In this document: positions 1-64,000 of the stretch, in pieces
How the letters are laid out: every line of letters begins with the position of its first letter
Position numbering within the stretch: position 1 is the stretch's first letter
Assembly (NCBI GenBank): GCA_964599275.1
Contig: CAZRFK010000002.1
Coordinates: 95 to 64,094, forward strand
Direction: 5' to 3'
Source of the DNA: an uncultured Clostridia bacterium
Lineage (GTDB): Bacteria; Bacillota; Sulfobacillia; SLMV01
DNA length: 64,000 bases
Notes under the pieces: model-generated
Databases searched by the model: none
What the model saw: the letters and a program-made list of their open reading frames with translations, nothing else
Told to the model about the DNA's origin: nothing
Translations under genes and position numbers: made by a program

Positions 1-2
1 TG

Positions 3-353
3 GTGAATGAGGAACGGGAAGAACACGGACTTAAACCTCTGAAGTTAGATCCTGCTCTTGTTGAGTTGGCTCGGGCCAAGACATGGGATATGCTGGAGTA
101 CAACTACTTCTCCCATAATTCTCCCAACTACGGTTCTGTTTATGATATGTACCGCTCTGCAGGTATACCTTTTACCTACGGAGGAGAGAACCTGGCAAAA
201 GCTGGTAATATATGGGTGGTGCATTATAGATTAATGGATAGCGCTGGCCATCGCCGAAATATCCTCCATCCCGACTTCACACATATAGGAATTGGTGTGA
301 TGCGTGGAGATCCTTCCGGCGTTATAGTCACGCAGATGTTTGTCGGACGCTGA
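3..353 (+). CDS. CAP/SCP (YkwD-like) domain protein, 5'-truncated by window edge
   Basis: C-terminal motif pattern (HYTQ/NIL..DFTHIGIG) typical of CAP/PR-1 YkwD proteins; ORF runs off the window start. Confidence 0.6.
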   Translation: MNEEREEHGLKPLKLDPALVELARAKTWDMLEYNYFSHNSPNYGSVYDMYRSAGIPFTYGGENLAKAGNIWVVHYRLMDSAGHRRNILHPDFTHIGIGVMRGDPSGVIVTQMFVGR

Positions 354-831
354 GATATTGTTTTCTGTACAATAACAACAGTTCATACCGAGCCTCACTC
401 CAACCTGTATTTTTTGGGGTGGGGCTTTTACAGTGTGCCTCCTAAGTAAATACCGCAACCTGAGCAGCGACGGACCGGCAGGAGCAGTGGCCAAAAACCC
501 TAGAGACGCGACTGGGATCGCCGTGAAGATAGGGACCAAAGAGCGCTGGAGTGCTTTGAGAGAAGGCTGGTGAGCGTAATGATACTTACTCACTGCTATG
601 GGGCAACGACTATGGAAAGATGGAAAGCCGCTTACGGGAAATCCGTACGCGCGGTCTGATGAGGTGCCCCAGCTCCAGCAATGAAACTGGGGTTGGTCGT
701 ACACTATTAAACATCCCTCCTTAACTGCGCATATCATGAGTATGGTTGATGGCAATTACATTCACAAAAATCCACCCTGAATATTACAAGCTATAGCAAG
801 TTGACGCGAACAACACAGGGAGGAATAGGAT

Positions 832-1638
832 ATGAAACAGAAGGTGTTCTGGCAGGGAAACCGGATTGAAGAGTTGGAAAAGCACATGTCCCCTGATGCT
901 GCAGTGGTGTTATGGTTTGTAGTTCAAACTTTTGGTGGTGAAGTAGTCTGGGATCGACATAAGCAGCGCATAGATATCATTATTCAGCAGCCGGATGAAG
1001 AAAAGGGTCTGTTCGCTGAACTAGGTGAACTGTTGGGGTTTTCTGCTGACACGGAAGTACAGGGATTATTTGATACCTCAGAAGACATTGATTCACCGCC
1101 CGCAGAGCTGCTGTCGCTGCTACATCGCACTTATCTGCAATCTGGCGGCGGAGAAAATCTGAGAAGTTCGCAGTTAAATGTGCAATCGGTACTACAAGAT
1201 CAATTAGGGACAGCGGGCGTTCAGATGCCAGATAGGTCCGGCAAGCCCAGTAATCCTGTGAGTGAGCTTCATAAGGATGAAGAATGGGAAAAAGCGAAGT
1301 CAGAGGCTCAGCAGCAAATTGAGATAAAGGATGAAAAAGATACTGAAATGCCTTCCGAGCAGGCTTCAGACGATACTGACGAGGACGAATGCGAAGATAG
1401 TGAACGACGAGGACCAGAGCAACCAGAGCACAAAGATTCTTCAGTGCAGCTATCTGTCAGTTATAAGCCATTTTACGGTTCATCTTCACGCAGTAGTGGA
1501 AGGAAAGAGTGGGAAGCACGGATTGGTTCTCAGCCTGGACATCTTTCACCAGAGGAAATATTCTCCGAAGAAATAGAGATGCTGCAGAAATACCGCCCAG
1601 AGTCAAAACGCAGTTCGAAAAGAGGTGGTAACGAGTAG
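832..1638 (+). CDS. hypothetical protein with strongly acidic Glu/Asp/Ser-rich C-terminal half
   Basis: 268-aa ORF, AGGGAGG RBS 6 nt upstream of ATG; no recognisable domain; low-complexity acidic tail. Confidence 0.5.
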   Translation: MKQKVFWQGNRIEELEKHMSPDAAVVLWFVVQTFGGEVVWDRHKQRIDIIIQQPDEEKGLFAELGELLGFSADTEVQGLFDTSEDIDSPPAELLSLLHRTYLQSGGGENLRSSQLNVQSVLQDQLGTAGVQMPDRSGKPSNPVSELHKDEEWEKAKSEAQQQIEIKDEKDTEMPSEQASDDTDEDECEDSERRGPEQPEHKDSSVQLSVSYKPFYGSSSRSSGRKEWEARIGSQPGHLSPEEIFSEEIEMLQKYRPESKRSSKRGGNE

Positions 1639-1771
1639 ACTTCGCATTGACCACCAGAGAAGAAAAAGTTTCCATCATGTGCCCGCGCCAGATGTATCTG
1701 GCCGGGCATAATTTTTTTGCCTGGTAGCAAACTACATTTGAGAATGCTTTTGTCAATGAGGAGGGGTATAA

Positions 1772-2491
1772 GTGCTTTTCAGGTTAAAGGACAAAAAACA
1801 AGCAAGAGTTTCACTGGCTTTGTGTCTTGTGATTTTTTTGTTGGGTGTTTTGATTGTGGTTTCGCAGGCAGACAACGTTCAAGCTCAGGGTCGACCTACT
1901 TTGTACTGGGGCTCACGTGGACAAGCAGTACGAGAAGTGCAAAGTCGGCTTTCCCAGTGGGGGTATTATCATGGAGGCATTGATGGAGTGTTCGGGGCGC
2001 AGACCTCGCAAGCAGTCCAGCTGTTTCAGAGACGAAATGGTCTGACTGTTGACGGAATAGTTGGGTCGCAGACCTATGCAGCTCTGGGGTTGACTGGTGG
2101 AACCCCTGCTTATACCAGTTCCAGCAGTGGAGTCTCCAGGAGTGATGACATTGATCTGCTGGCCCGCACAGTTTCCGGTGAGGCCAGGGGCGAACCTTAC
2201 ACCGGTCAGGTTGCAGTGGCAGCGGTTATCCTGAATAGAGTTCGCAGCTCTTCATTTCCCAACACTTTGAGTGGTGTGGTCTATCAACCCCTGGCTTTTG
2301 AAGCAGCTTCGGACGGGCAGATATGGATGCAGCCGACAGAAAACGCTTATCGGGCAGCACGGGATGCCCTGAACGGATGGGATCCCACACACGGATGCCT
2401 TTATTTTTGGAATCCCTATAAACAGGTTAATCCCTGGGTATGGACCAGACAAATAGTGACGCAGTTTGGGCAACATGTTTTCGCTAGATAA
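1772..2491 (+). CDS. sleB: spore cortex-lytic enzyme SleB (signal peptide + PG-binding domain + hydrolase_2)
   Basis: GTG start after GAGGAGG; PG_binding_1 motif (GxxGxxVxxLQxxL..DGxFG) and C-terminal block GEARGEPYxGQVAVAAVILNRV..FPNT.SGV...AF.....GQI.......A..A...A..GWDPT...YF.NP.......W almost identical to B. subtilis SleB. Confidence 0.88.
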   Translation: MLFRLKDKKQARVSLALCLVIFLLGVLIVVSQADNVQAQGRPTLYWGSRGQAVREVQSRLSQWGYYHGGIDGVFGAQTSQAVQLFQRRNGLTVDGIVGSQTYAALGLTGGTPAYTSSSSGVSRSDDIDLLARTVSGEARGEPYTGQVAVAAVILNRVRSSSFPNTLSGVVYQPLAFEAASDGQIWMQPTENAYRAARDALNGWDPTHGCLYFWNPYKQVNPWVWTRQIVTQFGQHVFAR

Positions 2492-2523
2492 CATGACCAT
2501 AAGAATAAGGAGGAGCAAAACCA

Positions 2524-3963
2524 TTGAGTCAGAATAATAATCATTCTGAACAGGACCCTGATGTCCGATCGGACAAGTACTGGCGAATAATTACAGCTGT
2601 TTTGCTTTTGGTGCTGATGATGACTGGTGCATGGGCGTATGGGCAGCACCGCGCTTACAGACAGGCGCAGAACTTCCTGGAAGGAGACAGACAAAGAGCT
2701 TTTTATTCACTTCTGAGCAGCATTGAAGAACTTGAAATAGAACTTGGCAAGGCACAGGCTGCAGGAAGCCCTGCTCAGCTGGTTGAAAAGCTGACACTGG
2801 CCCACCAAAGGTCTGATGAAGCAGCCAGCGAGTTGGGCAACATTCCTATGAGTCATACGACTCTGATAAATACGGGGGCGTTTTTAACCCAGATGGGAGA
2901 TTACTGCTTCTCTCTCATGCGGTCAGTGGTGCAGGGTCGTATGCTAACTGCTCAGGAAAGGGAGCAGATTGCAGATCTACATGTTCATGTAAGTGAACTC
3001 GGTCAATCGCTGCATCAGCTGCGGGAACGGCTGCAGGAAGAGGGATACCGATGGAGCAGGATGCAGGCTGCCCAGCTGAATGTCGGTGGTCCGAATCCTG
3101 AAGATCCAGGATTTGAACATCTTCAGCAGATCGATGAAGATATGCAGGAGGTACCCAGTTTAATATACGATGGTCCGTTTTCTGATCATGTGCTCGAGGC
3201 GGAACCGGAGGGGCTAACCGGGGCTGAGATAGAGGAGGAAAGGGCCCGGGCTTTGGCGCGGGATATCATGCAGGCTGTCGATGATGAGACCGATTTTGCA
3301 TTCGAAAAAGTTGGTGAGGCCCGCGGTGATTTTGCTTCCTATACTTTTATGGCAGAGTCTGAACGGGACACTTATTGGCTTGACATATCCAAAAAGGGTG
3401 GACATTTGATGTGGTTAAACAGTGAACCCATTGACGCCGAACAGCAGCAGGCCCAAGCAGAAGTTGCCGGCAGGCGGGGGATATCCGTAAAAGAGGCCAA
3501 AGAAATTGCTGAGTCTTTTGTCAGGGAAACCGGTTACAGCAACATGCAGGCGCATTCTGCTTTCGTTGAAGGTGAACGGATTGTCACAAATCTTGTGTTA
3601 AATCAAGACGATGTGATGATCTATCCTGATCAGGTAAAGGTAATGGTGTCAAGTGACAACGGCAGCATACTGGCCATGGATGCTACTCCATTTCTGGAAA
3701 CAAACAAACCTCGCTCCCTTCCGGAGCCTTCAATGGATATGCAGGAGGCAAAAAACCAGATAAATCCCATGCTGTCCCTAGCAGAGAGACTCGAACCCCA
3801 ACTGGCCCTCATTGAACGAGATGATTTATCAGAGGTTTTGTGTTGGGAAATTTCAGCCCAGCTGGGTGATAATGAGTTTTTGGTATATATCAATGTCCTG
3901 ACCGGCACCGAAGAAGATATTCTACAGCTGATTGAAGTCGAGGGGGGCTATTTGACCGAGTGA
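2524..3963 (+). CDS. ypeB: germination protein YpeB (SleB partner; N-terminal TM, PepSY-like repeats)
   Basis: TTG start 9 nt after AGGAGG, immediately downstream of sleB; N-terminal TM; overall architecture and length (479 aa) as YpeB. Confidence 0.78.
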   Translation: MSQNNNHSEQDPDVRSDKYWRIITAVLLLVLMMTGAWAYGQHRAYRQAQNFLEGDRQRAFYSLLSSIEELEIELGKAQAAGSPAQLVEKLTLAHQRSDEAASELGNIPMSHTTLINTGAFLTQMGDYCFSLMRSVVQGRMLTAQEREQIADLHVHVSELGQSLHQLRERLQEEGYRWSRMQAAQLNVGGPNPEDPGFEHLQQIDEDMQEVPSLIYDGPFSDHVLEAEPEGLTGAEIEEERARALARDIMQAVDDETDFAFEKVGEARGDFASYTFMAESERDTYWLDISKKGGHLMWLNSEPIDAEQQQAQAEVAGRRGISVKEAKEIAESFVRETGYSNMQAHSAFVEGERIVTNLVLNQDDVMIYPDQVKVMVSSDNGSILAMDATPFLETNKPRSLPEPSMDMQEAKNQINPMLSLAERLEPQLALIERDDLSEVLCWEISAQLGDNEFLVYINVLTGTEEDILQLIEVEGGYLTE

Positions 3964-3973
3964 TGTATCTGGG

Positions 3974-4777
3974 TCAACGGGGACTGTCAGCATCATCCAA
4001 AGGAATTTGTTGTCCCCTGTGGTCAATTTCATAGGGTGGGCAATGTAAAAGATCGGAAACTGTGACAGCAGTGTAATCGTTATCTTCTAGGAATTGTAAA
4101 ATCGTTGGGAGTGCTTCGGGAGTGTGTTTGGCATTGTTGTGGAACAGGATAATGGCGCCAGGGTGTACTAGCGTGGTTACGCGGTTAACAATGTAATCTG
4201 CGGAGATATCTTCTTTCCAGTCCAGACTGTCCACACTCCACTGTATCGTGGTGAGCCCCAGTTCGTCTTCTGCTGTCTGCAGCAGGTTGTCATCATAGGC
4301 GCCAAATGGGGGACGAAACAGCTGGGGCTCGGCTTTGGAACAAATGGCCTGCAGCTTTTCCTGGTTTTTGGTCAGATCGGTTTTTATTTGGTCCGAACTT
4401 AAGGTGGCCATATCCTCATGTCCGGCTGAATGAAGACCGATCTCGTGTCCATGCTCAAAGATGCTGCGGGTCTCTTCAGGATAGTCCTCCATCCAGATGT
4501 TGGTCAAAAAAAAGGTTACCTGGACATCCTTTTCTTCCAGAACGGATAACAGAGTGGGGGTGTGTTCAGCTCCCCATGTGGCATCGAAAGTCAATGCTAC
4601 CTCGCGCCTTCCAGTGCTTACTGAATAAATTGGAAGTCTATCACCGGATGGTGAGGTGATTTCTACCACTGGAAGGGCTGGAGCACTCAGCACCATATAG
4701 GTCAGTGAACCCAGCAGTGCCAGTATTAACAAAGCTGCGATCAACATATGAACGCGACGAATGATAATAAGACGCAT
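3974..4777 (-). CDS. polysaccharide deacetylase (NodB domain), PdaA/PdaB-like sporulation deacetylase
   Basis: NodB motifs (TFDD-like LTFDATWG, HSxxH as GLHSAGHED, final LFHNN); ATG at 4777 preceded by GGGAGGT; signal/TM N-terminus. Confidence 0.75.
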   Translation of the reverse strand: MRLIIIRRVHMLIAALLILALLGSLTYMVLSAPALPVVEITSPSGDRLPIYSVSTGRREVALTFDATWGAEHTPTLLSVLEEKDVQVTFFLTNIWMEDYPEETRSIFEHGHEIGLHSAGHEDMATLSSDQIKTDLTKNQEKLQAICSKAEPQLFRPPFGAYDDNLLQTAEDELGLTTIQWSVDSLDWKEDISADYIVNRVTTLVHPGAIILFHNNAKHTPEALPTILQFLEDNDYTAVTVSDLLHCPPYEIDHRGQQIPLDDADSPR

Positions 4778-4908
4778 TTTTGTTACCTCCCGGCAGGGTC
4801 TTCTGTGCACAGATGTTATTAATAGATATGTGGAAGAAGTACGTACCATTCGTTATTATTTTTAGGGTTGTGAAGGAACCTGAGGGGGGAAAGTTGAAAG
4901 CTAAATAA

Positions 4909-5457
4909 ATGAGACAGATTCCAACTGGGGGTGAAAATGTGAAATGTTTTTCCGAGTTGATGCGTAAACGACGAAGTGTTCGAAGTTTTTCAGATGAGCC
5001 GGTATCCTCTGAGGATGTTGAGGCTGTGCTGCAGGCAGGCCGTCTTGCTCCATCTGCCAGCAACCGGCAGCCGTGGCATTTTATTGTTATCAGGGATGCG
5101 AACCGACGGGAAAAGCTTGCCGAAATTTGCGGTGGACAGGAGTTTGTTGGGGAAGCTCCGGTGATTATTGTGCCTGTAGCTACCGAACCTGATAGAGTGA
5201 TGACCTGTGAGATTCCTGCTTATGCTGTGGATTTGTCCATCGCAGTGACACAGATGATTCTAGAGGCTGCTGAGCGCGATCTTGGAACCTGCTGGATTGG
5301 CTATTTCAACCAGGATGAAGCCAAAGAGATATTAGAAGTCCCTCAGCAGTACAAGGTATTCACCGTGCTCCCGTTAGGTCACCCTGCAGATGAGCCGAAG
5401 GACAAGAATCGCAAGGCTCTGGAGGATATAGTCAGCTACGAGACCTTCGGGAATTAG
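4909..5457 (+). CDS. nitroreductase family protein (start may instead be GTG at 4939)
   Basis: RRSVRSF...PSASNRQPWHFIVI motif typical of NADH/FMN nitroreductases. Confidence 0.8.
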   Translation: MRQIPTGGENVKCFSELMRKRRSVRSFSDEPVSSEDVEAVLQAGRLAPSASNRQPWHFIVIRDANRREKLAEICGGQEFVGEAPVIIVPVATEPDRVMTCEIPAYAVDLSIAVTQMILEAAERDLGTCWIGYFNQDEAKEILEVPQQYKVFTVLPLGHPADEPKDKNRKALEDIVSYETFGN

Positions 5458-5469
5458 AAAGGGAGTTAA

Positions 5470-6453
5470 ATGAGCAATAACGAAAGAGTGGGGCCCTACA
5501 TCAGCGAACTTTCGGCAGGACAGAGGGTCAGGGGGATTTATGGTGTGCAGAAAAAGCAGCTGCGTTCCTTTCGTGATCCAAACAAAGGACATTATCTGGA
5601 CTTGAAACTTGGAGATCTGAGCGGTTCTCTATCAGCTCGCGTCTGGGAGGATGCTCGTTCGCTGACGAATATGTTTGACGAAGGGGATGTTGTCTGTGTA
5701 CGCGGTACGGTTCAAGTGTACAGGGGGGAAAATCAGCTGACCATTGATGAAATCAGCAAGGTTGAAGCAGAGACCGTTTCTGCAGAGCGTTTTATCCCCA
5801 AAAGTCCGCGCTGTCAGCAGAAGATGCAGGAAGAGCTGTGGCAGCATATTGAATGTATTGAGGATTCACATCTGGCCGAGCTTTTGAGTCGAATGTTTGG
5901 TGATCCAGATTTTTACCGACAATATACACTCAAGCCTGCCGCTAAACAGGTGCACCACGGGTATTTGCATGGTTTATTAGAGCATTCTCTGGAGGTGGCT
6001 AATCTGGCTGCACACCATGCCCCCCAACGGGAGGAGCTCAATACTGATTTACTTTTGGCCGGTGCAATACTCCATGATGTGGGTAAGATCGAGGAATTAA
6101 AATGCACTGGAAGTATCCAGTACAGTGAGAATGGCCGCCTTTTGGGGCATGTGGCCATTGGATACAGGATAGTAAGTTCAGCTGTTGATGAAATGGATGA
6201 TTTCCCTGCACCGTTGAGCAGACACCTGAAACATTTAATCCTTTCTCATCATGGAGAACAAGAATATGGAGCACCGGTTGTGCCGCAAACTCGTGAGGCG
6301 GTAGTTCTGCATCAGGCAGACCTTTACAGTGGGAGGGCAGCCCAGGTTGCAGTAGCCAGTGAACATGCCCGCAGGAAAGGGGAGAGTTGGTCCGACTACG
6401 ACCGTCTATTGGAACGGTATATCTGGATTCCGGAAAACAAGACTCAGGACTGA
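5470..6453 (+). CDS. yhaM: 3'-5' exoribonuclease YhaM-like (OB-fold + HD domain)
   Basis: N-terminal OB-fold region and HD motif (HSLEVANLA...ILHDVGK...HH) at YhaM length (327 aa). Confidence 0.7.
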   Translation: MSNNERVGPYISELSAGQRVRGIYGVQKKQLRSFRDPNKGHYLDLKLGDLSGSLSARVWEDARSLTNMFDEGDVVCVRGTVQVYRGENQLTIDEISKVEAETVSAERFIPKSPRCQQKMQEELWQHIECIEDSHLAELLSRMFGDPDFYRQYTLKPAAKQVHHGYLHGLLEHSLEVANLAAHHAPQREELNTDLLLAGAILHDVGKIEELKCTGSIQYSENGRLLGHVAIGYRIVSSAVDEMDDFPAPLSRHLKHLILSHHGEQEYGAPVVPQTREAVVLHQADLYSGRAAQVAVASEHARRKGESWSDYDRLLERYIWIPENKTQD

Positions 6454-6465
6454 AGGGATGATATT

Positions 6466-7380
6466 TTGGTCAGCTCAACCGAGAATGGCCTTATAAATAT
6501 TTACACAAGAATTTGCGAAGTGCTGGCTGTTATTTATATGGCAGCGTACACTGGAGTGCAGGGTCGCATAGCTGTTGTATCTTATTATGGTGGTCATCCG
6601 ACAGCTGAAGGTATGGTCTTGGTGCGGAGTGTGGCCGTTGCATTTTTTCTGATGATGTTCTTTTACTGTGCAACAAAATGGCGGAGAGACGGCGGATTCT
6701 GGTCTCTTACCTTGACCTTGGCTTTTGCTATTCAGGTGTTTTCCAGCGCTTTGCAACTGATACTTTATACGCAGGGAACTCATTTGCCTCATAACTGGGT
6801 TCAAATGGCGGATATGTTCTCCGGACCGGTGGCCAGCATCTATCTTTGGTCTCTATTTCTATACTCATTATTCGTCATCCGTAGAGATATATCGGGTACC
6901 AATGCGGCGGTTTCTGAGTCTGATGATGGGTTGGAATCTCAAAATATCATCAAACTTCGAGTGAGTCCCTTTACCACCTTGCTGACAGTACTACTGATTG
7001 TGATTGTTCCCGTTCTGGTTTATCTTTCAGTGAACGGATTAATAGTTTGGCCGGTATCAGATCACCTGAGAACGTTTGCAGAAACGTGGGGTGTAGCCTT
7101 AAGCTTTTTAATTTTTGTTGGATACCTGCTGCTGCACAGAAACCTGGCCAGATCTGTGACCAGGTATATTACATTAGTTTTTGCTCTGGGAACTCTTCAC
7201 TCTGCGTCAAATCTGGTTGTATCTTCACCGCAGCTTGGGCAGATTGTTCCCTCCTGGCAGATCAGAATAGTACTTGTTACTCTTGTGAATATGATTCCAA
7301 TAGTACAGGTTTATTTCTGGCTGCAGGCAGGATTAACTGCTGATTCTGACAGCAGGCAGAGTGCGGAAACAGCTGAATGA
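6466..7380 (+). CDS. hypothetical polytopic membrane protein
   Basis: Multiple hydrophobic helices, TTG start with weak RBS; no recognisable family. Confidence 0.45.
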   Translation: MVSSTENGLINIYTRICEVLAVIYMAAYTGVQGRIAVVSYYGGHPTAEGMVLVRSVAVAFFLMMFFYCATKWRRDGGFWSLTLTLAFAIQVFSSALQLILYTQGTHLPHNWVQMADMFSGPVASIYLWSLFLYSLFVIRRDISGTNAAVSESDDGLESQNIIKLRVSPFTTLLTVLLIVIVPVLVYLSVNGLIVWPVSDHLRTFAETWGVALSFLIFVGYLLLHRNLARSVTRYITLVFALGTLHSASNLVVSSPQLGQIVPSWQIRIVLVTLVNMIPIVQVYFWLQAGLTADSDSRQSAETAE

Positions 7381-7395
7381 GACGTACTGTTTCAT

Positions 7396-7848
7396 CTAGT
7401 TTTGCAGCAGGAACCAGGTTCCCACAGCCAACAGAAGAATTCCGATCAAGTGTTGCACCGAAAATGAAACCTCCTCCAGGCGGAATAGTCCCAGGTGGTC
7501 GATAAATGTTGCAGTGATGATCTGGCTGACAATTATTGCTGTGGTGGCTGGTGCTGCTCCGCTTTCAGCGATACTGAAGGCCACAGCGCCGATAATGGCC
7601 ACTCCAATAATGCCGCCCAGGTAGCTGTGCCAGGGAGCGCTGGTTAAACGAACCCAGTTCAAGGTCTCGGTCTGTTTAAAGACCTGAAAAAGTACAATGA
7701 TACCTGCCGTTATTGTACCTATGATATGTACTATCAGCGTGGCCGGCATCAAGGAAACTTCTCGCTGTAGCAAGGAGTTTAATCCTCCCTGCCAGGCCAT
7801 CAGACTCCCGGCCACCGCTGCAATTATCAACGGGTAATATTCATTCAT
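7396..7848 (-). CDS. DMT-superfamily small membrane transporter (DUF606/YdcZ-like)
   Basis: 150-aa protein with 5 TM helices and the Gly/Ala-rich pattern of DUF606 proteins. Confidence 0.55.
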   Translation of the reverse strand: MNEYYPLIIAAVAGSLMAWQGGLNSLLQREVSLMPATLIVHIIGTITAGIIVLFQVFKQTETLNWVRLTSAPWHSYLGGIIGVAIIGAVAFSIAESGAAPATTAIIVSQIITATFIDHLGLFRLEEVSFSVQHLIGILLLAVGTWFLLQN

Positions 7849-7902
7849 GGTATCATTTAGAATACCCTAACAAACCATTTTTTATATAAGGTGGCGAGGT
7901 AA

Positions 7903-8808
7903 ATGACATATTGGGCAGTGGGCACGTGTTCCTGGGCCGATGAAAGCATGGTAAAGAGTTGGTATCCAAAAGAATATCGTTCTTCTGAAAACAGGCTGCA
8001 GTATTACAGTACATATTTTGATACAGTAGAGGTTGATTCCACATTTTATGCTCTGCCGAAAGCGGAGTACTGTGCGAGATGGGATCAATCGACACCAGAT
8101 GATTTTGTTTTTCACATAAAAGCTTTTGGTTTGATGACCGACCACTCAGTTCAGCCTTCTCGTCTTCCCCCCAAATTGAGGGAGTATAATTATGAATTGA
8201 CCCGGTTTGGTAATGTAAAAAATCCTCCACCCAGGATGATAAGAGAATCTTTTGATTTGTTCGTAAAAGCTATTGAGCCTATCCGTAGCGCGGGCAAATT
8301 GGGGGTTGTGCTGTTTCAGTTTCCTCCCTATTTTACTGCGACCAGCCGGCAGGAAATCAGAAGGAATTTAGCGTGGATTCGCAGGAGCAGAGAGCTGATG
8401 GCAGGGTACGACCTGGCGGTCGAGTTTCGACACAGCTCCTGGAGTAAATCACCTACACGTGGTAAATTGCTGAGGTTTTTGCGGCAGGAAGGATTATCAC
8501 TGGTCTCTGTTGATGAGCCGCAGACCGGTCAGCGCAGTTTTCCAAAATTGATCGAGTCAACCGGCCGCTACGGCTATATCAGGTTCCATGGTCGGAACAG
8601 GGCAAATTGGAACCGCCGCACTGCAAGTGCGGCTGAACGATTTAAATACCGTTACAGTGAAGATGAACTGAGGGAGTGGGTGGATGATGTGGCACACCTT
8701 TGTGATGCTACGGACAAAACATTTGTAATGTTCAATAATTGTTATGCCGATTACGCTCCGACAAATGCACTGGATATGAAGAATATTCTGCTTGACGAGA
8801 ATTTGTGA
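7903..8808 (+). CDS. DUF72 family protein (YecE-like)
   Basis: N-terminal GTCSWAD..WYP..Y..YF.TVEVDSTFYA pattern characteristic of DUF72. Confidence 0.75.
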   Translation: MTYWAVGTCSWADESMVKSWYPKEYRSSENRLQYYSTYFDTVEVDSTFYALPKAEYCARWDQSTPDDFVFHIKAFGLMTDHSVQPSRLPPKLREYNYELTRFGNVKNPPPRMIRESFDLFVKAIEPIRSAGKLGVVLFQFPPYFTATSRQEIRRNLAWIRRSRELMAGYDLAVEFRHSSWSKSPTRGKLLRFLRQEGLSLVSVDEPQTGQRSFPKLIESTGRYGYIRFHGRNRANWNRRTASAAERFKYRYSEDELREWVDDVAHLCDATDKTFVMFNNCYADYAPTNALDMKNILLDENL

Positions 8809-8880
8809 GAATGCTCAGGCAGTACAGTACATATTTCTTGATTGAGACCTAACCATTGTGAATTTGAAGGAAGGATATCC

Positions 8881-9708
8881 ATGTGGACCTTGATTGGAAG
8901 ACGTGTAGGAATTATCTTTGTGATAATCATAGCCTGGATATTTATTTGGGGTCACCAGGGCTGTCTTTTACCTTCTGCCACCTACCATCTGCGCGGATTA
9001 TGGTTTAATGAGAGGTCTATTGAGGATGGTTGGGGATACATTCCTGTGGATGACTCTTATTTACAGAAAAGGGTGGATGGATTGCGTTGGTCCGGTGATG
9101 GTCCCAGCGGGATATCTGTAACTATCAATGCGGCATCGCGTCGACTACGCCTGTGGTGGGGCAGCAGTGTTGTATTCAACAAGCCGATTGCAGTGGGTAA
9201 GCCCAGCACTCCCACTCCGCTGGGAGTTTGGATGATCACCGGTAAAGGTGCCTGGGGCGGTGCTTTTGGTGCCAGATGGAATCATCTGAGCATTCCCTGG
9301 GGGGTGTATGGCATTCACGGCACCAATCGGCCTGGTTCAGTAGGCCGGAGGGCATCTGCCGGCTGTGTTCGCATGTTTAACCGCGATGTAATTGAATTGT
9401 ATCGAAGGGTTCCGGTGGGGACTGAGGTGGTGATCACAGGTTCTCCCGGTGTCAAGTTTGGAGAAACAGAACGTGAGTTAAACTATTCTGACCGCGGTGG
9501 TGATATTATGCAGCTGCAGAGAGTTCTGGCTTCCCAGAATCTTTACCACAAAAATATTGATGGAGTATATGGAGCAGGTACCAAAGAAGCGGTTCAGAGA
9601 TACCAGGAGAAGAAATCCCTGGAATCTTCCGGAATTGTACATCAAGATTTGTGGAGGGAACTTGGACTGGATGAGTTTGGAAGTGACATTTCTGATCTTC
9701 CGCGGTGA
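8881..9708 (+). CDS. L,D-transpeptidase (YkuD domain) with C-terminal peptidoglycan-binding domain
   Basis: Catalytic block HGT.....G...SAGCVRM; C-terminal PG_binding_1 repeat (LQRVLA...DGVYGAGT..AVQ.YQ); RBS GAAGGAAGGA before ATG 8881; N-terminal TM. Confidence 0.8.
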   Translation: MWTLIGRRVGIIFVIIIAWIFIWGHQGCLLPSATYHLRGLWFNERSIEDGWGYIPVDDSYLQKRVDGLRWSGDGPSGISVTINAASRRLRLWWGSSVVFNKPIAVGKPSTPTPLGVWMITGKGAWGGAFGARWNHLSIPWGVYGIHGTNRPGSVGRRASAGCVRMFNRDVIELYRRVPVGTEVVITGSPGVKFGETERELNYSDRGGDIMQLQRVLASQNLYHKNIDGVYGAGTKEAVQRYQEKKSLESSGIVHQDLWRELGLDEFGSDISDLPR

Positions 9709-9809
9709 ACTGGGGAGGATATTGATGACTTGAGGCGAAAATGACAGTAAGTAGCTTTATGTTTTGTGTTCTGCATTTTTGCATTTTGTCAAAAAAGGGA
9801 GGCTGTTGT

Positions 9810-10136
9810 ATGAATTACAAGGAGAGCTGTGAGGGACGAAGTTCAGCAAAAGGCGACACTCGAATAATAGAGAGTGACACGGTAGGTGAAACCAGCCGGG
9901 AAGAATTCCTTTCTAAACTTCAGACCATTTATAAAGCTTTACAGGAAAAGGGCTATGACCCGGTTCAACAGATCTCTTATTTTCTTCTTACGGGTGAACC
10001 AGCTTATATAACAGCCCATCGTGATGCACGGGCTCTGACGAGCAGTCTGGAGCGTGACGAAGTGGTCGAAGAGTTAGTGCGTTTTTATGTTCAGCAGCAC
10101 CCTGAAATAAGCAGCCAGGACGGAATGCACGGCTAA
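9810..10136 (+). CDS. UPF0297/IreB family protein (YrzL paralogue, copy 1)
   Basis: Core [33 protein letters not shown].....LERDE..EELV matches the YrzL/IreB family; AAAGGGAGG RBS before ATG 9810. Confidence 0.7.
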
Positions 10137-10324
10137 TCTGAGTGGGGCTTTGGCCACAGCACCCCAGAATCTTGTGAATTTTGTGACAAAGTTTCACATT
10201 CACAGGAGAGCTTCCAATTATCTTTATCTTACCATGATCCAAATCTCCCTTAATGCAGAATAAACTTCTTGCACTGCGGGATAATAACTTGCGAGGCAAG
10301 AACCCGGCGCAAGAGGTGAAATAA

Positions 10325-10876
10325 GTGAAAGCAACTGGAGTTGTAAGAAGAATAGATGACCTTGGACGCATTGTCATACCCATTGAAATCCGCAGAACCA
10401 TGCGAATTCGAGATGGTGATCCCTTGGAGATTTTCGTTGACAAGGACGGGGAGGTCATTCTCAAAAAGTACTCTGCCATAGTCGATCTCGGCTCTTTTGC
10501 GGAAGAGATGGCTGAATCCCTTTACGAAGCCTGTGAAAAGGTAACTATGATTACCGATAGAGACAGTGTGGCTGCTGTAACAGGTGCCCGCAAGAAAGCC
10601 TATTCAGACAAACGTGTCAGTGATATGATCATGAAAGCTATGGAAGACAGGATGACCATAATCCACGACGATCCATCACAACCGCCCAAGCCAATTCTTG
10701 ATGATGAAGAAGAGGGACGATTCAGTACCTTGGTCATTGAGCCCATAGTGGTCCATGGTGACCCATACGGAACGGTCATCATTGCCGGTACCACTGCTGA
10801 TGATTCTATCAGCGAATCTGAAGTGAAATTGGCGCAATCTGCCGCAGGTTTTTTGTCCAGACATTTGGCTGAATAA
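10325..10876 (+). CDS. spoVT: stage V sporulation protein T (AbrB-type N-domain + GAF domain)
   Basis: MKATGVVRRIDDLGRIVIPIEIRRTMRIRDGDPLEIFVDKDGEVILKKYS is near-identical to the B. subtilis SpoVT N-terminus; length 183 aa. Confidence 0.92.
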   Translation: MKATGVVRRIDDLGRIVIPIEIRRTMRIRDGDPLEIFVDKDGEVILKKYSAIVDLGSFAEEMAESLYEACEKVTMITDRDSVAAVTGARKKAYSDKRVSDMIMKAMEDRMTIIHDDPSQPPKPILDDEEEGRFSTLVIEPIVVHGDPYGTVIIAGTTADDSISESEVKLAQSAAGFLSRHLAE

Positions 10877-10944
10877 AATGGCAAATGCTAACCAGATAAA
10901 GTGGTAGATTGTTATTGAGGAGATAGATAGGGCGGATTCATCTT

Positions 10945-10982
10945 GTGTGATGATAAGACCGGGAATCATCTGTAGCATGGAT
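10945..10982. terminator. perfect 13-bp stem hairpin (AAGACCGGGAATC / GATTCCCGGTCTT) between convergent spoVT and DUF421 gene
   Basis: Inverted repeat read directly from the sequence; likely bidirectional terminator. Confidence 0.6.
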
Positions 10983-11131
10983 TCCCGGTCTTCATCTGTG
11001 TAGTTACCATGATGGGGCAGTGATCATTGTATTGTATGGTCAGGAATGATCCTGGTGAAGTTCTCTTCTGTCAGTTTTTTGAATTATATTAAATGCTGTT
11101 GATTTTTACACAATACACCGAGATCAATCTC

Positions 11132-11863
11132 TTATTGCAAAAGCTCCCATATGTTTCTCTGGTGAGTTTGCTCCTGTATGAACAGCTTACCATTGCGATC
11201 TATTGATGCCACCAGTAGGTTTTCAATGTCCGACACTCCATTTTTTTCTAATTCCTGATGTAGCCAGTCCTCATCATTTCCAAGAGCCTGGAGTCCCTGT
11301 TTGTTAACTTTTCCATCCACTACTAACAAGGCGGGGAGATCTTCTTTTGGAAGGTTCATTCCCATATCAGATGGTTGGACGGCTCTTGAATTGGCTTTGG
11401 GCAGCACGCTGAGTTTTCCCGACATTTCAAGGATTGCAAATTCAACATCGTTGAGGGCCGGGGTTTTTTGCAATCTCAACTGCTCGATTAACTCATAAAT
11501 TGTATACCTTGAACGACGCATGTTTTCTTCGTTTATTTTTCCATCTTCAATTAAGAGGGTAGGTCTTCCGTTTATCAGGCTTTGTAATTTCTTGGACTTC
11601 AAGCTGATTATAGAAATTATTATTTGTAAACAGGTTAGAGTTACAATTGGAATTAACCCCACCAGCAGAGGGTCCTCCAAAGTTTCAATGGAGTTAGCGG
11701 CAGATTCTGCAATTAAGACAGAAACAACCAGATCAAATGGGGAAAGCTGCCCCACTTCTCTTTTACCCATTATTCTAAGCAGAATTAAAATTGCGAAGTA
11801 GAAAAAAACAGTTCTTAAAAAAACAAACCATAGATCTTGCAATACAGTTTTCCTCCTCATCAT
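11132..11863 (-). CDS. DUF421 (YetF/YdfS-like) membrane protein, spore-associated family
   Basis: Two N-terminal TM helices plus ..GKR..GQLSPFDLVV motif of DUF421; start uncertain (ATG 11863 or internal TTG after AGGAGG). Confidence 0.65.
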   Translation of the reverse strand: MMRRKTVLQDLWFVFLRTVFFYFAILILLRIMGKREVGQLSPFDLVVSVLIAESAANSIETLEDPLLVGLIPIVTLTCLQIIISIISLKSKKLQSLINGRPTLLIEDGKINEENMRRSRYTIYELIEQLRLQKTPALNDVEFAILEMSGKLSVLPKANSRAVQPSDMGMNLPKEDLPALLVVDGKVNKQGLQALGNDEDWLHQELEKNGVSDIENLLVASIDRNGKLFIQEQTHQRNIWELLQ

Positions 11864-12008
11864 ATGTGTTAATATTTGTTGGGATATGTGCCCTGTACTG
11901 GATGTCAGGACTGATGCAAGTTTCAATTGGTATTATGACCATGCCGATTGCTTGCAATACTATAGGTGCTGCCCAAAACAGAATCCCAACACCTAGGGAG
12001 GGTTAAAG

Positions 12009-12203
12009 ATGGCCAAACTGATGAGTGAGCGACTTAAATATGAACTGGCCAAGGAACTCGGTGTGGATCACCTTCTCAGAAAAAACGGTGGCGATTGGGG
12101 TGAAATGCCATCCAGAGCCTGTGGTTCACTGGTGCGGGCTGCAATAGACCGCGCTGAGCGCGCTTTGGTTCAGCAACAGGAGGGCAGCGGCAGGGGACAA
12201 TAA
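12009..12203 (+). CDS. small acid-soluble spore protein, alpha/beta type
   Basis: 64 aa; KYELAKELGV ... RAxGSLV.....RAE..L matches the SASP alpha/beta signature; GGGAGGG RBS. Confidence 0.8.
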   Translation: MAKLMSERLKYELAKELGVDHLLRKNGGDWGEMPSRACGSLVRAAIDRAERALVQQQEGSGRGQ

Positions 12204-12230
12204 AATCCCCTGCCTACATAATTTATTTTT
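12189..12230 (+). terminator. rho-independent terminator overlapping SASP stop codon
   Basis: GGCAGGGGA-caataaaa-TCCCCTGCC followed by a T-rich run. Confidence 0.7.
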
Positions 12231-12294
12231 GAACTTGCAATGAAAAAACCCTGCATGTATAATTTTGGAAACGGCCCAGAGTAAAGTGATTTTT

Positions 12295-12921
12295 ATGTTA
12301 TCTGCAAGACGAATATTTACTGCAGCTGCAGTGGTTATTTGTTTTCTCCTTGTTTCTGCCGTCGCCTCCAATATGAATATACCTACCAGGAAATTAGGCA
12401 ACCCCCTTATATGGCTCGATCTGATTACGGGGAGAAGGTCTCCAGTATCCCAGGTTGATGGCAAGAATCTATCATTATCAGTAGATGTCAGCACAGTATT
12501 TGATACAATTCAGCCTGGGGTTTATATTGAGCCGACCTCAACTCAAAAAGACAGCGGTAGAGATTCTGGCGTGGACTTAATTTCCCAGATTACTGCAGCC
12601 GAACATCCTCTATATGTAAGCAATGAACGAATTCATCTCTTACCTGCCAAGTTTTCTTTTCCGATAAATGAATCTTTCTTTTCGGAAGTCACCCTTGTTG
12701 TTGAGTCTATCACCACGAATGGAACTGTTGTTTTACATTTGAATCAATTGAAGATAAAACTGAATCCCGGTGAATCGACCACGGTTGGAGTGACCAAAGG
12801 GAAAGAAGGAGCACTGCTGTATTTTGAATCTCAAACTATTTGGGAGAAACGTTTAAACAAATCTCTTACAGCTCAGAGACCGGTGGGAGTCTGGCAAATA
12901 ACCAACACTGGATGGAAATAA
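12295..12921 (+). CDS. hypothetical secreted protein (signal peptide)
   Basis: N-terminal hydrophobic signal-like segment; no known domain; ORF may start at 12265. Confidence 0.4.
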   Translation: MLSARRIFTAAAVVICFLLVSAVASNMNIPTRKLGNPLIWLDLITGRRSPVSQVDGKNLSLSVDVSTVFDTIQPGVYIEPTSTQKDSGRDSGVDLISQITAAEHPLYVSNERIHLLPAKFSFPINESFFSEVTLVVESITTNGTVVLHLNQLKIKLNPGESTTVGVTKGKEGALLYFESQTIWEKRLNKSLTAQRPVGVWQITNTGWK

Positions 12922-12949
12922 AAACCCGCATACGGGGGAGGAGCCGAAT

Positions 12950-15133
12950 TTGTCGTTAAAAAGAAGGTTTTTCAAGGTAATAAGTGCTGGAATAATAATT
13001 TTACTTTTGAGTAACTTCGTAGGCGGCGGCCGTGTTTCTGCATATAATCCCTCAGCAGAAGGAGTATTTGTGGTTGCGTCATCACCCTACAATGATGTCT
13101 CGGAACTAACCAAGGCCCTGGAAGAACTGGGATTTTGTTCGCACAAAGGGACGCTAAAATTGCTACCACTCAGTGGTTCTTTCGCTGATAAGGTGGCCCA
13201 ATTGAAAGATTATGAACGAACAGAACTGCCAGATGGTTTGCAGTGGAGAATTGTGTCTGTTGGAGGCAGTTCACTGCCAGTGCGGTGGTGGCTGACGGAG
13301 GAAGGGACAAGCAGCCGAGTTTCACAGGTTGTGTATGTGGCAGCACCGAATAAGGGTTCGGTTACCGCAGAGATGATATATGGTGAACTTCGTTCGCAGG
13401 GGGCATTGCAGTATCGAAGTGCTACCGGGTTGCAGCGCCGAACACGCGATCCTCAGTGGTCACGCCCTGCCTTTACCACTATTGATGAATATTTGGCCCT
13501 CCGGGGCAGAAATCTTTTTGAACCGCTTTATTATCAGTTCTTGGTCAGAGAGAAGCTATCCCTGGAGTCAACTGGTCCCGAGAGTGCAAGAAGTTTCTTT
13601 GGATGGTTGGCAATGAATTATCCTGCGAGGTTGGCTAATTATCTATCAGATGCAGAGACTCCTTTACAATGGGACGGGAGAATCAAAGGACTTCATTCAG
13701 GGTCACCCGGTAGAATGCTTACCTGGGGCTATCTGGATTTTCTATCCGCAGCGGCCGCCCGCTACTCATATACCACATCAATTGCTCCCCAGAAAGTTCT
13801 GACCGAGGATATCATCACTGATATCCCCGTGGTTGGCGACTGGCGGGCTGCTGTTTTGGAGTTTGTTCGGCGAAGGTTAACCAGATTTGCTCGCCAGTAT
13901 GTTTTACCCCGGTTGGGAATATGGAGTCGTCATCGAGCTTTGAACTGGCTGCAGGAACAGATGCACGTCAATGAGAATACACTGCTTTATCAGATTCCCG
14001 GGGAGATTTCTATCCCCTGGAGCGGGGGAGAGCTAACTATACCTGCCAACCAATTATTGTCCGATCTCAGAAAGCGAGAAGAGAATTCCACAACGCCTAC
14101 AATCCAGCAAAATGCGATAGCTTTACGGGCTCCTAATGTATTGAAGATTGCTAATGCTGATGTTGGCCCTAACGATTGGTGGACCGAGCTGCACTCGGCT
14201 TCAATGACGCCAACAGGGACTGCTTCCGGGCGTGAGGTTTTTGTGCCTGTGGGGGGAGCTGCAGGCTCAGATGAACAGGTAGCGGCAGAAGTTACCCGTA
14301 CTCTGGGCTTTCAATCTGCTTCGGCCGGTTCGATGAGGCTGTCCAGAAGGCTTCTTCAGGCAGTAGAGCATTTAATTCAGATGCTTTGGAACTCAGAGTC
14401 ATCTGAGACCAATTATAATGAAGATTATGAAGCGTACTTTGAGGATTCTATGGAGAAAGGAAGAGCGCCTGTTAAGAAGGGTAAGGCAGCAACATCGTCT
14501 GAGATGGAAGAACCTGCTGAAAGCACTTCGACTGAGCAGATTCCTCAGATTACTGCAGTTTATCGCAATAAGAATACCACCCTCAAATCACAGTCCCGCT
14601 TATACCATACCCACTGGGTCTGGGACTTTGGCAATGGAGAGAGATACGTATGTGACGACTCCAGCAATATCAGCGGTGAAAAGGTATATGAGTTTGAGGG
14701 AGCTGGACAGTATCCAGTTTCTGCAACATCTTTTGCTTCTGATGGCAGGGAATTGCAAAATCACGAATGGTTGATCACCATACCTGAAGATGCTTCTACC
14801 TATGAAAAGCTATTCCAATACAATACCGTTGAAGAGATCGTGCCGGATATTCAACTCCTCGGACCAGCAGCATGGGTAACAGGCAAACCCGCTCACTATC
14901 AGCTGGATGTTCAGGTTGATCCTCCCCAACAGGTGGAAAATCTACAGATTGTGTGTTATCCGGAATGCAGGTTTGAAGTGGTCTGGGAAAGACCTGGTGA
15001 ATTTGAAGTCAAGGGAGCGGTGAACTTGAGATACAGCTGGCGTTTTCCCGATGGAACGTCCAAATATTTCTCTGTTATCTATGTGGAGAAATGTTCAGTG
15101 GAAGTCCTGGGTACAACCTTACTTAATAGGTAG
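12950..15133 (+). CDS. large secreted hypothetical protein with C-terminal PKD-like domain
   Basis: TTG start after GGGGGAGG; signal peptide; WDFGNGE motif typical of PKD domains near residues 540-620. Confidence 0.5.
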   Translation: MSLKRRFFKVISAGIIILLLSNFVGGGRVSAYNPSAEGVFVVASSPYNDVSELTKALEELGFCSHKGTLKLLPLSGSFADKVAQLKDYERTELPDGLQWRIVSVGGSSLPVRWWLTEEGTSSRVSQVVYVAAPNKGSVTAEMIYGELRSQGALQYRSATGLQRRTRDPQWSRPAFTTIDEYLALRGRNLFEPLYYQFLVREKLSLESTGPESARSFFGWLAMNYPARLANYLSDAETPLQWDGRIKGLHSGSPGRMLTWGYLDFLSAAAARYSYTTSIAPQKVLTEDIITDIPVVGDWRAAVLEFVRRRLTRFARQYVLPRLGIWSRHRALNWLQEQMHVNENTLLYQIPGEISIPWSGGELTIPANQLLSDLRKREENSTTPTIQQNAIALRAPNVLKIANADVGPNDWWTELHSASMTPTGTASGREVFVPVGGAAGSDEQVAAEVTRTLGFQSASAGSMRLSRRLLQAVEHLIQMLWNSESSETNYNEDYEAYFEDSMEKGRAPVKKGKAATSSEMEEPAESTSTEQIPQITAVYRNKNTTLKSQSRLYHTHWVWDFGNGERYVCDDSSNISGEKVYEFEGAGQYPVSATSFASDGRELQNHEWLITIPEDASTYEKLFQYNTVEEIVPDIQLLGPAAWVTGKPAHYQLDVQVDPPQQVENLQIVCYPECRFEVVWERPGEFEVKGAVNLRYSWRFPDGTSKYFSVIYVEKCSVEVLGTTLLNR

Positions 15134-15192
15134 ACATTTTGGAGTGAGGGGCAGGGGTTTGTTCCACCACCTGCCCCAAAACTGTCAGTATA

Positions 15193-16539
15193 CTATTCGC
15201 CGTGTGCTTCCCGATGCTTGAAGTATTCAAGAGCCGGTTCAGGAAACAATATGTAAGAGAGAACATCTTCAGGTCTGCGGTAATACTCATCAATTTCCTC
15301 ACGTGCCGACTCAAGTATCGGATCGAGTAGATCAGCGGGTCGACAGGTTATAGGTTCTTCGTCACCTATGACTTTCTTGCGAACATCTTCGGAAATTTCT
15401 CCAGGAGGTCTTCCGTACATTCCACGAACGTAGTCTCTGACTTCCTTGGAGACCACGCTGTACCGTTTGCCAGTGGCGACATTCATCACTGCCTGTGTTC
15501 CGGTGATCTGGCTCATGGGAGTAACGAGAGGGGGATAACCCAGTTCTTCTCGGACTCTCGGCACCTCTTCGAGTACTTCATCCCACTTGTCCATCATGCC
15601 CTGCTGTTTAAGCTGTGCCCGGAGGTTTGAGAGCATTCCACCAGGAATCTGATAGATCAGTACCTGAGCATCGATATCAGCAGGTGTGAAGAATTCTCCG
15701 TATTCTTGTCGCACACTTTTGAAGTGTTTATTGATCTGAGCAAGATGATCGAGATCCAGGCCGGTATCATGTTCGGTCTCCTGCAAGGCAGCGACCATGC
15801 TTTCGGTTGCTGGCTGGGCGGTACCTCCAGCAAACGCACTGAGACAGGTATCAATTATATCTGCACCAGCTTCAATGCACTTCAAATAAGTCATGGCACC
15901 CATGCCTGCCGTCATGTGACAGTGTATGTGGATAGGAATGCTGAGTTCGCTCTTCATTTCTTTGACCAGACGGCGCCCCATTGTTGGGGTAAGAATTCCG
16001 GCCATATCTTTGATGCAGAGACTGTCGGCTCCCATTTCCTCAAGTTCAACAGCTGTGTCGACATAATGCTCAACGTCGTGAACTGGACTGGTGGTATAAA
16101 CCACAGATGCCTGTGCGTGTGCTCCTTCTTCCTTAGTTTTTCTGATGGCCAGTTCCATGTTTCTTGTATCGTTGAGCGCATCGAATATTCGCAGAACGCT
16201 GATACCGTTTTTAACAGCCAGTCGTATGAATTCTGCTACCGCATCATCGGGATAATGACGATAGCCGAGCACGTTCTGGGCACGAAGCAGCATCATAAAG
16301 TGTGGATCAGGCAGATGTTCTCGCAGTTTACGTACCCGGAGCCACGGATCCTCTTTCAGATAGCGGAGACAGCTGTCGAAGGTAGCCCCCCCCCACATCT
16401 CAAGCGCCCAAAATCCAACTTCATTGATGTCAGAGGCCACGGGAAGCATGTCTTCTGTCTTCATCCTGGTAGCCATTCGGGATTGATGAGCATCACGGTA
16501 TATCGTATCGGTTATCTTGACAGGGCGAGATTCAGTCAT
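15193..16539 (-). CDS. oxaloacetate decarboxylase alpha-type carboxyltransferase subunit (5S/PycB-like, no biotinyl domain)
   Basis: Pyruvate-carboxyltransferase TIM-barrel motifs (ITDTIYRDAHQS, LEMWGGATFD, HxHxH-like HIHCHMTAG); 448 aa ends before any biotinyl domain. Confidence 0.82.
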   Translation of the reverse strand: MTESRPVKITDTIYRDAHQSRMATRMKTEDMLPVASDINEVGFWALEMWGGATFDSCLRYLKEDPWLRVRKLREHLPDPHFMMLLRAQNVLGYRHYPDDAVAEFIRLAVKNGISVLRIFDALNDTRNMELAIRKTKEEGAHAQASVVYTTSPVHDVEHYVDTAVELEEMGADSLCIKDMAGILTPTMGRRLVKEMKSELSIPIHIHCHMTAGMGAMTYLKCIEAGADIIDTCLSAFAGGTAQPATESMVAALQETEHDTGLDLDHLAQINKHFKSVRQEYGEFFTPADIDAQVLIYQIPGGMLSNLRAQLKQQGMMDKWDEVLEEVPRVREELGYPPLVTPMSQITGTQAVMNVATGKRYSVVSKEVRDYVRGMYGRPPGEISEDVRKKVIGDEEPITCRPADLLDPILESAREEIDEYYRRPEDVLSYILFPEPALEYFKHREAHGE

Positions 16540-16567
16540 CGAAACCTCCTAACGAAGTTCGGTTCAA

Positions 16568-16999
16568 TCAGGCTGACTCTAGGGTCAGCAAAGTGTCGCC
16601 ATTTTCAACATTTGCTCCTTTTGACACTTCGATCGATGCCACTGTGCCGCCTACAGGTGCAGTGATTTCATTCTCGAGCTTCAGCGCCTCTAAAAGCAGT
16701 ACTGTTTCACCAGCACTGACTTCATCGCCGGTGTTGACAAGGATGTCTTTCACACTTCCCGCCAGCGGAGCCTCCACTTCAGTGTCTCCTGCTGAACCTG
16801 CACTTGCTGGTTGAGTGTCTGTTTCAGCTTTCGCTTCCGGTTCTGGTTGAGGCTTTGGTTCGGTGCGCTGCTGTTGTTTTTGGGTAGTTGGACGGGGTTT
16901 AGCAGGTTGAATGTCCGGGGTATCAGACGCTTCATCTACCTCCTCAACTAATACTTCAAATTCTTCTCCATCGACAGTGATACGTAAACGCTTCTTCAT
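16568..16999 (-). CDS. biotin carboxyl carrier protein (biotinyl domain, Ala/Pro/Glu-rich linker)
   Basis: C-terminal biotinyl-domain fold with EALKLEN in place of the EAMKM motif and the flanking hammerhead-like region; N-terminal PE-rich linker. Confidence 0.72.
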   Translation of the reverse strand: MKKRLRITVDGEEFEVLVEEVDEASDTPDIQPAKPRPTTQKQQQRTEPKPQPEPEAKAETDTQPASAGSAGDTEVEAPLAGSVKDILVNTGDEVSAGETVLLLEALKLENEITAPVGGTVASIEVSKGANVENGDTLLTLESA

Positions 17000-17001
17000 A
17001 G

Positions 17002-17481
17002 TTATCTCTCCTCAACCTTTTGGATAGTGATATCTTTAGGAGATGGGCCCAGATACGATTCCACTGCTGCCGCTAGAGCGGCTACTTTTTTCTTCGGGCG
17101 ACGGGAGCTGACTCTTCTTACAGTGATTTTCTCTGGGCTAATGCCCATTGTATAGATAACAGCTGCTATTGCTGTTACGACTCTGGGATCAGCTCCCGGT
17201 GTCGTATGCCTCTGTTGCTCTTTTGCAGGCATAGATGAGGTAACTAGTCCCTCATCAGGTTCTGGTTTTGGTGACGGGGTGCTTTTTTTCGTTGTTTCAG
17301 CAGCCGGATGGTCTTCACCGGGAAATATTGAATTCAAAATAGTCATGACCGCCCACAACAGGCTGAGAACTCCAAAAACGATTATCAAACCTATTGCGGT
17401 TATCTGTAATCCCTGAACCTGAGCAGCCACTGACGCAACTAAACTGTACGTCGAAACGACTACCACTCCTTTACAAAACAT
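17002..17481 (-). CDS. OadG-like gamma subunit of Na+-translocating decarboxylase (N-terminal TM anchor)
   Basis: N-terminal helix GLQITAIGLIIVFGVLSLLWAVMTIL resembles OAD_gamma; Pro-rich linker; first gene of a three-gene operon with GAGGA RBS. Confidence 0.5.
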   Translation of the reverse strand: MFCKGVVVVSTYSLVASVAAQVQGLQITAIGLIIVFGVLSLLWAVMTILNSIFPGEDHPAAETTKKSTPSPKPEPDEGLVTSSMPAKEQQRHTTPGADPRVVTAIAAVIYTMGISPEKITVRRVSSRRPKKKVAALAAAVESYLGPSPKDITIQKVEER

Positions 17482-17982
17482 AGATTAATTCCTCAATGAT
17501 TTGAGCTCTATTCATATAGTAAAGAATCGTCGGCCCCTAGCCAAGACCTAAGAGCAGTTAATTTCAATCTAATTTGATTTTATCCAGACTTTTTTGTGTG
17601 TATCGGGTGATATCCAAAACTATTGTATATGGCAGGATAGAAGTACAGGGGATGGCAATTAAAAAATACAGAGGTGGGCAAATAGGCAGAAAAAGAAGGA
17701 GCCACCTCGCAGCGTCCTGAATAATACCTCCTGAGCGACTAAACAAAGGGGATAAGAAAGGATGCTGAAGATGGCTCAAGTGAATTGTATCAGGACCTTG
17801 CGGCAATGGAAAGGCAGAAGTATTTCGGAGATTGCGAAGATCATATGAGTGCAGTACCTGTGCATGGTGTAACATTGGTCTTGATTTTCATTTCACAGAT
17901 AAAGAAGGAAGTAGCATGGTCAAAGTGGAACAAGTTCACAATAGTATAGTGGCGGAGCATGTTCTGGAAAGGGGATTTTTGG

Positions 17983-19635
17983 ATGCAAGAAGAACTCAAA
18001 CAGACTGCTGACCTGGTCTTAAGAAATGGTCCAATATACTCAGCTGATGCTCAGAATAATGAGTTCAGTGGGATGGCCATATGTGGCAATAAGATAATTG
18101 CTATGGGAAGCAGCGATGAAATGGAACCTTTGACTGGACCGAAGACAGAAGTAATCGACTTGCGAGGTCGCTCCGCAATACCGGGAATTGTAGATTCTCA
18201 TAATCATCTTCCGACTGCAGGAGCAATGATGTCAGAGGGTATTTTGCTTTTTGAAGCTACCAGCATTTCTGAGTTGCAGGAAATTGTTAGACAGGGAGTA
18301 AAAGAGCTGCAACCAGATCAGTGGCTGCGTGGAGCGGGTTGGATAGAGAATCAATTTGATGAGTGGAGAATGCCCAATCGTTGGGATCTGGACGAGGTTG
18401 CTCCGGAGAATCCCGTTGTTTTAAACAGATTGTTTGGTATGTGCGTTGTGAATTCTCGTGCTCTTGATCTGGCCGGGATAGATAAAAATACACCCGATCC
18501 GGATCGGGGGAAAATAGACAGAGATGAAAAAGGACACCCTACAGGTGTTCTCAGGGCAGGAGCGCGCCAGCTTCTAAGGAATGCCATGCCTGAGCAGGCC
18601 GAAACTGAAGAGGTCAAAAAAAGGGAGAGATATATAAAAACGGCCGTTGACGAGTACATTCGCTGGGGAATAACCAGTCTGGTTGACCCCGGGGTAGATC
18701 CCCTTACTATGCGGGCCTACCAGAACGTAAGAGAAGACGGCAACCTCCCAATCCGGATCAACATGATGCCGGTCTGGCACGGTCTACGTGCGGAACAGGA
18801 GGAGGAACTTGAGGGACGTCTGGGCCACCTCGGGATACACACAAACTTTGGTGATGATTGGCTTCGAATCGGGGCCTTAAAAATGGCCATTGATGGCGGG
18901 CTGGGCAGTAAAACAGCTCTGATGTACGAGCCATTTCTGGATGGCACCAAGAGTGATATTCCGCTGCGGTTGAATGTTGAGCGTCTGAAAGAGTGGTTTG
19001 TCGAGGGACAATCTGCCGGTTGGTCTATTGGTATACACTGCTGTGGGGACAAGGCCCAGGATATGGCCTGTGAGGCATTTGACATGGTTATGCAACAAAT
19101 TCCTGCTGAAGATGTTCGCCACAACATAATACATGGATATTTTGCTACAGAACAGTCGCTTGATATTATGCAGCGGCATAATATTGCAGTTTCTGCTCAA
19201 CCTGGATTCATCTGGGTGGAAGGCGATCTTTATTTTGAGGCTGTCAGTGAAGAGAAGCTGCGCAAATTTAAGCCTCTTAAGACTTACAGTGACCGCGGTA
19301 TAATTGTTGCCTGCAATTCCGACATGACATCCAATCATTACAATCCCTTCTGGGGTGTGCACAGTGCGGTTACGCGTCAAACTTCTCGGGGTAAAACTCT
19401 GGGCACAGAGGAACAGGTCGACCGTATGCATGCACTCCGCATGTTCACATATAACGGAGCGCACCTGACTTTTGAAGAGGAGAGCAAGGGCTCTCTCGAA
19501 GTCGGTAAGCTGGCTGATGTTGCTGTTCTCGATGAGGATTATGGTGCTGTGTCGGATGACGAGTTGAGACAGCTGCAGGTTCAAGCAACTATTGTCGACG
19601 GAAAGGTAGTTTATCGTCGTCCCAGCTGTTGTTAG
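17983..19635 (+). CDS. amidohydrolase family (Amidohydro_3/YtcJ-like) metal-dependent hydrolase
   Basis: N-terminal IPGIVDSHNHL metal-binding motif and length ~550 aa typical of Amidohydro_3. Confidence 0.75.
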   Translation: MQEELKQTADLVLRNGPIYSADAQNNEFSGMAICGNKIIAMGSSDEMEPLTGPKTEVIDLRGRSAIPGIVDSHNHLPTAGAMMSEGILLFEATSISELQEIVRQGVKELQPDQWLRGAGWIENQFDEWRMPNRWDLDEVAPENPVVLNRLFGMCVVNSRALDLAGIDKNTPDPDRGKIDRDEKGHPTGVLRAGARQLLRNAMPEQAETEEVKKRERYIKTAVDEYIRWGITSLVDPGVDPLTMRAYQNVREDGNLPIRINMMPVWHGLRAEQEEELEGRLGHLGIHTNFGDDWLRIGALKMAIDGGLGSKTALMYEPFLDGTKSDIPLRLNVERLKEWFVEGQSAGWSIGIHCCGDKAQDMACEAFDMVMQQIPAEDVRHNIIHGYFATEQSLDIMQRHNIAVSAQPGFIWVEGDLYFEAVSEEKLRKFKPLKTYSDRGIIVACNSDMTSNHYNPFWGVHSAVTRQTSRGKTLGTEEQVDRMHALRMFTYNGAHLTFEEESKGSLEVGKLADVAVLDEDYGAVSDDELRQLQVQATIVDGKVVYRRPSCC

Positions 19636-19885
19636 GATTTTATTTTACGAGCTGATGGGTGTAAAATGACGGCGAACCGTGGTATTTTACCACAGGGGTA
19701 GATAGTGTTACCATTAATCGAACTTGTAACTTGGGATCTAGTTTCCGGTAAGATTTCTAAGACATATTCATGTTGTCAAAATCAACTGAAACAACAGACC
19801 GCTGAAATTTGGGATTAAATAATCACGGGAGGTGACAAAGGACAGGTGCGGTATCAGGTGAGATTACTTCGCACCTGCTGAACGC

Positions 19886-21034
19886 ATGAAACTATACGAA
19901 TATTTGGCTAAAGAATCTTTTGCCGAATACGGCATTCCCACTCCAGAAGGTCGGGTAGTGGATTGTGCTGATGAAGCCTACGATGTGGCTGAAGAACTGG
20001 GAAAGCCCGTAGTGGTCAAATCGCAGGTTCTTTCCGGCAAAAGAGGAAAGGCTGGCGGAATACAGTTTGCTGATACTCCTGAGGAGACCAGAGACTTCGC
20101 CAGTAATCTGCTGGGCTCACAGATTCAGGGGTATAATGTCAATAAAGTCTTAGTTGAGGAAAAACTGGGCATAGATGAAGAACTGTATCTGGGACTTACC
20201 TTAGACCCCAGCAACCAGTGCCCGGTGCTCATAGCTTCCTCGCGGGGTGGAATGAGCATAGAAGAGGTACCTGATAGATATATTGTCCGGGAGCCGGTAG
20301 ATATCAAATGGGGACTTTATCCACACCATATCCGGTCAGTTGCGGAGAGATTAGAACTGTCCTCTGATGTGGCCGGACAGCTTTCCAAGATTGCTCTGGC
20401 TCTGTTCGAATTATTCTGTGATAACGATGCCGAACTCACTGAAATAAATCCGCTTGCGATTTGTTCTGGTGACCTGGTAGCTGCCGATGCTAGGCTCAAT
20501 ATCAATGGTGATAGCATTTATCGACAGCCCCAGTGGCCGGATACAGAGATTCGTTCCGACGTCGAACAGGAAGTCACGGACTTGGGACTTTCCTATGTGC
20601 AGCTAGACGGTGAAATAGCAGTGATGGCAAACGGGGCTGGTACGACGATGGCCACCATGGATATACTGCAGCATTATGACCGTCAGGCCATGAACTTCTT
20701 GGATTGCGGTGGCGGTGCCGGAATGGAAACTACCCAGGAGGCACTGAAAATACTGGCAGGTACTCGTCCACAGGTGTTGTTAGTAAATATCTTCGGAGGA
20801 ATTACTCGCTGCGATGATGTTGCCAGGGCAATTGCTAACGTCAAGGAAGAAGGTCTGCTAAAGGACCCGTTGGTAGTCCGCCTTGTAGGAACAAATGAGG
20901 AGCAGGGAATTGAGATTCTGCAGGAGTACGGTATTGATGCTTACCGCAGTCTGCAGGAGGCTGCCCGTCAGGCAGTAAAAATTGCCGAGCAGCGAGAGTC
21001 GGAGGAGGGATGCGGCGATGTCGATTCTCATTGA
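19886..21034 (+). CDS. sucC: succinate--CoA ligase (ADP-forming) beta subunit
   Basis: MKLYEYLAKE..YGIP start, ATP-grasp motifs, 382 aa. Confidence 0.92.
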   Translation: MKLYEYLAKESFAEYGIPTPEGRVVDCADEAYDVAEELGKPVVVKSQVLSGKRGKAGGIQFADTPEETRDFASNLLGSQIQGYNVNKVLVEEKLGIDEELYLGLTLDPSNQCPVLIASSRGGMSIEEVPDRYIVREPVDIKWGLYPHHIRSVAERLELSSDVAGQLSKIALALFELFCDNDAELTEINPLAICSGDLVAADARLNINGDSIYRQPQWPDTEIRSDVEQEVTDLGLSYVQLDGEIAVMANGAGTTMATMDILQHYDRQAMNFLDCGGGAGMETTQEALKILAGTRPQVLLVNIFGGITRCDDVARAIANVKEEGLLKDPLVVRLVGTNEEQGIEILQEYGIDAYRSLQEAARQAVKIAEQRESEEGCGDVDSH

Positions 21035-21890
21035 TGAAAAAACCAGAGTTATGATTCAGGGTATTACCGGACATCAGGGGACATTCCATGCAGATCTCAT
21101 GTCTGACTACGGAAGCAGGGTAGTAGCGGGTACTTCTCCTGGTAAAGGAGGACAGGAGGTTGATGGTATACCTGTATACAATACAGTAGAGGATGCTACC
21201 CGTAAGCACGGTCCCAATGCATCCGCACTGTTTGTTCCCGCTCCCTTTGTCAAGGATGCGGCTTTTGAGGCCATAGCCTCGGGAATTGAACTCGTTATCG
21301 TCGTCAGCGAGCATGTGCCGTTACATGACACCATGCAGATCGTTACCTATGCCGACGAGCACGGTACTACTATCTTGGGTCCCAACACCTTCGGCGTAAT
21401 TTCTCCTGGTAAATCCAAAATAGGAATTATGCCGGGACAGGTGTACAAACAAGGTTCTGTAGGTCTGGTTTCGCGTAGCGGAACATTGAGCTATGAGATT
21501 GTACAGTCTCTTACAGAAGGTGAACTCGGAATCAGTACCGCCGTTGGCATCGGTGGAGACCGGGTTGTGGGGCTCAGCTTTGTTGATGTACTCAAGATGT
21601 TTGAAAAGGATCCTGAAACTGAAGCAGTTGTTCTCGTTGGTGAAATAGGGGGCAGTGCTGAGGAGGAAGCAGCTGAGTACATAAAAACCATGAGTAAGCC
21701 TGTAGTCGCCTATGTGGCTGGAAGAAGTGCTCCTCCCGGTAAGCGAATGGGTCACGCTGGTGCAATTATTCAGAGGGGTCGGGGCAGTTACTCGGCCAAA
21801 AAAGAGGCCCTGGAATCCGGCGGAGCAAAAGTAGCCCGGTTGCCATGGCAGGTCGCCAGTCTGGTAAAGAAAGACCTGTCTGAAGGTTAA
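21018..21890 (+). CDS. sucD: succinate--CoA ligase alpha subunit
   Basis: [18 protein letters not shown]...GKGG; SRSGTLSYE; phosphohistidine-loop region; overlaps sucC stop. Confidence 0.92.
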
Positions 21891-21902
21891 ACTGTTTTTC
21901 AT

Positions 21903-21946
21903 TTCCGGGAGGCTGATTTGTTCGAGTCTCCCGGAACGAGATTTTG
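21903..21946 (+). terminator. putative terminator after sucD
   Basis: TTCCGGGAG-16 nt loop-CTCCCGGAA then T-containing tail. Confidence 0.45.
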
Positions 21947-22864
21947 CTGATAGTTTTACAGTTATTGGGGTCCGCCTGGTTTGTACATTCTGGTGTTGGG
22001 GGCGAGCTTTTGAATTACCTACTAGCAATTCCGGCAGCGGTGGTTTTGATGTTGGGGGTGTGTTGTGTATGGAAAGCGTATGCTCCCCTGAAAATCCGCC
22101 GAAAAACCCTACATTTATCCGCTGCAGATTCTCAGTTGGATGGCTTACGGGTGCTTCACATATCTGACATACATGGACGCATTGGATTAATCGATAAACA
22201 GAGGATTACAGATGTAGTTAAAATGGGACAGGTGGACTTGGTTGCTGTAACTGGTGATCTGGTCTGCAAATATTTTCCGAACCTGAAAGAGCCGTTGGAG
22301 TTTTTGAGGGAGCTAACCCACCACATTCCGGTTTTTTATGTTCCTGGAAATCATGATTACTGGGCAGCTGAAGCCCATGAACTCCGTGATCAGATAGAAG
22401 CAACGGGAGCTCGTGCGCTGTTCAACCAGCACAGTCAACTCACCTTTCAATCGGAAGGGAAAAAACGTCAGATCACCCTGGTAGGGATAGAGGATCCATA
22501 TACTGATCGGGCGGATCTGGTCACAGCCGCTGAAGGTGTGGATGCCTCAACATCCCTGCTGCTCGCTCATAGTCCAGGAATATTTGCCCAGGCTGCGGAA
22601 CGTTCTTTTCCTTTGGTGTTATGCGGACACACCCACGGTGGGCAGGTGCGTGTACCACTTTTGGGAGCTCCCTATATTCCTGGCCAATCCGGATTATTTC
22701 CCCGCTATGACTGGGGACTGTTTCACTGCCGTTCATCTCAAATGTTCATCTCAGCTGGTATAGGCAGCAGCAAACTGCCCATTAGATTTGGTACTGCAGC
22801 TGAAGTTTGGCTTTTTACTCTTCGCGCCGAAGGGGGCGATGAGAGCAGCCGGGAGTCATGTTAA
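21944..22864 (+). CDS. membrane-anchored metallophosphoesterase (calcineurin-like, YkuE-type)
   Basis: Motifs LHISDIH, GDLV, GNHD, GHTHGG; N-terminal TM helices; start uncertain. Confidence 0.65.
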   Translation: MLIVLQLLGSAWFVHSGVGGELLNYLLAIPAAVVLMLGVCCVWKAYAPLKIRRKTLHLSAADSQLDGLRVLHISDIHGRIGLIDKQRITDVVKMGQVDLVAVTGDLVCKYFPNLKEPLEFLRELTHHIPVFYVPGNHDYWAAEAHELRDQIEATGARALFNQHSQLTFQSEGKKRQITLVGIEDPYTDRADLVTAAEGVDASTSLLLAHSPGIFAQAAERSFPLVLCGHTHGGQVRVPLLGAPYIPGQSGLFPRYDWGLFHCRSSQMFISAGIGSSKLPIRFGTAAEVWLFTLRAEGGDESSRESC

Positions 22865-22912
22865 TGCCGAATGCAAAAATCACACATCCTTTGATTTTTA
22901 GAGGTGATTTAC

Positions 22913-24118
22913 ATGAGTGGACCGTTGGATGGAGTAACGGTATTGGATCTCTCTCGCGTCCTGACTGGACCCTATTGCAGCATGATGCTGGCGGATATGG
23001 GCGCTGAGGTCGTCAAAGTTGAGAGACCTGATGGAGGAGATGACACCAGAGGGTGGGGACCTCCCTGGGTTGGAGATGAAAGTCATTACTTTTTGAGCGT
23101 TAACCGAAATAAGAAGAGTCTCACTCTCAATTTAAAGACAGAGCAGGGGCAAAAAATTGCTCATCAACTGGTAGAAAAAGCCGATGTTGTGCTGGAAAAT
23201 TTTAGCCCCGGCACTGCTGAACGTCTGGGGTTGGATTATGACAAGGTCAAGGAACTCAATTCGGATATTGTCTACTGTTCCATATCTGGGTTTGGTCAGG
23301 ATGGTCCATATCGGGAACGACCTGCCTATGACCTGATCTTGCAAGGTATGGGTGGTCTGATGGGGGTTACTGGGCCGGAAGGAGAGGAGCCCATACGTGT
23401 GGGAGTAGCTGTGGCCGACATTGGGGCAGGTATGTATGCTGCATATGCAATTGCTGCTGCTCTGGTTGAGCGGTCTGAGTCCGGTCAGGGACAATATATA
23501 GATGTAAGTATGATGGATGTACAGGTTTCATGGATGTCGTATATGGCTCACTATGTATTTGCAAGTGGAGAGATTCCTGTTCGACGGGCTTCAGGCCATC
23601 CCAGCATCGTGCCTTATCAGGCCTTTCCCACTGCGGATGGGTGGATCAACGTCACTGTCGGCAATGATTCTCTGTGGCAGCGTTTTGCCCCCCTGGTGGA
23701 TATAGATCCATGCGACAGCAAATTTGCCACAAACTCTGACCGGATAGAGCATCGTGATGAACTCATTGAACTGATTTCCAATGAGATGGAAACCAGGACA
23801 ACTGATGAATGGATGAGAATCCTGGATGAGGCCAAAGTTCCCTGTGGCCCTGTATATGATTTGAAGCAGGTGTTGTCAGACCCCCAAGTTGAACACCGGG
23901 ACATGATCCAGAAAATGCAGCATACATCAGAGGGAGAAATAGATGTTCTTGGTATTCCGGTCAAGTTGAGCCGCACTGAGGGGCAGCTGCGCACAGCACC
24001 GCCGCTTTTAGGGGAGCACAATGCCGATATTTTGAGTGATTTGGGCTACAAAGCGCAAGACATACAGGAGCTTGTAAACCGAGGGGTAATTACTCCTCCT
24101 GTTCAAACTGAAGAGTGA
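22913..24118 (+). CDS. family III CoA-transferase (CaiB/BaiF family)
   Basis: GPLDGVTVLDLSRVLTGPY..MLADMGAEVVKVE and the conserved Asp region, typical of CoA_transf_3. Confidence 0.8.
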   Translation: MSGPLDGVTVLDLSRVLTGPYCSMMLADMGAEVVKVERPDGGDDTRGWGPPWVGDESHYFLSVNRNKKSLTLNLKTEQGQKIAHQLVEKADVVLENFSPGTAERLGLDYDKVKELNSDIVYCSISGFGQDGPYRERPAYDLILQGMGGLMGVTGPEGEEPIRVGVAVADIGAGMYAAYAIAAALVERSESGQGQYIDVSMMDVQVSWMSYMAHYVFASGEIPVRRASGHPSIVPYQAFPTADGWINVTVGNDSLWQRFAPLVDIDPCDSKFATNSDRIEHRDELIELISNEMETRTTDEWMRILDEAKVPCGPVYDLKQVLSDPQVEHRDMIQKMQHTSEGEIDVLGIPVKLSRTEGQLRTAPPLLGEHNADILSDLGYKAQDIQELVNRGVITPPVQTEE

Positions 24119-24157
24119 CCAGTCGAAATACTTTATTCTGATGGAAGGAAGGAATTC

Positions 24158-25366
24158 ATGTCTAAACCTTACATGACTCATCTCGAGTGTGCTGACTGCG
24201 GTAACGAGTACGACGCGACTAAACTTCAAAATCTCTGTGAATGCGGATCTCCCCTTTTGGCGCGCTATGATCTCGCAGCAATATCAAATGCGGCGGAGCC
24301 TGGTGATTTTGAGGGCGGAATAGACAATATGTGGCGTTTTGCCAGTTTTCTGCCTGTTCCAAGCGAGCACATTATTACCAGAGGCGAGGGAATGACACCT
24401 CTGCTTAAAACCAGGCAACTAGGTGAGGAACTTGGAGTAACCAACTTGATGATTAAGGATGAAGGTCTCAACCCCACCGGCACCTTCAAGGCCCGCGGTG
24501 CTGCCTGTGGCGTGTCAATGGCAAAATATCTGGGAGCTGATGCAGTAGCGATGCCCACTGCAGGTAACGCCGGAGGTGCATGGTCTGCATATTCTCAAGT
24601 AGCCGGGCTTGACTGCATCGTGGCCATGCCACAAGATGCTCCTGAGTTGACCCAGAAAGAATGTTCATTGTTTGGAGCCACTGCCTATCTTGTAGATGGT
24701 TTGATCTCGGATGCAGGTCAGCTTATCGGAGAGGCTGCTGAAGAAGAAGGCTGGTTTGAGGTCACTACTCTCAAAGAGCCATATCGAATTGAAGGTAAAA
24801 AGACCATGGGACTTGAGATAGCGCTTCAGCTGAACTGGCGGGTTCCGGATGCAATAGTCTATCCTGCCGGTGGCGGAGTAGGGTTAATTGGTATTTATAA
24901 GGCGCTGCAGGAGTTGAGTTCAATTGGCTGGATAGATGAGGATATGCCTAAAATGATAGCCGTTCAATCTGAAGGTTGTGCGCCTCTTGTAGAAGCCTAC
25001 AATCGTGGAGAGCGAAGAGCAGATTTCTGGGATGATGCTGAAACTCTTGCCGGCGGCATAAGAGTTCCCAAAGCCATAGGTGACTTTTTGGTTATGGATG
25101 CTATTTATGAAAGCGATGGCTGCGCTGTATCGGTGACAGATGAAGATATTTTGGGGGCACTGCGAACCACAGCAGCCCAGGAAGGAATGTTTATTTGTCC
25201 TGAGGGAGCTGCTTCGGTGGCGGCTGTTGAATCGCTGGTTGATAGTGAGTTCCTATCGCCTGATGATGAGGTGTTAATTGTCAATACCGGAAGTGGGTTG
25301 AAATATTCTTCCTTGATTTCTGTTGATTTGCCTATGGTGGAAGTCGGGGGCTCACTACTGGACTGA
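24158..25366 (+). CDS. threonine synthase-like PLP enzyme (N-terminal Cys4 zinc ribbon)
   Basis: PLP fold-type II lysine motif (TGTFKARGA), N-terminal CxxC...CxC; 402 aa. Confidence 0.7.
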   Translation: MSKPYMTHLECADCGNEYDATKLQNLCECGSPLLARYDLAAISNAAEPGDFEGGIDNMWRFASFLPVPSEHIITRGEGMTPLLKTRQLGEELGVTNLMIKDEGLNPTGTFKARGAACGVSMAKYLGADAVAMPTAGNAGGAWSAYSQVAGLDCIVAMPQDAPELTQKECSLFGATAYLVDGLISDAGQLIGEAAEEEGWFEVTTLKEPYRIEGKKTMGLEIALQLNWRVPDAIVYPAGGGVGLIGIYKALQELSSIGWIDEDMPKMIAVQSEGCAPLVEAYNRGERRADFWDDAETLAGGIRVPKAIGDFLVMDAIYESDGCAVSVTDEDILGALRTTAAQEGMFICPEGAASVAAVESLVDSEFLSPDDEVLIVNTGSGLKYSSLISVDLPMVEVGGSLLD

Positions 25367-25387
25367 ATGCAGGTTGTCATCTATCAG

Positions 25388-25441
25388 CAGCCGGCCGAGG
25401 TCAGAACTTGTATCATCGGCCGGCTGAGCATTATTTTATTT
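25388..25441 (+). terminator. rho-independent terminator
   Basis: CAGCCGGCCG-loop-CGGCCGGCTG followed by TTATTTTATTT. Confidence 0.7.
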
Positions 25442-25545
25442 CCATTTAAAGCCGCCAGGAAGGTCTTAACCTTTCATTTGAAGAATATATAAATAAATTG
25501 TACCGACTACCATAAATCACAGTATACAGAGACGGGGGATGGTAT

Positions 25546-26178
25546 ATGTTTGTTAGTCATGCAATGAGGCGGCATGCGGAAACTGTAAAGCCCGATGATA
25601 CCCTCGAACATGTTTGGGGGTTGATGAAAGAAAAAGATTGTGAGACTTTGCCGGTCTTGGATAAGCGACGGCAGTTGGTGGGCATTGTCAGTATCACGGA
25701 TGTAGCCGAAGCTGCCATGGATGCTGAAGAGGATGATTTTCGTCAGGCAATAACTGTGAGTGAAGTAATGGAAGAAGAAATCACCACTATATCTGAGGAG
25801 GAAGTCCTAGAAGAAGCTGCTTACATTATGGAGGAAAATAATTATACGGCGCTCCCGGTGGTTTCCTCTAAAGAGACTCTGGTGGGGATAATCACCCGGG
25901 CTGATGTAGAGAGAATTCTGGTACGGATGATGGGATTCACCCAGCCCGGTACACGCATAAGTCTTTCAGTTCCAGATAGAGTGGGCAAACTTGCAGATAT
26001 CGCACAGATTGTCAAACATTGCAACATGTCTATTGCCGGTTTGGCCACTTATACCCACGAGGATGCAAATGTTGGTAATGTGGTGCTCAGATTAAGAACT
26101 CATCAACCAAAACCTGTGGTTGAAAAATTGCGCAACTCTGGCTACCGCGTCCTTCATGTGGCGCAGGTGTGGCAGTAA
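25546..26178 (+). CDS. CBS-pair + ACT domain protein (AcuB-like)
   Basis: Two CBS-like segments followed by a C-terminal ACT-like fold; 210 aa as AcuB. Confidence 0.65.
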   Translation: MFVSHAMRRHAETVKPDDTLEHVWGLMKEKDCETLPVLDKRRQLVGIVSITDVAEAAMDAEEDDFRQAITVSEVMEEEITTISEEEVLEEAAYIMEENNYTALPVVSSKETLVGIITRADVERILVRMMGFTQPGTRISLSVPDRVGKLADIAQIVKHCNMSIAGLATYTHEDANVGNVVLRLRTHQPKPVVEKLRNSGYRVLHVAQVWQ

Positions 26179-26202
26179 CCGGTTACCAGATGAGGGGGAT
26201 CG

Positions 26203-26658
26203 ATGATGGCGGATTCCGGACAGGACACTCATCGTCGAGCTGCAGGTGCTGTGGTTTTATCGCCATATCGGTGTAAGGCGCCTTACCTGCTAATTGAGGA
26301 TCAGTACGGTCACTGGTGCCTTCCCAAGGGACATATTGAACCCCAGGAATCACCAGTTGACGCGGCAAGACGAGAAGTTTTTGAGGAAACTGGTATAAGA
26401 TCAGTTATGGTGCGCCGTATTGGGCAGATAGACTATCGTTATTGGGAGGCGGGTCTGCTTATTTCAAAGACGGTAATCTATTTTTTGGCTCTGGCAAGAG
26501 ATGGAGCGTTGTGTCCGGATCGCCGGGAAGTACGCCAAATAAAATGGGTTGAAGGTGAGGCTGAGCAGTGGAAATCTTGGTATGGATACAAAGCCCTTAT
26601 ACCTATTTATAACAAAGCAAAACACTTTGCTCAGCCGTGGTTGAGTCAATATTGTTGA
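26203..26658 (+). CDS. NUDIX hydrolase
   Basis: Nudix box GHIEPQESPVDAARREVFEETGI. Confidence 0.8.
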   Translation: MMADSGQDTHRRAAGAVVLSPYRCKAPYLLIEDQYGHWCLPKGHIEPQESPVDAARREVFEETGIRSVMVRRIGQIDYRYWEAGLLISKTVIYFLALARDGALCPDRREVRQIKWVEGEAEQWKSWYGYKALIPIYNKAKHFAQPWLSQYC

Positions 26659-26720
26659 CGAAAAACACCCAGAAAGATAAAATTACTGTTGTACATGCAA
26701 TTGTTATTTGATTGATTTGT

Positions 26721-26795
26721 CGGGATGTGGCCCAGCTTGGTCAGGGCGCCGCGTTCGGGACGCGGAGGTCGCCAGTTCAAATCTGGCCATCCCGA
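26721..26795 (+). tRNA. tRNA-Pro (anticodon CGG)
   Basis: Manual cloverleaf: acceptor CGGGATG/CATCCCG, D-arm GCCC/GGGC, anticodon stem CCGCG/CGCGG with loop TTCGGGA (anticodon CGG, G37), T-arm GCCAG-TTCAAAT-CTGGC, discriminator A; CCA not encoded. Confidence 0.85.
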
Positions 26796-26868
26796 CACTC
26801 CTATGATTTCGATTTCAAATTCATGGTGTATTTTCTTATGTGCGTGATTACCTTCGGAGGGTAGGAAT

Positions 26869-27156
26869 ATGGCCATATTGGATTCATTCACCATTGGTAT
26901 TCTGAGTTTAATTATAGGGGCTGGTTGTTTTTATATTCCCCGCACTGAGTGGTTTGACAACATTATGGTTGAGAAGTATCAGGGTGAGGTAGATGACGAG
27001 GAAGTGGAGGACGACGAAGAATCATCCGAAGCGTCAGAGAAAGAAAATGCTGAGGTTACAATGGAAGACAGAATTGCCAAAGAAAAGAACACCTTGCTGT
27101 GGATGGGGTTTTTTTGGGTGGTTTTTGGTTTTATGCAGCTAGTTATTGGTATGTGA
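26869..27156 (+). CDS. small membrane protein (TM - acidic linker - TM)
   Basis: 95-aa ORF with GGAGGG RBS, two hydrophobic helices flanking a DDEEVEDDEE stretch. Confidence 0.4.
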   Translation: MAILDSFTIGILSLIIGAGCFYIPRTEWFDNIMVEKYQGEVDDEEVEDDEESSEASEKENAEVTMEDRIAKEKNTLLWMGFFWVVFGFMQLVIGM

Positions 27157-27254
27157 ATTTGCTGCCCTTTTACTCATCTGCCCTCCTCAATTCAACTTCA
27201 TCTTGGTGACCAAGCCATGTTATGCATTGAATTCGAACAAAAGGAGTGCTGTAT

Positions 27255-28670
27255 TTGTTGAAGAAATTGCTGGCCGTAGCAATTGGAAAAAGCGTATTGT
27301 CATTACTGCGTTTTTTAAATCGGTCCGCTACAGCCTTTCCTGGTAAATTGGCATTACGCATATTACCAGATCTGATCCAGTGCCTACTTGATTCATCAAA
27401 TTTGAAAACCGTATATATAAGTGGAACCAATGGGAAAAGCACTACCTCTTCGATGATCAAGTCTATCCTTCAAACTTCAAAAATGACTGTTGTATGCAAC
27501 GACAGCGGTGCCAATCTGCTGACGGGAATAGCCACTTCCTTACTTGAAAGCAGTAGTTGGTTGGGAAGATTAGCAGCTGATGTCGTGGTATTGGAAGTTG
27601 ATGAGGCCACCCTGCCGAAAATGATTTTACACTTCGATCCCGATATAATTATCATAACTAATTTCTTTGCTGATCAGTTGGATCGTTTTGGAGAAGTTGA
27701 AAAAACGGTTCATATCGTTCACCGTGCTCTGAAAATGTCTTGTGCAAAAATCTGTTTGAATGCTGACGATCCCTATTCAGCTGGGCTTGCCAGTGAGTTG
27801 TCATCGGCGAATGATCAAATATTTTACGGCATCGAACCGATACCGCAGGGTGCTGAGCTGGAGTGCGAGTGCGCAGAGCGGCACTACTGTGCTTTGTGCG
27901 GTGAATCTCTGATTTACAGATATCGAACCTACGCACATATTGGAAAGTATGAATGTCCCCAATGCAGTTTTTCACGACCTTCACCAGATGCCTGTGCACG
28001 CGTTCTCAATATTGGGACCGATCATTCTGGAATTGAGTTCTCTTTTTCTGATAAGTTACCTCAGTGCCTCCAAGATACAGACCTGTTAACGCAAATCAGA
28101 CTTCCGGGGGTTTACAACATCTACAATGCAGTTGCATCAGCATCAGCAGCCGCCTTGTTGGAGGTTGCTCCAGATTTCATAGATCGTGGGTTATCCGAAT
28201 TTGAGGGTGTTTTCGGAAGGTGGGAAAAATTCTATATTGAGGGGGTTCAACTGGAGATTACCCTCGTAAAAAATCCAGTGGGTTTAAATCAGGTTATGCG
28301 CTCAGTACAACGAAGAGAAGGTGCAAAGGTGATGTTTTTGGCCCTGAATGATAAAGCGGCTGATGGCAGGGATATTTCTTGGATTTGGGATGTTAACTTT
28401 GAGGAGACTACTCTCATTGAATGTTCTGATGTACACTTTGTCGTTGCTGGCACCAGGGCCGACGATCTGGCGGTAAGATTGAAATATGCGGGTCTTGATG
28501 AACACAGATTGACAGTTGAATCTGATTTGGTAAAAGCCCTGGATGCTTGCTGCCGGAAATCCCAGCAAGAAGATGCTGTGATTTATTCCCTACCCAATTA
28601 TTCGGCCATGTGGAAATTGAGGCGAGAAATACTGCGAAGAGTCGAAATTGAGGAGGCAGCTGGGGTATGA
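27255..28670 (+). CDS. murT: lipid II isoglutaminyl synthase subunit MurT (Mur-ligase domain + Cys4 ribbon + DUF1727)
   Basis: ISGTNGKSTTSSMI P-loop, NFFADQLDRFGE, LNADDP, CxxC..(17)..CxxC ribbon, C-terminal DUF1727 LNDKAADGRDISWIWD, close to S. aureus MurT; TTG 27255 is 8 nt after AAGGAG. Confidence 0.85.
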   Translation: MLKKLLAVAIGKSVLSLLRFLNRSATAFPGKLALRILPDLIQCLLDSSNLKTVYISGTNGKSTTSSMIKSILQTSKMTVVCNDSGANLLTGIATSLLESSSWLGRLAADVVVLEVDEATLPKMILHFDPDIIIITNFFADQLDRFGEVEKTVHIVHRALKMSCAKICLNADDPYSAGLASELSSANDQIFYGIEPIPQGAELECECAERHYCALCGESLIYRYRTYAHIGKYECPQCSFSRPSPDACARVLNIGTDHSGIEFSFSDKLPQCLQDTDLLTQIRLPGVYNIYNAVASASAAALLEVAPDFIDRGLSEFEGVFGRWEKFYIEGVQLEITLVKNPVGLNQVMRSVQRREGAKVMFLALNDKAADGRDISWIWDVNFEETTLIECSDVHFVVAGTRADDLAVRLKYAGLDEHRLTVESDLVKALDACCRKSQQEDAVIYSLPNYSAMWKLRREILRRVEIEEAAGV

Positions 28671-29434
28671 AAAAGAAAATCCTGCACCTGTGTCATCTGT
28701 ATCCGAATACTCTGAATATGTATGGTGACCGCGGAAACGTGATGGTATTAAAAAAACGCTGCAGCTGGCGGGGTTTTTTATTGGAGATCACGGAACTGTT
28801 CGTGGGTGATGATAATATAGATTTTTCCACATTTGATTTACTGTACATAGGCGGTGGGGGGAACCGCCAGCAACAGCTAGTTTACCAGGACCTTCTGAAA
28901 CGTGCTGAAAATCTGCGATCTGCAGTGCAGCAGGGGGTAGTCCTTCTGGCTATTTCATCTGGCTTTCAACTCATGGGCATCTCTTTTGGGCCAGAAGATG
29001 GAACTGAGTATTCCGCAGTGGGAGTATTTGATGCTTACAGTATAACTGAAGGACAACATATGGTTGGGCAAGTAGTGGTAAAAAGTTCGATGCTGAAGAG
29101 CCAGCCAACCGTGGTTGGTTTTGAGAATCATTTCGGAAGAACATACCTGGGCCAGTACCCCTCTCCTTTCGGCCAGGTAATCAAGGGTATCGGAAATAAC
29201 GGAGAAGACGGCACGGATGGAGCGGTGTCATATAATGCTTTTGGAACATATCTGCATGGGGCAGTGCTTCCGAACAATCCTCATTTTGCTGATTTACTGC
29301 TCCGTCGTGCGCTGCAGCGAAGGGACGACGAGATCGAACTTACAAATTTGACCGATGAATTTGAGTGGAAGGCCCACCGTAGTGCCCTCAAACGTGCCGG
29401 GGTATCATATGGAGGAGAAGTTTTCACAGCCTGA
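28667..29434 (+). CDS. gatD: GatD-type glutamine amidotransferase partner of MurT (CobB/CobQ-like GATase), nucleophile position is Ser
   Basis: Overlaps murT stop; FIGGGG, FENH, GTYLHG motifs align to S. aureus GatD, but the ICGGYQ nucleophile elbow reads AISSGFQ. Confidence 0.8.
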   Translation: MKKKILHLCHLYPNTLNMYGDRGNVMVLKKRCSWRGFLLEITELFVGDDNIDFSTFDLLYIGGGGNRQQQLVYQDLLKRAENLRSAVQQGVVLLAISSGFQLMGISFGPEDGTEYSAVGVFDAYSITEGQHMVGQVVVKSSMLKSQPTVVGFENHFGRTYLGQYPSPFGQVIKGIGNNGEDGTDGAVSYNAFGTYLHGAVLPNNPHFADLLLRRALQRRDDEIELTNLTDEFEWKAHRSALKRAGVSYGGEVFTA

Positions 29435-29512
29435 ACGGAGAGTGATGCCGCTATTGCACCTGATTTATCAACAGCTCGTCGCCGCAAGTTAGCTGGGAGC
29501 TTAATTGCTATA

Positions 29513-30862
29513 TTGGCATCTGTAGGAGTTTTCTGGTTGTCTGGTCTGTGGCACCTGGGTCATCAGGGACGCCTGGCATTGGCTGGTATTGTATTTGCGG
29601 TCTGTTGGTGGGCTTTCCAAGTGGTGCCCTCAGCTTATTGCTCAATGCTTTTGATACTGTATTTTATTCTGACAGGTGTTGGAACACCCGAGCATGTGCT
29701 GGGTTTCTGGACTACCCCCGTGGCCTGGTTGGTGATAGGTGCATTCTTGCTGGCTGAGGCAGTGAGTAAATCTGGTCTGGCAGAACGTTTGTCTCGTGTG
29801 CTGCTGGTACCTTTCAGCACCGACTGGCCTCGACTTATAATTGGTATTTATCTTCTTAACGGGATTCTGGCTCTTGTGATTCCACTTCCTTTTCCAAGAG
29901 CTTTCATCCTAATGACTCTGGTGAAAACCATAATTTCTTCAGACCAAATATCAGCTGAAGCTGAATCATCCTTGGGTTTTGCGGTCTTTGCCAGCTGTAT
30001 ACCCAGTTCTATGATGTTTTTGACTGGTGAGGCAGTCTTGAATCCAGTCGCTTCCTCATTTGCTGGTGATCTGACCTGGATGCAGTGGTTGAAGATGATG
30101 TTTATCCCGGCCACAGTGTCAGCTGTGTTGATGATTGCAGCTCACCTGAAATGCTTTGGATCGATCATGACAGAGCAGCCAGATGATTTATTCGCAGAGA
30201 AAAAGCGTTCATCTGGCATCACTATGTCCATCGAACCGCTTGATGCTGCGGAACTGCGCACCATTTTCTGGGTGGCAGCTGCCATACTGTTTTGGGTGTT
30301 TGATTCCTATCATCCTTTTCATCCCGGATGGGTAGCTGCCGGGGCTGCTGTTGGATTGAGTCTTCCCGTTGTGGGAGACGTACTTGGTGCAGATGACCTG
30401 ACATATGGCGTTGAATGGTCTACTTTGATTTTCGCCACCGGAGCACTGGCTATAGGTACAGTCGGGACTGAGACCGGGCTCGCCGATTGGATTGTATCCA
30501 TGATTATGCCGACCGGTTCGGTATCGCAGCTGGGACTTCTTGTGGGTATTGCAGTTGCGGCATTTTTGTTTCATCTATTAATCGGCAGCGTACTGGCAAC
30601 ACTGTCAATGCTATCAGCTCCTGTGGTTATGCTTGCCGCGGCAGTTAACTTGCCAACCGCCCCGGCCATGCTGCTAACCTATACAGCGGCGGTAATGGGA
30701 TTTGCGCTGCCATTTCATAATCTGATGCTGTTGGTAGGCAGTGGTGATGAGGGCTACTTTACTGAAAAAGAAACACTGCGGTTTTTCCCCTACCAGACTC
30801 TGATTGCGGCACTCGTCATGGCTTTTCAGATGTGGTGGTGGAATGCATGGGGATATTGGTGA
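29513..30862 (+). CDS. DASS/SLC13-type anion (citrate/dicarboxylate-like) permease
   Basis: ~12 TM helices, internal repeat architecture and loop motifs typical of the CitT/ArsB/NhaD superfamily; start uncertain. Confidence 0.6.
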   Translation: MASVGVFWLSGLWHLGHQGRLALAGIVFAVCWWAFQVVPSAYCSMLLILYFILTGVGTPEHVLGFWTTPVAWLVIGAFLLAEAVSKSGLAERLSRVLLVPFSTDWPRLIIGIYLLNGILALVIPLPFPRAFILMTLVKTIISSDQISAEAESSLGFAVFASCIPSSMMFLTGEAVLNPVASSFAGDLTWMQWLKMMFIPATVSAVLMIAAHLKCFGSIMTEQPDDLFAEKKRSSGITMSIEPLDAAELRTIFWVAAAILFWVFDSYHPFHPGWVAAGAAVGLSLPVVGDVLGADDLTYGVEWSTLIFATGALAIGTVGTETGLADWIVSMIMPTGSVSQLGLLVGIAVAAFLFHLLIGSVLATLSMLSAPVVMLAAAVNLPTAPAMLLTYTAAVMGFALPFHNLMLLVGSGDEGYFTEKETLRFFPYQTLIAALVMAFQMWWWNAWGYW

Positions 30863-30963
30863 TATTCGTGTGTGTCCGGCGGTCCTTTGCGAGTATCTTG
30901 TCCAGCGTTGAAGCTGGCTTAATATAAATTACTGATCGACATCACTTTGGAGGTGCATTGGTA

Positions 30964-31875
30964 ATGCGAAGTTGCGAGGTTCTCATAGTAGGTGCGGGTC
31001 CTGCTGGATTGACTACTGCCATATATACCGGTCGGTCCGGTCGTGACACTATTGTACTGGAAAAGGAAGTGCCCGGTGGGCTTGTTGCCACAACAGACGA
31101 AATAGAAAACTACCCCGGATTTCTGAACATTGGAGGGGCTGAGCTCAGTCAGCAATTTGTTCAACACGCCCAGCAGTTTGGTGCGGAGATAATCTCGGAT
31201 GCAGCGGAATCTATCAGAGAAGATGGCGATCACCAGGTGATTGTTGGGAAGAAGGACACATACCGCGCCCGTGCTGTGGTTATTGCTTCTGGCTCTGCTC
31301 CCAGGAAACTGAACGTTCCAGGAGAGGAACGGCTGGTAGGTAGTGGGGTATCTTACTGTGCCACCTGTGACGGAGCCTTTTTTGAGGGACGCGAGGTTGC
31401 ATGTGTTGGTGGAGGAGATGCAGCTGTGGGTGAGGCTGCTTATTTAACCCGTTTTGCCAACCGGGTTCACCTCATTCACCGCAGAGATCAGCTGCGGGCA
31501 GTGCAGGCAGTCCAGGAGCGCGTAATGAACAACGACAATGTGGATTTTGTTTGGAACACAGTTGTTGAGGAAATTATCGGGGATGCTATGGTTGAGGGTC
31601 TCAAATTGCGCGATGTGAAAACAGATGAAACAAGGATTCTGCCTGTCGATGGGGTCTTTATCTACATAGGTCATCGTCCTGCCACCGAATTTGTTGAAGG
31701 CGAGGTAGATTTAACTGAACAGGGTGAAGTGATAACTGATTCTGAAATGCAGACCAGTGTACCGGGGGTTTTTGCAGTGGGTGATGTTCGTCCGCGGATC
31801 CAAAAACAGATAGCCACATCAGTAGGAGATGGTGCTACAGCAGGAATGTCGATCGAACACTACCTGAGTGACTGA
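30964..31875 (+). CDS. trxB: thioredoxin-disulfide reductase
   Basis: GAGPAG FAD motif, redox-active CATC, GGGDAA NADPH motif; alternative TTG start at 30958. Confidence 0.88.
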   Translation: MRSCEVLIVGAGPAGLTTAIYTGRSGRDTIVLEKEVPGGLVATTDEIENYPGFLNIGGAELSQQFVQHAQQFGAEIISDAAESIREDGDHQVIVGKKDTYRARAVVIASGSAPRKLNVPGEERLVGSGVSYCATCDGAFFEGREVACVGGGDAAVGEAAYLTRFANRVHLIHRRDQLRAVQAVQERVMNNDNVDFVWNTVVEEIIGDAMVEGLKLRDVKTDETRILPVDGVFIYIGHRPATEFVEGEVDLTEQGEVITDSEMQTSVPGVFAVGDVRPRIQKQIATSVGDGATAGMSIEHYLSD

Positions 31876-32011
31876 AGCTGACCATAATAGGTGGAGGATA
31901 ATCCATTAACCATGATATACTATAACCTGTAACATGGTATGTGGCATGAGTTGCTTGTCTGTTTTTACTGTAGCATTAAAAGGTAACGTTTGATGGTGAG
32001 GAGATAAATGC

Positions 32012-32515
32012 ATGGAGTTTGTGGGGGTTATCTCATATATTCAGGTCGGGGCCTTCCTTTTTCTCTTCGCTTATCTGGGGATAGGTTTATATCAGGTTAG
32101 ACTGGATAAGAAGGTTTGCGATTTGATGCAGGCAGAGGTCGAACTTCCTGATGGCGAAGAGGAGAACCAGGTATACAGTCATGGGAGAAGGGGGCAACCC
32201 AGTCTGGGTTTTGCTACTGAATGGGAAATGCTTTCCTGGGAAGAAAAAATTAGATATCAGAAGTTGGAAAATAAGCTTAACCGGGCAGCAGCTGTTGCCG
32301 GGTCGCTGGCATTTTTGACTGGATTCACCTGGACCTACATCGAGGTGCAGGTTGGTGCAGATGGGGGACTACCACAGGGATGGCTTATCCTTTTTTCGTT
32401 GTTATTCTTGATTGGACTGGGTATTTTATTTTGGAGTTACTATAGTAGATGGTTGGCTAAAAAGGAAGACTATCTTGATGTAAAGAGGCGGCTTGAGCGA
32501 AGGAGACGCGGTTGA
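32012..32515 (+). CDS. hypothetical membrane protein
   Basis: 167-aa ORF with GGTGAGGAG RBS and several hydrophobic segments. Confidence 0.4.
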   Translation: MEFVGVISYIQVGAFLFLFAYLGIGLYQVRLDKKVCDLMQAEVELPDGEEENQVYSHGRRGQPSLGFATEWEMLSWEEKIRYQKLENKLNRAAAVAGSLAFLTGFTWTYIEVQVGADGGLPQGWLILFSLLFLIGLGILFWSYYSRWLAKKEDYLDVKRRLERRRRG

Positions 32516-32706
32516 AGATTGCAACTAACAGGTTTTCGTGGTCAGAAGCAATATAAGTGATTTATGACAACAGGCTCTTCAGGTGTTATTCTCCGTATTC
32601 TGCCTCATCTTGGCTTTTTGAGTTTCCTGTTTACACGGATGTAAGCTCAGCAAAAACCGACATCGTCTTTCAGCTATGTTTACCAACTTGTTCGCGGAGG
32701 GATAGG

Positions 32707-33624
32707 GTGAAAGGGGTAAAAGACAGTTCGCAGATTATCTCAAAGCTGCATGAAATTGATGGGCGTGGATATGGAGCCTACAAGATTATTAGCGGGAAAT
32801 ACCGCGTGCAGGAATTCAAACTATCCATAGATTATGTTCAGGGCGATCCTTAAGCATCTCCGTCAAAGCTGCGTACCTGGACATGGAGAAGGCAGGTTTT
32901 TCTTCTGAAATGTTCAGAAATTTGGAGCGGAAGATAGGTCTGGAGAATTATCTGTTAAGGGCGTTCGACTGGTTCATTGACAGAGAAGTAAAGGGACATC
33001 GTCAGCGAAAATCGGATTGGTGGGAGTCGACTCTCCTGGACAGGATATCTTATCCAGAACTGCTGTTGAGGCATCTACACAGGAGATACAAGTTCGATTG
33101 GTGGCTGGTCAACCAGCCAAGGGAGGACGTGTTCTGGGTTCTCAGGCCGAGAAAATGCTGGTTGAAGAAATTCCAACCGTTGCCCGCCGAGCTATGAAAC
33201 ATGACAGTCTGGATGCTGATAACCTCTGGCGGTTCGTTCTCAACAGAGAAAATTCTGCTGATTTACGTCATCGCCTTGGCAGCCGTAAGGCTGTGACATT
33301 TATTGCTGATGGAGCCGATTGCTGTTGGTGGATGAGGATACAAGTGTAACCAATTTCATGATCAGGGACATGCGGATGCAGCAGCTGGTTAGTGGGGACA
33401 AGGAACTCATCATTCCTTTCATTGATCGAGTAAGACAGTTGTACAGGGAGAAAGGGATCTCAACCATCCTGGTAGTAGGTGGCTCTGGTGGTTACTTCGA
33501 TGTGGGGAACAATGTCATAATGATGGATCATTATCGTCCCCGGGATGTGACTGAAAAGGCACATAAAGTAGCGGAAAAATATCCTTCCGGCCGCCAGAAG
33601 GGAAGGAATCCCGGGAACCGTTAG
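32707..33624 (+). pseudogene. decayed gene for ABC-class ATPase (PF09818/COG3044-like): in-frame TAA after VQGDP plus >=3 frameshifts; remnant may extend to ~34023
   Basis: GTG 32707 after GGAGG gives ..LHEIDGRGYGAYK..IDYVQGDP*ASPSKLR (family has GDPFA.PSR.RV); downstream pieces in other frames carry GRVLGSQAE and LLVDEDTSVTNFMIRD.RMQ.LV; frames run 1 to 0 to 2 to 1. Confidence 0.55.
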
Positions 33625-34029
33625 GTGAGATCGCAGACAGCTCCCCCGATCCGGACAGTATTGATCCCCGGCGGAAAGGGGAGGTTCGAATTAGGACAGG
33701 GGGATCAGCACGATCCAATTTGGTCATCAAAACATAGAACTTCATCAGGTGGAACAGCTTATCGATGTCAGTAGACTCGAGCGATCGGTCAAATTTTGTA
33801 GTTCATGAAAAAATATTTTCCAGATTACCCTCAGGGAGGCGCTTTGCCGCGTCAAACAGGATATATTGATGGGGAAGGACTTGACATAATATCTCCCTTT
33901 GAGGGGTACTCTGGAGGTTTTGCCCGTCCACGTATGGTGGGGGTGGCGGCAGCCCTGAACAGACTTCGAACATTACGGTTGCATTCTGAAACTAAAAAAC
34001 AACTGATTTGGGGGAGAGACTGAGGTTCA

Positions 34030-34767
34030 ATGGCACAGCAGAACTGGGTTCGGGTGGCGGTAAGGAAAACTTCAAAAGCAGGAGTTTCGGCAAGCGGGGA
34101 TAGCGTGGATGTAGTTGAACGAGCCCGCGGGGGACTTTCCGTGATCATGGCGGATGGGCAGGGCAGTGGGCCTGCTGCGAAGCGAATAAGTAACTGGGTG
34201 GTGGCTCGTGCTGCAGCGCTGATCGCTGAGGGAGCCAGGGATGGAGCCGTTGCCCGGGCTGTTCACGACAATTTACTCGCTCTTCGTGGAGGCAAAATCG
34301 TCTGCACGCTCGCTATTATGTCTGTAGATCTCAACACCAATAGCCTGGTTATCTCGCGCAACGGAAACTCGGGAGCTTTGATTTTCGAACGGGGCGGACT
34401 GCCAAGGTGTCTCGATGAGGAAGTCCCTCCAATAGGGGTTCATCAGTTTACCAAGCCTGCAATTTTGGAAAAACGTCTGCATCCTGGTGATTGTGCGGCT
34501 ATCTTTACTGATGGTATATGCAGGATACAGGACGATGGAGGCAGCCTGGAGCTGGACATGCTGAAAGAGCAGATGATTGGTGCGGTTCAGGAGCATCCAC
34601 CTCCGAGTGTTGAGACATTTGCTGATAGTGTATTTACCTCGGCCCTGCAGGCTGATGGAGGTAGACCTAAAGATGATATGTCCCTGGCAGCCATAACGGT
34701 CGAGGCGAGGGGAAAACAGCTTGGGGAAGCAGCCGTTCGTTCGATTGATCTGAAGTTTCCTTATTGA
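34030..34767 (+). CDS. compact PP2C-family Ser/Thr phosphatase (SpoIIE-like domain only)
   Basis: MADGQGSGPAA metal-binding motif, DG..R.. block and C-terminal DDMSLAAITV typical of PP2C/SpoIIE-domain phosphatases; 245 aa. Confidence 0.68.
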   Translation: MAQQNWVRVAVRKTSKAGVSASGDSVDVVERARGGLSVIMADGQGSGPAAKRISNWVVARAAALIAEGARDGAVARAVHDNLLALRGGKIVCTLAIMSVDLNTNSLVISRNGNSGALIFERGGLPRCLDEEVPPIGVHQFTKPAILEKRLHPGDCAAIFTDGICRIQDDGGSLELDMLKEQMIGAVQEHPPPSVETFADSVFTSALQADGGRPKDDMSLAAITVEARGKQLGEAAVRSIDLKFPY

Positions 34768-34795
34768 TACTCATTGACTCGAAAGGAGTATCTTT

Positions 34796-35149
34796 ATGGA
34801 CAAATCCCCCCGGATAGTGGTAGTGGGATGCTGCGCTTCCGGCAAGAGTACTCTGGTGAAAAATCTTCGGAAGGCGGATATTCCAGCGTTTTCTGTGGCT
34901 CAGGAACACTCTTCTGTGTCCTACATGTTTCGTCTGCGAGACCCGGACTTTGTGGTTTTCCTTGACGCCAGCTATGAAGAGCTGAGACGACGTAGGGACA
35001 TTTCATGGGGGAAAGATCGCCTGCAGGATCAAAAAAGACGCCTTGCCAAGGCCAAACATGTGGCTGATATTCATATTAACACTGACCAGATGACTCCCGG
35101 GCAGGTTTCAGATCTGGTACTTAAATTGTTAGAAGAGAATGAAAGTTGA
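34796..35149 (+). CDS. 117-aa mini P-loop NTPase (nucleotide-kinase-like fold)
   Basis: Walker A GCCASGKST at residues 11-19, hydrophobic-Asp Walker-B-like VVFLDAS; AAAGGAG RBS. Confidence 0.5.
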   Translation: MDKSPRIVVVGCCASGKSTLVKNLRKADIPAFSVAQEHSSVSYMFRLRDPDFVVFLDASYEELRRRRDISWGKDRLQDQKRRLAKAKHVADIHINTDQMTPGQVSDLVLKLLEENES

Positions 35150-35283
35150 TTTAGTCAGCTGAACTGCACGGATGTGGAAGAAGGCATTGTTGCATCAAAC
35201 TGGAAAGTGATATGGAGTGAAGGGTAGCTATTTACTAAGTTGACATATTGCAGTTATAATTTGATGCGTGTTGTGTTGAATAA

Positions 35284-36552
35284 ATGACGAAAGGGGTAGA
35301 CAGCTTGCGACGCAAACGACGCACTCATCTTATGAGGTTTATCGCACTGATGGTGGTCGTTGTGGCCGTCGGGGGGTATTTTGGGTTTTATTCTCCCGTG
35401 TGGGATGACATTAATAAAGGTCTGGATCTCGTTGGAGGGATCCACATAGTTCTGGAAGCCCAGGATACCGAGACCACCCCGGTCACCGAAGAGGGTATGA
35501 CTTCAGCTGTAGAGGTAATCCGGCGCCGTGTCGATGCCATGGGGGTAGTTGAGCCTGTCATTGTGCGGGAAGGTGATCGCCGTATAGTGGTGAGCCTGCC
35601 CGATGTTCATGATCCAGAAGAGGCCATGGCAATGGTAGGACGCACTGCCCAACTTGAATTTCGCGATGACGACGGCAATGTTGTTCTGACCGGACGCCAC
35701 CTGGAGCGGGCACAGGCCGTTTTTCAGACGACTGAGATGGGAGCACAGGAACCCATTGTAAGTCTTGAATTTGATGCTGAGGGAACAGAAATACTTGCTG
35801 AAGCAACAGAGGAGCTTCTGGGAGAACGAATGGTCATATACCTGGATGATGAAGTGGTTCAGGCCCCGGTGGTTCGCTCCGTTATAACGGATGGTAGTCC
35901 CATAATTGAAGGTTATGATTCTTTAGAGGAAGCTCAGGAGATAGCTGTAGTTCTGAATTCTGGTGCACTGCCGATAGAACTGGAGCCGCTTCGGCCGCAG
36001 TATATCAGTGCCATGCTTGGAGAAGCATCTGTGCAGCAGAGCTGGCAGGCTGCGATAATAGCCATCACTGCCATAATTTCGTTGATGATTCTGTTTTACC
36101 GCGTACCGGGTATCTGGGCTGTGTTTTCTCTGGGATTATATCTGACATTAGTCCTTCTGATTATGGCTGGAATAAATGCCACAATGACCCTTCCCGGTCT
36201 GGCAGGGTTGATTCTGTCACTGGGTATGGCGGTTGATGCCAATGTAATTATTTTTGAAAGAATAAAAGAAGAAGTCCGGGCAGGAGCTACACCGCGAGCG
36301 GCTATCGAAAGCGGTTTTGCCAATGCTTTCAGGACTATTGTTGACGCTGATGTAACTACATTGATAGCTGGAGTTGTACTGTATTGGTTGGCTACAGGTC
36401 CGATCCGGGGATTCGCTGTTACGCTGTCGCTGGGTATATTAACCAGTATGTTTACTGCCCTGGTAATTACCCGCCTGGCGCTCATTGAGTTGGCGGGAGC
36501 CGGATTGATACGTGAAGGCTCACTGTTTTTCGGCTCGAGGGGAGGACAGTAA
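35284..36552 (+). CDS. secD: protein translocase subunit SecD
   Basis: GLDLVGG periplasmic-domain start, C-terminal 6-TM RND-like block; alternative start ATG 35332. Confidence 0.9.
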   Translation: MTKGVDSLRRKRRTHLMRFIALMVVVVAVGGYFGFYSPVWDDINKGLDLVGGIHIVLEAQDTETTPVTEEGMTSAVEVIRRRVDAMGVVEPVIVREGDRRIVVSLPDVHDPEEAMAMVGRTAQLEFRDDDGNVVLTGRHLERAQAVFQTTEMGAQEPIVSLEFDAEGTEILAEATEELLGERMVIYLDDEVVQAPVVRSVITDGSPIIEGYDSLEEAQEIAVVLNSGALPIELEPLRPQYISAMLGEASVQQSWQAAIIAITAIISLMILFYRVPGIWAVFSLGLYLTLVLLIMAGINATMTLPGLAGLILSLGMAVDANVIIFERIKEEVRAGATPRAAIESGFANAFRTIVDADVTTLIAGVVLYWLATGPIRGFAVTLSLGILTSMFTALVITRLALIELAGAGLIREGSLFFGSRGGQ

Positions 36553-37487
36553 TGTCGCAAGGAAACGAACGGCAACGAGATGAACACAAACTGCTGATGA
36601 ATGACTTTAGCTTCATTGATAAGCGCAATATAACATTTATTATATCTGGCCTGCTGATTGTGATAGGGCTGCTTAGCCTCGGGATTCAGGGCCTCAACCT
36701 GGGAGTTGATTTTACCGGTGGGTCGATCCTGGAAGTGCAGTACGATCAGCCAGTGGAGGCTTCTGCGGTCGAGTCTGTGGTGAGAGAGCACCCAGATATG
36801 CAGCGGGCAGAGGCGGTCCACCTGGGGGAACCCGATTCTCCCATTATAAGGATAAGATCTACTGCTTTTCCTGATGAGGAGGAACGAGAGGAACTTTACG
36901 CCGATTTACAGCAATTCGGGGAGTTTGAAATCGTCCAGTTGGATAGCGTTTCTCCGGTAATTGGCGAAGAGCTGTTTCGAGCCGGGCTTTTAGCTCTTGT
37001 TATTGCTGTACTGGCCATGGTCCTTTACATTACGCTGCGGTTTGAGATCAGATTTGCAGTGGTAACCATTGTTTGCTTGCTGCATGACGCCTTGATAATG
37101 CTGGGCTTGTTTTCTCTTTTCAGACTGGAAATTACCAGTGCATTTATTGCTGCGATCCTGACCATCATTGGTTATTCGGCAAACGACACTATTGTGGTTT
37201 TTGACCGGATTCGAGAGAACCTCAGGTACCGTAAGAAGGGCGAATCATTGATTGAAACTATTGATGATAGCATCAGACAGGTGTTGATGCGTACACTGGC
37301 AACCTCGGTAACTACTTTTGTGGCGGTCGGTTCCATTTTCGTGTTCGGTGGACAAAACCTGCGACAGTTCACTTTAGCCTTGCTGTTTGGTGTTGTGATT
37401 GGTACGTATTCATCAATTTTCTTTGCCAGCCCGCTATGGTCGCTGTGGCAGGAAAAGAATCCAATTCAGACGATTTCGCGAATCTAA
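36552..37487 (+). CDS. secF: protein translocase subunit SecF
   Basis: Start overlaps secD stop; GVDFTGGS motif and 6 TM helices. Confidence 0.9.
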   Translation: MSQGNERQRDEHKLLMNDFSFIDKRNITFIISGLLIVIGLLSLGIQGLNLGVDFTGGSILEVQYDQPVEASAVESVVREHPDMQRAEAVHLGEPDSPIIRIRSTAFPDEEEREELYADLQQFGEFEIVQLDSVSPVIGEELFRAGLLALVIAVLAMVLYITLRFEIRFAVVTIVCLLHDALIMLGLFSLFRLEITSAFIAAILTIIGYSANDTIVVFDRIRENLRYRKKGESLIETIDDSIRQVLMRTLATSVTTFVAVGSIFVFGGQNLRQFTLALLFGVVIGTYSSIFFASPLWSLWQEKNPIQTISRI

Positions 37488-37559
37488 CATGGTCGATGAT
37501 CATGAACGGTAGAGCGGAGCGTCAGTCTCAAATTCGGGCTGGGGAGGGAGAAATTCACC

Positions 37560-37919
37560 GTGACGACTGCTGTGCTTTTCCTGATGCTGCTTTTGGCACT
37601 TATTATAGCTATTTTCGCTGGGCAGAATCCCCAGGCTGTACATCTGCAGTTTTTCGCATGGGAACTGGAAACTTCTCTTGTTGCGGTAATCGTGGGTGCA
37701 TCTGCTGCCGGAGGTTTGCTGGTAGGCACTGTGGGCTTGTTCAGGCAGCTTTATAACCGGCTGCGGGGTACAGATCCGTCCAGCAAACTGCGACAGGTTG
37801 AAGATGAGAGAAACCGGTTGCAGCAGGAATTAGAATGTTTGCAGTCCAAAATGCAGGATCGATCTCTTTCACAATCCGACCCTGAAGCCTCTGATGATAA
37901 AAATTCTGCAGATGAATGA
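37560..37919 (+). CDS. LapA/DUF1049-family membrane protein (YrvD-like) with C-terminal coiled coil
   Basis: IAIFAGQNPQAV..F..W..E.SLV pattern of DUF1049; position matches B. subtilis yrvD between secDF and recJ. Confidence 0.6.
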   Translation: MTTAVLFLMLLLALIIAIFAGQNPQAVHLQFFAWELETSLVAVIVGASAAGGLLVGTVGLFRQLYNRLRGTDPSSKLRQVEDERNRLQQELECLQSKMQDRSLSQSDPEASDDKNSADE

Positions 37920-37951
37920 CAGCTAGCCTGCACGTGCTTATCCTGTAGTTT

Positions 37952-40189
37952 TTGAGGGTGATGTTAATAGTTTGTTGGAACTCATTCGAGCCAGATGAAT
38001 CACAAGTACAGAACCTCGTTCAGCACCTTGATATTTCCCCAATTACTGCGGGAGTCCTGGTTAACCGTGGGTACTCCGACCCAGAAGAGGCCCAGGAATT
38101 TTTATCTGCAGAGTTCAAGCAGCTTGCCGATCCAGATTGCCTCAAAGATGCAGATAAGGCCGTGGATCGCATTCGTCGGGCCATATCTGCCAGTGAAAAG
38201 ATCAGGATATATGGTGATTATGATTGTGACGGACTTACCGCTACAGCCTTATTATACCTGGTTATTGACGAATGCGGTGGTGAGGTAGACTACCAAATTC
38301 CTTCCCGTTTTGTCGAAGGCTACGGGTTGAGCTGTGAAGCAGTCCGTCAGGCAGAATCCGATGGTATAGATCTACTGGTGACCGTTGACTGCGGTATCAC
38401 TGCACAGGATGAAGTCAAATTGGCCAGTGAACTTGGTATAGATGTTTTGATAACGGACCACCATCAGGTAGTCGACAGCAAATTACCAGGCGCAGCTTCG
38501 GCTGTGATCAACCCCAGACAGGTCGGGTGTGATTATCCGGACTCCAACTTGGCAGGAGTAGGAGTTGTATTTCAGTTGGGCAGAATGCTGCTGGATAAGA
38601 ATATCCGCAAATATCTGGACCTGGTGGCTCTGGGAACAATTGCTGATGTGGCTCCCCTGAGGGGTGAAAACAGGATTTTGGTGCGTCATGGAATTGAGGT
38701 GCTGCAGAGGGGACACCGAGCGGGTATAAAGGCAATCGCCGCATCTGCTGGGGTAAATCTGTCTGAGCTGACTGCGGAACAGGTTGCCTACCAGATTGCG
38801 CCAAGGATCAACGCACCCGGAAGGTTGAATGACGCTGCCAATGTCGTGAAACTGCTGATTACCCGTAGTGATAAAGCAGCAGAAAAGCTTGCCAGGTTTT
38901 GTGACAGCGCCAACAAAAAGCGCCGAAAAATACAGGACCGGGTCACGAGAGAGGCTCAACTGAAGCTGGTTGAAAATCCAGAGATTCTCAATAGAGCGTG
39001 TCTTGTTCTGAAAAAGGATTCCTGGCATTCCGGCGTCCTGGGGCCAGCTGCGTCAGCCCTGGTTGAGCGATTCCGTCGACCGGTGTTTTTGTTGAGCAGA
39101 GAATCAGGATCTGATGATTTGTGGGCGGGTTCAGGACGCAGTATTGGACAAGTTCCCCTGACAGATACGCTGCAGGAATGCGGTGAGCTTCTGCACAGTT
39201 ATGGTGGGCACAGTGGAGCTGCTGGTGTCAAGGTCGCCGATGATAACCTCAATGGCCTAGCGGATGAATTACATCGACTGGTGCAGGACAGGATGACTGC
39301 CCCCGACCTGATACCTGAGGTTGAATCTGCGCAGAAAACCCCACTCAGAGTGCTGCATACTGACATACTGGACGAGATTGACCGCCTCAGACCCTTTGGA
39401 GAGGAAAATCCCCCTCCCATGTTTTGCAGCTCTGGTGTGAGCATTGAGGGTGCTCGTCTGGTGGGAGAAGATGAAAACCATCTGCTGTTCAAATTGAGAC
39501 CGAATCTGCGTGCTATCGGTTTCAGGATGGCCAGACAGTGGACCGAAAATCGTGGTTCACGGGAGTGGGATATTGCCTATCGAATAAAGCGTGATAACTG
39601 GCGTAATCGCCAGGGACTGCAGCTTCAAATTATGGGGCTTCGGCCCGCTGGTTCAGGTGAGCAAGGATGTTTGCTGAATGCTCTCAGGCGCAGATGGCGT
39701 GACTTGTCGTCTCAGCACCCATCGGAGGAAAAACTGCGCAGGATTTATCGGCTGCTTCGTCGCCGTATCAATGGGAGTACTTCCGCAAAGCAGGCAGCTG
39801 TTACCTCTTCAGAGCAGACATCAGAACTTGATGATTCTGAAAGGTTTTTTGATCCCCAGGGAGATACTGCTGAGTTTATCTTGGATAGCATTGAAGGATT
39901 GGATTATATTGGGCTGTATCGCGCCATGCTTATATTCGCGGAGTTGAATCTTGCTGCATCCTTGGAACGCGGGAATAGTAAGATATGGCTTTTGCTTTCA
40001 CCGGAGGAGGACAACCTGACACTGGAGGATTCACCCACTTATCGCCTGGGAAGACAACGCGTTAAGAAGGTGGAAGATGCTGCTGGACGAGCGAATTTAT
40101 CAGATGCGGAACTCCTCTCGGCATTGTATGATTATTCTGTCTTTGATAGTGAATGCAGTGGTGTATCTGAGGAAAGTGGGGGGGGATAA
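37952..40189 (+). CDS. recJ: single-stranded-DNA-specific exonuclease RecJ
   Basis: DHH motifs (IYGDYDCDGLT, TVDCGI, ITDHH), DHHA1 GGH, C-terminal OB domain; exact start ambiguous (TTG 37952, ATG 37961). Confidence 0.9.
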   Translation: MRVMLIVCWNSFEPDESQVQNLVQHLDISPITAGVLVNRGYSDPEEAQEFLSAEFKQLADPDCLKDADKAVDRIRRAISASEKIRIYGDYDCDGLTATALLYLVIDECGGEVDYQIPSRFVEGYGLSCEAVRQAESDGIDLLVTVDCGITAQDEVKLASELGIDVLITDHHQVVDSKLPGAASAVINPRQVGCDYPDSNLAGVGVVFQLGRMLLDKNIRKYLDLVALGTIADVAPLRGENRILVRHGIEVLQRGHRAGIKAIAASAGVNLSELTAEQVAYQIAPRINAPGRLNDAANVVKLLITRSDKAAEKLARFCDSANKKRRKIQDRVTREAQLKLVENPEILNRACLVLKKDSWHSGVLGPAASALVERFRRPVFLLSRESGSDDLWAGSGRSIGQVPLTDTLQECGELLHSYGGHSGAAGVKVADDNLNGLADELHRLVQDRMTAPDLIPEVESAQKTPLRVLHTDILDEIDRLRPFGEENPPPMFCSSGVSIEGARLVGEDENHLLFKLRPNLRAIGFRMARQWTENRGSREWDIAYRIKRDNWRNRQGLQLQIMGLRPAGSGEQGCLLNALRRRWRDLSSQHPSEEKLRRIYRLLRRRINGSTSAKQAAVTSSEQTSELDDSERFFDPQGDTAEFILDSIEGLDYIGLYRAMLIFAELNLAASLERGNSKIWLLLSPEEDNLTLEDSPTYRLGRQRVKKVEDAAGRANLSDAELLSALYDYSVFDSECSGVSEESGGG

Positions 40190-40191
40190 GA

Positions 40192-42354
40192 GTGACCTTT
40201 GCTGAGTTCAAAGCCCAAGCCAGTGAATATCTGTCCGAAGATGCACTGACGCAGATAGAACTTGCCTATGAATTCGCGTGTGATGCCCACTCTGGTCAGA
40301 TGCGGGCATCCGGCGAAGAGTTTGTTCAGCACCCCCTGCATGTTGCGATTATTTTGTCGCAGCTGGACATGGATGCAGATACATTAGCGGCAGCTTTATT
40401 GCACGATGTAGTTGAAGATAGTGAAGTCACCCTGGAGCAGATCGAGGAATCTTTTGGAGAGAGAATTGCTACGATGGTGGATGGCGTAACAAAGCTGACC
40501 CAGCTGGAAGCCAGAACCAAATTTGAAGAGCAGGCGGAGAACTTACGTAAAATGTTTGTGGCAATGGCCAAAGATATCAGGGTCATCCTGATCAAATTAG
40601 CTGATCGTTTGCATAATATGCGTACCCTTCAGCCTCTGTCGAAATCCCGTCGTAAGGCGATAGCCGAAGAAACTCTTGAGATCTTTGCCCCCCTTGCTCA
40701 TCGGCTGGGAATTTCCCGTATCCAGGTGGAGTTAGAGGATCTTTCGCTAAAACACCTGCATCCTGAAGAGTACGACAAATTGGCCGAAGAAGTTCCCGCT
40801 CGTAGAAGAGAAAGAGAAAAATATACTCAAGAAGTTATAGATGAATTGAATGAAACTTTACTGGAAATAGGAATTGAAGCTGATATTCATGGTCGGGCAA
40901 AGCATTTATACAGTATTTGGAATAAAATGAAGAATCAGGATCGCTCTCTGGAGCAGATTTTTGATCTTGTTGCCATCCGGGTAATCACCGACAGTGTGAA
41001 GGACTGTTACGGAGTGCTTGGGGGGGTGCACAATATGTGGCGGCCCCTTCCTGGTCGTTTCAAGGATTATATAGCCATGCCCAAAAGCAATATGTATCAA
41101 TCCCTTCACACCACGGTGATAGGTCCAGAAGGTGAGCCGTTTGAGATTCAAATTAGAACTCGTTCCATGCACCGGATAGCGGAATATGGAATCGCGGCTC
41201 ACTGGCGTTACAAAGAAGGGGGCGAGTCTGACGAAGAATTTGACAAGAAACTGGCCTGGCTGCGGGAGATTTTGGAGTGGCAGAGCGAGGCGCCTGATCC
41301 CCATGATTTTATGGAATCCCTAAAGATTGATGTTTTTTCGGACGAGGTGTTTGTGTTTACTCCCAAGGGAGATGTGATAGAACTTCCTGATGGGTCTACG
41401 CCGATCGATTTTGCTTATCGGATTCACACAGAAGTTGGTCACAGCTGTGTTGGTGCCAAGATCAATGGAAACATAGCACCCCTGGATACAGAACTTGAAA
41501 ATGGAGACATTGTAGAGATTTTAACCAGTAAGCAGAGCGGCGGCCCCAGTTCAGACTGGTTGAAAATAGTTCAGACCTCAAGTGCTCGTTCCCGGATACG
41601 CCAGTGGTTCCGCAGAGAACGCCGGGATGAAAACCTGGAAATGGGAAAACGTCTGCTGCGGGAAGAGATCACGGACCTGGGCTTGAACCCAGAAGAAGTA
41701 ATGTGCGAAGATTATCTGTCCAAAGTCAGGCATAGATTCAACTTTAATAGTGTCGATGATCTGCTGGTTGCTGTGGGTTACGGCGGGATTACTGCTGGTC
41801 AGGTAGCTTCGCGACTTAGAGAACTGTATCGGGAGGAGCATGGCGGTGAAAAAATAACTATTGATAAGGAGTCGCTGAAGGATAAACTTCCTCAGGCTGA
41901 CGACCGCGAGCCGGGAGTCAAGGTGAAAGGAATTGATAACGTACTGGTTCGTCTGGCTCGATGCTGCAATCCCGTTCCAGGTGATGAAATTCTGGGTTAT
42001 GTGACACGCGGGCGGGGTGTCTCGATTCACCGTTCCGATTGCCCAAATATAACTCGTTATCTTGATGAAGAGCAGAGGGTCATTGAGGTTTCTTGGGATT
42101 CTGTTGAGGCCGGCTATTATCCGGTCGAAATCATGATAGTTGCCGTTGATCGACCAGCGCTGCTATCAGATGTTGCCCAGGCCGTTGCCTCCTTCAGCAC
42201 GAATATTTTGGATGCGAAGGCCCGAACGCGTACTGATGGAACTGCAGTGGTGAATATGGTTCTGGAGATCCATGATCTGCAGCAGCTGGGATACCTGAAG
42301 CAGCGGGTTGAGCGCATTCGCGACGTATTGAGAGTGGAAAGAGTTTCTCACTGA
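40192..42354 (+). CDS. relA: bifunctional (p)ppGpp synthetase/hydrolase RelA/SpoT
   Basis: HD hydrolase motif (HPLHVA..LLHDVVED), synthetase RYKEG/ HTEVGH, TGS and ACT domains; 720 aa. Confidence 0.95.
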   Translation: MTFAEFKAQASEYLSEDALTQIELAYEFACDAHSGQMRASGEEFVQHPLHVAIILSQLDMDADTLAAALLHDVVEDSEVTLEQIEESFGERIATMVDGVTKLTQLEARTKFEEQAENLRKMFVAMAKDIRVILIKLADRLHNMRTLQPLSKSRRKAIAEETLEIFAPLAHRLGISRIQVELEDLSLKHLHPEEYDKLAEEVPARRREREKYTQEVIDELNETLLEIGIEADIHGRAKHLYSIWNKMKNQDRSLEQIFDLVAIRVITDSVKDCYGVLGGVHNMWRPLPGRFKDYIAMPKSNMYQSLHTTVIGPEGEPFEIQIRTRSMHRIAEYGIAAHWRYKEGGESDEEFDKKLAWLREILEWQSEAPDPHDFMESLKIDVFSDEVFVFTPKGDVIELPDGSTPIDFAYRIHTEVGHSCVGAKINGNIAPLDTELENGDIVEILTSKQSGGPSSDWLKIVQTSSARSRIRQWFRRERRDENLEMGKRLLREEITDLGLNPEEVMCEDYLSKVRHRFNFNSVDDLLVAVGYGGITAGQVASRLRELYREEHGGEKITIDKESLKDKLPQADDREPGVKVKGIDNVLVRLARCCNPVPGDEILGYVTRGRGVSIHRSDCPNITRYLDEEQRVIEVSWDSVEAGYYPVEIMIVAVDRPALLSDVAQAVASFSTNILDAKARTRTDGTAVVNMVLEIHDLQQLGYLKQRVERIRDVLRVERVSH

Positions 42355-42369
42355 GGAGTGGTTGCTTAA

Positions 42370-42819
42370 ATGCGAGCTGTCGTCCAGAGAGTTTCTGAAG
42401 CACGTGTTTTGGTTAATGAGCGGGTGTCTGGAGAAATCGGAAAAGGTATGCTGGTTCTGCTCGGAATTGGAAAGGGAGACAGCCTTGACGACGTCGAGTA
42501 TCTAGCTGACCGCATAGCAAATCTGCGAATATTTCCAGATAACGATGGTAAGATGAACATTGCTCCCGCTGATGCTCAATCTGAGGTTCTGGTTGTTCCA
42601 CAGTTTACATTATACGGGGACTGCCACGGGGGAAATCGTCCATCTTTTACCGGGGCTGCCGCACCAGAGGAAGCACGAAGGCTTTATTTGTCTTTCGTTC
42701 AGCAGATCAATGAGTACCTGCCGGAAGCAGCAACAGGAGAATTCGGTGCAATGATGGATGTGCAGCTCAACAATTGGGGGCCGGTTACGCTGCTTCTGGA
42801 TAGCGATAGGACTTTTTAA
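42370..42819 (+). CDS. dtd: D-aminoacyl-tRNA deacylase
   Basis: MRAVVQRV...GLLVLLGI...SNWGPVT(L) motifs; 149 aa. Confidence 0.9.
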   Translation: MRAVVQRVSEARVLVNERVSGEIGKGMLVLLGIGKGDSLDDVEYLADRIANLRIFPDNDGKMNIAPADAQSEVLVVPQFTLYGDCHGGNRPSFTGAAAPEEARRLYLSFVQQINEYLPEAATGEFGAMMDVQLNNWGPVTLLLDSDRTF

Positions 42820-42981
42820 CTTTAGCGGCACAAGTCCGCCTGCAAACTGAAGATACAGGGTAAGTTTGCCGGAGGTCGCTCACATGTTATACTTTTCAAG
42901 GATATATGTCGATGTTTTCCAGATGATCCGCATGGTGATGGTGATTTGCCATTCGGCTTGCAGGAAGGAGATAAGTAAGTC

Positions 42982-44259
42982 ATGGATATTAGACGACCCC
43001 GGGGGACTGAAGATGTCATTCCGGAGCAGAGTCCCAAATGGCAGTACTTAGAATCTACCGCCCGGGAAATTGCCGGGCTTTTTGGATATGAGGAAGTCAG
43101 AACTCCCATATTAGAACATAGTAAACTGTTTACTCGAACCGTGGGAGAAGTCACGGACATTGTGGAAAAAGAAATGTATACTTTTACGGATCGTGGGGAT
43201 CGCAGTATAACCCTACGGGCCGAGGGTACCGCTCCAGCTGCCCGTTTGTACATACAGGAAAACCTGCATGCGGAAGCGCAACCGGTCAAATTGTGCTACG
43301 TGGGCTGGCCCATATTCAGGTATGAGCGTCCTCAGGCCGGTCGTCTTCGGCAGCACCATCAGTTTGGTGTTGAGTGTTTTGGTAGTGCAGATCCAGCCAT
43401 AGACGCAGAGATTATATCGCTGGCCTTCGAGTATCTCGCTCAACTGGGTATATCAGGGTTAGATCTGCACATCAATAGCATAGGTTGTCCTGATTGTCGA
43501 CCTGATTATCTCAGCGACCTGAAGGAGTCATTGCAAAATTGCATCAGAGAGATGTGTTCAGATTGTCAGCGACGCATGCAGAATAATCCCCTGCGCATAT
43601 TGGACTGTAAGAGGGAAAAATGCAGAGATTTTCTCAGAAATGCCCCGCTGATGAGTGACTACCTCTGTGATGGTTGTGCCCAGCATGATGCTGAATCACG
43701 TGAGTGCCTGGACGAGCTGGAGATATCTTATGTGCAGGATCCCACCCTGGTACGTGGTCTGGATTATTATACGAAAACCGTTTTTGAGATCACCCATGAC
43801 GCCCTGGGGGCCAAGGATGTGGTCTGCGGTGGTGGACGTTACGATGGTTTGGTTGAACTGCTTGGAGGTGAATCCGCTCCCGGGATAGGTTTTGGAATGG
43901 GCCTTGAGCGTTTGCTGATGATACTGGAAGAAGAAGAGGCCTACCTTCCCAACCGACCATCCCTTGATGTTTTTGTAGTGACAATAGGCGAGCGAGCCAG
44001 CAAGTTTTCTGTGAGCCTCTTAAGGACCCTGCGGCAGGCCGGAATAAGCTGTGATATGGACTACCTGGACCGAAGTGTTAGGGCCCAGATGAGATATGCT
44101 GATAAGTACCCGGCCCAATTTGTAATTATGATTGGAGAAAACGAGCTGAAATCAGAAGTTATGACTGTAAGGAATATGAAAACAGGGGATCAGAGTGAGG
44201 TGGAAATGGGTCTATTGGTAGACCACCTGCTCGATGCTAAGAAATCAAAATCTGAATAA
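42982..44259 (+). CDS. hisS: histidine--tRNA ligase
   Basis: Class II motifs, RPRGTEDV start, HisRS-specific blocks and anticodon-binding domain. Confidence 0.95.
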   Translation: MDIRRPRGTEDVIPEQSPKWQYLESTAREIAGLFGYEEVRTPILEHSKLFTRTVGEVTDIVEKEMYTFTDRGDRSITLRAEGTAPAARLYIQENLHAEAQPVKLCYVGWPIFRYERPQAGRLRQHHQFGVECFGSADPAIDAEIISLAFEYLAQLGISGLDLHINSIGCPDCRPDYLSDLKESLQNCIREMCSDCQRRMQNNPLRILDCKREKCRDFLRNAPLMSDYLCDGCAQHDAESRECLDELEISYVQDPTLVRGLDYYTKTVFEITHDALGAKDVVCGGGRYDGLVELLGGESAPGIGFGMGLERLLMILEEEEAYLPNRPSLDVFVVTIGERASKFSVSLLRTLRQAGISCDMDYLDRSVRAQMRYADKYPAQFVIMIGENELKSEVMTVRNMKTGDQSEVEMGLLVDHLLDAKKSKSE

Positions 44260-44389
44260 TGATTCACCCGGTAAGTAATTGTGGAGGTGGTAGGGTGTGA
44301 GCGAAAAGGATTTACAAAACAATGATTCAACACGCGGACATTCTGACAGTCCGATTTCAGAGCCGCTTGGTGATTGGCGGAGAACTGAT

Positions 44390-46153
44390 ATGTGCGGGGA
44401 ACTCAATACTCGCGATGCCGGACGAGAGGTAACGCTGATGGGTTGGGTATCCAATCTGCGGGATCTGGGAAAGCTGCTGTTTATGGAGGTTCAGGACCGG
44501 GCAGGAGCTGTCCAGATTACCTTTCATGCTGAAGATATGCACCAATTGTGGGATAAGGCGAAGGGATGGCGCGCTGATTTTGTGGTGGCAGTCAGGGGTC
44601 TGGTAAGTGAGCGCTCGCCAGAAACCGTCAATCCGGATATGGCCACTGGAGCAGTGGAGATTATTCCCAGCGAAATTAAACTCCTGAATCAGTCTGAAGT
44701 TCCTCCTATTTCTACGTTGCAGGTGGAGTCTGTAGACGAAAATCTCCGTCTTGAACACCGATATCTGGATATCCGCACTCAAAGAATGCAGCGAAACCTG
44801 TGGATAAGGCACCGGCTGTGCAAATGTCTCCGGAACTTTTTGAATTCTGAAGGTTTTTGGGAGATTGAAACCCCTTATCTGACCAGGAGTACACCGGAAG
44901 GGGCTCGTGATTATCTGGTTCCCACTCGTGTCGGACCGGATCGTTTTTATGCACTTCCTCAGTCGCCACAAATTTTTAAACAGCTGCTTATGATTGGCGG
45001 TTACGACCGATATTATCAAATAGTTAGATGTTTCAGAGATGAGGACCTCAGGGCAGACCGTCAGCCGGAATTCACTCAGCTGGATATCGAAATGGCCTTT
45101 GTGGGAGAAGAGGAAGTACAGGATCTGGTTGAAGAACTGGTAGCTGGTGTGTATTTGGAAGTTATGAATAAAGACATATCCACTCCGTTTGAGCGGATGA
45201 CATATGACGAGGCTATGGACAAATACGGCACTGACAAACCTGATCTGAGGTATTCCATGCCGTTGGTGGACGTCTCAGCCGAATTGGCCCACTCTGATTT
45301 CAGAATATTTTCCGAAACCGTTGAGCAGGGTGGAGTAGTAAAGGGTTTAGTTGTTGATAACATGGCTGATGCGAGCCGTTCGGAAATAGATGCCTGGGAA
45401 GATAAAGCCAAAGAATATGGGGCAGCCGGACTGCTGTGGTTAGGGTTTGAGAAACGTCCAACACTGGGGTCTGAAGCCCTGCGTTCGCCGATCAGTGGAC
45501 ATCTATCCGATGCTGAGGTGCGAAATCTTGCCCGAATAACCGAGGCAGGATCTGGTGACATGCTCCTGCTTTTGGCTGGCGAGAAAACGGATGTCAACCG
45601 CATATTGGGCCTATTACGCGTGGACCTGGCAGAACAATTGCAGTTGGTCGAGGATGATGCATCTTTAGAGTTTGTCTGGGTGGTGCGGCCGCCGCTGTTT
45701 GAACTGGAAGAAAGTCAGCTTAGCAGTATACATAACCCATTTTCTGCTCCTGTCCCGGAAGATGAACCAAGGCTGAATGATGAGCCACTTGAGGTCCGAT
45801 CCCGGCAATATGATCTTGTGCTCAATGGAGTGGAACTGGCGGGAGGTAGCATAAGAAACCACAGGTCCGATATTCAAAAAACTATATTTGAACATATGGG
45901 GATAACTCCCGAAGAACAGCAGGATAAATTTGGTTTCCTGTTGGATGCCCTGTCGTATGGAGCACCTCCCCACGGTGGGATAGCTTTTGGGCTTGATAGG
46001 TTTGTGATGCTTTTGGCCGGAGAAAGTACTATCAGGGATGTTATCGCCTTCCCCAAAGCATCAGCAGGGCGTGAACCAATGACCGGTGCACCTGCACCTG
46101 TCAGCCCTGAACAGTTGAATGATCTGTCGTTAAAGGTTGATAACGACAGCTGA
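44390..46153 (+). CDS. aspS: aspartate--tRNA ligase (ORF also open from GTG 44297, giving a 31-aa N-extension)
   Basis: Class IIb motifs (FRDEDLRADRQPEFTQLD, QLD..MAF, GGSIR); homologues start near M-x-R-T-H-Y-C-G-E-L, which matches ATG 44390. Confidence 0.9.
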   Translation: MCGELNTRDAGREVTLMGWVSNLRDLGKLLFMEVQDRAGAVQITFHAEDMHQLWDKAKGWRADFVVAVRGLVSERSPETVNPDMATGAVEIIPSEIKLLNQSEVPPISTLQVESVDENLRLEHRYLDIRTQRMQRNLWIRHRLCKCLRNFLNSEGFWEIETPYLTRSTPEGARDYLVPTRVGPDRFYALPQSPQIFKQLLMIGGYDRYYQIVRCFRDEDLRADRQPEFTQLDIEMAFVGEEEVQDLVEELVAGVYLEVMNKDISTPFERMTYDEAMDKYGTDKPDLRYSMPLVDVSAELAHSDFRIFSETVEQGGVVKGLVVDNMADASRSEIDAWEDKAKEYGAAGLLWLGFEKRPTLGSEALRSPISGHLSDAEVRNLARITEAGSGDMLLLLAGEKTDVNRILGLLRVDLAEQLQLVEDDASLEFVWVVRPPLFELEESQLSSIHNPFSAPVPEDEPRLNDEPLEVRSRQYDLVLNGVELAGGSIRNHRSDIQKTIFEHMGITPEEQQDKFGFLLDALSYGAPPHGGIAFGLDRFVMLLAGESTIRDVIAFPKASAGREPMTGAPAPVSPEQLNDLSLKVDNDS

Positions 46154-46441
46154 TTTTGGTTGCGGTGCTGCGGGTGATATGTTATCATTTTTACACAGTT
46201 GAGAGGCACGGATAGTGTCGAATGTCGCTCAACCAAGACTTTGAAAATTCACTGTCTGCTGTGTACGTGATTGCCCCGAAATTGTTTGACCGAACACCAA
46301 TGAAACGGGAGCCTGAGCTGGTTGGTAGCGGGCACGCCTCCAGCGAGTGGACGTCCAAAGTCAACCATAGGGCACCCACTTTAACCTAGGCGGGTTAAAC
46401 AAACCGGGATTAAAACACGGCACGGTGGGCAGTTTTTCTTT

Positions 46442-47908
46442 TTATTCACCTTTAGTATTTGCTTCATCTACTATCCAGTCCGTTTTCTGAGTCAGGGGCA
46501 AAGAGACTTCAACTTCCCCTTCTGTCGTACAGTATAACTCCAGGTACATATTCCTTTGCTCGTCCCAAAAATCATTTGATTCATCTGGTAGAGTGAAAGA
46601 AAACCAGATATCGTCAAGCCTTTGTCGGCTGCCTTTTGGCCATCTGGTGAGGTTTCCCTCAGCGGAGGTGGAATCGTCCTGGCATTTCAACTTATATTGA
46701 AGATTTTCCGGCTTACAGGTAGTTATCCCTAACACCGGCTGTCCCGGTCCTACTGCTGCCCCGGCATGTGGTTGGACTACTGCGACTCTGTGTAAATCAG
46801 GGTTATAACCCATAGCCCTTGTAATCATGCTCACTGCTTCTGCCGTGGATGCTCTGGACTGAAGACGGAGAGAGCTATCCGGATATCCCTGAACTATGCC
46901 AAATCGCAGCGCCTTGAGACAGTATTTTTCCAGCCATCTAGGATATTGATCTATCTGCAGGTTGTTCACGGGTGCTTTACTGATATCCTCTGATTTGTTA
47001 GATTTCATTGCTATTCTGGTGCTCATTACCAGAACTTCACGTCTGGTGACTGGAGATTCTGGCTCAAAAACATATTCTGGTGCGTAATCATCAGGTCTTA
47101 TTATGCCTTCTGCCACCGCGATGCGCAGGTGAGCAATTAACGGGGAGTCTGTGTCTATGTCAGTGAACGGCAGCGGATAAGCTTCACCATTTGAAACTGC
47201 CATTAAAGCCTCCTCGAAACCTACCGATTTTACAGCAGTGCGGACAAATTCCCCCCGAGTGATGGGCTTTTGGAGATCAGAAGCAATCCCCCCTGGTTGA
47301 ACGATGCCGCTGGTAGCGGCCGTGAGCATTTCAGTGTGAGCCCAGTGGTCGGCAAATGAGTATTCACCGGGCCACAACACATTATTCCGCGGTGTCAAGG
47401 GCTCCTGTAGACAGATGTGTCCAGCCAGAGTTTCAGCTGTGTCACCATCGAGAGTAATGACAACTTCTTGGATTTGTTCCCCGGCTGCTGCCAGGGCTGT
47501 TTTGACTATCGCCTGAACCATCACTTTCTCGCCCCAGGCTCCTACGTTAATTGCCCTCAGGTTGCTGTCAAAATCCAGAATCACCGTTTTTTCTTGGGTT
47601 TGAACAGAGTTCAAGGCCATATCTTGATCAAAAAGACCTGCCAGAAATGAAGTGGGACTGTCGCTTTGTTGGTGCAAAAGTTTATTAACTGCTTCATCGA
47701 TTTTTTTTACTTCTCCAGAACTACCTGCCTGCAGTTGATGTAAAATGGGGATGAGATGCAGCCTTTGCTGCCACATCACCGGATGGTATACAAAAACAGT
47801 TTCTGATGTTTGTGCCCTACTCAGACCAGAGAATAGAGTTACCATGAGAGCAATCACCAACATACAACCTACTATTTCAGACCAGATTTGTTTCTTCAAC
47901 ATTATCAA
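46442..47908 (-). CDS. secreted GerMN-domain protein with three SLH (S-layer homology) repeats
   Basis: Signal peptide; GerMN-like block ILDFDSNL...VVITLDGDTAETLAGH; three SLH-like repeats (FTDIDTD..IA.L..A...GII, PVTRREV..M..R, RASTAEAVSMI.RAMG). Confidence 0.62.
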   Translation of the reverse strand: MIMLKKQIWSEIVGCMLVIALMVTLFSGLSRAQTSETVFVYHPVMWQQRLHLIPILHQLQAGSSGEVKKIDEAVNKLLHQQSDSPTSFLAGLFDQDMALNSVQTQEKTVILDFDSNLRAINVGAWGEKVMVQAIVKTALAAAGEQIQEVVITLDGDTAETLAGHICLQEPLTPRNNVLWPGEYSFADHWAHTEMLTAATSGIVQPGGIASDLQKPITRGEFVRTAVKSVGFEEALMAVSNGEAYPLPFTDIDTDSPLIAHLRIAVAEGIIRPDDYAPEYVFEPESPVTRREVLVMSTRIAMKSNKSEDISKAPVNNLQIDQYPRWLEKYCLKALRFGIVQGYPDSSLRLQSRASTAEAVSMITRAMGYNPDLHRVAVVQPHAGAAVGPGQPVLGITTCKPENLQYKLKCQDDSTSAEGNLTRWPKGSRQRLDDIWFSFTLPDESNDFWDEQRNMYLELYCTTEGEVEVSLPLTQKTDWIVDEANTKGE

Positions 47909-48086
47909 ACACCTCCGAGCTCAACGTTTCGGGTACTAGTTTGCCCTTGAAGCTTTAAAAGTATTAATAAAAGACAAAGATGCTTGGAAAAGAGACAGGT
48001 TACTAGGTGGTTTATGAAGAAAGTATGTTGTTGTGTGGTGGTTTCAAAAAAGCAACTAGGTGATTTGCAGGGAGGAGATTTCAAAC

Positions 48087-49121
48087 GTGATAGATCTTCG
48101 TAGTGATACTGTGACTAAACCTACAGAGAAAATGCGTAAGGCTATGGTTGAGGCTGAGGTTGGAGATGATGTTTACGGAGATGATCCGACAGTAAATAGC
48201 CTTCAGGAATTGGCGGCTGATATGGTGGGTAAAGAGGCAGCATTGTACGTCCCGAGTGGAACCATGGGGAACCAGGCTGCAATCATGACCCACACACAGA
48301 TCGGCGACGAGATAATTTTGGAGGAAAATTCTCATATTTTCTTGTTTGAGGGCGGGGGCGCAGCCCGGTTATCCGGCTGTCAGACTCGTACTTTATCCGG
48401 GAAAAGTGGGATAATGTCAACTGAGGATATTCGCGCTGCAATCAGGGGAGACAACATTCATTACCCAAAAAGTAGTCTGCTGTGTCTGGAAAATACACAC
48501 AACCGCGCAGGCGGTGCGGTGGTTTCCCCCAAAGATACTCGCGAACTTGCTGAAGTCGCTCATAAACAAGGTTTGAAAGTTCACCTTGATGGTGCGCGCA
48601 TTTTCAATGCGGCAACTGCAGCAGGTGTTTGTGTCACAGAGTTGACCGAACCTGTAGACAGTGTCCAGTTTTGTCTTTCCAAGGGATTGGCCGCCCCGGT
48701 TGGTTCTATAGTTGCTGGGTCCGAAGAGTTTATTGATGGATGTTTGCGCGCACGCAAGGTCCTTGGTGGTGGAATGCGACAGGCAGGAATTCTGGCTGCG
48801 GCAGGTATCATAGCTCTTGAAGTCATGTCCAAACGCCTGGATGAGGATCATCAGACGGCACGGAAACTCGCTGAATCCTTAGCCAACATGAAGCCTTTTT
48901 CCATTAATCCGGATGCCGTCGAGACCAATATAGTGGCATTTGATGTCGATCCGGACAGGTTAAATGCAGATTCATTCCTCGAGGAACTGGAATCTGCAGG
49001 TGTGCTGGCCAATACAATTGGGCCTCAGCAAATAAGAATGGTGACACACTATCAGATCGGACCTGACGATGTTGAAACAGCGGTAGATACCATTCATCAG
49101 ACAATCCAACAGATGGATTGA
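48087..49121 (+). CDS. ltaE: low-specificity L-threonine aldolase
   Basis: [11 protein letters not shown] start motif, PLP-lysine region ([12 protein letters not shown]); GTG 48087 after GGGAGGAG. Confidence 0.8.
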
Positions 49122-49160
49122 TAAGTATAAATAAGTATAAAAAAGAAGGGGGAAGCGACC

Positions 49161-51317
49161 TTGCAGTTATTTGAATCTTTTAATTTACTGGATTTTGAGT
49201 TTGTTAGCGATCCCAGGATATCACCCATGGGAGACAAAGTTGCTTATGTTCGCCATACTGTCGATGCAGAAGATAATAAATACAACAGCCGGGTGTATCT
49301 GGTGGATACCGAAAATGGCGGGCAGCCCCGCCCCTATACTGCGTCAGAAGGAGGAGTATCCCACCCACGCTGGTCTCCAGGTGGTAAATGGTTGGCCTTT
49401 TTGTCCGGACGCCCGGTATTCGATGAGGAGTGCGGCCGCCAGGTCTGGGTGCTGTCTTCAGAGGGGGGCGAAGCATATCCGCTGACCTGCATTGAGGGGG
49501 GAGTACGGGGTTTCACATGGGCTCCTTCAGGTGATATGTTGGCGGTCAGCTGTCGAATAGACCCCGACAAGGGGCTCACAGAAGCAGGAAATGACGAGGA
49601 CGATTCAGACCGGGAAGAAGACAACGAACTTCAGCAGTTGTATGACAAATATACAGAAGATGTTAAACACATTGACAAAATAAAGTATAAGGCAGACGGA
49701 GCAGGGTTTCTGCAAGGAAAGCGAAGCCACGTGGCCTGTGTATCTTTTGATGAAAGATTTATAGGAAGCCGGGAGCAAATACCCGAGCCCAAACTTGTGA
49801 CCTGTGGAGATTTCAATCACAGTAACCCGGTGTTTTCTCCTGATGGACGTTGGCTTGCACTCTCTGCGTGCAGGGCAGAAAATCCAGACATGCAGCGTTT
49901 TTCCGACATATGGCTGTTTCCAGTGCCCGGAATAAATAGTGCCGATGAGCCGGTCAAAGTTACTGACAGCTCCGGCCCGGCCGGCTCCCCCAGCTGGTCT
50001 CCTGACGGTAAGACCATAGCTTATCTGGGTCACCGACGGGAACGGTCCGGGATGTATACAAACACCAGATTATGGCTGGCTCACCTGGATGAGGTTGATG
50101 GAGAACCTTCAGATGAACTGGTTGATTTGACAGAAGAGTACGATGTTTCGTTTGGGGACCGGTCTATAACCGACATGCGGTTTTCCGGCGGAGCGCCTCA
50201 GCTCACCTGGGACCAGGAGGGCGAGAGAATCTATTATCTGACCAGTGAGCGAGGAACCACACATATAGTAGAAGTGGATGTCGCAACCGGTGAGCCCAAG
50301 CTTATGACCACCGGAGATCGTGTCCTGTTTAATGTGCACATTCGCCCTGAACTGGGCATGGCTGCTGCGGCAGTTGCCAGGATGGACAATCCCAGTGTTC
50401 TACACCTGCTGAAACTGAAGGGAGAACCTGCACTCAACGCTGGTACTCACAGCGACGAGGTTCTGGATGAGCAGATGCAAAACGTGCCCGAGGAATGTCT
50501 GGTTGAGACTAACAAACAGCTGGCAGAGCAGAACAAGGTTTTCACTCCCGAGCGTTTCACGGCTCGAGCCGATGAGGATTCTCCAGCAGTAGACGGGTGG
50601 ATTATTCTACCCGAAAATGATGGCGAGGAGGAGATTCCCGCAGTTTTGCAGATTCACGGCGGTCCGACAGCAATGTATACGGGAACTTTCTTTTTTGAGT
50701 TTCAGATTCTCGCAGCATCTGGTTACGCGGTGGTCTTCACCAATCCCCGGGGTAGTTCCGGTTACGGTGAGGATTTCCGGGCAGCCATCCAACCGGCCTG
50801 GGGAGACCCCGATTATGCTGATGTTATGGCAGGTATGAAAACTGCTCTGCGAGACTATCCTCAAATTGATGAGAAGCGGTTGGGAGTAGCAGGAGGCAGT
50901 TATGGAGGTTACATGACCAACTGGATCATCGGTCACACTGACCTGTTTTCTGCCGCGGTATCCATGCGCTGTGTGTCAAATGTTCACAGTTTCTGGGGTA
51001 CCAGTGATATAGGCTACATGTGGGATGAAGTATTTGGCGGTCACCCCTGGGAGGCTCCCGAGAAGTTCCGCCAGCAATCGCCACTGAGCTACATGCATGA
51101 GGCGAACACCCCCACTTTGATTATTCATTCTGAACAAGATCACCGCTGTCCAATAGAACAGGGTGAACAGGTATATGCCACATTGAAAAAACAGGGGGTT
51201 GAGGCGGAATTTGTACGCTATCCAGGTGAGAGCCACGGACTTTCCCGCGGTGGGCGTCCCTGGCACAGAATTCACCGTCTTGATCAGATCACTGAGTGGT
51301 TCAAACGCTATCTCTGA
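49161..51317 (+). CDS. S9 family serine peptidase (beta-propeller + alpha/beta-hydrolase catalytic domain)
   Basis: PRWSPDG repeats (propeller), catalytic GGSYGGYMT nucleophile elbow, distal D and H; 718 aa. Confidence 0.8.
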   Translation: MQLFESFNLLDFEFVSDPRISPMGDKVAYVRHTVDAEDNKYNSRVYLVDTENGGQPRPYTASEGGVSHPRWSPGGKWLAFLSGRPVFDEECGRQVWVLSSEGGEAYPLTCIEGGVRGFTWAPSGDMLAVSCRIDPDKGLTEAGNDEDDSDREEDNELQQLYDKYTEDVKHIDKIKYKADGAGFLQGKRSHVACVSFDERFIGSREQIPEPKLVTCGDFNHSNPVFSPDGRWLALSACRAENPDMQRFSDIWLFPVPGINSADEPVKVTDSSGPAGSPSWSPDGKTIAYLGHRRERSGMYTNTRLWLAHLDEVDGEPSDELVDLTEEYDVSFGDRSITDMRFSGGAPQLTWDQEGERIYYLTSERGTTHIVEVDVATGEPKLMTTGDRVLFNVHIRPELGMAAAAVARMDNPSVLHLLKLKGEPALNAGTHSDEVLDEQMQNVPEECLVETNKQLAEQNKVFTPERFTARADEDSPAVDGWIILPENDGEEEIPAVLQIHGGPTAMYTGTFFFEFQILAASGYAVVFTNPRGSSGYGEDFRAAIQPAWGDPDYADVMAGMKTALRDYPQIDEKRLGVAGGSYGGYMTNWIIGHTDLFSAAVSMRCVSNVHSFWGTSDIGYMWDEVFGGHPWEAPEKFRQQSPLSYMHEANTPTLIIHSEQDHRCPIEQGEQVYATLKKQGVEAEFVRYPGESHGLSRGGRPWHRIHRLDQITEWFKRYL

Positions 51318-51365
51318 GGAGGTGCAGTCAGTCGGGGGGCGCAGCGTACGCCTCCCGACGCGTTT

Positions 51366-52694
51366 ATGAGTATTTTCGACCGAAATCGGAAGAATCAACT
51401 TGAAAAAGAGGCACCGCTGGCTGACCGTATGAGACCCAGAAGCCTTGATGAGCTCATAGGCCAGGAGCACATTGTGGGGGAGGGTCGATTACTGCGCCGT
51501 GCTATCAAGGCAGATCGTCTGACTTCGATCATTCTCTATGGTCCACCTGGTTCCGGGAAGACAACATTGGCAGGCATCATTGCCAGGGAGAGTGAGGCTG
51601 AATTTGAAAGGCTGAACGCAGTTATGTCCGGTGTGGCTGATATTCGTAGGGTAGCTGAAGAAGCCAAAAAGCGCTTGGGGATGTATCAGAAAAGAACCCT
51701 TCTGTTCATTGATGAGGTGCACAGGTTCAACAAAGCTCAGCAGGATGCACTGCTGCCTTCAGTTGAAAAAGGAATTGTCACCTTTATAGGAGCCACCACC
51801 GAAAATCCTTACTTTGAAGTGATTGCACCCCTGGTTTCTCGGTCCAGAGTGTTTGAACTTCAGCCGCTGAACGATCGGGATGTAAAACAGATAGTCATGA
51901 GGGCGTTAAAAGATAAAGAAAGAGGTCTGGGAGAGTACGATGTATCCATCGAGGAAACTGGCCTGCAGCACATTGTACGGGTTGCTGCCGGTGATGCTCG
52001 TTCGGCATTAAATGCAATAGAACTGGCTGTCCTGACTACAGAACCTGATGAAAACGGAACCAGACACATTACTTTGGAGATTGCCAGTGAATCAATACAG
52101 CAGCGTGCATTAAACTACGACGGCGACGGGGATGCTCATTATGATACAGTTTCTGCCTTCATAAAAAGTATCCGTGGTTCAGATCCGGATGCTGCATTAT
52201 ACTGGTTAGCCCGCATGATTTATGGTGGTGAGGAACCACGGTTCATTGCCCGCAGGCTCATGGTCCATGCCTCAGAAGATATTGGGCTGGCTGATCCGAG
52301 GGCCCTACAGGTGGCGGTAAGCTGTAGTCAGGCAGTTGAACGAGTAGGTATGCCGGAGGGAAGGATTATTCTGGCCCAGGCAACTTTGTATCTGGCTACT
52401 GCTCCGAAGAGTAATTCCGCCCTGAGTATTGACAAAGCCTTAGACGACGTGCGGGAGGGACAGGCAGGGGGAGTACCTCTCCATCTTCGCGATTCCCATT
52501 ACTCTGGGGCAGAAGACCTGGACAGGGGAAGTGGATACAAATATCCACATGATCATCCCGATCGTTGGATCCGACAGCAGTACCTTCCCGATGGTCTGGT
52601 AGATTCAGAGTATTATAAGCCTTCAGAGCAGGGATATGAGAAGAAAATCAATCAGTTTCTCGATAGGTTAAAACAGGATAAAAATTCTGATTGA
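51366..52694 (+). CDS. rarA: replication-associated recombination protein A (AAA+ ATPase RarA/MgsA)
   Basis: Walker A GPPGSGKTT, Walker B LFIDEVHRF, sensor/arginine finger, MgsA C-terminal region. Confidence 0.92.
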   Translation: MSIFDRNRKNQLEKEAPLADRMRPRSLDELIGQEHIVGEGRLLRRAIKADRLTSIILYGPPGSGKTTLAGIIARESEAEFERLNAVMSGVADIRRVAEEAKKRLGMYQKRTLLFIDEVHRFNKAQQDALLPSVEKGIVTFIGATTENPYFEVIAPLVSRSRVFELQPLNDRDVKQIVMRALKDKERGLGEYDVSIEETGLQHIVRVAAGDARSALNAIELAVLTTEPDENGTRHITLEIASESIQQRALNYDGDGDAHYDTVSAFIKSIRGSDPDAALYWLARMIYGGEEPRFIARRLMVHASEDIGLADPRALQVAVSCSQAVERVGMPEGRIILAQATLYLATAPKSNSALSIDKALDDVREGQAGGVPLHLRDSHYSGAEDLDRGSGYKYPHDHPDRWIRQQYLPDGLVDSEYYKPSEQGYEKKINQFLDRLKQDKNSD

Positions 52695-52718
52695 ATTTAT
52701 CTGTCCTTCAAGGTGCGA

Positions 52719-52768
52719 GTGCAGCTGCTGCAGTGCTGCACATTCTTTCTGGCTTTATTTGCTTTTAT
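52719..52768 (+). terminator. rho-independent terminator after rarA
   Basis: GTGCAGC-tgctgca-GCTGCAC then T-rich tail (ATTCTTTCTGGCTTTATTTGCTTTTAT). Confidence 0.65.
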
Positions 52769-52769
52769 C

Positions 52770-52798
52770 TTGACAAGGCAAAGTGGGGATGCTAAATT
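52770..52798 (+). promoter_or_regulatory. sigma-A-type promoter for iscR-iscS-iscU (TTGACA-N17-TAAATT)
   Basis: Perfect -35 hexamer with 17-nt spacer to TAAATT; a second TTGACAA copy lies 32 nt downstream. Confidence 0.5.
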
Positions 52799-52848
52799 AA
52801 TGTTGACAAAGTTGAGCATTTTAATCGGGAATACAGAGGGTGTTTGCA

Positions 52849-53283
52849 ATGAAAATTTCCACCAGAGGGCGATACGGGGTGCTAGCCATGATAGTCTTGG
52901 CTGAGCAGCACGGTTCTGGTCCAACATCCATAAAAGAAATTGTCGAACAGCAGGGTCTTTCGCACAGCTACCTGGAGCAGATTTTGGGTCCGCTGCGAAG
53001 AGCCGGCTTAGTACGGAGCGTGCGGGGTCCGGAAGGTGGCTATTTATTAGCTCGAACTCCTGAGGAAATATCTGTAGGGGACGTTTTGAGAGTACTGGAA
53101 GGACCACTGGTTCCTGTTGATTGTGTTGAGGAAGAACAGAATATCCAACAGACTTGTGAGCGACAGGATGCCTGTTCCGCACGACAGGTGTGGATGAGCT
53201 TGAAGAAAAGCCTGACTGATGTAGTTGATTCCATTTCCCTACAGGATCTGATAGATGGAGTGGAACAGGTTCAAGATGAGTGA
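52849..53283 (+). CDS. iscR: Rrf2-family transcriptional regulator (IscR/CymR-like, three-Cys cluster)
   Basis: N-terminal wHTH (STRGRYGVLAM..LA), Cys-x12-Cys-x5-Cys in the C-terminal half; directly upstream of iscS-iscU. Confidence 0.8.
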   Translation: MKISTRGRYGVLAMIVLAEQHGSGPTSIKEIVEQQGLSHSYLEQILGPLRRAGLVRSVRGPEGGYLLARTPEEISVGDVLRVLEGPLVPVDCVEEEQNIQQTCERQDACSARQVWMSLKKSLTDVVDSISLQDLIDGVEQVQDE

Positions 53284-53354
53284 AGGTAGTTTATCAAGGA
53301 CATTATAAACTGAGTTAGAGGAGATTTTCCTAGCTGACAGGGGGTAATGCGAAA

Positions 53355-54518
53355 ATGGAAAAGGTATATCTGGATCATTCGGCTACTACCCCGGTTCATC
53401 GCAGGGTCGCTGTAGTTGTCACCAGATACATGCTGGCTGATTATGGTAATGCATCCAGCGTGCATTCCTGGGGGGAAAAGGCCCGTAAAGCTCTCAAGCG
53501 GAGCCGCGAGCAGGTAGCTGATTTGATAGGAGCTGATGAACCCGAGGAGATTATCTTCACCAGCGGGGGAACAGAGTCAGATAATTTAGCTTTAAAAGGA
53601 GTAGTGCGATCGCGGCGTAACAAAGGTGAGCACATTATTACTTCTGCTGTAGAACATCATGCTGTGTTGCACACCTGTGATACATTGGAAAAACAGGGTT
53701 ATCGAGTGACACGGATAGGCGTTGATGAAAAGGGAAGGATCAATCCTGAAGACGTAAGAGAAGCAGTAGAAGAAGATACGGTTCTCATCAGTATAATGAT
53801 GGCCAATAATGAAGTTGGAACTATCCAGCCAATTGCGGAAATTGGTGAGATAGCTGATGAAAAAGATATCCTGCTACATACAGATGCAGTTCAGGCTGTA
53901 GGTCAACTGCAAGTAGATGTTAACGACCTGGGAGTTGACCTGCTCAGTATATCAGGTCACAAGATTTACGGCCCCAAGGGAGTGGGAGCACTTTACGTAC
54001 GTAAAGGCACGAGACTCAGTTCCATTCAGCAGGGGGGGCATCACGAGAACAACCTGAGAGCAGGTACTGAAAATATTCCCGGTATTGCCGGTTTGGGAGA
54101 AGCCTGCAAACTTGCGGCTGACAAACTGCAGGCAAGAAGGGAACACATGATTCGCCTTCGTGACCATCTGATCGATGGACTGCTAGATTCTATAGACGAT
54201 GTGCATGTAAATGGCGATCGGCAAAATCGTTTACCCAATAACGTGAATGTGAGTCTTGCAGGAGTCGAAGGTGAATCGGTCCTGTTGGTACTTAATGCGC
54301 AGGGGATTGCCGCTTCTTCAGGATCTGCCTGCACATCTGATACCCTTGAGAGTTCTCATGTCCTAGAATCGATGGGAGTACGCCCTGAGCTGGCACACAG
54401 CTCAGTTCGTTTGACTCTTGGTCGTCAAAATACTCTGGAGGATATAGAATATGTACTCCAGGTTTTCCCTGAGGTAATTGAAAAACTTCGTGCTATGTCG
54501 CCTCTTGTTTCCCGTTAG
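53355..54518 (+). CDS. iscS: cysteine desulfurase IscS/NifS
   Basis: PLP-lysine motif SGHKIYGPKGVGALY, active-site SSGSACTS loop. Confidence 0.92.
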   Translation: MEKVYLDHSATTPVHRRVAVVVTRYMLADYGNASSVHSWGEKARKALKRSREQVADLIGADEPEEIIFTSGGTESDNLALKGVVRSRRNKGEHIITSAVEHHAVLHTCDTLEKQGYRVTRIGVDEKGRINPEDVREAVEEDTVLISIMMANNEVGTIQPIAEIGEIADEKDILLHTDAVQAVGQLQVDVNDLGVDLLSISGHKIYGPKGVGALYVRKGTRLSSIQQGGHHENNLRAGTENIPGIAGLGEACKLAADKLQARREHMIRLRDHLIDGLLDSIDDVHVNGDRQNRLPNNVNVSLAGVEGESVLLVLNAQGIAASSGSACTSDTLESSHVLESMGVRPELAHSSVRLTLGRQNTLEDIEYVLQVFPEVIEKLRAMSPLVSR

Positions 54519-54542
54519 GCTTAAAGTGAGGAGAGATCGGAT

Positions 54543-54926
54543 ATGGAATATACAGATAAAGTGATGGAGCATTTCACAAATCCTCGCAACGTAGGAGAGA
54601 TGGAGGAACCTGACGGTATCGGCAAGGTGGGAAATCCCAGCTGCGGAGACATAATGGAGCTATATATCCGCGTTGAGGAAGACCGGGTTGTTGATGCGCG
54701 GTTCCGTACATTCGGATGCGGGGCAGCAATTGCTACCAGCAGTATAATTACTGAGATGGTAAAAGGTAAGACCCTGGAGGAGGCAGTCACGATCAGCAAT
54801 CGAGAAGTTGCCGAGGCCCTGGGCGGCCTACCAGACAAGAAACTCCACTGCTCCAATCTGGCTGCTGATGCTCTTGAAAAAGCAATCGAGGATTACAAAA
54901 ACAACGAGGACAATGACGACAACTGA
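54543..54926 (+). CDS. iscU: Fe-S cluster scaffold protein IscU/NifU
   Basis: NPRNVG, GNPSCGD, FGCGAAIATSS, KLHCS motifs. Confidence 0.92.
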   Translation: MEYTDKVMEHFTNPRNVGEMEEPDGIGKVGNPSCGDIMELYIRVEEDRVVDARFRTFGCGAAIATSSIITEMVKGKTLEEAVTISNREVAEALGGLPDKKLHCSNLAADALEKAIEDYKNNEDNDDN

Positions 54927-54955
54927 GTTTTTGCAATAAATTTTTATGGGACAGG

Positions 54956-54990
54956 CCTCGCAGTGATGCTGCGGGGCTTGTATTTTTGTT
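54956..54990 (+). terminator. rho-independent terminator after iscU
   Basis: CCTCGCAG-tgatg-CTGCGGGG followed by CTTGTATTTTTGTT. Confidence 0.7.
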
Positions 54991-55114
54991 ACACGTCAAA
55001 TTTACATCAAATTTCATTTTTTTGAATTTAAAAATATGATCTGCAGAAAGATAGATACAGTATAATGCCTCCGCTTTACGGTCACTTTAATCACAGGTAA
55101 GAAGGTGTCACGAA

Positions 55115-55309
55115 ATGAACAATGACATGATGATCTGTCCCAATTGTCAGAGTCGACAGGTTGGATCTATTGCACCAAATCGTAGATTCTGCCGGAACTG
55201 CTATGTTGAATTCAAAACAGACGCAGATACTGCAAGCCCAGCAGAACAGGTCTATCTCATTGATATTGAGGGCAACTTGTTGACAGAGGAAGACATCAGG
55301 TCAACCTAA
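55115..55309 (+). CDS. small zinc-ribbon protein (CxxC...CxxC)
   Basis: 64 aa, CPNC...CRNC pairs; plausible RBS. Confidence 0.4.
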   Translation: MNNDMMICPNCQSRQVGSIAPNRRFCRNCYVEFKTDADTASPAEQVYLIDIEGNLLTEEDIRST

Positions 55310-55333
55310 ACTCAACCGTAGGAGGCGAATTAA

Positions 55334-55495
55334 ATGAGAGGCTTCATGAAAGGTATGTTGTTGGGTGGTTTTTTGGGAGCGATGGCCGCCTGGGTGATGT
55401 CACCCGACTCAATGCATAGGAGCCGGAAGAACAATACCACCATGCAGCGCATGGGTGAGAGGATGCAGAGGCTGGGAGCAAAGATTCAGGAGTAA
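55334..55495 (+). CDS. 53-aa small hydrophobic/basic protein
   Basis: GGAGG RBS 8 nt upstream; one TM segment (GMLLGGFLGAMAAWV); not in supplied ORF track because under 60 aa. Confidence 0.3.
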   Translation: MRGFMKGMLLGGFLGAMAAWVMSPDSMHRSRKNNTTMQRMGERMQRLGAKIQE

Positions 55496-55511
55496 GAGGT
55501 TAAGGTGAAAT

Positions 55512-56609
55512 ATGGAGAATCATAATACGACCAGATCTGATCTAATAAAACCCGCCTCACGGCGGGTTATCTTATACCTGAGTTTTTTATTATTAGCAGC
55601 AGCACTGTGGTATCTGCGGCTCACATTAATGCCCGTGTTTCTTGGTGCTTTTATGGCATATCTTTTCAGCCCCCTGGTACGCAGGATCGAAAGTTATGGG
55701 CTGACAACACATATCGCTATAGTTGCTGTCTATCTGTTTGTTGGCGGAATAATGACTGCAGCAGGTTTCTACATTGTTCCCAAGTTTATTGTACAGCTGG
55801 AGTCTCTGACTGGATCCCTGCCACAATATACTGAACTAGTCACTGGTTTTCTCCGTCAGGCCCAGGACGGTGTTTATAGGTTTCCGATGCCGGAAACGCT
55901 GCAGACAGCGTTAATTAATGTGGTTGGACGCTGGGAAGTTGCACTTCAGGAAATGGTAGAAGGTCTGGTGGAACAGTTTATTGCTATACTTCCTCATGCG
56001 GTCAGTTTGATTGCGGTACCAGTATTGGCATATTATTTTTTACTCGAGAGGGCGAAACTTATCAAACTGGGAAGAAATATAGTACCAACGCGTTGGAGAG
56101 CTCCAGTGCTTCATCTGACGGAGGAACTAGATCGGGTCCTGCTGGGGTTTATCCGTAGTAGATTGCTGATTGCTGGTCTCGTAGGGGTTGCTACTGCAGT
56201 CGTTTTTTTACTGCTGGGGCTACCTTACTCGTTATTGGTGGGCCTGTTTGCAGCTTTGACTGATTTAATCCCATATTTTGGACCTATCTTGGGTGCAGTT
56301 CCAGCTGCTGCAGTGGCGGCAACGTACTCTTCTACTGCTGTGGTTTGGGTTCTCGGGGCTTTTTTCCTGATTCAGCAGCTGGAAAGCTATTTGCTATCTC
56401 CACTGGTTATGAGTGATGGAGTTCAGCTGCACCCAATATGGGTCGTTGTAGCTTTATTTACAGGAGCGAGAGTAGGGGGATTGTTGGGGATGATACTGGC
56501 CATTCCTGTTTTCGCCTGCGCCCGCGTGGTTAGCTCTTTTATTTTTGAGTGTTGGCCGGAACTGAATCCAATCAGGGAAGTTAATGAGGAGTATAACCCA
56601 CACGGGTAA
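55512..56609 (+). CDS. AI-2E family transporter (YtvI/PerM-like integral membrane protein)
   Basis: 8 TM topology and GLxxxIPYxGPxxG segment typical of UPF0118/AI-2E. Confidence 0.75.
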   Translation: MENHNTTRSDLIKPASRRVILYLSFLLLAAALWYLRLTLMPVFLGAFMAYLFSPLVRRIESYGLTTHIAIVAVYLFVGGIMTAAGFYIVPKFIVQLESLTGSLPQYTELVTGFLRQAQDGVYRFPMPETLQTALINVVGRWEVALQEMVEGLVEQFIAILPHAVSLIAVPVLAYYFLLERAKLIKLGRNIVPTRWRAPVLHLTEELDRVLLGFIRSRLLIAGLVGVATAVVFLLLGLPYSLLVGLFAALTDLIPYFGPILGAVPAAAVAATYSSTAVVWVLGAFFLIQQLESYLLSPLVMSDGVQLHPIWVVVALFTGARVGGLLGMILAIPVFACARVVSSFIFECWPELNPIREVNEEYNPHG

Positions 56610-56639
56610 CAAGTGGCGTCCGGCTGTTGTTATTGCTCA

Positions 56640-56965
56640 GTTGTCTGTGATGGTATAAAATTTCATTAATAGATGGGTTATGTATCGTGCTTTGGAATGA
56701 ATCAAGATACTGGTGGATCTATTTGAGAAGGTGGCTGCCGATAATTCCCGGCGGCGGTGCGGGGGTATGGAAGCCGAATCTTTATGATTGGGTTACAGAA
56801 TTTAGTTTTCCAATAGTTGCTTTGCAGAGATGCGGTGTTGCCCCGTAGAACAGGGTGGTAAAGAAGTGTCCGGCCCGCCCCTGGGTCTGTGGGGTGGGTT
56901 TGTTTGTTGTCGATGCTTACGCCCGTTTCCTGCTTTTTCGTTGTGCTGCAGGCTAAATGTTTAAA
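56640..56965 (+). promoter_or_regulatory. candidate T-box leader (Ala) upstream of alaS
   Basis: AGGGTGGTA core of the T-box motif at ~56856, followed by GC-rich hairpin CCCGCCCC..GGGGTGGG and a TTTGTTTGTT tract; GCC codon in a possible specifier position (GGAAGCCGAA ~56772); the ACCGCG part of the consensus is not conserved. Confidence 0.35.
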
Positions 56966-56976
56966 GGAGGGCAATC

Positions 56977-59661
56977 ATGAATAGTAGCAAAATAAAGACA
57001 AGCAATGAGATCAGACATACTTTTTTGGAGTTTTTTTCAGATAAAGGGCACAAGATTGTGGATAGTTCTCCATTGGTTCCACAGGATGATCCAACCCTGC
57101 TTTTTACCAATGCGGGAATGGTTCAGTTTAAAGATATTTTCCTGGGAAGACGTTCCCCCAATTACTTACGTGCAACAACTTCACAAAAATGTGTACGTGC
57201 TGGTGGAAAACATAATGATCTGGAGAATGTAGGAAAGACTCCTCGACATCATACCTTCTTCGAAATGCTAGGTAATTTTTCCTTTGGTGATTATTTCAAA
57301 CAAGAGGCAATATTATACGCATGGGAATTGCTGGTTCATGTCCTGGGGATTCCGTCTGAAAAACTATGGATAACTGTATACAAGGATGATGATGAAGCTG
57401 CCCGGTTATGGCGAACGGAAGTAGGACTGTCGGAGGACAGGATCTTGCGCCTGGGCGAGAAGGATAATTTCTGGTCGATGGGGGATGTTGGTCCCTGCGG
57501 ACCCTGCAGTGAAATAATATATGATCGGGGACAACAGTTCGGCTGTGGAAACGATGAATGTGGAATTGGAGTATGCGACTGTGATCGATGGCTGGAACTT
57601 TGGAATCTGGTTTTCATGCAGTATGAAAGGGACCAGTCAGGTAATATGGATCCTTTAGAACAGACTGGTGTTGATACCGGTCTGGGACTAGAACGTATAG
57701 CATCAGTGCTTCAGGGAGTACATTCAAACTATGATACCGATTTGTTTACTCCCATTTTTGCTGGGCTTGAGCGTCTGGTTGACCACGAATATTCTGGAAG
57801 CGATGGTGAAAAGGATTTTGCCTTCCGGGTCATTGCTGATCATGTTAGGGCGTGTACTTTTCTTATTGCAGATGGTGTGTTCCCTTCAAATGAAGGCCGT
57901 GGCTATGTACTCCGACGCATTCTCAGACGTGCGGCAAGGTTTGGACTTGACCTTGATCATGAGGGCCCCCTGCTGGCTCCTTTGGTGTCCGTGGTTGTCG
58001 AACTGATGGGAGATGCTTATCCTGAGTTGAAGGAGAGAGAAAGTTTCATCCGCCAGACCATAAAGCGAGAAGAGGAACGCTTTGGACAGACCTTACAGCA
58101 GGGCCTCGAGCTTCTTTCTGAGATGATCGCGGAAGTGACACAAGATAATGGAGATGCGATTAGTGCTGAACAGGCGTTTAAATTATATGATACATATGGA
58201 TTTCCTGTAGACTTGTGTGAGGATGTCGCCCAGAAGCACGGCCTATCTGTCGAGCGCGCCGGGTTTGAACAGCTGATGAAGGAGCAGCGAGAACGCGCCC
58301 GTAAGGCCCAGAAGGCTGAAGATGGTGCCCTCGAGGTTGATGATGTTGGCAGCCAGATAGACGACCTCGAAGAAACAGAGTTCGTGGGTTACCAACAAAC
58401 AGAAATATCAACACAGGTAGTGGGGATTTTAAACGCAGATGATAACAGGATAGATTGTGCATCTGAAGGTGAAGAGGTAACCATCTTTTTGCGCAAGACC
58501 CCATTTTACGCTGAAAGCGGAGGACAGATGAGTGATACTGGTCATATTACTGCAGATAGTGCAGTTGTCAGCATAACTGAAGTGGTTGAGCTGGGTGACA
58601 GGCATCAGTTACACTGCGGACAGGTGGAGCAGGGTAAGATAAAAGAGGGCGATGATGTGGTAGCCAGTATCGATGACGATCGAAGAAATGCGGTGGCCCG
58701 TAATCACACTGCAACACACCTGCTGCATGCTGTTTTACGGGAGATTCTCGGAGAGCATGTCCAGCAATCAGGTTCACTGGTTGACAGTGACAGACTTCGC
58801 TTTGATTTCACGCATCACTCTCCGCTGACTGTTGAGCAAACAACAGAAATAGAGAATCGAATCAATAGCATCATACTCGACGGCCGAGATGTGTGGGCTG
58901 AATTAAAGAACTACGCTCGGGCCCGCGAGGATGGGGCTGTAGCATTATTTGGTCAACGTTACTCCTCTGAACAGGTACGAGTTATAGATATTGAAGGAGC
59001 ATCCAAAGAGCTGTGTGGTGGTACGCATGTGCAGTCAACCTCTCAGCTGGGCTCATTCAAGATAACTGGTGAGGAGAGTGTTGGTTCCGGAATGCGGCGG
59101 GTAGAAGCTGTCACTGGTGAAGAAACTATATCGTGGATTCAACAATACGAACAAAAAGTTCAAAGACTGGCTGAAACCTTGGACACTTCGATAGATGAGC
59201 TACCCGACAGGGTCAGTGAGCTGCAGGATAATCTCAATGCTGCGAGACGGAAAAACCAAAAAGTTTATTCCAATCTTCTGCAAATGCAAGTGGAGCTTAT
59301 CGAATCTGATGCTGAGTATATAGATGACATAGCCTTACTGGCTGAGCAGGTTGAAGCTGAACAACCCGAACACCTGCGGCAGATGGCTGATTCACTTCGT
59401 CACCGATTGGGAGAATCAGCGTTGGTTCTAGTGTGCACGACTGAAGATGAAAGTGTAGTGGTTGTTGGAGCAGCCACCAAAAATGCGGTTGACCAGGGGG
59501 TTCATATGGGGAACGTTGTGTCGGAGCTGGGTCAGCAGCTGGGTGGTGGCGGAGGTGGACGTCCAGACATGGCTCAGGCCGGAGGAAATCGTCCGGACAA
59601 GATTCCTTCTGTCTTGAAAGCAGGCAGAAGGATACTGGAGAAAAGATTACAACCAGTTTAA
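56977..59661 (+). CDS. alaS: alanine--tRNA ligase
   Basis: Class II motifs, FTNAGM, editing-domain HxxxH...CGGTH, C-terminal DHHA1; 894 aa. Confidence 0.96.
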   Translation: MNSSKIKTSNEIRHTFLEFFSDKGHKIVDSSPLVPQDDPTLLFTNAGMVQFKDIFLGRRSPNYLRATTSQKCVRAGGKHNDLENVGKTPRHHTFFEMLGNFSFGDYFKQEAILYAWELLVHVLGIPSEKLWITVYKDDDEAARLWRTEVGLSEDRILRLGEKDNFWSMGDVGPCGPCSEIIYDRGQQFGCGNDECGIGVCDCDRWLELWNLVFMQYERDQSGNMDPLEQTGVDTGLGLERIASVLQGVHSNYDTDLFTPIFAGLERLVDHEYSGSDGEKDFAFRVIADHVRACTFLIADGVFPSNEGRGYVLRRILRRAARFGLDLDHEGPLLAPLVSVVVELMGDAYPELKERESFIRQTIKREEERFGQTLQQGLELLSEMIAEVTQDNGDAISAEQAFKLYDTYGFPVDLCEDVAQKHGLSVERAGFEQLMKEQRERARKAQKAEDGALEVDDVGSQIDDLEETEFVGYQQTEISTQVVGILNADDNRIDCASEGEEVTIFLRKTPFYAESGGQMSDTGHITADSAVVSITEVVELGDRHQLHCGQVEQGKIKEGDDVVASIDDDRRNAVARNHTATHLLHAVLREILGEHVQQSGSLVDSDRLRFDFTHHSPLTVEQTTEIENRINSIILDGRDVWAELKNYARAREDGAVALFGQRYSSEQVRVIDIEGASKELCGGTHVQSTSQLGSFKITGEESVGSGMRRVEAVTGEETISWIQQYEQKVQRLAETLDTSIDELPDRVSELQDNLNAARRKNQKVYSNLLQMQVELIESDAEYIDDIALLAEQVEAEQPEHLRQMADSLRHRLGESALVLVCTTEDESVVVVGAATKNAVDQGVHMGNVVSELGQQLGGGGGGRPDMAQAGGNRPDKIPSVLKAGRRILEKRLQPV

Positions 59662-59677
59662 AATGAGAGGTTTGATT

Positions 59678-59965
59678 ATGGTAGAAAGGCAAAGTGAGCA
59701 GGAGCAGATCCGCGAATCAGAATATACTATAAATCCAGACGTTTCACAGCCAGAAGCAGATGATGTGCTGGTTCAGGTGCACGAGGCTCTCCGTCAGCGG
59801 GGACATGATCCGGTGAAACAGATGGTAGGCTATCTATTATCTGGAGATCCTGCTTACATTACTGAGCATTCCGGAGCCAGGACTACAATTACCGAACTGG
59901 AGCGGGATCACCTGCTGGGTAAATTGGTAGCATTTTTTTTAGAGAAAACATCACAGCAACAGTGA
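59678..59965 (+). CDS. UPF0297/IreB family protein (YrzL orthologue, copy 2)
   Basis: HEALRQRGHDPVKQMVGYLLSGDPAYITEH..AR....LERDHLL; syntenic position after alaS; GAGAGG RBS before ATG 59678. Confidence 0.75.
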   Translation: MVERQSEQEQIRESEYTINPDVSQPEADDVLVQVHEALRQRGHDPVKQMVGYLLSGDPAYITEHSGARTTITELERDHLLGKLVAFFLEKTSQQQ

Positions 59966-60033
59966 TGCAGTTTAGGTATTGCGTGTAGCCTGCCAGCGGG
60001 TGAGTAGCTGGGGCTATCCAGCTGCATCCAAAT

Positions 60034-60789
60034 ATGGGAGGGGTGAGCCCAGCATTGATACCTCTCAATGATAATATTTCATCGAACCGAAGGCCGTGGA
60101 TGACATATATTCTACTGGCAGCCAATGTAGCAGTTTTTCTTTATCAAACTTCTCTGCCAGTGGGAGAGTTAAACACCCTTCTGGCTACTTATGGAGTAAT
60201 TCCGGCTCGCATTGGAAGTCCCCTTACCTTTTTGTTCCCGGGGCGTTGGCCGCAGTTGATTCCACTGGTGACGGCCATGTTCTTGCATGGTGGATGGTTG
60301 CATATAGGAACCAACATGCTCTATTTGTGGATATTCGGTGACAATGTGGAGGCCAGTATGGGATCGGGTCCTTTCCTGCTGTTCTACCTTCTTGCCGGGG
60401 TGCTTGGCAATATGGCGCATGTGATTTTCAATCTGGCGAGTGCAGTTCCGACCATTGGAGCAAGCGGAGCTATCGCTGGAGTATTGGGGGCCTATCTGGT
60501 GCTTTTTCCCCATGCCCGGGTTCTTGCTCTGATACCTCTGGGATTTTTCTTCACCGTTGCCGAGATTCCTGCGGTTATATTTTTAGCTGTCTGGTTTTTG
60601 CTTCAGTTGGTCAGCGGAATGTTCAGCCCTGCAGCTGCACAGCAGGTAGCCTGGTGGGCGCATATCGGCGGATTTCTGGCCGGGATGTTCTTACTGTTGT
60701 GGTTCAGAACCAATCCTTCGGCAGGAGCAGCACCGCGCCATGGTTCTTCTGATTCACAGGATGGAGAGGACCTCCAATGGCCAGAGTGA
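60034..60789 (+). CDS. rhomboid family intramembrane serine protease
   Basis: HGGWLHIGTNMLYLWIFG, catalytic GASGAIAGVLGAY serine motif and distal AH(I)GG histidine; six TM helices; start could be ATG 60100. Confidence 0.78.
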   Translation: MGGVSPALIPLNDNISSNRRPWMTYILLAANVAVFLYQTSLPVGELNTLLATYGVIPARIGSPLTFLFPGRWPQLIPLVTAMFLHGGWLHIGTNMLYLWIFGDNVEASMGSGPFLLFYLLAGVLGNMAHVIFNLASAVPTIGASGAIAGVLGAYLVLFPHARVLALIPLGFFFTVAEIPAVIFLAVWFLLQLVSGMFSPAAAQQVAWWAHIGGFLAGMFLLLWFRTNPSAGAAPRHGSSDSQDGEDLQWPE

Positions 60790-61226
60790 TGGCGCTGGAT
60801 ATCGGTCATAAGCGCATTGGTGTAGCTATAAGCGATCCTGCCGGCATTGTGGCTCAACCCCTGTGTGTATTGGAGTGGGGAACTGACGGGGAAAATAATC
60901 AGCTGCCAGATAGAAATGCGGTGTTTGAGCATATTAGAACCCTGTGTAGTCGCCACCAGGTGGAAGTTTTGGTGGTGGGGCTTCCCCGCAATATGGACGC
61001 CAGCCTGGGACCACAGGCACAGTATGTACTTGAATTTGTTGAAGGACTGCAGGGTTTGCTGGATTGTCGGGTGGTGACGGTAGACGAACGGTTGACTAGT
61101 CAGAGGGCAGAACAGGTACTAATAGAGGGGGACATGACTCGTAAGAGACGTAAACAGCATATTGATAAGTTGGCAGCCTCACTCATACTGCGTACTTATC
61201 TGGATAGAACTCAGTCAAACAATTGA
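60777..61226 (+). CDS. ruvX: Holliday-junction resolvase-like protein RuvX/YqgF
   Basis: ALDIGHKRIGVAISD start, RNase-H-like fold; 149 aa. Confidence 0.85.
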   Translation: MARVMALDIGHKRIGVAISDPAGIVAQPLCVLEWGTDGENNQLPDRNAVFEHIRTLCSRHQVEVLVVGLPRNMDASLGPQAQYVLEFVEGLQGLLDCRVVTVDERLTSQRAEQVLIEGDMTRKRRKQHIDKLAASLILRTYLDRTQSNN

Positions 61227-61282
61227 CAGGAATATGGCAGGGTATTCGCACAGAACATAAACGAGACGGGGGTGAATTTGAA

Positions 61283-61561
61283 ATGGCTCAAGAGCAGGAA
61301 CAGGAACAGGAACAGGTTCTAACGCTAATAGGTGATGATGGCGAGGAAATGCAGATGGAAGTTCTTGATTTTTTGAGCCTTGCCAAGGGGGATTATGTGG
61401 TTTGTGCGCCGATAGATGGTCCTGAGGATGAGGCTTATGCCTTCAGAGTGGTTGAAGGGGATGATGAGACTTATCTAGAAGATGTAGTAGATGAGAACGA
61501 GTGGGATGAAGTTGTCAATGCTTGGGAACAACGCATTGAAGAGGTAGAAGATGTAGAGTGA
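61283..61561 (+). CDS. DUF1292 (YrzB-like) acidic protein
   Basis: Motif pattern L.D..GEE...EVLDF......YVV..P and acidic tail; ATG 61283 after GGGGGTGA; syntenic with B. subtilis yrzB. Confidence 0.68.
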   Translation: MAQEQEQEQEQVLTLIGDDGEEMQMEVLDFLSLAKGDYVVCAPIDGPEDEAYAFRVVEGDDETYLEDVVDENEWDEVVNAWEQRIEEVEDVE

Positions 61562-61605
61562 TTGTTTCTACGGTTTGAAGGGTTCAGGGAGAGGAGAGGT
61601 CCGGA

Positions 61606-62649
61606 TTGCATTGGGTTGCACGTTCGGTGGCGCTGGGATTAGTTCTGGTGCTGGCCGTAGCGACTGCTGTTGGATACACTTACCTTAACAGTGCTTTAGA
61701 ACCGACTGCCCCCGAACGTGATGAAGCGGTTATGGTACAGGTGAAGTCTGGGATGAATTCCCGACAGCTGGCTCACGAGCTTCATGATCAAGGATTGATA
61801 GCAAATGCATGGGGATTTCATCTTCTGAGTCGATGGCGCGGGGTAGATGGTCAGATGCAGGCTGGGTGGTACAATCTCCGGTATAGCATGTCGGCCGAGG
61901 AAATATTAAAGCGTATTGTCAGTGGTGAAACAGCCAACAAACGTTTTACTATACCCGAGGGATTAACTGCTGAGCAGGTAGTTGACACACTTGTTCACCA
62001 GGAAATGGGCAAATCTCATGTGTTTGAAGAACTATTGTCAGCTCGAGAAAGGATAGAGGAGTTTTTACCAGAGGATTACGGCCCTGGACCAGTGTGTGAC
62101 AAGTTTGATCGCCCCAAAACACCTCTGGAAGGATATTTGCTGCCTGGAACTTATGAGGTTTCATGGGGAGCAACCGAAGAGGAGGTTCTGTCCCGACTTG
62201 TAGATGCAACAAAAGCTATATGGACGGAAGACCGACTCCAACGTGCCGAAAAGTTGGACCTCAGTATTCATGAGGTTTTAACTCTGGCATCCATAGTCGA
62301 AAGAGAGGCCCAGGCAGATGAAGAACGTCCGGTGATAGCTTCTGTGTTTTTGAATCGGTTGGATATAGGGATGAAGTTGGATGCATGTGCTACAGTTGCT
62401 TACATCCTGGGTGAGGCTGGAAGAAATATAACTACCGAAGAGACCCTTCTGGATACCCCATATAACACCTATAAATACGGAGGTCTCCCGCCCGGACCCA
62501 TTGCAAATCCGGGTATTGAAAGCATAGACGCAGTATTGAACCCCGCCTCAACAAGATATCTGTATTTTGTATCCCGCGGTGATGGTACTCATGCTTTTTC
62601 CGAGAATTATCAGCAGCACCTGCAAAAGGTGGATAAATATCAACGCTGA
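61606..62649 (+). CDS. mltG: endolytic murein transglycosylase MltG (YceG-like)
   Basis: N-terminal TM, YceG block (TIPEG.T..Q..D.L, ASIVEREA, DAC.TV.Y, YNTY...LPPGPI.NPG). Confidence 0.87.
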   Translation: MHWVARSVALGLVLVLAVATAVGYTYLNSALEPTAPERDEAVMVQVKSGMNSRQLAHELHDQGLIANAWGFHLLSRWRGVDGQMQAGWYNLRYSMSAEEILKRIVSGETANKRFTIPEGLTAEQVVDTLVHQEMGKSHVFEELLSARERIEEFLPEDYGPGPVCDKFDRPKTPLEGYLLPGTYEVSWGATEEEVLSRLVDATKAIWTEDRLQRAEKLDLSIHEVLTLASIVEREAQADEERPVIASVFLNRLDIGMKLDACATVAYILGEAGRNITTEETLLDTPYNTYKYGGLPPGPIANPGIESIDAVLNPASTRYLYFVSRGDGTHAFSENYQQHLQKVDKYQR

Positions 62650-62744
62650 GGAATTTATTTATTGAATGCACTTATCACCCTCTCTGTGCATAAGCTGTAA
62701 TTCAGCATTTTAAAGTGGTATTTATTCAGAGGGGGGCTCAGCCG

Positions 62745-63473
62745 ATGGAAATAGGCCTGCTGGCCTTGCTTGGGTTGGTGCTAGCCGAGGGTCTGTCGCT
62801 GCTTACGGGATATGTTACTGGTAAGAAGAGTTTTCCTGAGCCATTGAGCCGTAGCGAGGAAAAAGTGCTATTACAGCGAATGCAAAGAGGAGATCAACAA
62901 GCGCGTGACGAATTAATAGCTCACAATTTACGATTGGTAGCGCATGTTGTAAAGAAATTTGATAGCTCGCAAATTGACGATGAGGATATGATTTCTATTG
63001 GAACCATTGGATTGATAAAAGGAATTGATACATTTGATCCTAACAAGGGAGTACGGTTGGCCACCTATGCTGCAAAGTGCATTGAAAATGAGATTTTGAT
63101 GGCTTTTCGCAAACTTAAAGGCCCCCGTGAGGCTTCTCTGGAAGATCCAATCGGCACCGATCATGAAGGCAATGAAATAAGCCTCATGGACATTCTAAAC
63201 AATGATGATGAGCCGGTACCAGATTTCGTCAACCAGGCAATGTTGCAGGAACGTATGTTAGAAAGCCTGGATGTCCTGACTGACCGTGAGCGAGTGGTCA
63301 TTGAGATGAGATTTGGTTTGAATGGACAGAGAATGAGAACTCAGAGAGAAATTGCAGAAATACTGGATATTTCCAGGTCATATGTGTCAAGGATACAAAA
63401 GCGAAGTGTAAGCAAACTTGGTGAGGCAATGAGGAAGTATGCATCGCGGAGTGGAGCTACGCTGGGGGATTGA
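62745..63473 (+). CDS. sigK: sporulation pro-sigma factor of the SigE/SigK class, best matching pro-sigma-K (uninterrupted gene)
   Basis: Pro-sequence ..GYVTGKKSFPEPLS then HNLRLVAHVVKKF, ATYAAKCIENEILM, DPIGTDHEGNEISL, matching B. subtilis SigK blocks better than SigE; ATG 62745 after GAGGGGGG. Confidence 0.8.
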   Translation: MEIGLLALLGLVLAEGLSLLTGYVTGKKSFPEPLSRSEEKVLLQRMQRGDQQARDELIAHNLRLVAHVVKKFDSSQIDDEDMISIGTIGLIKGIDTFDPNKGVRLATYAAKCIENEILMAFRKLKGPREASLEDPIGTDHEGNEISLMDILNNDDEPVPDFVNQAMLQERMLESLDVLTDRERVVIEMRFGLNGQRMRTQREIAEILDISRSYVSRIQKRSVSKLGEAMRKYASRSGATLGD

Positions 63474-63497
63474 GAGTTGGGCGGAAGGAGTTCGCAT

Positions 63498-64000
63498 TTG
63501 AGTTTTGTAGATCTTTTGGTACCTGATCAGTATGTAGAAAGAGTGCAGCAGATAGATCTGGAGGGTCTGCTCGAAAATGGTATTCGTGCCCTTATCTGTG
63601 ATCTGGATAACACGCTGGTAGCATGGGGTTCTGAGGAAATTACTGAGAACACGCGGAGTTGGCTGAAAGAAGTTCACAGCAAGGGATTTGAAGTAATGAT
63701 TGTTTCAAATGCGTTATCAGGAAGGGTAAATCACCTTGCCGAACAGCTGGATTTGCCGGCAATCCCCCGCGCAAATAAGCCGCGGCGCCGGGGATACCGG
63801 CGCGCTCTGGACATGCTGGGAGTTTGTCCGGATGAGACGGCAGTAATAGGAGATCAATTGTTTACTGATGTGGTTGGGGGGAATCGATTAGGAATGAAAA
63901 CGATACTGGTGATTCCTCTTGCAGGAAAGGATTTTGTAGGCACACGGGCAGTGAGAATGGTTGAAAAACTTGCCCTGAACTATCTGACATGGAGAGGTCT
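63498..64000 (+). CDS. YqeG-family HAD-IIIA phosphatase, 3'-truncated by window end
   Basis: TTG start after GGAAGGAG; DLDNTLV HAD motif I, VSNA motif II, GDQLFTD motif IV. Confidence 0.65.
   Translation, partial: MSFVDLLVPDQYVERVQQIDLEGLLENGIRALICDLDNTLVAWGSEEITENTRSWLKEVHSKGFEVMIVSNALSGRVNHLAEQLDLPAIPRANKPRRRGYRRALDMLGVCPDETAVIGDQLFTDVVGGNRLGMKTILVIPLAGKDFVGTRAVRMVEKLALNYLTWRG

Follow-up and report, generated by a model that had tools for sequence, protein, structure and literature searches.

Remnant of a COG3044-type ABC-class ATPase gene upstream of an intact SpoIIE/PP2C phosphatase gene in an uncultured Clostridia bacterium

Gene content of the locus

The window analysed here is a stretch of 64,000 nt from a contig of an uncultured Clostridia bacterium, which is known from metagenomes alone. 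At about its middle, the remnant of an ABC-class ATPase gene lies between two intact genes. The conserved upstream neighbour encodes a lineage-specific protein with hydrophobic stretches and no Pfam match, and the downstream neighbour encodes a SpoIIE/PP2C-type phosphatase (Pfam SpoIIE, 1.7e-20). The coordinates of these and the other features are collected in Table 1. We compared the neighbourhood with L001, a 42-kb contig of a 'Clostridia bacterium' metagenome-assembled genome (MAG), and found that trxB, the 167-aa protein, the SpoIIE/PP2C phosphatase, secD, secF, recJ, relA and dtd align virtually end to end with their orthologs there, at 42-84% identity. The phosphatase is 75% identical over its full length, and the 167-aa protein has a full-length ortholog that is 42% identical. 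These alignments confirm that the surrounding genes are intact, which agrees with what the initial annotation had said of trxB, secDF, recJ and relA. The remainder of the window is ~91% coding, with no other comparable break.

Several other features were recorded in the window. The phosphatase gene is followed by a gene for a 117-aa P-loop protein that is conserved in L001 (57% identical) and in a second related lineage, L020, and that gave P-loop-level matches only (AAA_18, 3.9e-5; PADLOC VakA, 4.7e-6 over 23 residues). For the ATPase and the phosphatase themselves PADLOC returned no match, and thus no defence association. A full-length 6S (SsrS) RNA gene occupies a 288-nt gap after an aspS-like gene, with an Rfam score of 85.1 bits against a gathering threshold of 46.4, and a tRNA-Pro gene (CGG) is the sole tRNA gene in the 64 kb. 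The largest apparent non-coding gap, of 585 nt, holds two small ORFs, one of 64 aa with a zinc-ribbon-like CxxC...CxxC pattern and one of 53 aa; an Rfam scan of this gap gave no meaningful family match.

Table 1. Features of the window, with the pieces and lesions of the ATPase remnant in order. Residue numbers are those of the closest intact ortholog, P0001.
Feature	Position	Strand	Description
tRNA-Pro (CGG)	26721-26796	+	
SNP cluster in GATase_3 gene	29133-29266		134 nt
SNP cluster in trxB	31197-31266		70 nt
167-aa protein gene	32012-32515	+	intact
ATPase remnant	32698-34023	+	
Piece 1	32698-32874	+	start mod 3 = 1; start of ABC_N; residues 20-78, 66% identity
ABC_N match, first	32707-32850	+	PF20446
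Nonsense, TAA	32851-32853	+	opposite Tyr71; Tyr/Phe codon replaced (96% Phe across the family)
Frameshift 1	~32875	+	two ortholog residues reduced to 2 nt, net -1
Piece 2	32875-33002	+	phase 0; middle of ABC_N; residues 81-122, 71% identity
Frameshift 2	~33003	+	net -1
Piece 3	33003-33310	+	phase 2; end of ABC_N and first ~35 profile positions of the P-loop domain; residues 124-228, 61% identity; contains GRVLGSQAE
ABC_N match, third	33017-33346	+	PF20446
Junction of large internal deletion	33311-33312	+	third frame change; residues 227-370 gone, ~430 nt
Piece 4	33313-33594	+	phase 1; Walker B (LLLVDED) to C-terminal third of the ABC ATPase domain; from residue 371
Walker B motif	33319-33345	+	LLLVDEDTS
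ABC_ATPase match	33319-33621	+	PF09818
Walker B fragment ORF	33319-33624	+	101 aa
Frameshift 4	~33595	+	original frame meets TAG at 33622
Piece 5	33595-33692	+	phase 0; linker ...SPDPDSIDPRRKGEVRI; residues 465-495
Frameshift 5	~33693	+	1-nt loss
Piece 6	33693-33772	+	phase 2; ISTIQFGHQNIELHQVEQLIDVS; residues 497-522
Frameshift 6	~33773	+	1-nt loss
Piece 7	33773-33825	+	phase 1; TRAIGQIL*FMKKYFPD; residues 524-540
Nonsense, TAG	33799-33801	+	opposite Glu532; Glu codon replaced
C-terminal ORF	33805-34023	+	72 aa
MRB1590_C match	33805-34020	+	PF21117
Frameshift 7	~33826	+	2-nt loss
Piece 8	33826-33862	+	phase 2; TLREALCRVKQD; residues 542-553
Frameshift 8	~33863	+	from the frameshift-aware alignment
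Piece 9	33863-34023	+	phase 1; end of MRB1590_C; residues 554-596
Native stop, TGA	34021-34023	+	6 nt ahead of the phosphatase ATG
SpoIIE/PP2C-type phosphatase gene	34030-34767	+	intact, 245 aa
117-aa P-loop protein gene	34796-35149	+	
6S (SsrS) RNA gene	46250-46435	+	
Largest apparent non-coding gap	54927-55511		585 nt
64-aa ORF	55115-55309		zinc-ribbon-like
53-aa ORF	55334-55495		

Family assignment of the remnant

Pfam scans of the ORF fragments placed the remnant in the PF20446/PF09818/PF21117 family of 'ABC-class ATPases'. The ABC_N domain (PF20446) is recognizable in three pieces that sit in three different frames, covering profile positions 3-42 (1.9e-11), 56-95 (a weak match, 0.1) and 101-160 (4.7e-13). 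The ABC_ATPase domain (PF09818) was matched at 1.4e-34 over profile positions 178-272 of 283 only; positions 2-35 gave a weak match and positions ~36-177 none. The MRB1590_C domain (PF21117) was matched at profile positions 63-101 (1.2e-9), with the first half of the domain scattered over three frames. The matches to all three profiles lie far above chance level and bear out the PF09818/COG3044-like identity proposed in the initial annotation, and both of the family blocks that it had named, GRVLGSQAE and LLVDEDTSVTNFMIRD, are present.

The Walker B motif (hhhhDE) is retained, LLLVDEDTS in the window aligning with LLVDEDTS of P0001. No complete PF09818 domain with a Walker A motif (GxxGxGK[ST]) was found, P0001 residues 227-370 with the motif GGGYHGKST being missing. 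A single ORF of ~570-600 codons is likewise absent: the region contains two in-frame stops and eight frame changes, and its longest ORF is 110 aa.

A search with the stitched translation of the remnant returned 6465 homologs, nearly all of them 565-600 aa long and carrying all three domains. The best was P0001, a protein of 596 aa encoded on L001. Members of the family also occur in Natranaerobius and Metallumcola. No intact protein more than 63% identical to the stitched ATPase was found among 5.8 billion protein clusters, and NCBIfam held no specific model for the ATPase family. In the 64-kb window tblastn with P0001 found this locus only and no second ATPase copy; it is possible that a second, intact paralog lies elsewhere in the genome, outside the visible 64 kb.

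Lesion map

The lesions were mapped by frameshift-aware protein-to-DNA alignment to P0001. Because this closest intact ortholog is only ~65% identical, the exact size and nature of the small indels are uncertain (for example, a 1-nt or a 4-nt loss). The alignment revealed ten inactivating lesions, comprising two nonsense substitutions, seven small frame-breaking indels and one internal deletion of ~430 nt. When P0001 was compared with the window by tblastn, the match was broken into four pieces in differing frames.

A likely ancestral start is the GTG at 32707, which has GGAGG ahead of it. The initial annotation had begun the gene at 32557, a position that proved to be merely a mechanical ORF start, since homology begins at ~32698-32707. 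Direct translation from GTG 32707 gives VKGVKDSSQIISKLHEIDGRGYGAYKIISGKYRVQEFKLSIDYVQGDP, then the TAA, then ASPSKLR in the same frame, exactly the reading (...IDGRGYGAYK...IDYVQGDP and the in-frame stop) that had been described. The three frame jumps reported at ~32880, ~33020 and ~33320 were also recovered, and the frameshift-aware alignment places them at ~32875, ~33003 and 33311. This first account of the damage was sound as far as it went and had captured only about half of it: frameshifts 4 to 8 and the second stop, the TAG (Table 1), complete the ten lesions.

The large deletion is a run of 144 residues at 33311, where 2 nt are retained and the frame is altered. It takes out the central ATPase core together with Walker A, whose position in P0001 (GGGYHGKST) was set after the MRB1590 paper (PMC4538832). 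The hexamer GGAGCC may be shared at the junction, as a candidate microhomology. The suspicion that an additional deletion had shortened the remnant was correct; its suggested location, before the PP2C gene, was not, as the deletion is internal and the native C-terminus and terminal stop are kept.

Reproducibility of the lesions

The source of the window is a metagenome-assembled contig of ~76 kb, and MAG contigs can contain errors. Stops and frameshifts in such a contig might be sequencing or assembly errors in a gene that is truly intact. By exact-sequence look-up of two flanking proteins, we found contigs L002, L003 and L004 in three other ENA metagenome analyses, ERZ27265998, ERZ27266004 and ERZ27266011. 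Against the window, L003 (8259 nt) shows 24 mismatches, no gaps and an identity of 99.71%; for L004 (6228 nt) the figures are 5 mismatches, no gaps and 99.92%. The remnant is covered in full by L003 and L004, which also encode exactly the same 167-aa protein, and L002 overlaps it over its last 15 nt only. Gene calling on L003 and L004 produced the same four fragments, of 48, 109, 99 and 59 aa. At least three distinguishable haplotypes have every indel and both stops in common. The three contigs represent independent assemblies and haplotypes but not independent habitats, as they may share a study or sampling site with the source MAG.

An origin by error is hard to reconcile with two separately assembled contigs that carry all of the indels and yet differ by 5-24 SNPs. 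Furthermore, none of the ten lesions falls within a homopolymer run, the 430-nt loss and the two point nonsense mutations are atypical as error types, and the neighbour genes are all full length. Indel errors would also leave unexplained the excess of substitutions at invariant residues described below. We consider an intact gene hidden by such errors highly improbable, and from these sequence comparisons assembly error as the source of the lesions is effectively ruled out. It is possible that a minority or rare intact allele exists in the population. Of the 24 SNPs on L003 and the 5 on L004, a single one in each case lies inside the remnant, numbers too small to gauge neutrality.

The SNPs between the window and L003 are clustered in two places. 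Nine fall in the GATase_3 gene, in eight codons, six of which change synonymously, and five fall in trxB, in four codons, with three amino-acid changes. These clusters look like short recombination tracts between population variants, not like evenly spread mutation.

Orthologous loci

On L001 the gene order is trxB, a 168-aa protein, the ATPase (596 aa, intact), the SpoIIE phosphatase (245 aa), a small P-loop protein, secD, secF, recJ, relA, dtd and hisS, which agrees with the order in the window. We found the trxB ... ATPase-SpoIIE phosphatase ... secDF-recJ-relA locus in five related lineages. The initial annotation had pointed to such loci as the place to see whether the ATPase is intact elsewhere, and in four of the five it is, with lengths within 571-596 aa (L001, 596 aa; L018, 581 aa; L020, 571 aa; L021, 581 aa); in the fifth, L019, it is cut by the contig end. 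Loci L018-L021 were the four inspected from a tier of loci whose phosphatase is 56-62% identical to that of the window, and they were retrieved with the intact phosphatase as query, a choice that is unbiased with regard to the state of the ATPase. The gap between the ATPase and phosphatase genes measures 4-26 nt when L001 is counted with L018, L020 and L021, and 4-18 nt in the latter three. Within this clade, the ATPase thus has the phosphatase as a conserved partner on its downstream side.

Between the window's own population (100%) and L001 (75%), no relatives were found with the phosphatase as query against 5.8 billion clusters, with the stitched ATPase or among species-representative genomes, which leaves no intermediate lineage by which to date the inactivation more finely. 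Around more distant phosphatase homologs (Symbiobacterium, Thermomicrobiales, Chloroflexota), no ATPase was found in the flanks at 11 of 13 loci, which indicates that the pairing of the two genes is clade-specific.

Other differences among these loci were also seen. In L014, from the more distant MAG 'bacterium isolate SBF912LR0HQ0128', an intact ATPase homolog that is 49% identical to P0001 (2442-4190) lies ~1.8 kb upstream of a phosphatase homolog (6001-6697) and does not directly adjoin it. L001 has an IS200-type Y1 transposase gene (13149-13562) between the small P-loop gene and secD that the window does not have. An extra HD-domain gene stands before secD in L018, L020 and L021, and is found neither in the window nor in L001.

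Constraint and age

Next to the lesions themselves, substitutions provide a second line of evidence. For a relative-rate count, we took positions at which the outgroups L018, L020 and L021 agree and only one of the two sisters, the window or L001, has changed. In the ATPase remnant 30 changes were unique to the window and 7 to L001 (chi2 = 14.3, p = 1.6e-4). The corresponding counts were 4 and 3 for SpoIIE, 6 and 8 for trxB, 16 and 7 for secD, 20 and 12 for secF, and 24 and 27 for recJ, and the remnant differed from the pooled neighbours (Fisher p = 0.004). For a conservation test, the remnant was aligned with 120 intact homologs, in which 149 columns are at least 95% conserved. It has kept 76 of these columns, substituted 15 and lost 58, so that 15 of the 91 retained columns are substituted; among the intact homologs, the number of deviating columns has a median of 1 and reaches 7 at most. 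The substitutions at 100%-conserved positions include E153Q, R165G, A382V, P402L, T404I, R478S and E579G (P0001 numbering). These data show that the remnant is under relaxed constraint and that the neighbour genes are symmetric. The two rate tests, the indels common to L003 and L004 and the lack of homopolymers uphold the earlier view that this is genuine decay and not assembly noise.

The same data bear on whether the gene might be split instead of dead, with one or more fragments still translated and partly functional, for example alongside the adjacent phosphatase. Candidates would be the Walker B fragment (101 aa) and the C-terminal ORF (72 aa), both listed in Table 1. ORFs of 98-110 aa with start codons are present, identity to the ortholog remains at ~75% in the Walker B fragment, and the last ORF retains both the native stop and the spacing of 6 nt to the phosphatase gene. 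However, the loss of Walker A and of the ATPase domain core makes ATPase activity impossible for any of these products. The 72-aa ORF holds two compensating frameshifts, its first ~20 residues are off the native frame, and no Shine-Dalgarno sequence stands ahead of its ATG. In addition, A382V, P402L, T404I, D430G, D436N and E579G hit invariant residues inside the retained fragments, which argues that selection no longer acts on them. A split gene with working fragments is thus very unlikely, if slightly less so than an error in the assembly.

Programmed recoding, by ribosomal frameshifting or stop read-through, could in theory restore a full-length product, and the bare presence of frameshifts and stops is all that speaks for it. 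Eight frame changes and two stops would all need to be recoded, slippery or repeat sequences are absent at the lesion sites, ~144 residues including the P-loop are physically absent, and none of these features occurs in any relative (L001, L018-L021). We regard its probability as negligible, the lowest of all the explanations considered.

A decayed gene is the reading that we prefer. The remnant combines significant family homology with disabling lesions, related genomes carry an intact ortholog in the syntenic place, its lesions recur in contigs from two other samples, and its constraint is relaxed relative to functional orthologs and neighbour genes. We consider it very likely that the region is a real pseudogene, both fixed and fairly old, derived from a gene for a soluble ABC-class ATPase of the COG3044 type. 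As a rough inference, about 23 excess replacements over 240 sites would mean that the remnant has diverged neutrally by a few percent at the nucleotide level since it was inactivated, much more than the 0.1-0.3% of diversity seen between the sampled haplotypes. This suggests that the pseudogene is old by comparison with the population, in which it is fixed.

History and reading of the locus

The ancestor would have had a gene of ~570-600 codons between the gene for a small membrane protein and that for the SpoIIE/PP2C phosphatase, just upstream of secDF-recJ-relA, and this ATPase gene was probably co-transcribed with the phosphatase gene. In the lineage of the window it would then have been inactivated and drifted neutrally, gathering the ten lesions described above, with net losses predominating among the seven small indels. 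The loss may have been neutral or tolerated as the ATPase had become dispensable. Bacterial pseudogenes gather frameshifts and nonsense mutations and erode by net deletion, a tendency known as deletional bias. A remnant with mostly net-loss indels and a large deletion fits this bias of bacterial genomes.

No ATPase can be encoded by the remnant, because the P-loop and the central core are physically absent, so the region would do nothing as a protein-coding gene. The phosphatase is under normal constraint, as indicated by its 75% identity to the L001 ortholog and the symmetric rate test; it evidently needs no ATPase, and it must still be expressed. Its expression may be achieved by transcription through the remnant, which could still serve as a transcribed leader for the phosphatase operon. 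In the interval 31800-35400, promoter-like sites showed no excess over shuffled sequence (6 versus 5.1), and of the terminator-like sites (7 versus 2.8) none was convincingly placed.

A more far-reaching proposal is that the ATPase and the SpoIIE phosphatase form a conserved tight pair and that the window presents a natural knockout of the ATPase, with the remnant co-opted as transcribed leader or promoter region of the phosphatase operon and perhaps persisting for that reason. We offer this tentatively and think it rather unlikely as a whole. If it were true, the natural knockout would show that the phosphatase works without its ATPase partner, and would offer an initial hint at what the uncharacterised bacterial COG3044 ATPases do. 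That one lineage has dropped the ATPase yet kept the phosphatase suggests that the ATPase is not essential there.

Taken as a decayed gene, the locus matters little beyond its correct annotation. The 4-5 short 'ABC_N / ABC_ATPase / MRB1590_C' ORFs that a gene caller reports here should be merged and flagged as one pseudogene, and should not be listed as proteins. The comparison also describes a small clade of uncultured Clostridia-related bacteria in which a COG3044-type ATPase is paired with a SpoIIE/PP2C phosphatase beside secDF-recJ-relA.

Comparison with known systems

The closest known system is the bacterial 'Predicted ATPase of the ABC class' (PF20446 + PF09818 + PF21117; COG3044; PDB 5d6a), to whose structure P0001 gave a full-length match (6.6e-110). 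Parts of each of the three domains survive in the remnant in their proper order, as does Walker B. It differs from bacterial COG3044 ATPases in that about one quarter is deleted, including Walker A, the frame is broken, and there are ten lesions and 15 substituted near-invariant residues. By its sequence, the remnant is best described as a descendant of the COG3044-type family and not as a functional member, since it has neither Walker A nor a complete PF09818 domain and is without an intact ORF. In the literature searched, no function had been assigned to bacterial COG3044-type proteins.

P0001 also matched Trypanosoma brucei MRB1590 (PDB 4yix, 4yiy, 4yj1) at ~1e-100, which places it in the same ABC-ATPase fold family. 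MRB1590 is a kRNA-editing accessory factor whose Walker A motif reads GFHGKS and which also has a Walker B motif; this ABC-fold protein is a dimer, binds RNA and is a weak ATPase, and its basic pore for RNA binding includes a conserved Arg-Arg patch (PMC4538832). It is, however, a eukaryotic mitochondrial protein that acts in RNA editing, which does not occur in bacteria. The remnant has lost the Walker A region by deletion, and R165G (P0001 numbering) replaces a 100%-conserved Arg in the ...ARGRRVLG... block.

The remnant also resembles typical bacterial pseudogenes, with which it has in common net-loss indels, a larger deletion, nonsense mutations, faster substitution and intact orthologs in relatives. 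It is somewhat unusual among them as the only broken gene in 64 kb of 91%-coding sequence, and as one old enough to have gathered ten lesions while ~75% of its length persists. The remnant is, in sum, an ordinary unitary bacterial pseudogene that decayed in place, of an already-known kind and with nothing qualitatively new.

Follow-up and report, generated by a model that had tools for sequence, protein, structure and literature searches.

What does a stand-alone PP2C phosphatase do together with the 117-residue P-loop protein encoded immediately behind it, and why do the two sit next to the genes of the SecDF export machinery? The locus lies in a 64,000-nucleotide stretch of DNA from an uncultured Clostridia bacterium of the Sulfobacillia lineage (the window, in what follows). 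The initial annotation viewed the two genes, together with a dead ATPase gene in front of them, as a possible remnant of a nucleotide-dependent signalling module. The open reading frame list contained both genes where they had been placed, a 245-residue phosphatase with the stretches MADGQGSGPAA and DDMSLAAITV, and a 117-residue protein with GCCASGKST and VVFLDAS, the Walker A sequence GCCASGKS being residues 11-18. Their position between a trxB-type gene and secD was likewise as described (Table 1), and the flanks of the region comprise the TrxB-like gene, a gene for a 167-residue membrane protein, secD, secF, a LapA-like gene, recJ and relA. The spacer between the two genes, which had been counted as 29 nt, is one nucleotide shorter, and the AAAGGAG that can be read in it ends 7 nt ahead of the ATG of the P-loop gene.

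Table 1. Positions and properties of the features discussed in the text (window numbering; residue numbers for the P-loop protein).
Feature	Position	Strand	Remarks
TrxB-like gene	30958-31875		CATC motif; upstream flank
PF09818 ABC-class ATPase pseudogene (ABC_N / ABC_ATPase / MRB1590_C)	32557-34023	+	Lineage-specific neighbour of the pair
PP2C/PPM phosphatase, SpoIIE/RsbU type	34030-34767	+	245 aa, stand-alone; gene 1 of the conserved pair
Spacer, PP2C gene to P-loop gene	34768-34795	+	28 nt; Shine-Dalgarno AAAGGAG at 34782-34788
Mini P-loop kinase-fold protein (predicted)	34796-35149	+	117 aa; gene 2 of the conserved pair
Residues of the P-loop protein			Walker A G11-C13-G16-K17-S18; QEHS 36-39; Walker-B-like D57; putative lid R66/R67; R82
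secD	35284-36552	+	HMM match and synteny with L001 and L003
secF	36552-37487	+	HMM match and synteny with L001 and L003

The phosphatase matched the Pfam SpoIIE domain (PF07228) over profile positions 3-191 of 192 with an E-value of 1.7e-20 and 74.3 bits against a cutoff of 25. Against the SpoIIE equivalog TIGR02865 it scored 65 bits where the cutoff is 490.8, and the C-terminal phosphatase domain alone was matched (model positions 552-757). A score so far under the full-length model therefore marks it as a stand-alone PP2C domain; judged by these matches, which leave the membrane and regulatory domains of TIGR02865 uncovered, the protein is not SpoIIE proper. The metal-site aspartates D24, D42, D161 and D215/D216 were invariant in an alignment of 43 family members, and the motifs that carry them align with SGD, DGMG, SDG and DD of the SpoIIE structure 5mqh. 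With this set of aspartates complete, the enzyme is predicted to be a Mn/Mg-dependent phospho-Ser/Thr phosphatase. Homologues fell into 720 clusters, nearly all of them 230-250 residues long. The closest solved relative was 3pu9_A (E=1.3e-38 over residues 7-223, with the motifs kept throughout); SpoIIE structures matched at about 1e-9. Entry 3PU9, a 242-residue structural-genomics "protein serine/threonine phosphatase" from what we take to be a Chloroflexota species, is probably an orthologue of the window enzyme. It contributes a structure and adds no functional information, and a search of the available literature returned no paper on the entry.

The second gene was harder to place. Pfam and NCBIfam gave no match above threshold for the 117-residue protein, the hits being generic and limited to the P-loop, and a single-sequence search returned just 18 relatives. 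Three distant Firmicutes encode, downstream of their PP2C homologues, a protein of 125-127 residues without a Pfam family that aligns as a homologue of it. Searching with a profile of the family yielded at least 4107 clusters at 90% identity; among the matches listed, nearly all were 110-145 residues long, and their annotations were "hypothetical" or inconsistent automatic kinase names. When 1.84 billion representatives were searched exhaustively with an HMM, 472 clusters at 50% identity came up; of these, 351 scored below 1e-10. The window protein matches the profile of its own family with an E-value of 8e-47 and is therefore not a chance reading frame. That it might be a piece of a longer kinase, a possibility raised at the outset, could be ruled out, since the members found in both protein searches measure 113-160 residues. 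Several longer representatives were considered as informative fusions: chimeras with transketolase, beta-helix and MiaA sequences were set aside as probable miscalls, and three fusions look real. One (P0257) joins the P-loop domain to a GAF domain and an HD-GYP-type HD_5 domain and is the sole HD fusion among the 472 representatives; the other two (P0300 and P0343) carry a C-terminal domain of about 220 residues without a Pfam hit.

Conservation was computed over 414 distinct members of the family, whose signature is GxCxxGK[ST] followed by an invariant QEHS and the putative lid arginines. Within the P-loop, G11, G16 and K17 were conserved in 100% of members, S/T18 in 99% and C13 in 96%. The QEHS cluster was kept just as strictly (Q36, H38 and S39 at 100%, E37 at 99%), and the arginines followed closely, with R66 at 99%, R82 at 95% and R67 at 89%. 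Two tryptophans were common, W45 (93%) and W71 (86%), and the Walker-B-like position 57 was Asp in 74% and Glu in 13%. The first description of the protein as little beyond a Walker A motif and a Walker-B-like strand was therefore too sparse, because it passed over the QEHS and the three arginines. The window copy retains all of these residues except W45, which is Phe, and has an Asp at position 28, where the family has a Gly in 96% of members.

The relation between the two genes was surveyed from both sides. A survey seeded with the P-loop motif took one genome per species and covered the best 80 of at least 531 hits, about half from Bacillota and half from Chloroflexota. Within these best 80, 67 of the 72 loci with room had a PP2C gene upstream in the same orientation (Bacillota 35/35, Chloroflexota 32/37), directly adjacent in 52. 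A second survey, seeded with the PP2C motif, used metagenome contigs and counted loci with at least 1.5 kb of downstream room; the P-loop gene followed in 40 of 42, and in 36 as the adjacent gene. All five of the neighbourhoods examined for PP2C homologues repeated the order. The recurrence in other genomes that the initial annotation had proposed to look for is thus evident. About 140 linked loci were collected in all, 117 of them with full-length matches and 84 non-redundant. The projected distance from the PP2C stop codon to the first P-loop profile position had a median of about 35 nt and was at most 60 nt in 65% of pairs. Exceptions are a subclade of Chloroflexia, where the P-loop gene stands without an adjacent PP2C gene, and one metagenome-assembled genome (L049) with the sole PP2C-P-loop fusion seen. 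The latter is probably a frameshift, as the cultured relative S. bovis DSM 23594 (L065) has two overlapping genes.

Pairwise distances among PP2C, P-loop and SecD sequences were strongly correlated across 63 loci (r=0.92-0.96), and the mean divergences were similar, at 0.43, 0.44 and 0.37, respectively. These values indicate that the three are co-inherited under purifying selection. The pair in the window is almost certainly intact and an ordinary representative of a two-gene unit that is deeply conserved, in which a PP2C gene precedes a gene for a P-loop protein of about 120 residues. The unit occurs in at least several hundred species of Bacillota and Chloroflexota, the Bacillota carriers being Negativicutes, Limnochordia, Symbiobacteriaceae and some Clostridia.

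The gene downstream of the pair recurs as well. In 52 of the 66 loci with room, secD lay downstream of the P-loop gene (Bacillota 35/35, Chloroflexota 17/31), and unbiased clustering of neighbours within 5 kb returned PP2C, P-loop and SecD/SecF as the only families common to both phyla. This linkage to secD-secF in two phyla, the strongest contextual signal at the locus, had been overlooked in the initial annotation. The 134-nt gap between the P-loop gene and secD in the window contains a promoter-like site (35231-35260), and no terminator-like site was found in that gap. The earlier statement that partner-switching, Hanks-kinase and FHA genes are missing nearby held up: no STAS, GHKL, Hanks-kinase or FHA gene was found in the syntenic neighbourhood of the pair. 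STAS and GHKL genes were also absent from the annotated neighbourhoods of seven relatives and from the gene families that recur around the pair in the 80 surveyed genome loci, and a Hanks-kinase family was not among the recurrent neighbours there either.

The folds of the components are known, but their fixed combination at secDF, a SpoIIE-type PP2C with a mini P-loop protein, appears to be undescribed. No description of the pair turned up in the searchable literature, in searches that also covered 3PU9, PF09818, YvcJ, QEHS and the secDF context, nor is it mentioned in a survey of open reading frames preceding secDF (PMC7897499). The claim that the module has not been described as a unit thus stands for the PP2C and P-loop genes, which recur together, and is not supported for the three-gene version with the ATPase. 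Membership in an anti-phage defence system found no support in the PADLOC models, which gave no hit for the PP2C, the ATPase or the HD-domain protein discussed below and P-loop-level hits only for the small protein.

Structure prediction of the small protein, another of the checks proposed initially, gave a confident AF2 model (pLDDT 87, pTM 0.81) with strands at residues 7-11, 31-33, 52-57 and 92-95 and a single helix (40-48) between strands 2 and 3. R66 and R67 come after the helix of residues 60-66, a position at which they would serve as lid residues. As modelled, the protein has a kinase-class P-loop NTPase fold, of the shikimate/NMP-kinase or RapZ-N kind, without an acceptor-binding domain. 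In profile comparisons the N-domain of E. coli RapZ was the sole full-length match of the family (92%, E=5e-7, 105 columns), and it was also the best full-length match by structure. Shikimate kinase AroK matched the P-loop segment alone (34 columns), Cmk the C-terminal half alone, and E. coli PpsR showed no profile similarity to the family. When the family is aligned with AroK, its QEHS lies at the start of the substrate-binding segment of shikimate kinase, a residue-level correspondence that we infer. We did not file the protein as RapZ-like, because the partial matches to AroK and Cmk, which served as controls, are statistically almost as good as the RapZ match. The window protein did not reach the threshold of PF03668. 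A PDB sequence search with the family profile returned P-loop-level hits only. Taken together, sequence and model suggest a stripped-down kinase-fold protein that is nearest to the RapZ N-domain and lies outside every named family.

What could such a protein do beside a phosphatase? The explanation that we rate best overall, at a probability of roughly 40% when weighed beside its rivals, is that the conserved unit works as a phospho-switch. The P-loop protein would be a minimal ATP-dependent phosphotransferase that retains for transfer the Walker A lysine and serine, the arginines at the lid position and the acidic/polar QEHS cluster, the last placed at the beginning of what is the acceptor-binding segment in shikimate and NMP kinases. 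With the acceptor-binding domain lost, a macromolecule should be able to reach the acceptor site. The protein might then place phospho-serine or phospho-threonine on itself, most obviously at the invariant Ser39, or on the product of a gene elsewhere, and the Mn/Mg-dependent PP2C would remove the mark. The pair would form a self-contained switch co-expressed with the SecDF export machinery. Precedents exist for each part: HprK/P and PDRP/PpsR are P-loop protein serine kinases, the PP2C PrpC removes the mark written by HprK in Mycoplasma, and SpoIIE-family PP2Cs act on phospho-proteins. The specific assignment of the mini P-loop protein as writer and the PP2C as eraser is nevertheless one that we infer and hold a shade more tentatively than the explanation as a whole. 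Protein kinases and small-molecule kinases are not told apart by the fold search, and the variability of the Walker-B-like Asp also speaks against it, as do the absence of profile similarity to PpsR and the Chloroflexia subclade whose P-loop gene has no PP2C gene beside it.

The P-loop protein might instead phosphorylate a small metabolite or nucleotide, with the PP2C regulated or merely co-expressed. The invariant QEHS, together with W45, W71, R66 and R82, resembles a defined pocket and could equally well form one for a small molecule. In addition, a gene for an HD-domain protein, which gave generic HD/HDIG hits only, separates the P-loop gene from secD in 14 of the 80 genome loci (the best 80 of at least 531 hits) and in 8 of 31 metagenome loci. 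It is an accessory third member of the locus in some lineages, also overlooked in the initial annotation. Where present, the HD protein would hydrolyse the product of the kinase, and both this neighbour and the fusion of a P-loop domain to GAF and HD-GYP domains (P0257) point towards nucleotide chemistry. However, that fusion is a single case, the HD gene is patchy (it is missing from Chloroflexota, from the Selenomonas group and from the window) while the PP2C gene is almost always there, and the P-loop protein is predicted to lack the acceptor-binding domain used by all such kinases. We know of no established small-molecule substrates for PP2C-fold enzymes. We consider this explanation unlikely.

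About equally unlikely is a third proposal, in which the P-loop protein would not be a kinase at all. By analogy with the action of RsbT on RsbU, and with the nucleotide-binding N-domain of RapZ/YvcJ, it could be an ATP/GTP-binding switch or adaptor that gates the PP2C, or else a PP2C substrate phosphorylated by an unlinked kinase. As a rule, SpoIIE-family PP2Cs that stand alone depend on a partner for activation. The tight spacing and near-obligate co-occurrence of the two genes suggest a stoichiometric complex, and the best full-length match in sequence and structure, the RapZ N-domain, would fit a binding role. That match is only marginally above the partial matches to AroK and Cmk, however, and conservation reaches 95-100% in the presumed lid arginines and in the E37/H38 cluster, as one would expect of catalysis more than of mere binding.

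The pair may also have been held together without any shared function, as unrelated housekeeping genes in a stable tgt-yajC-secDF-recJ-relA string. The Bacillota loci lend themselves to this reading, as tgt, yajC, secD, secF and recJ occur in the same loci there; the neighbours specific to this phylum were tgt, yajC, recJ, the 5-FTHF cyclo-ligase gene and the HD-domain gene. The Chloroflexota argue against it. Their specific neighbours were aminotransferase, HflX, methyltransferase and epimerase genes, and the genes upstream of the pair, the first three of these kinds, are entirely different, with neither tgt nor yajC, yet the PP2C gene still precedes the P-loop gene in 32 of 37 loci. Many Anaerolineae have a TrkA-type gene between the two, and despite this insertion their order and strand are retained. 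The two genes are often less than 20 nt apart. Synteny without function is thus improbable.

The gene upstream of the pair has a different history. Its ABC_N, ABC_ATPase and MRB1590_C fragments are spread over three frames, and a tblastn search with the intact orthologue from L001 recovered residues 20-78 in frame 2, 81-122 in frame 1 and 124-228 in frame 3, followed by 371-592. The homology spans 32698-33981, the frame changes three times, and the jump from residue 228 to 371 corresponds to about 142 lost codons. An independent assembly (L173) shares these indels and differs from the window by 2 mismatches and 0 indels over 31796-35950. Other samples gave independently assembled contigs, one of them spanning the whole pseudogene, that follow the window collinearly and without indels, at 0-2 mismatches. 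Sequencing error thus does not account for the decay, which is real, and the initial annotation was right to call the ATPase dead. Having been frameshifted and shortened in the window, the ATPase must also be dispensable there.

The ATPase had in addition been counted as part of the unit, and this we did not find. The window's nearest relatives L001 and L003 have an intact PF09818 gene for a protein of 581-596 residues directly ahead of the PP2C gene, at a spacing of 4-26 nt, and the gene takes the same place in L010, L089, L090, L094 and L098. Beyond this group it is scarce: a PF09818 gene was present at 1 of the 80 P-loop-seeded genome loci (best 80 of at least 531 hits) and at 3 of the 49 PP2C-seeded metagenome loci with room. 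All ATPase-positive loci are among the 20 with the PP2Cs closest to that of the window, and they include all six with more than 57% identity; several of these relatives also have the HD gene ahead of secD, behind the P-loop gene. As an accessory of the window's clade, the PF09818 ATPase lies outside the conserved unit. A decaying three-gene signalling module, which the intact ATPase gene in the nearest relatives might suggest, is very improbable and largely refuted, because the ATPase is confined to one clade and absent from all other surveyed loci with upstream room, while the PP2C and the full-length 117-residue protein have kept every invariant residue as the ATPase decayed. What had been described as a remnant is the complete conserved core with all catalytic-type residues intact, in an organism that has lost both accessories, the ATPase and the HD gene.

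To return to the phospho-switch, a bolder version of it would make the P-loop protein the founder of a minimal protein kinase family and the pair an ancient Bacillota/Chloroflexota switch that controls or senses SecDF export. It is allowed by two observations, namely that no family other than secD-secF accompanies the pair in both phyla and that PP2C, P-loop and SecD co-diverge. We regard it as a long shot. If it were true, the bacterial Sec machinery would have an input by Ser/Thr phosphorylation that has so far gone undescribed.

Bacterial Ser/Thr phospho-signalling is usually told as a Hanks kinase with a PP2C, or as partner-switching among a GHKL kinase, a STAS protein and a SpoIIE-type PP2C. 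Here a SpoIIE-type PP2C has a fixed partner of another kind, a P-loop protein of about 120 residues with a predicted kinase fold, and the pair is embedded in the secDF locus and evolves just slightly faster than SecD. Should the small protein be a kinase, few known kinases would be as small, and with the PP2C it would establish a new pair of writer and eraser; should the link to SecDF be functional, it would point to protein export regulated by phosphorylation. On the most conservative reading, the pairing provides a testable two-gene context for thousands of "hypothetical protein" annotations and for the orphan structure 3PU9. For the window itself the result is modest, an ordinary and slightly trimmed copy of the module.

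Comparison with known systems sets the pair apart from each of them. RapZ/YvcJ proteins have 284 residues against 117 in the window protein, which lacks the C-terminal PFK-like RNA-binding domain of RapZ and about 45 residues of its N-domain. The genomic context differs as well, rapZ residing in the rpoN/ptsN operon and yvcJ with glmR and whiA. AroK, Cmk and Adk have an NMP- or shikimate-type acceptor-binding domain, which the P-loop protein appears to lack, and no curated kinase family in Pfam or NCBIfam was matched by it above threshold. The contexts of the protein kinase systems HprK/P with PrpC and PDRP/PpsR (HPr and PEP-synthase) are missing at the pair, where the kinase activity is purely a proposal of ours. 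There is a likeness to the partner-switching modules of SpoIIE, RsbU and RsbX. Their phosphatases share with the window enzyme the PF07228 catalytic domain and the SGD, DGxG, TDG and DD motifs, and RsbX is, like it, a stand-alone domain of about 240 residues. Those modules pair the PP2C with a STAS antagonist and a GHKL anti-sigma kinase, whereas here the P-loop protein is the invariable neighbour instead.

The PP2C gene and the P-loop gene do not always lie directly side by side. In many Anaerolineae a gene on the same strand as both is inserted between them, encoding a membrane protein of about 350 aa with TrkA-N and TrkA-C (RCK) domains. In a Selenomonas bovis MAG (L049) PP2C and P-loop form one 358-aa ORF; at the corresponding locus of S. 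bovis DSM 23594 (L065) they are separate genes with a 4-nt overlap. The undivided ORF of the MAG is either a fusion that occurs in nature or the product of a frameshift in the assembly. Multidomain relatives of the P-loop protein are rare, and are represented in the exhaustive HMM search by P0257, P0300 and P0343; the C-terminal domain common to the latter two, which are independent representatives, had no Pfam match. The main exception to the pairing is a Chloroflexia subclade (L023, L033, L040, L068, L077), in which no PP2C gene adjoins the P-loop gene and mutL is usually located downstream of it. In this subclade the P-loop protein is extended at its N terminus by a charged segment of about 40 aa with a coiled-coil appearance (MRGQLEEARRRREAE...).

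Features of the window and of the compared loci and proteins
Feature	Location	Length	Description
Predicted membrane protein	window 32012-32515	167 aa	between trxB and ATPase relic
PF09818 ATPase relic	window 32557-34023
P-loop gene/secD gap	window 35150-35283	134 nt
Promoter-like site	window 35231-35260		within P-loop gene/secD gap
TrkA-N/TrkA-C insert	L012, L017, L026, L032, L035, L052-L055, L069, L078, L079, L083		example L035:4884-5987
PP2C-P-loop single ORF	L049:5290-6366	358 aa
PP2C and P-loop genes	L065:5261-6369
P-loop gene, Chloroflexia subclade	L040:5890-6363		example
HD-domain gene	L003:9133-9783	~216 aa	also in L090
Y1 transposase gene	L001:9332-9745		IS200/IS605 type
P0257		488 aa	P-loop + GAF + HD-GYP-type HD_5
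P0300 and P0343		347 and 374 aa	P-loop domain + common C-terminal domain of ~220 aa

Between positions 28000 and 41000 of the window GC skew is positive in all 500-nt intervals (0.06-0.33) and the long ORFs are nearly all on the + strand, which fits a housekeeping region on the leading strand. Within it the PF09818 ATPase gene is dead, with three frame changes and a deletion of about 142 codons, and identical lesions are present in an independent assembly (L173); both genes downstream of it in the window are intact. The predicted membrane protein encoded further upstream had no family match, and ORFs of 168 and 159 aa, also without a Pfam match, occupy the equivalent position in L001 and L003. 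On the other side of the pair, an HD-domain gene separates the P-loop gene from secD in close relatives, whereas the window has just a short gap without it, so the lineage of the window has either lost the HD gene or never acquired it. In the closest relative, L001 (GCA_003551215), the P-loop gene is followed, ahead of secD, by a transposase gene.

The cysteine within the Walker A loop (GxCxxGK) is 96% conserved across the P-loop family. The protein of the window has two cysteines in this loop (GCC, residues 12-13) and departs from the family at two other residues, with Asp in place of Gly28 and Phe in place of Trp45. The P-loop cysteine may be redox-sensitive.
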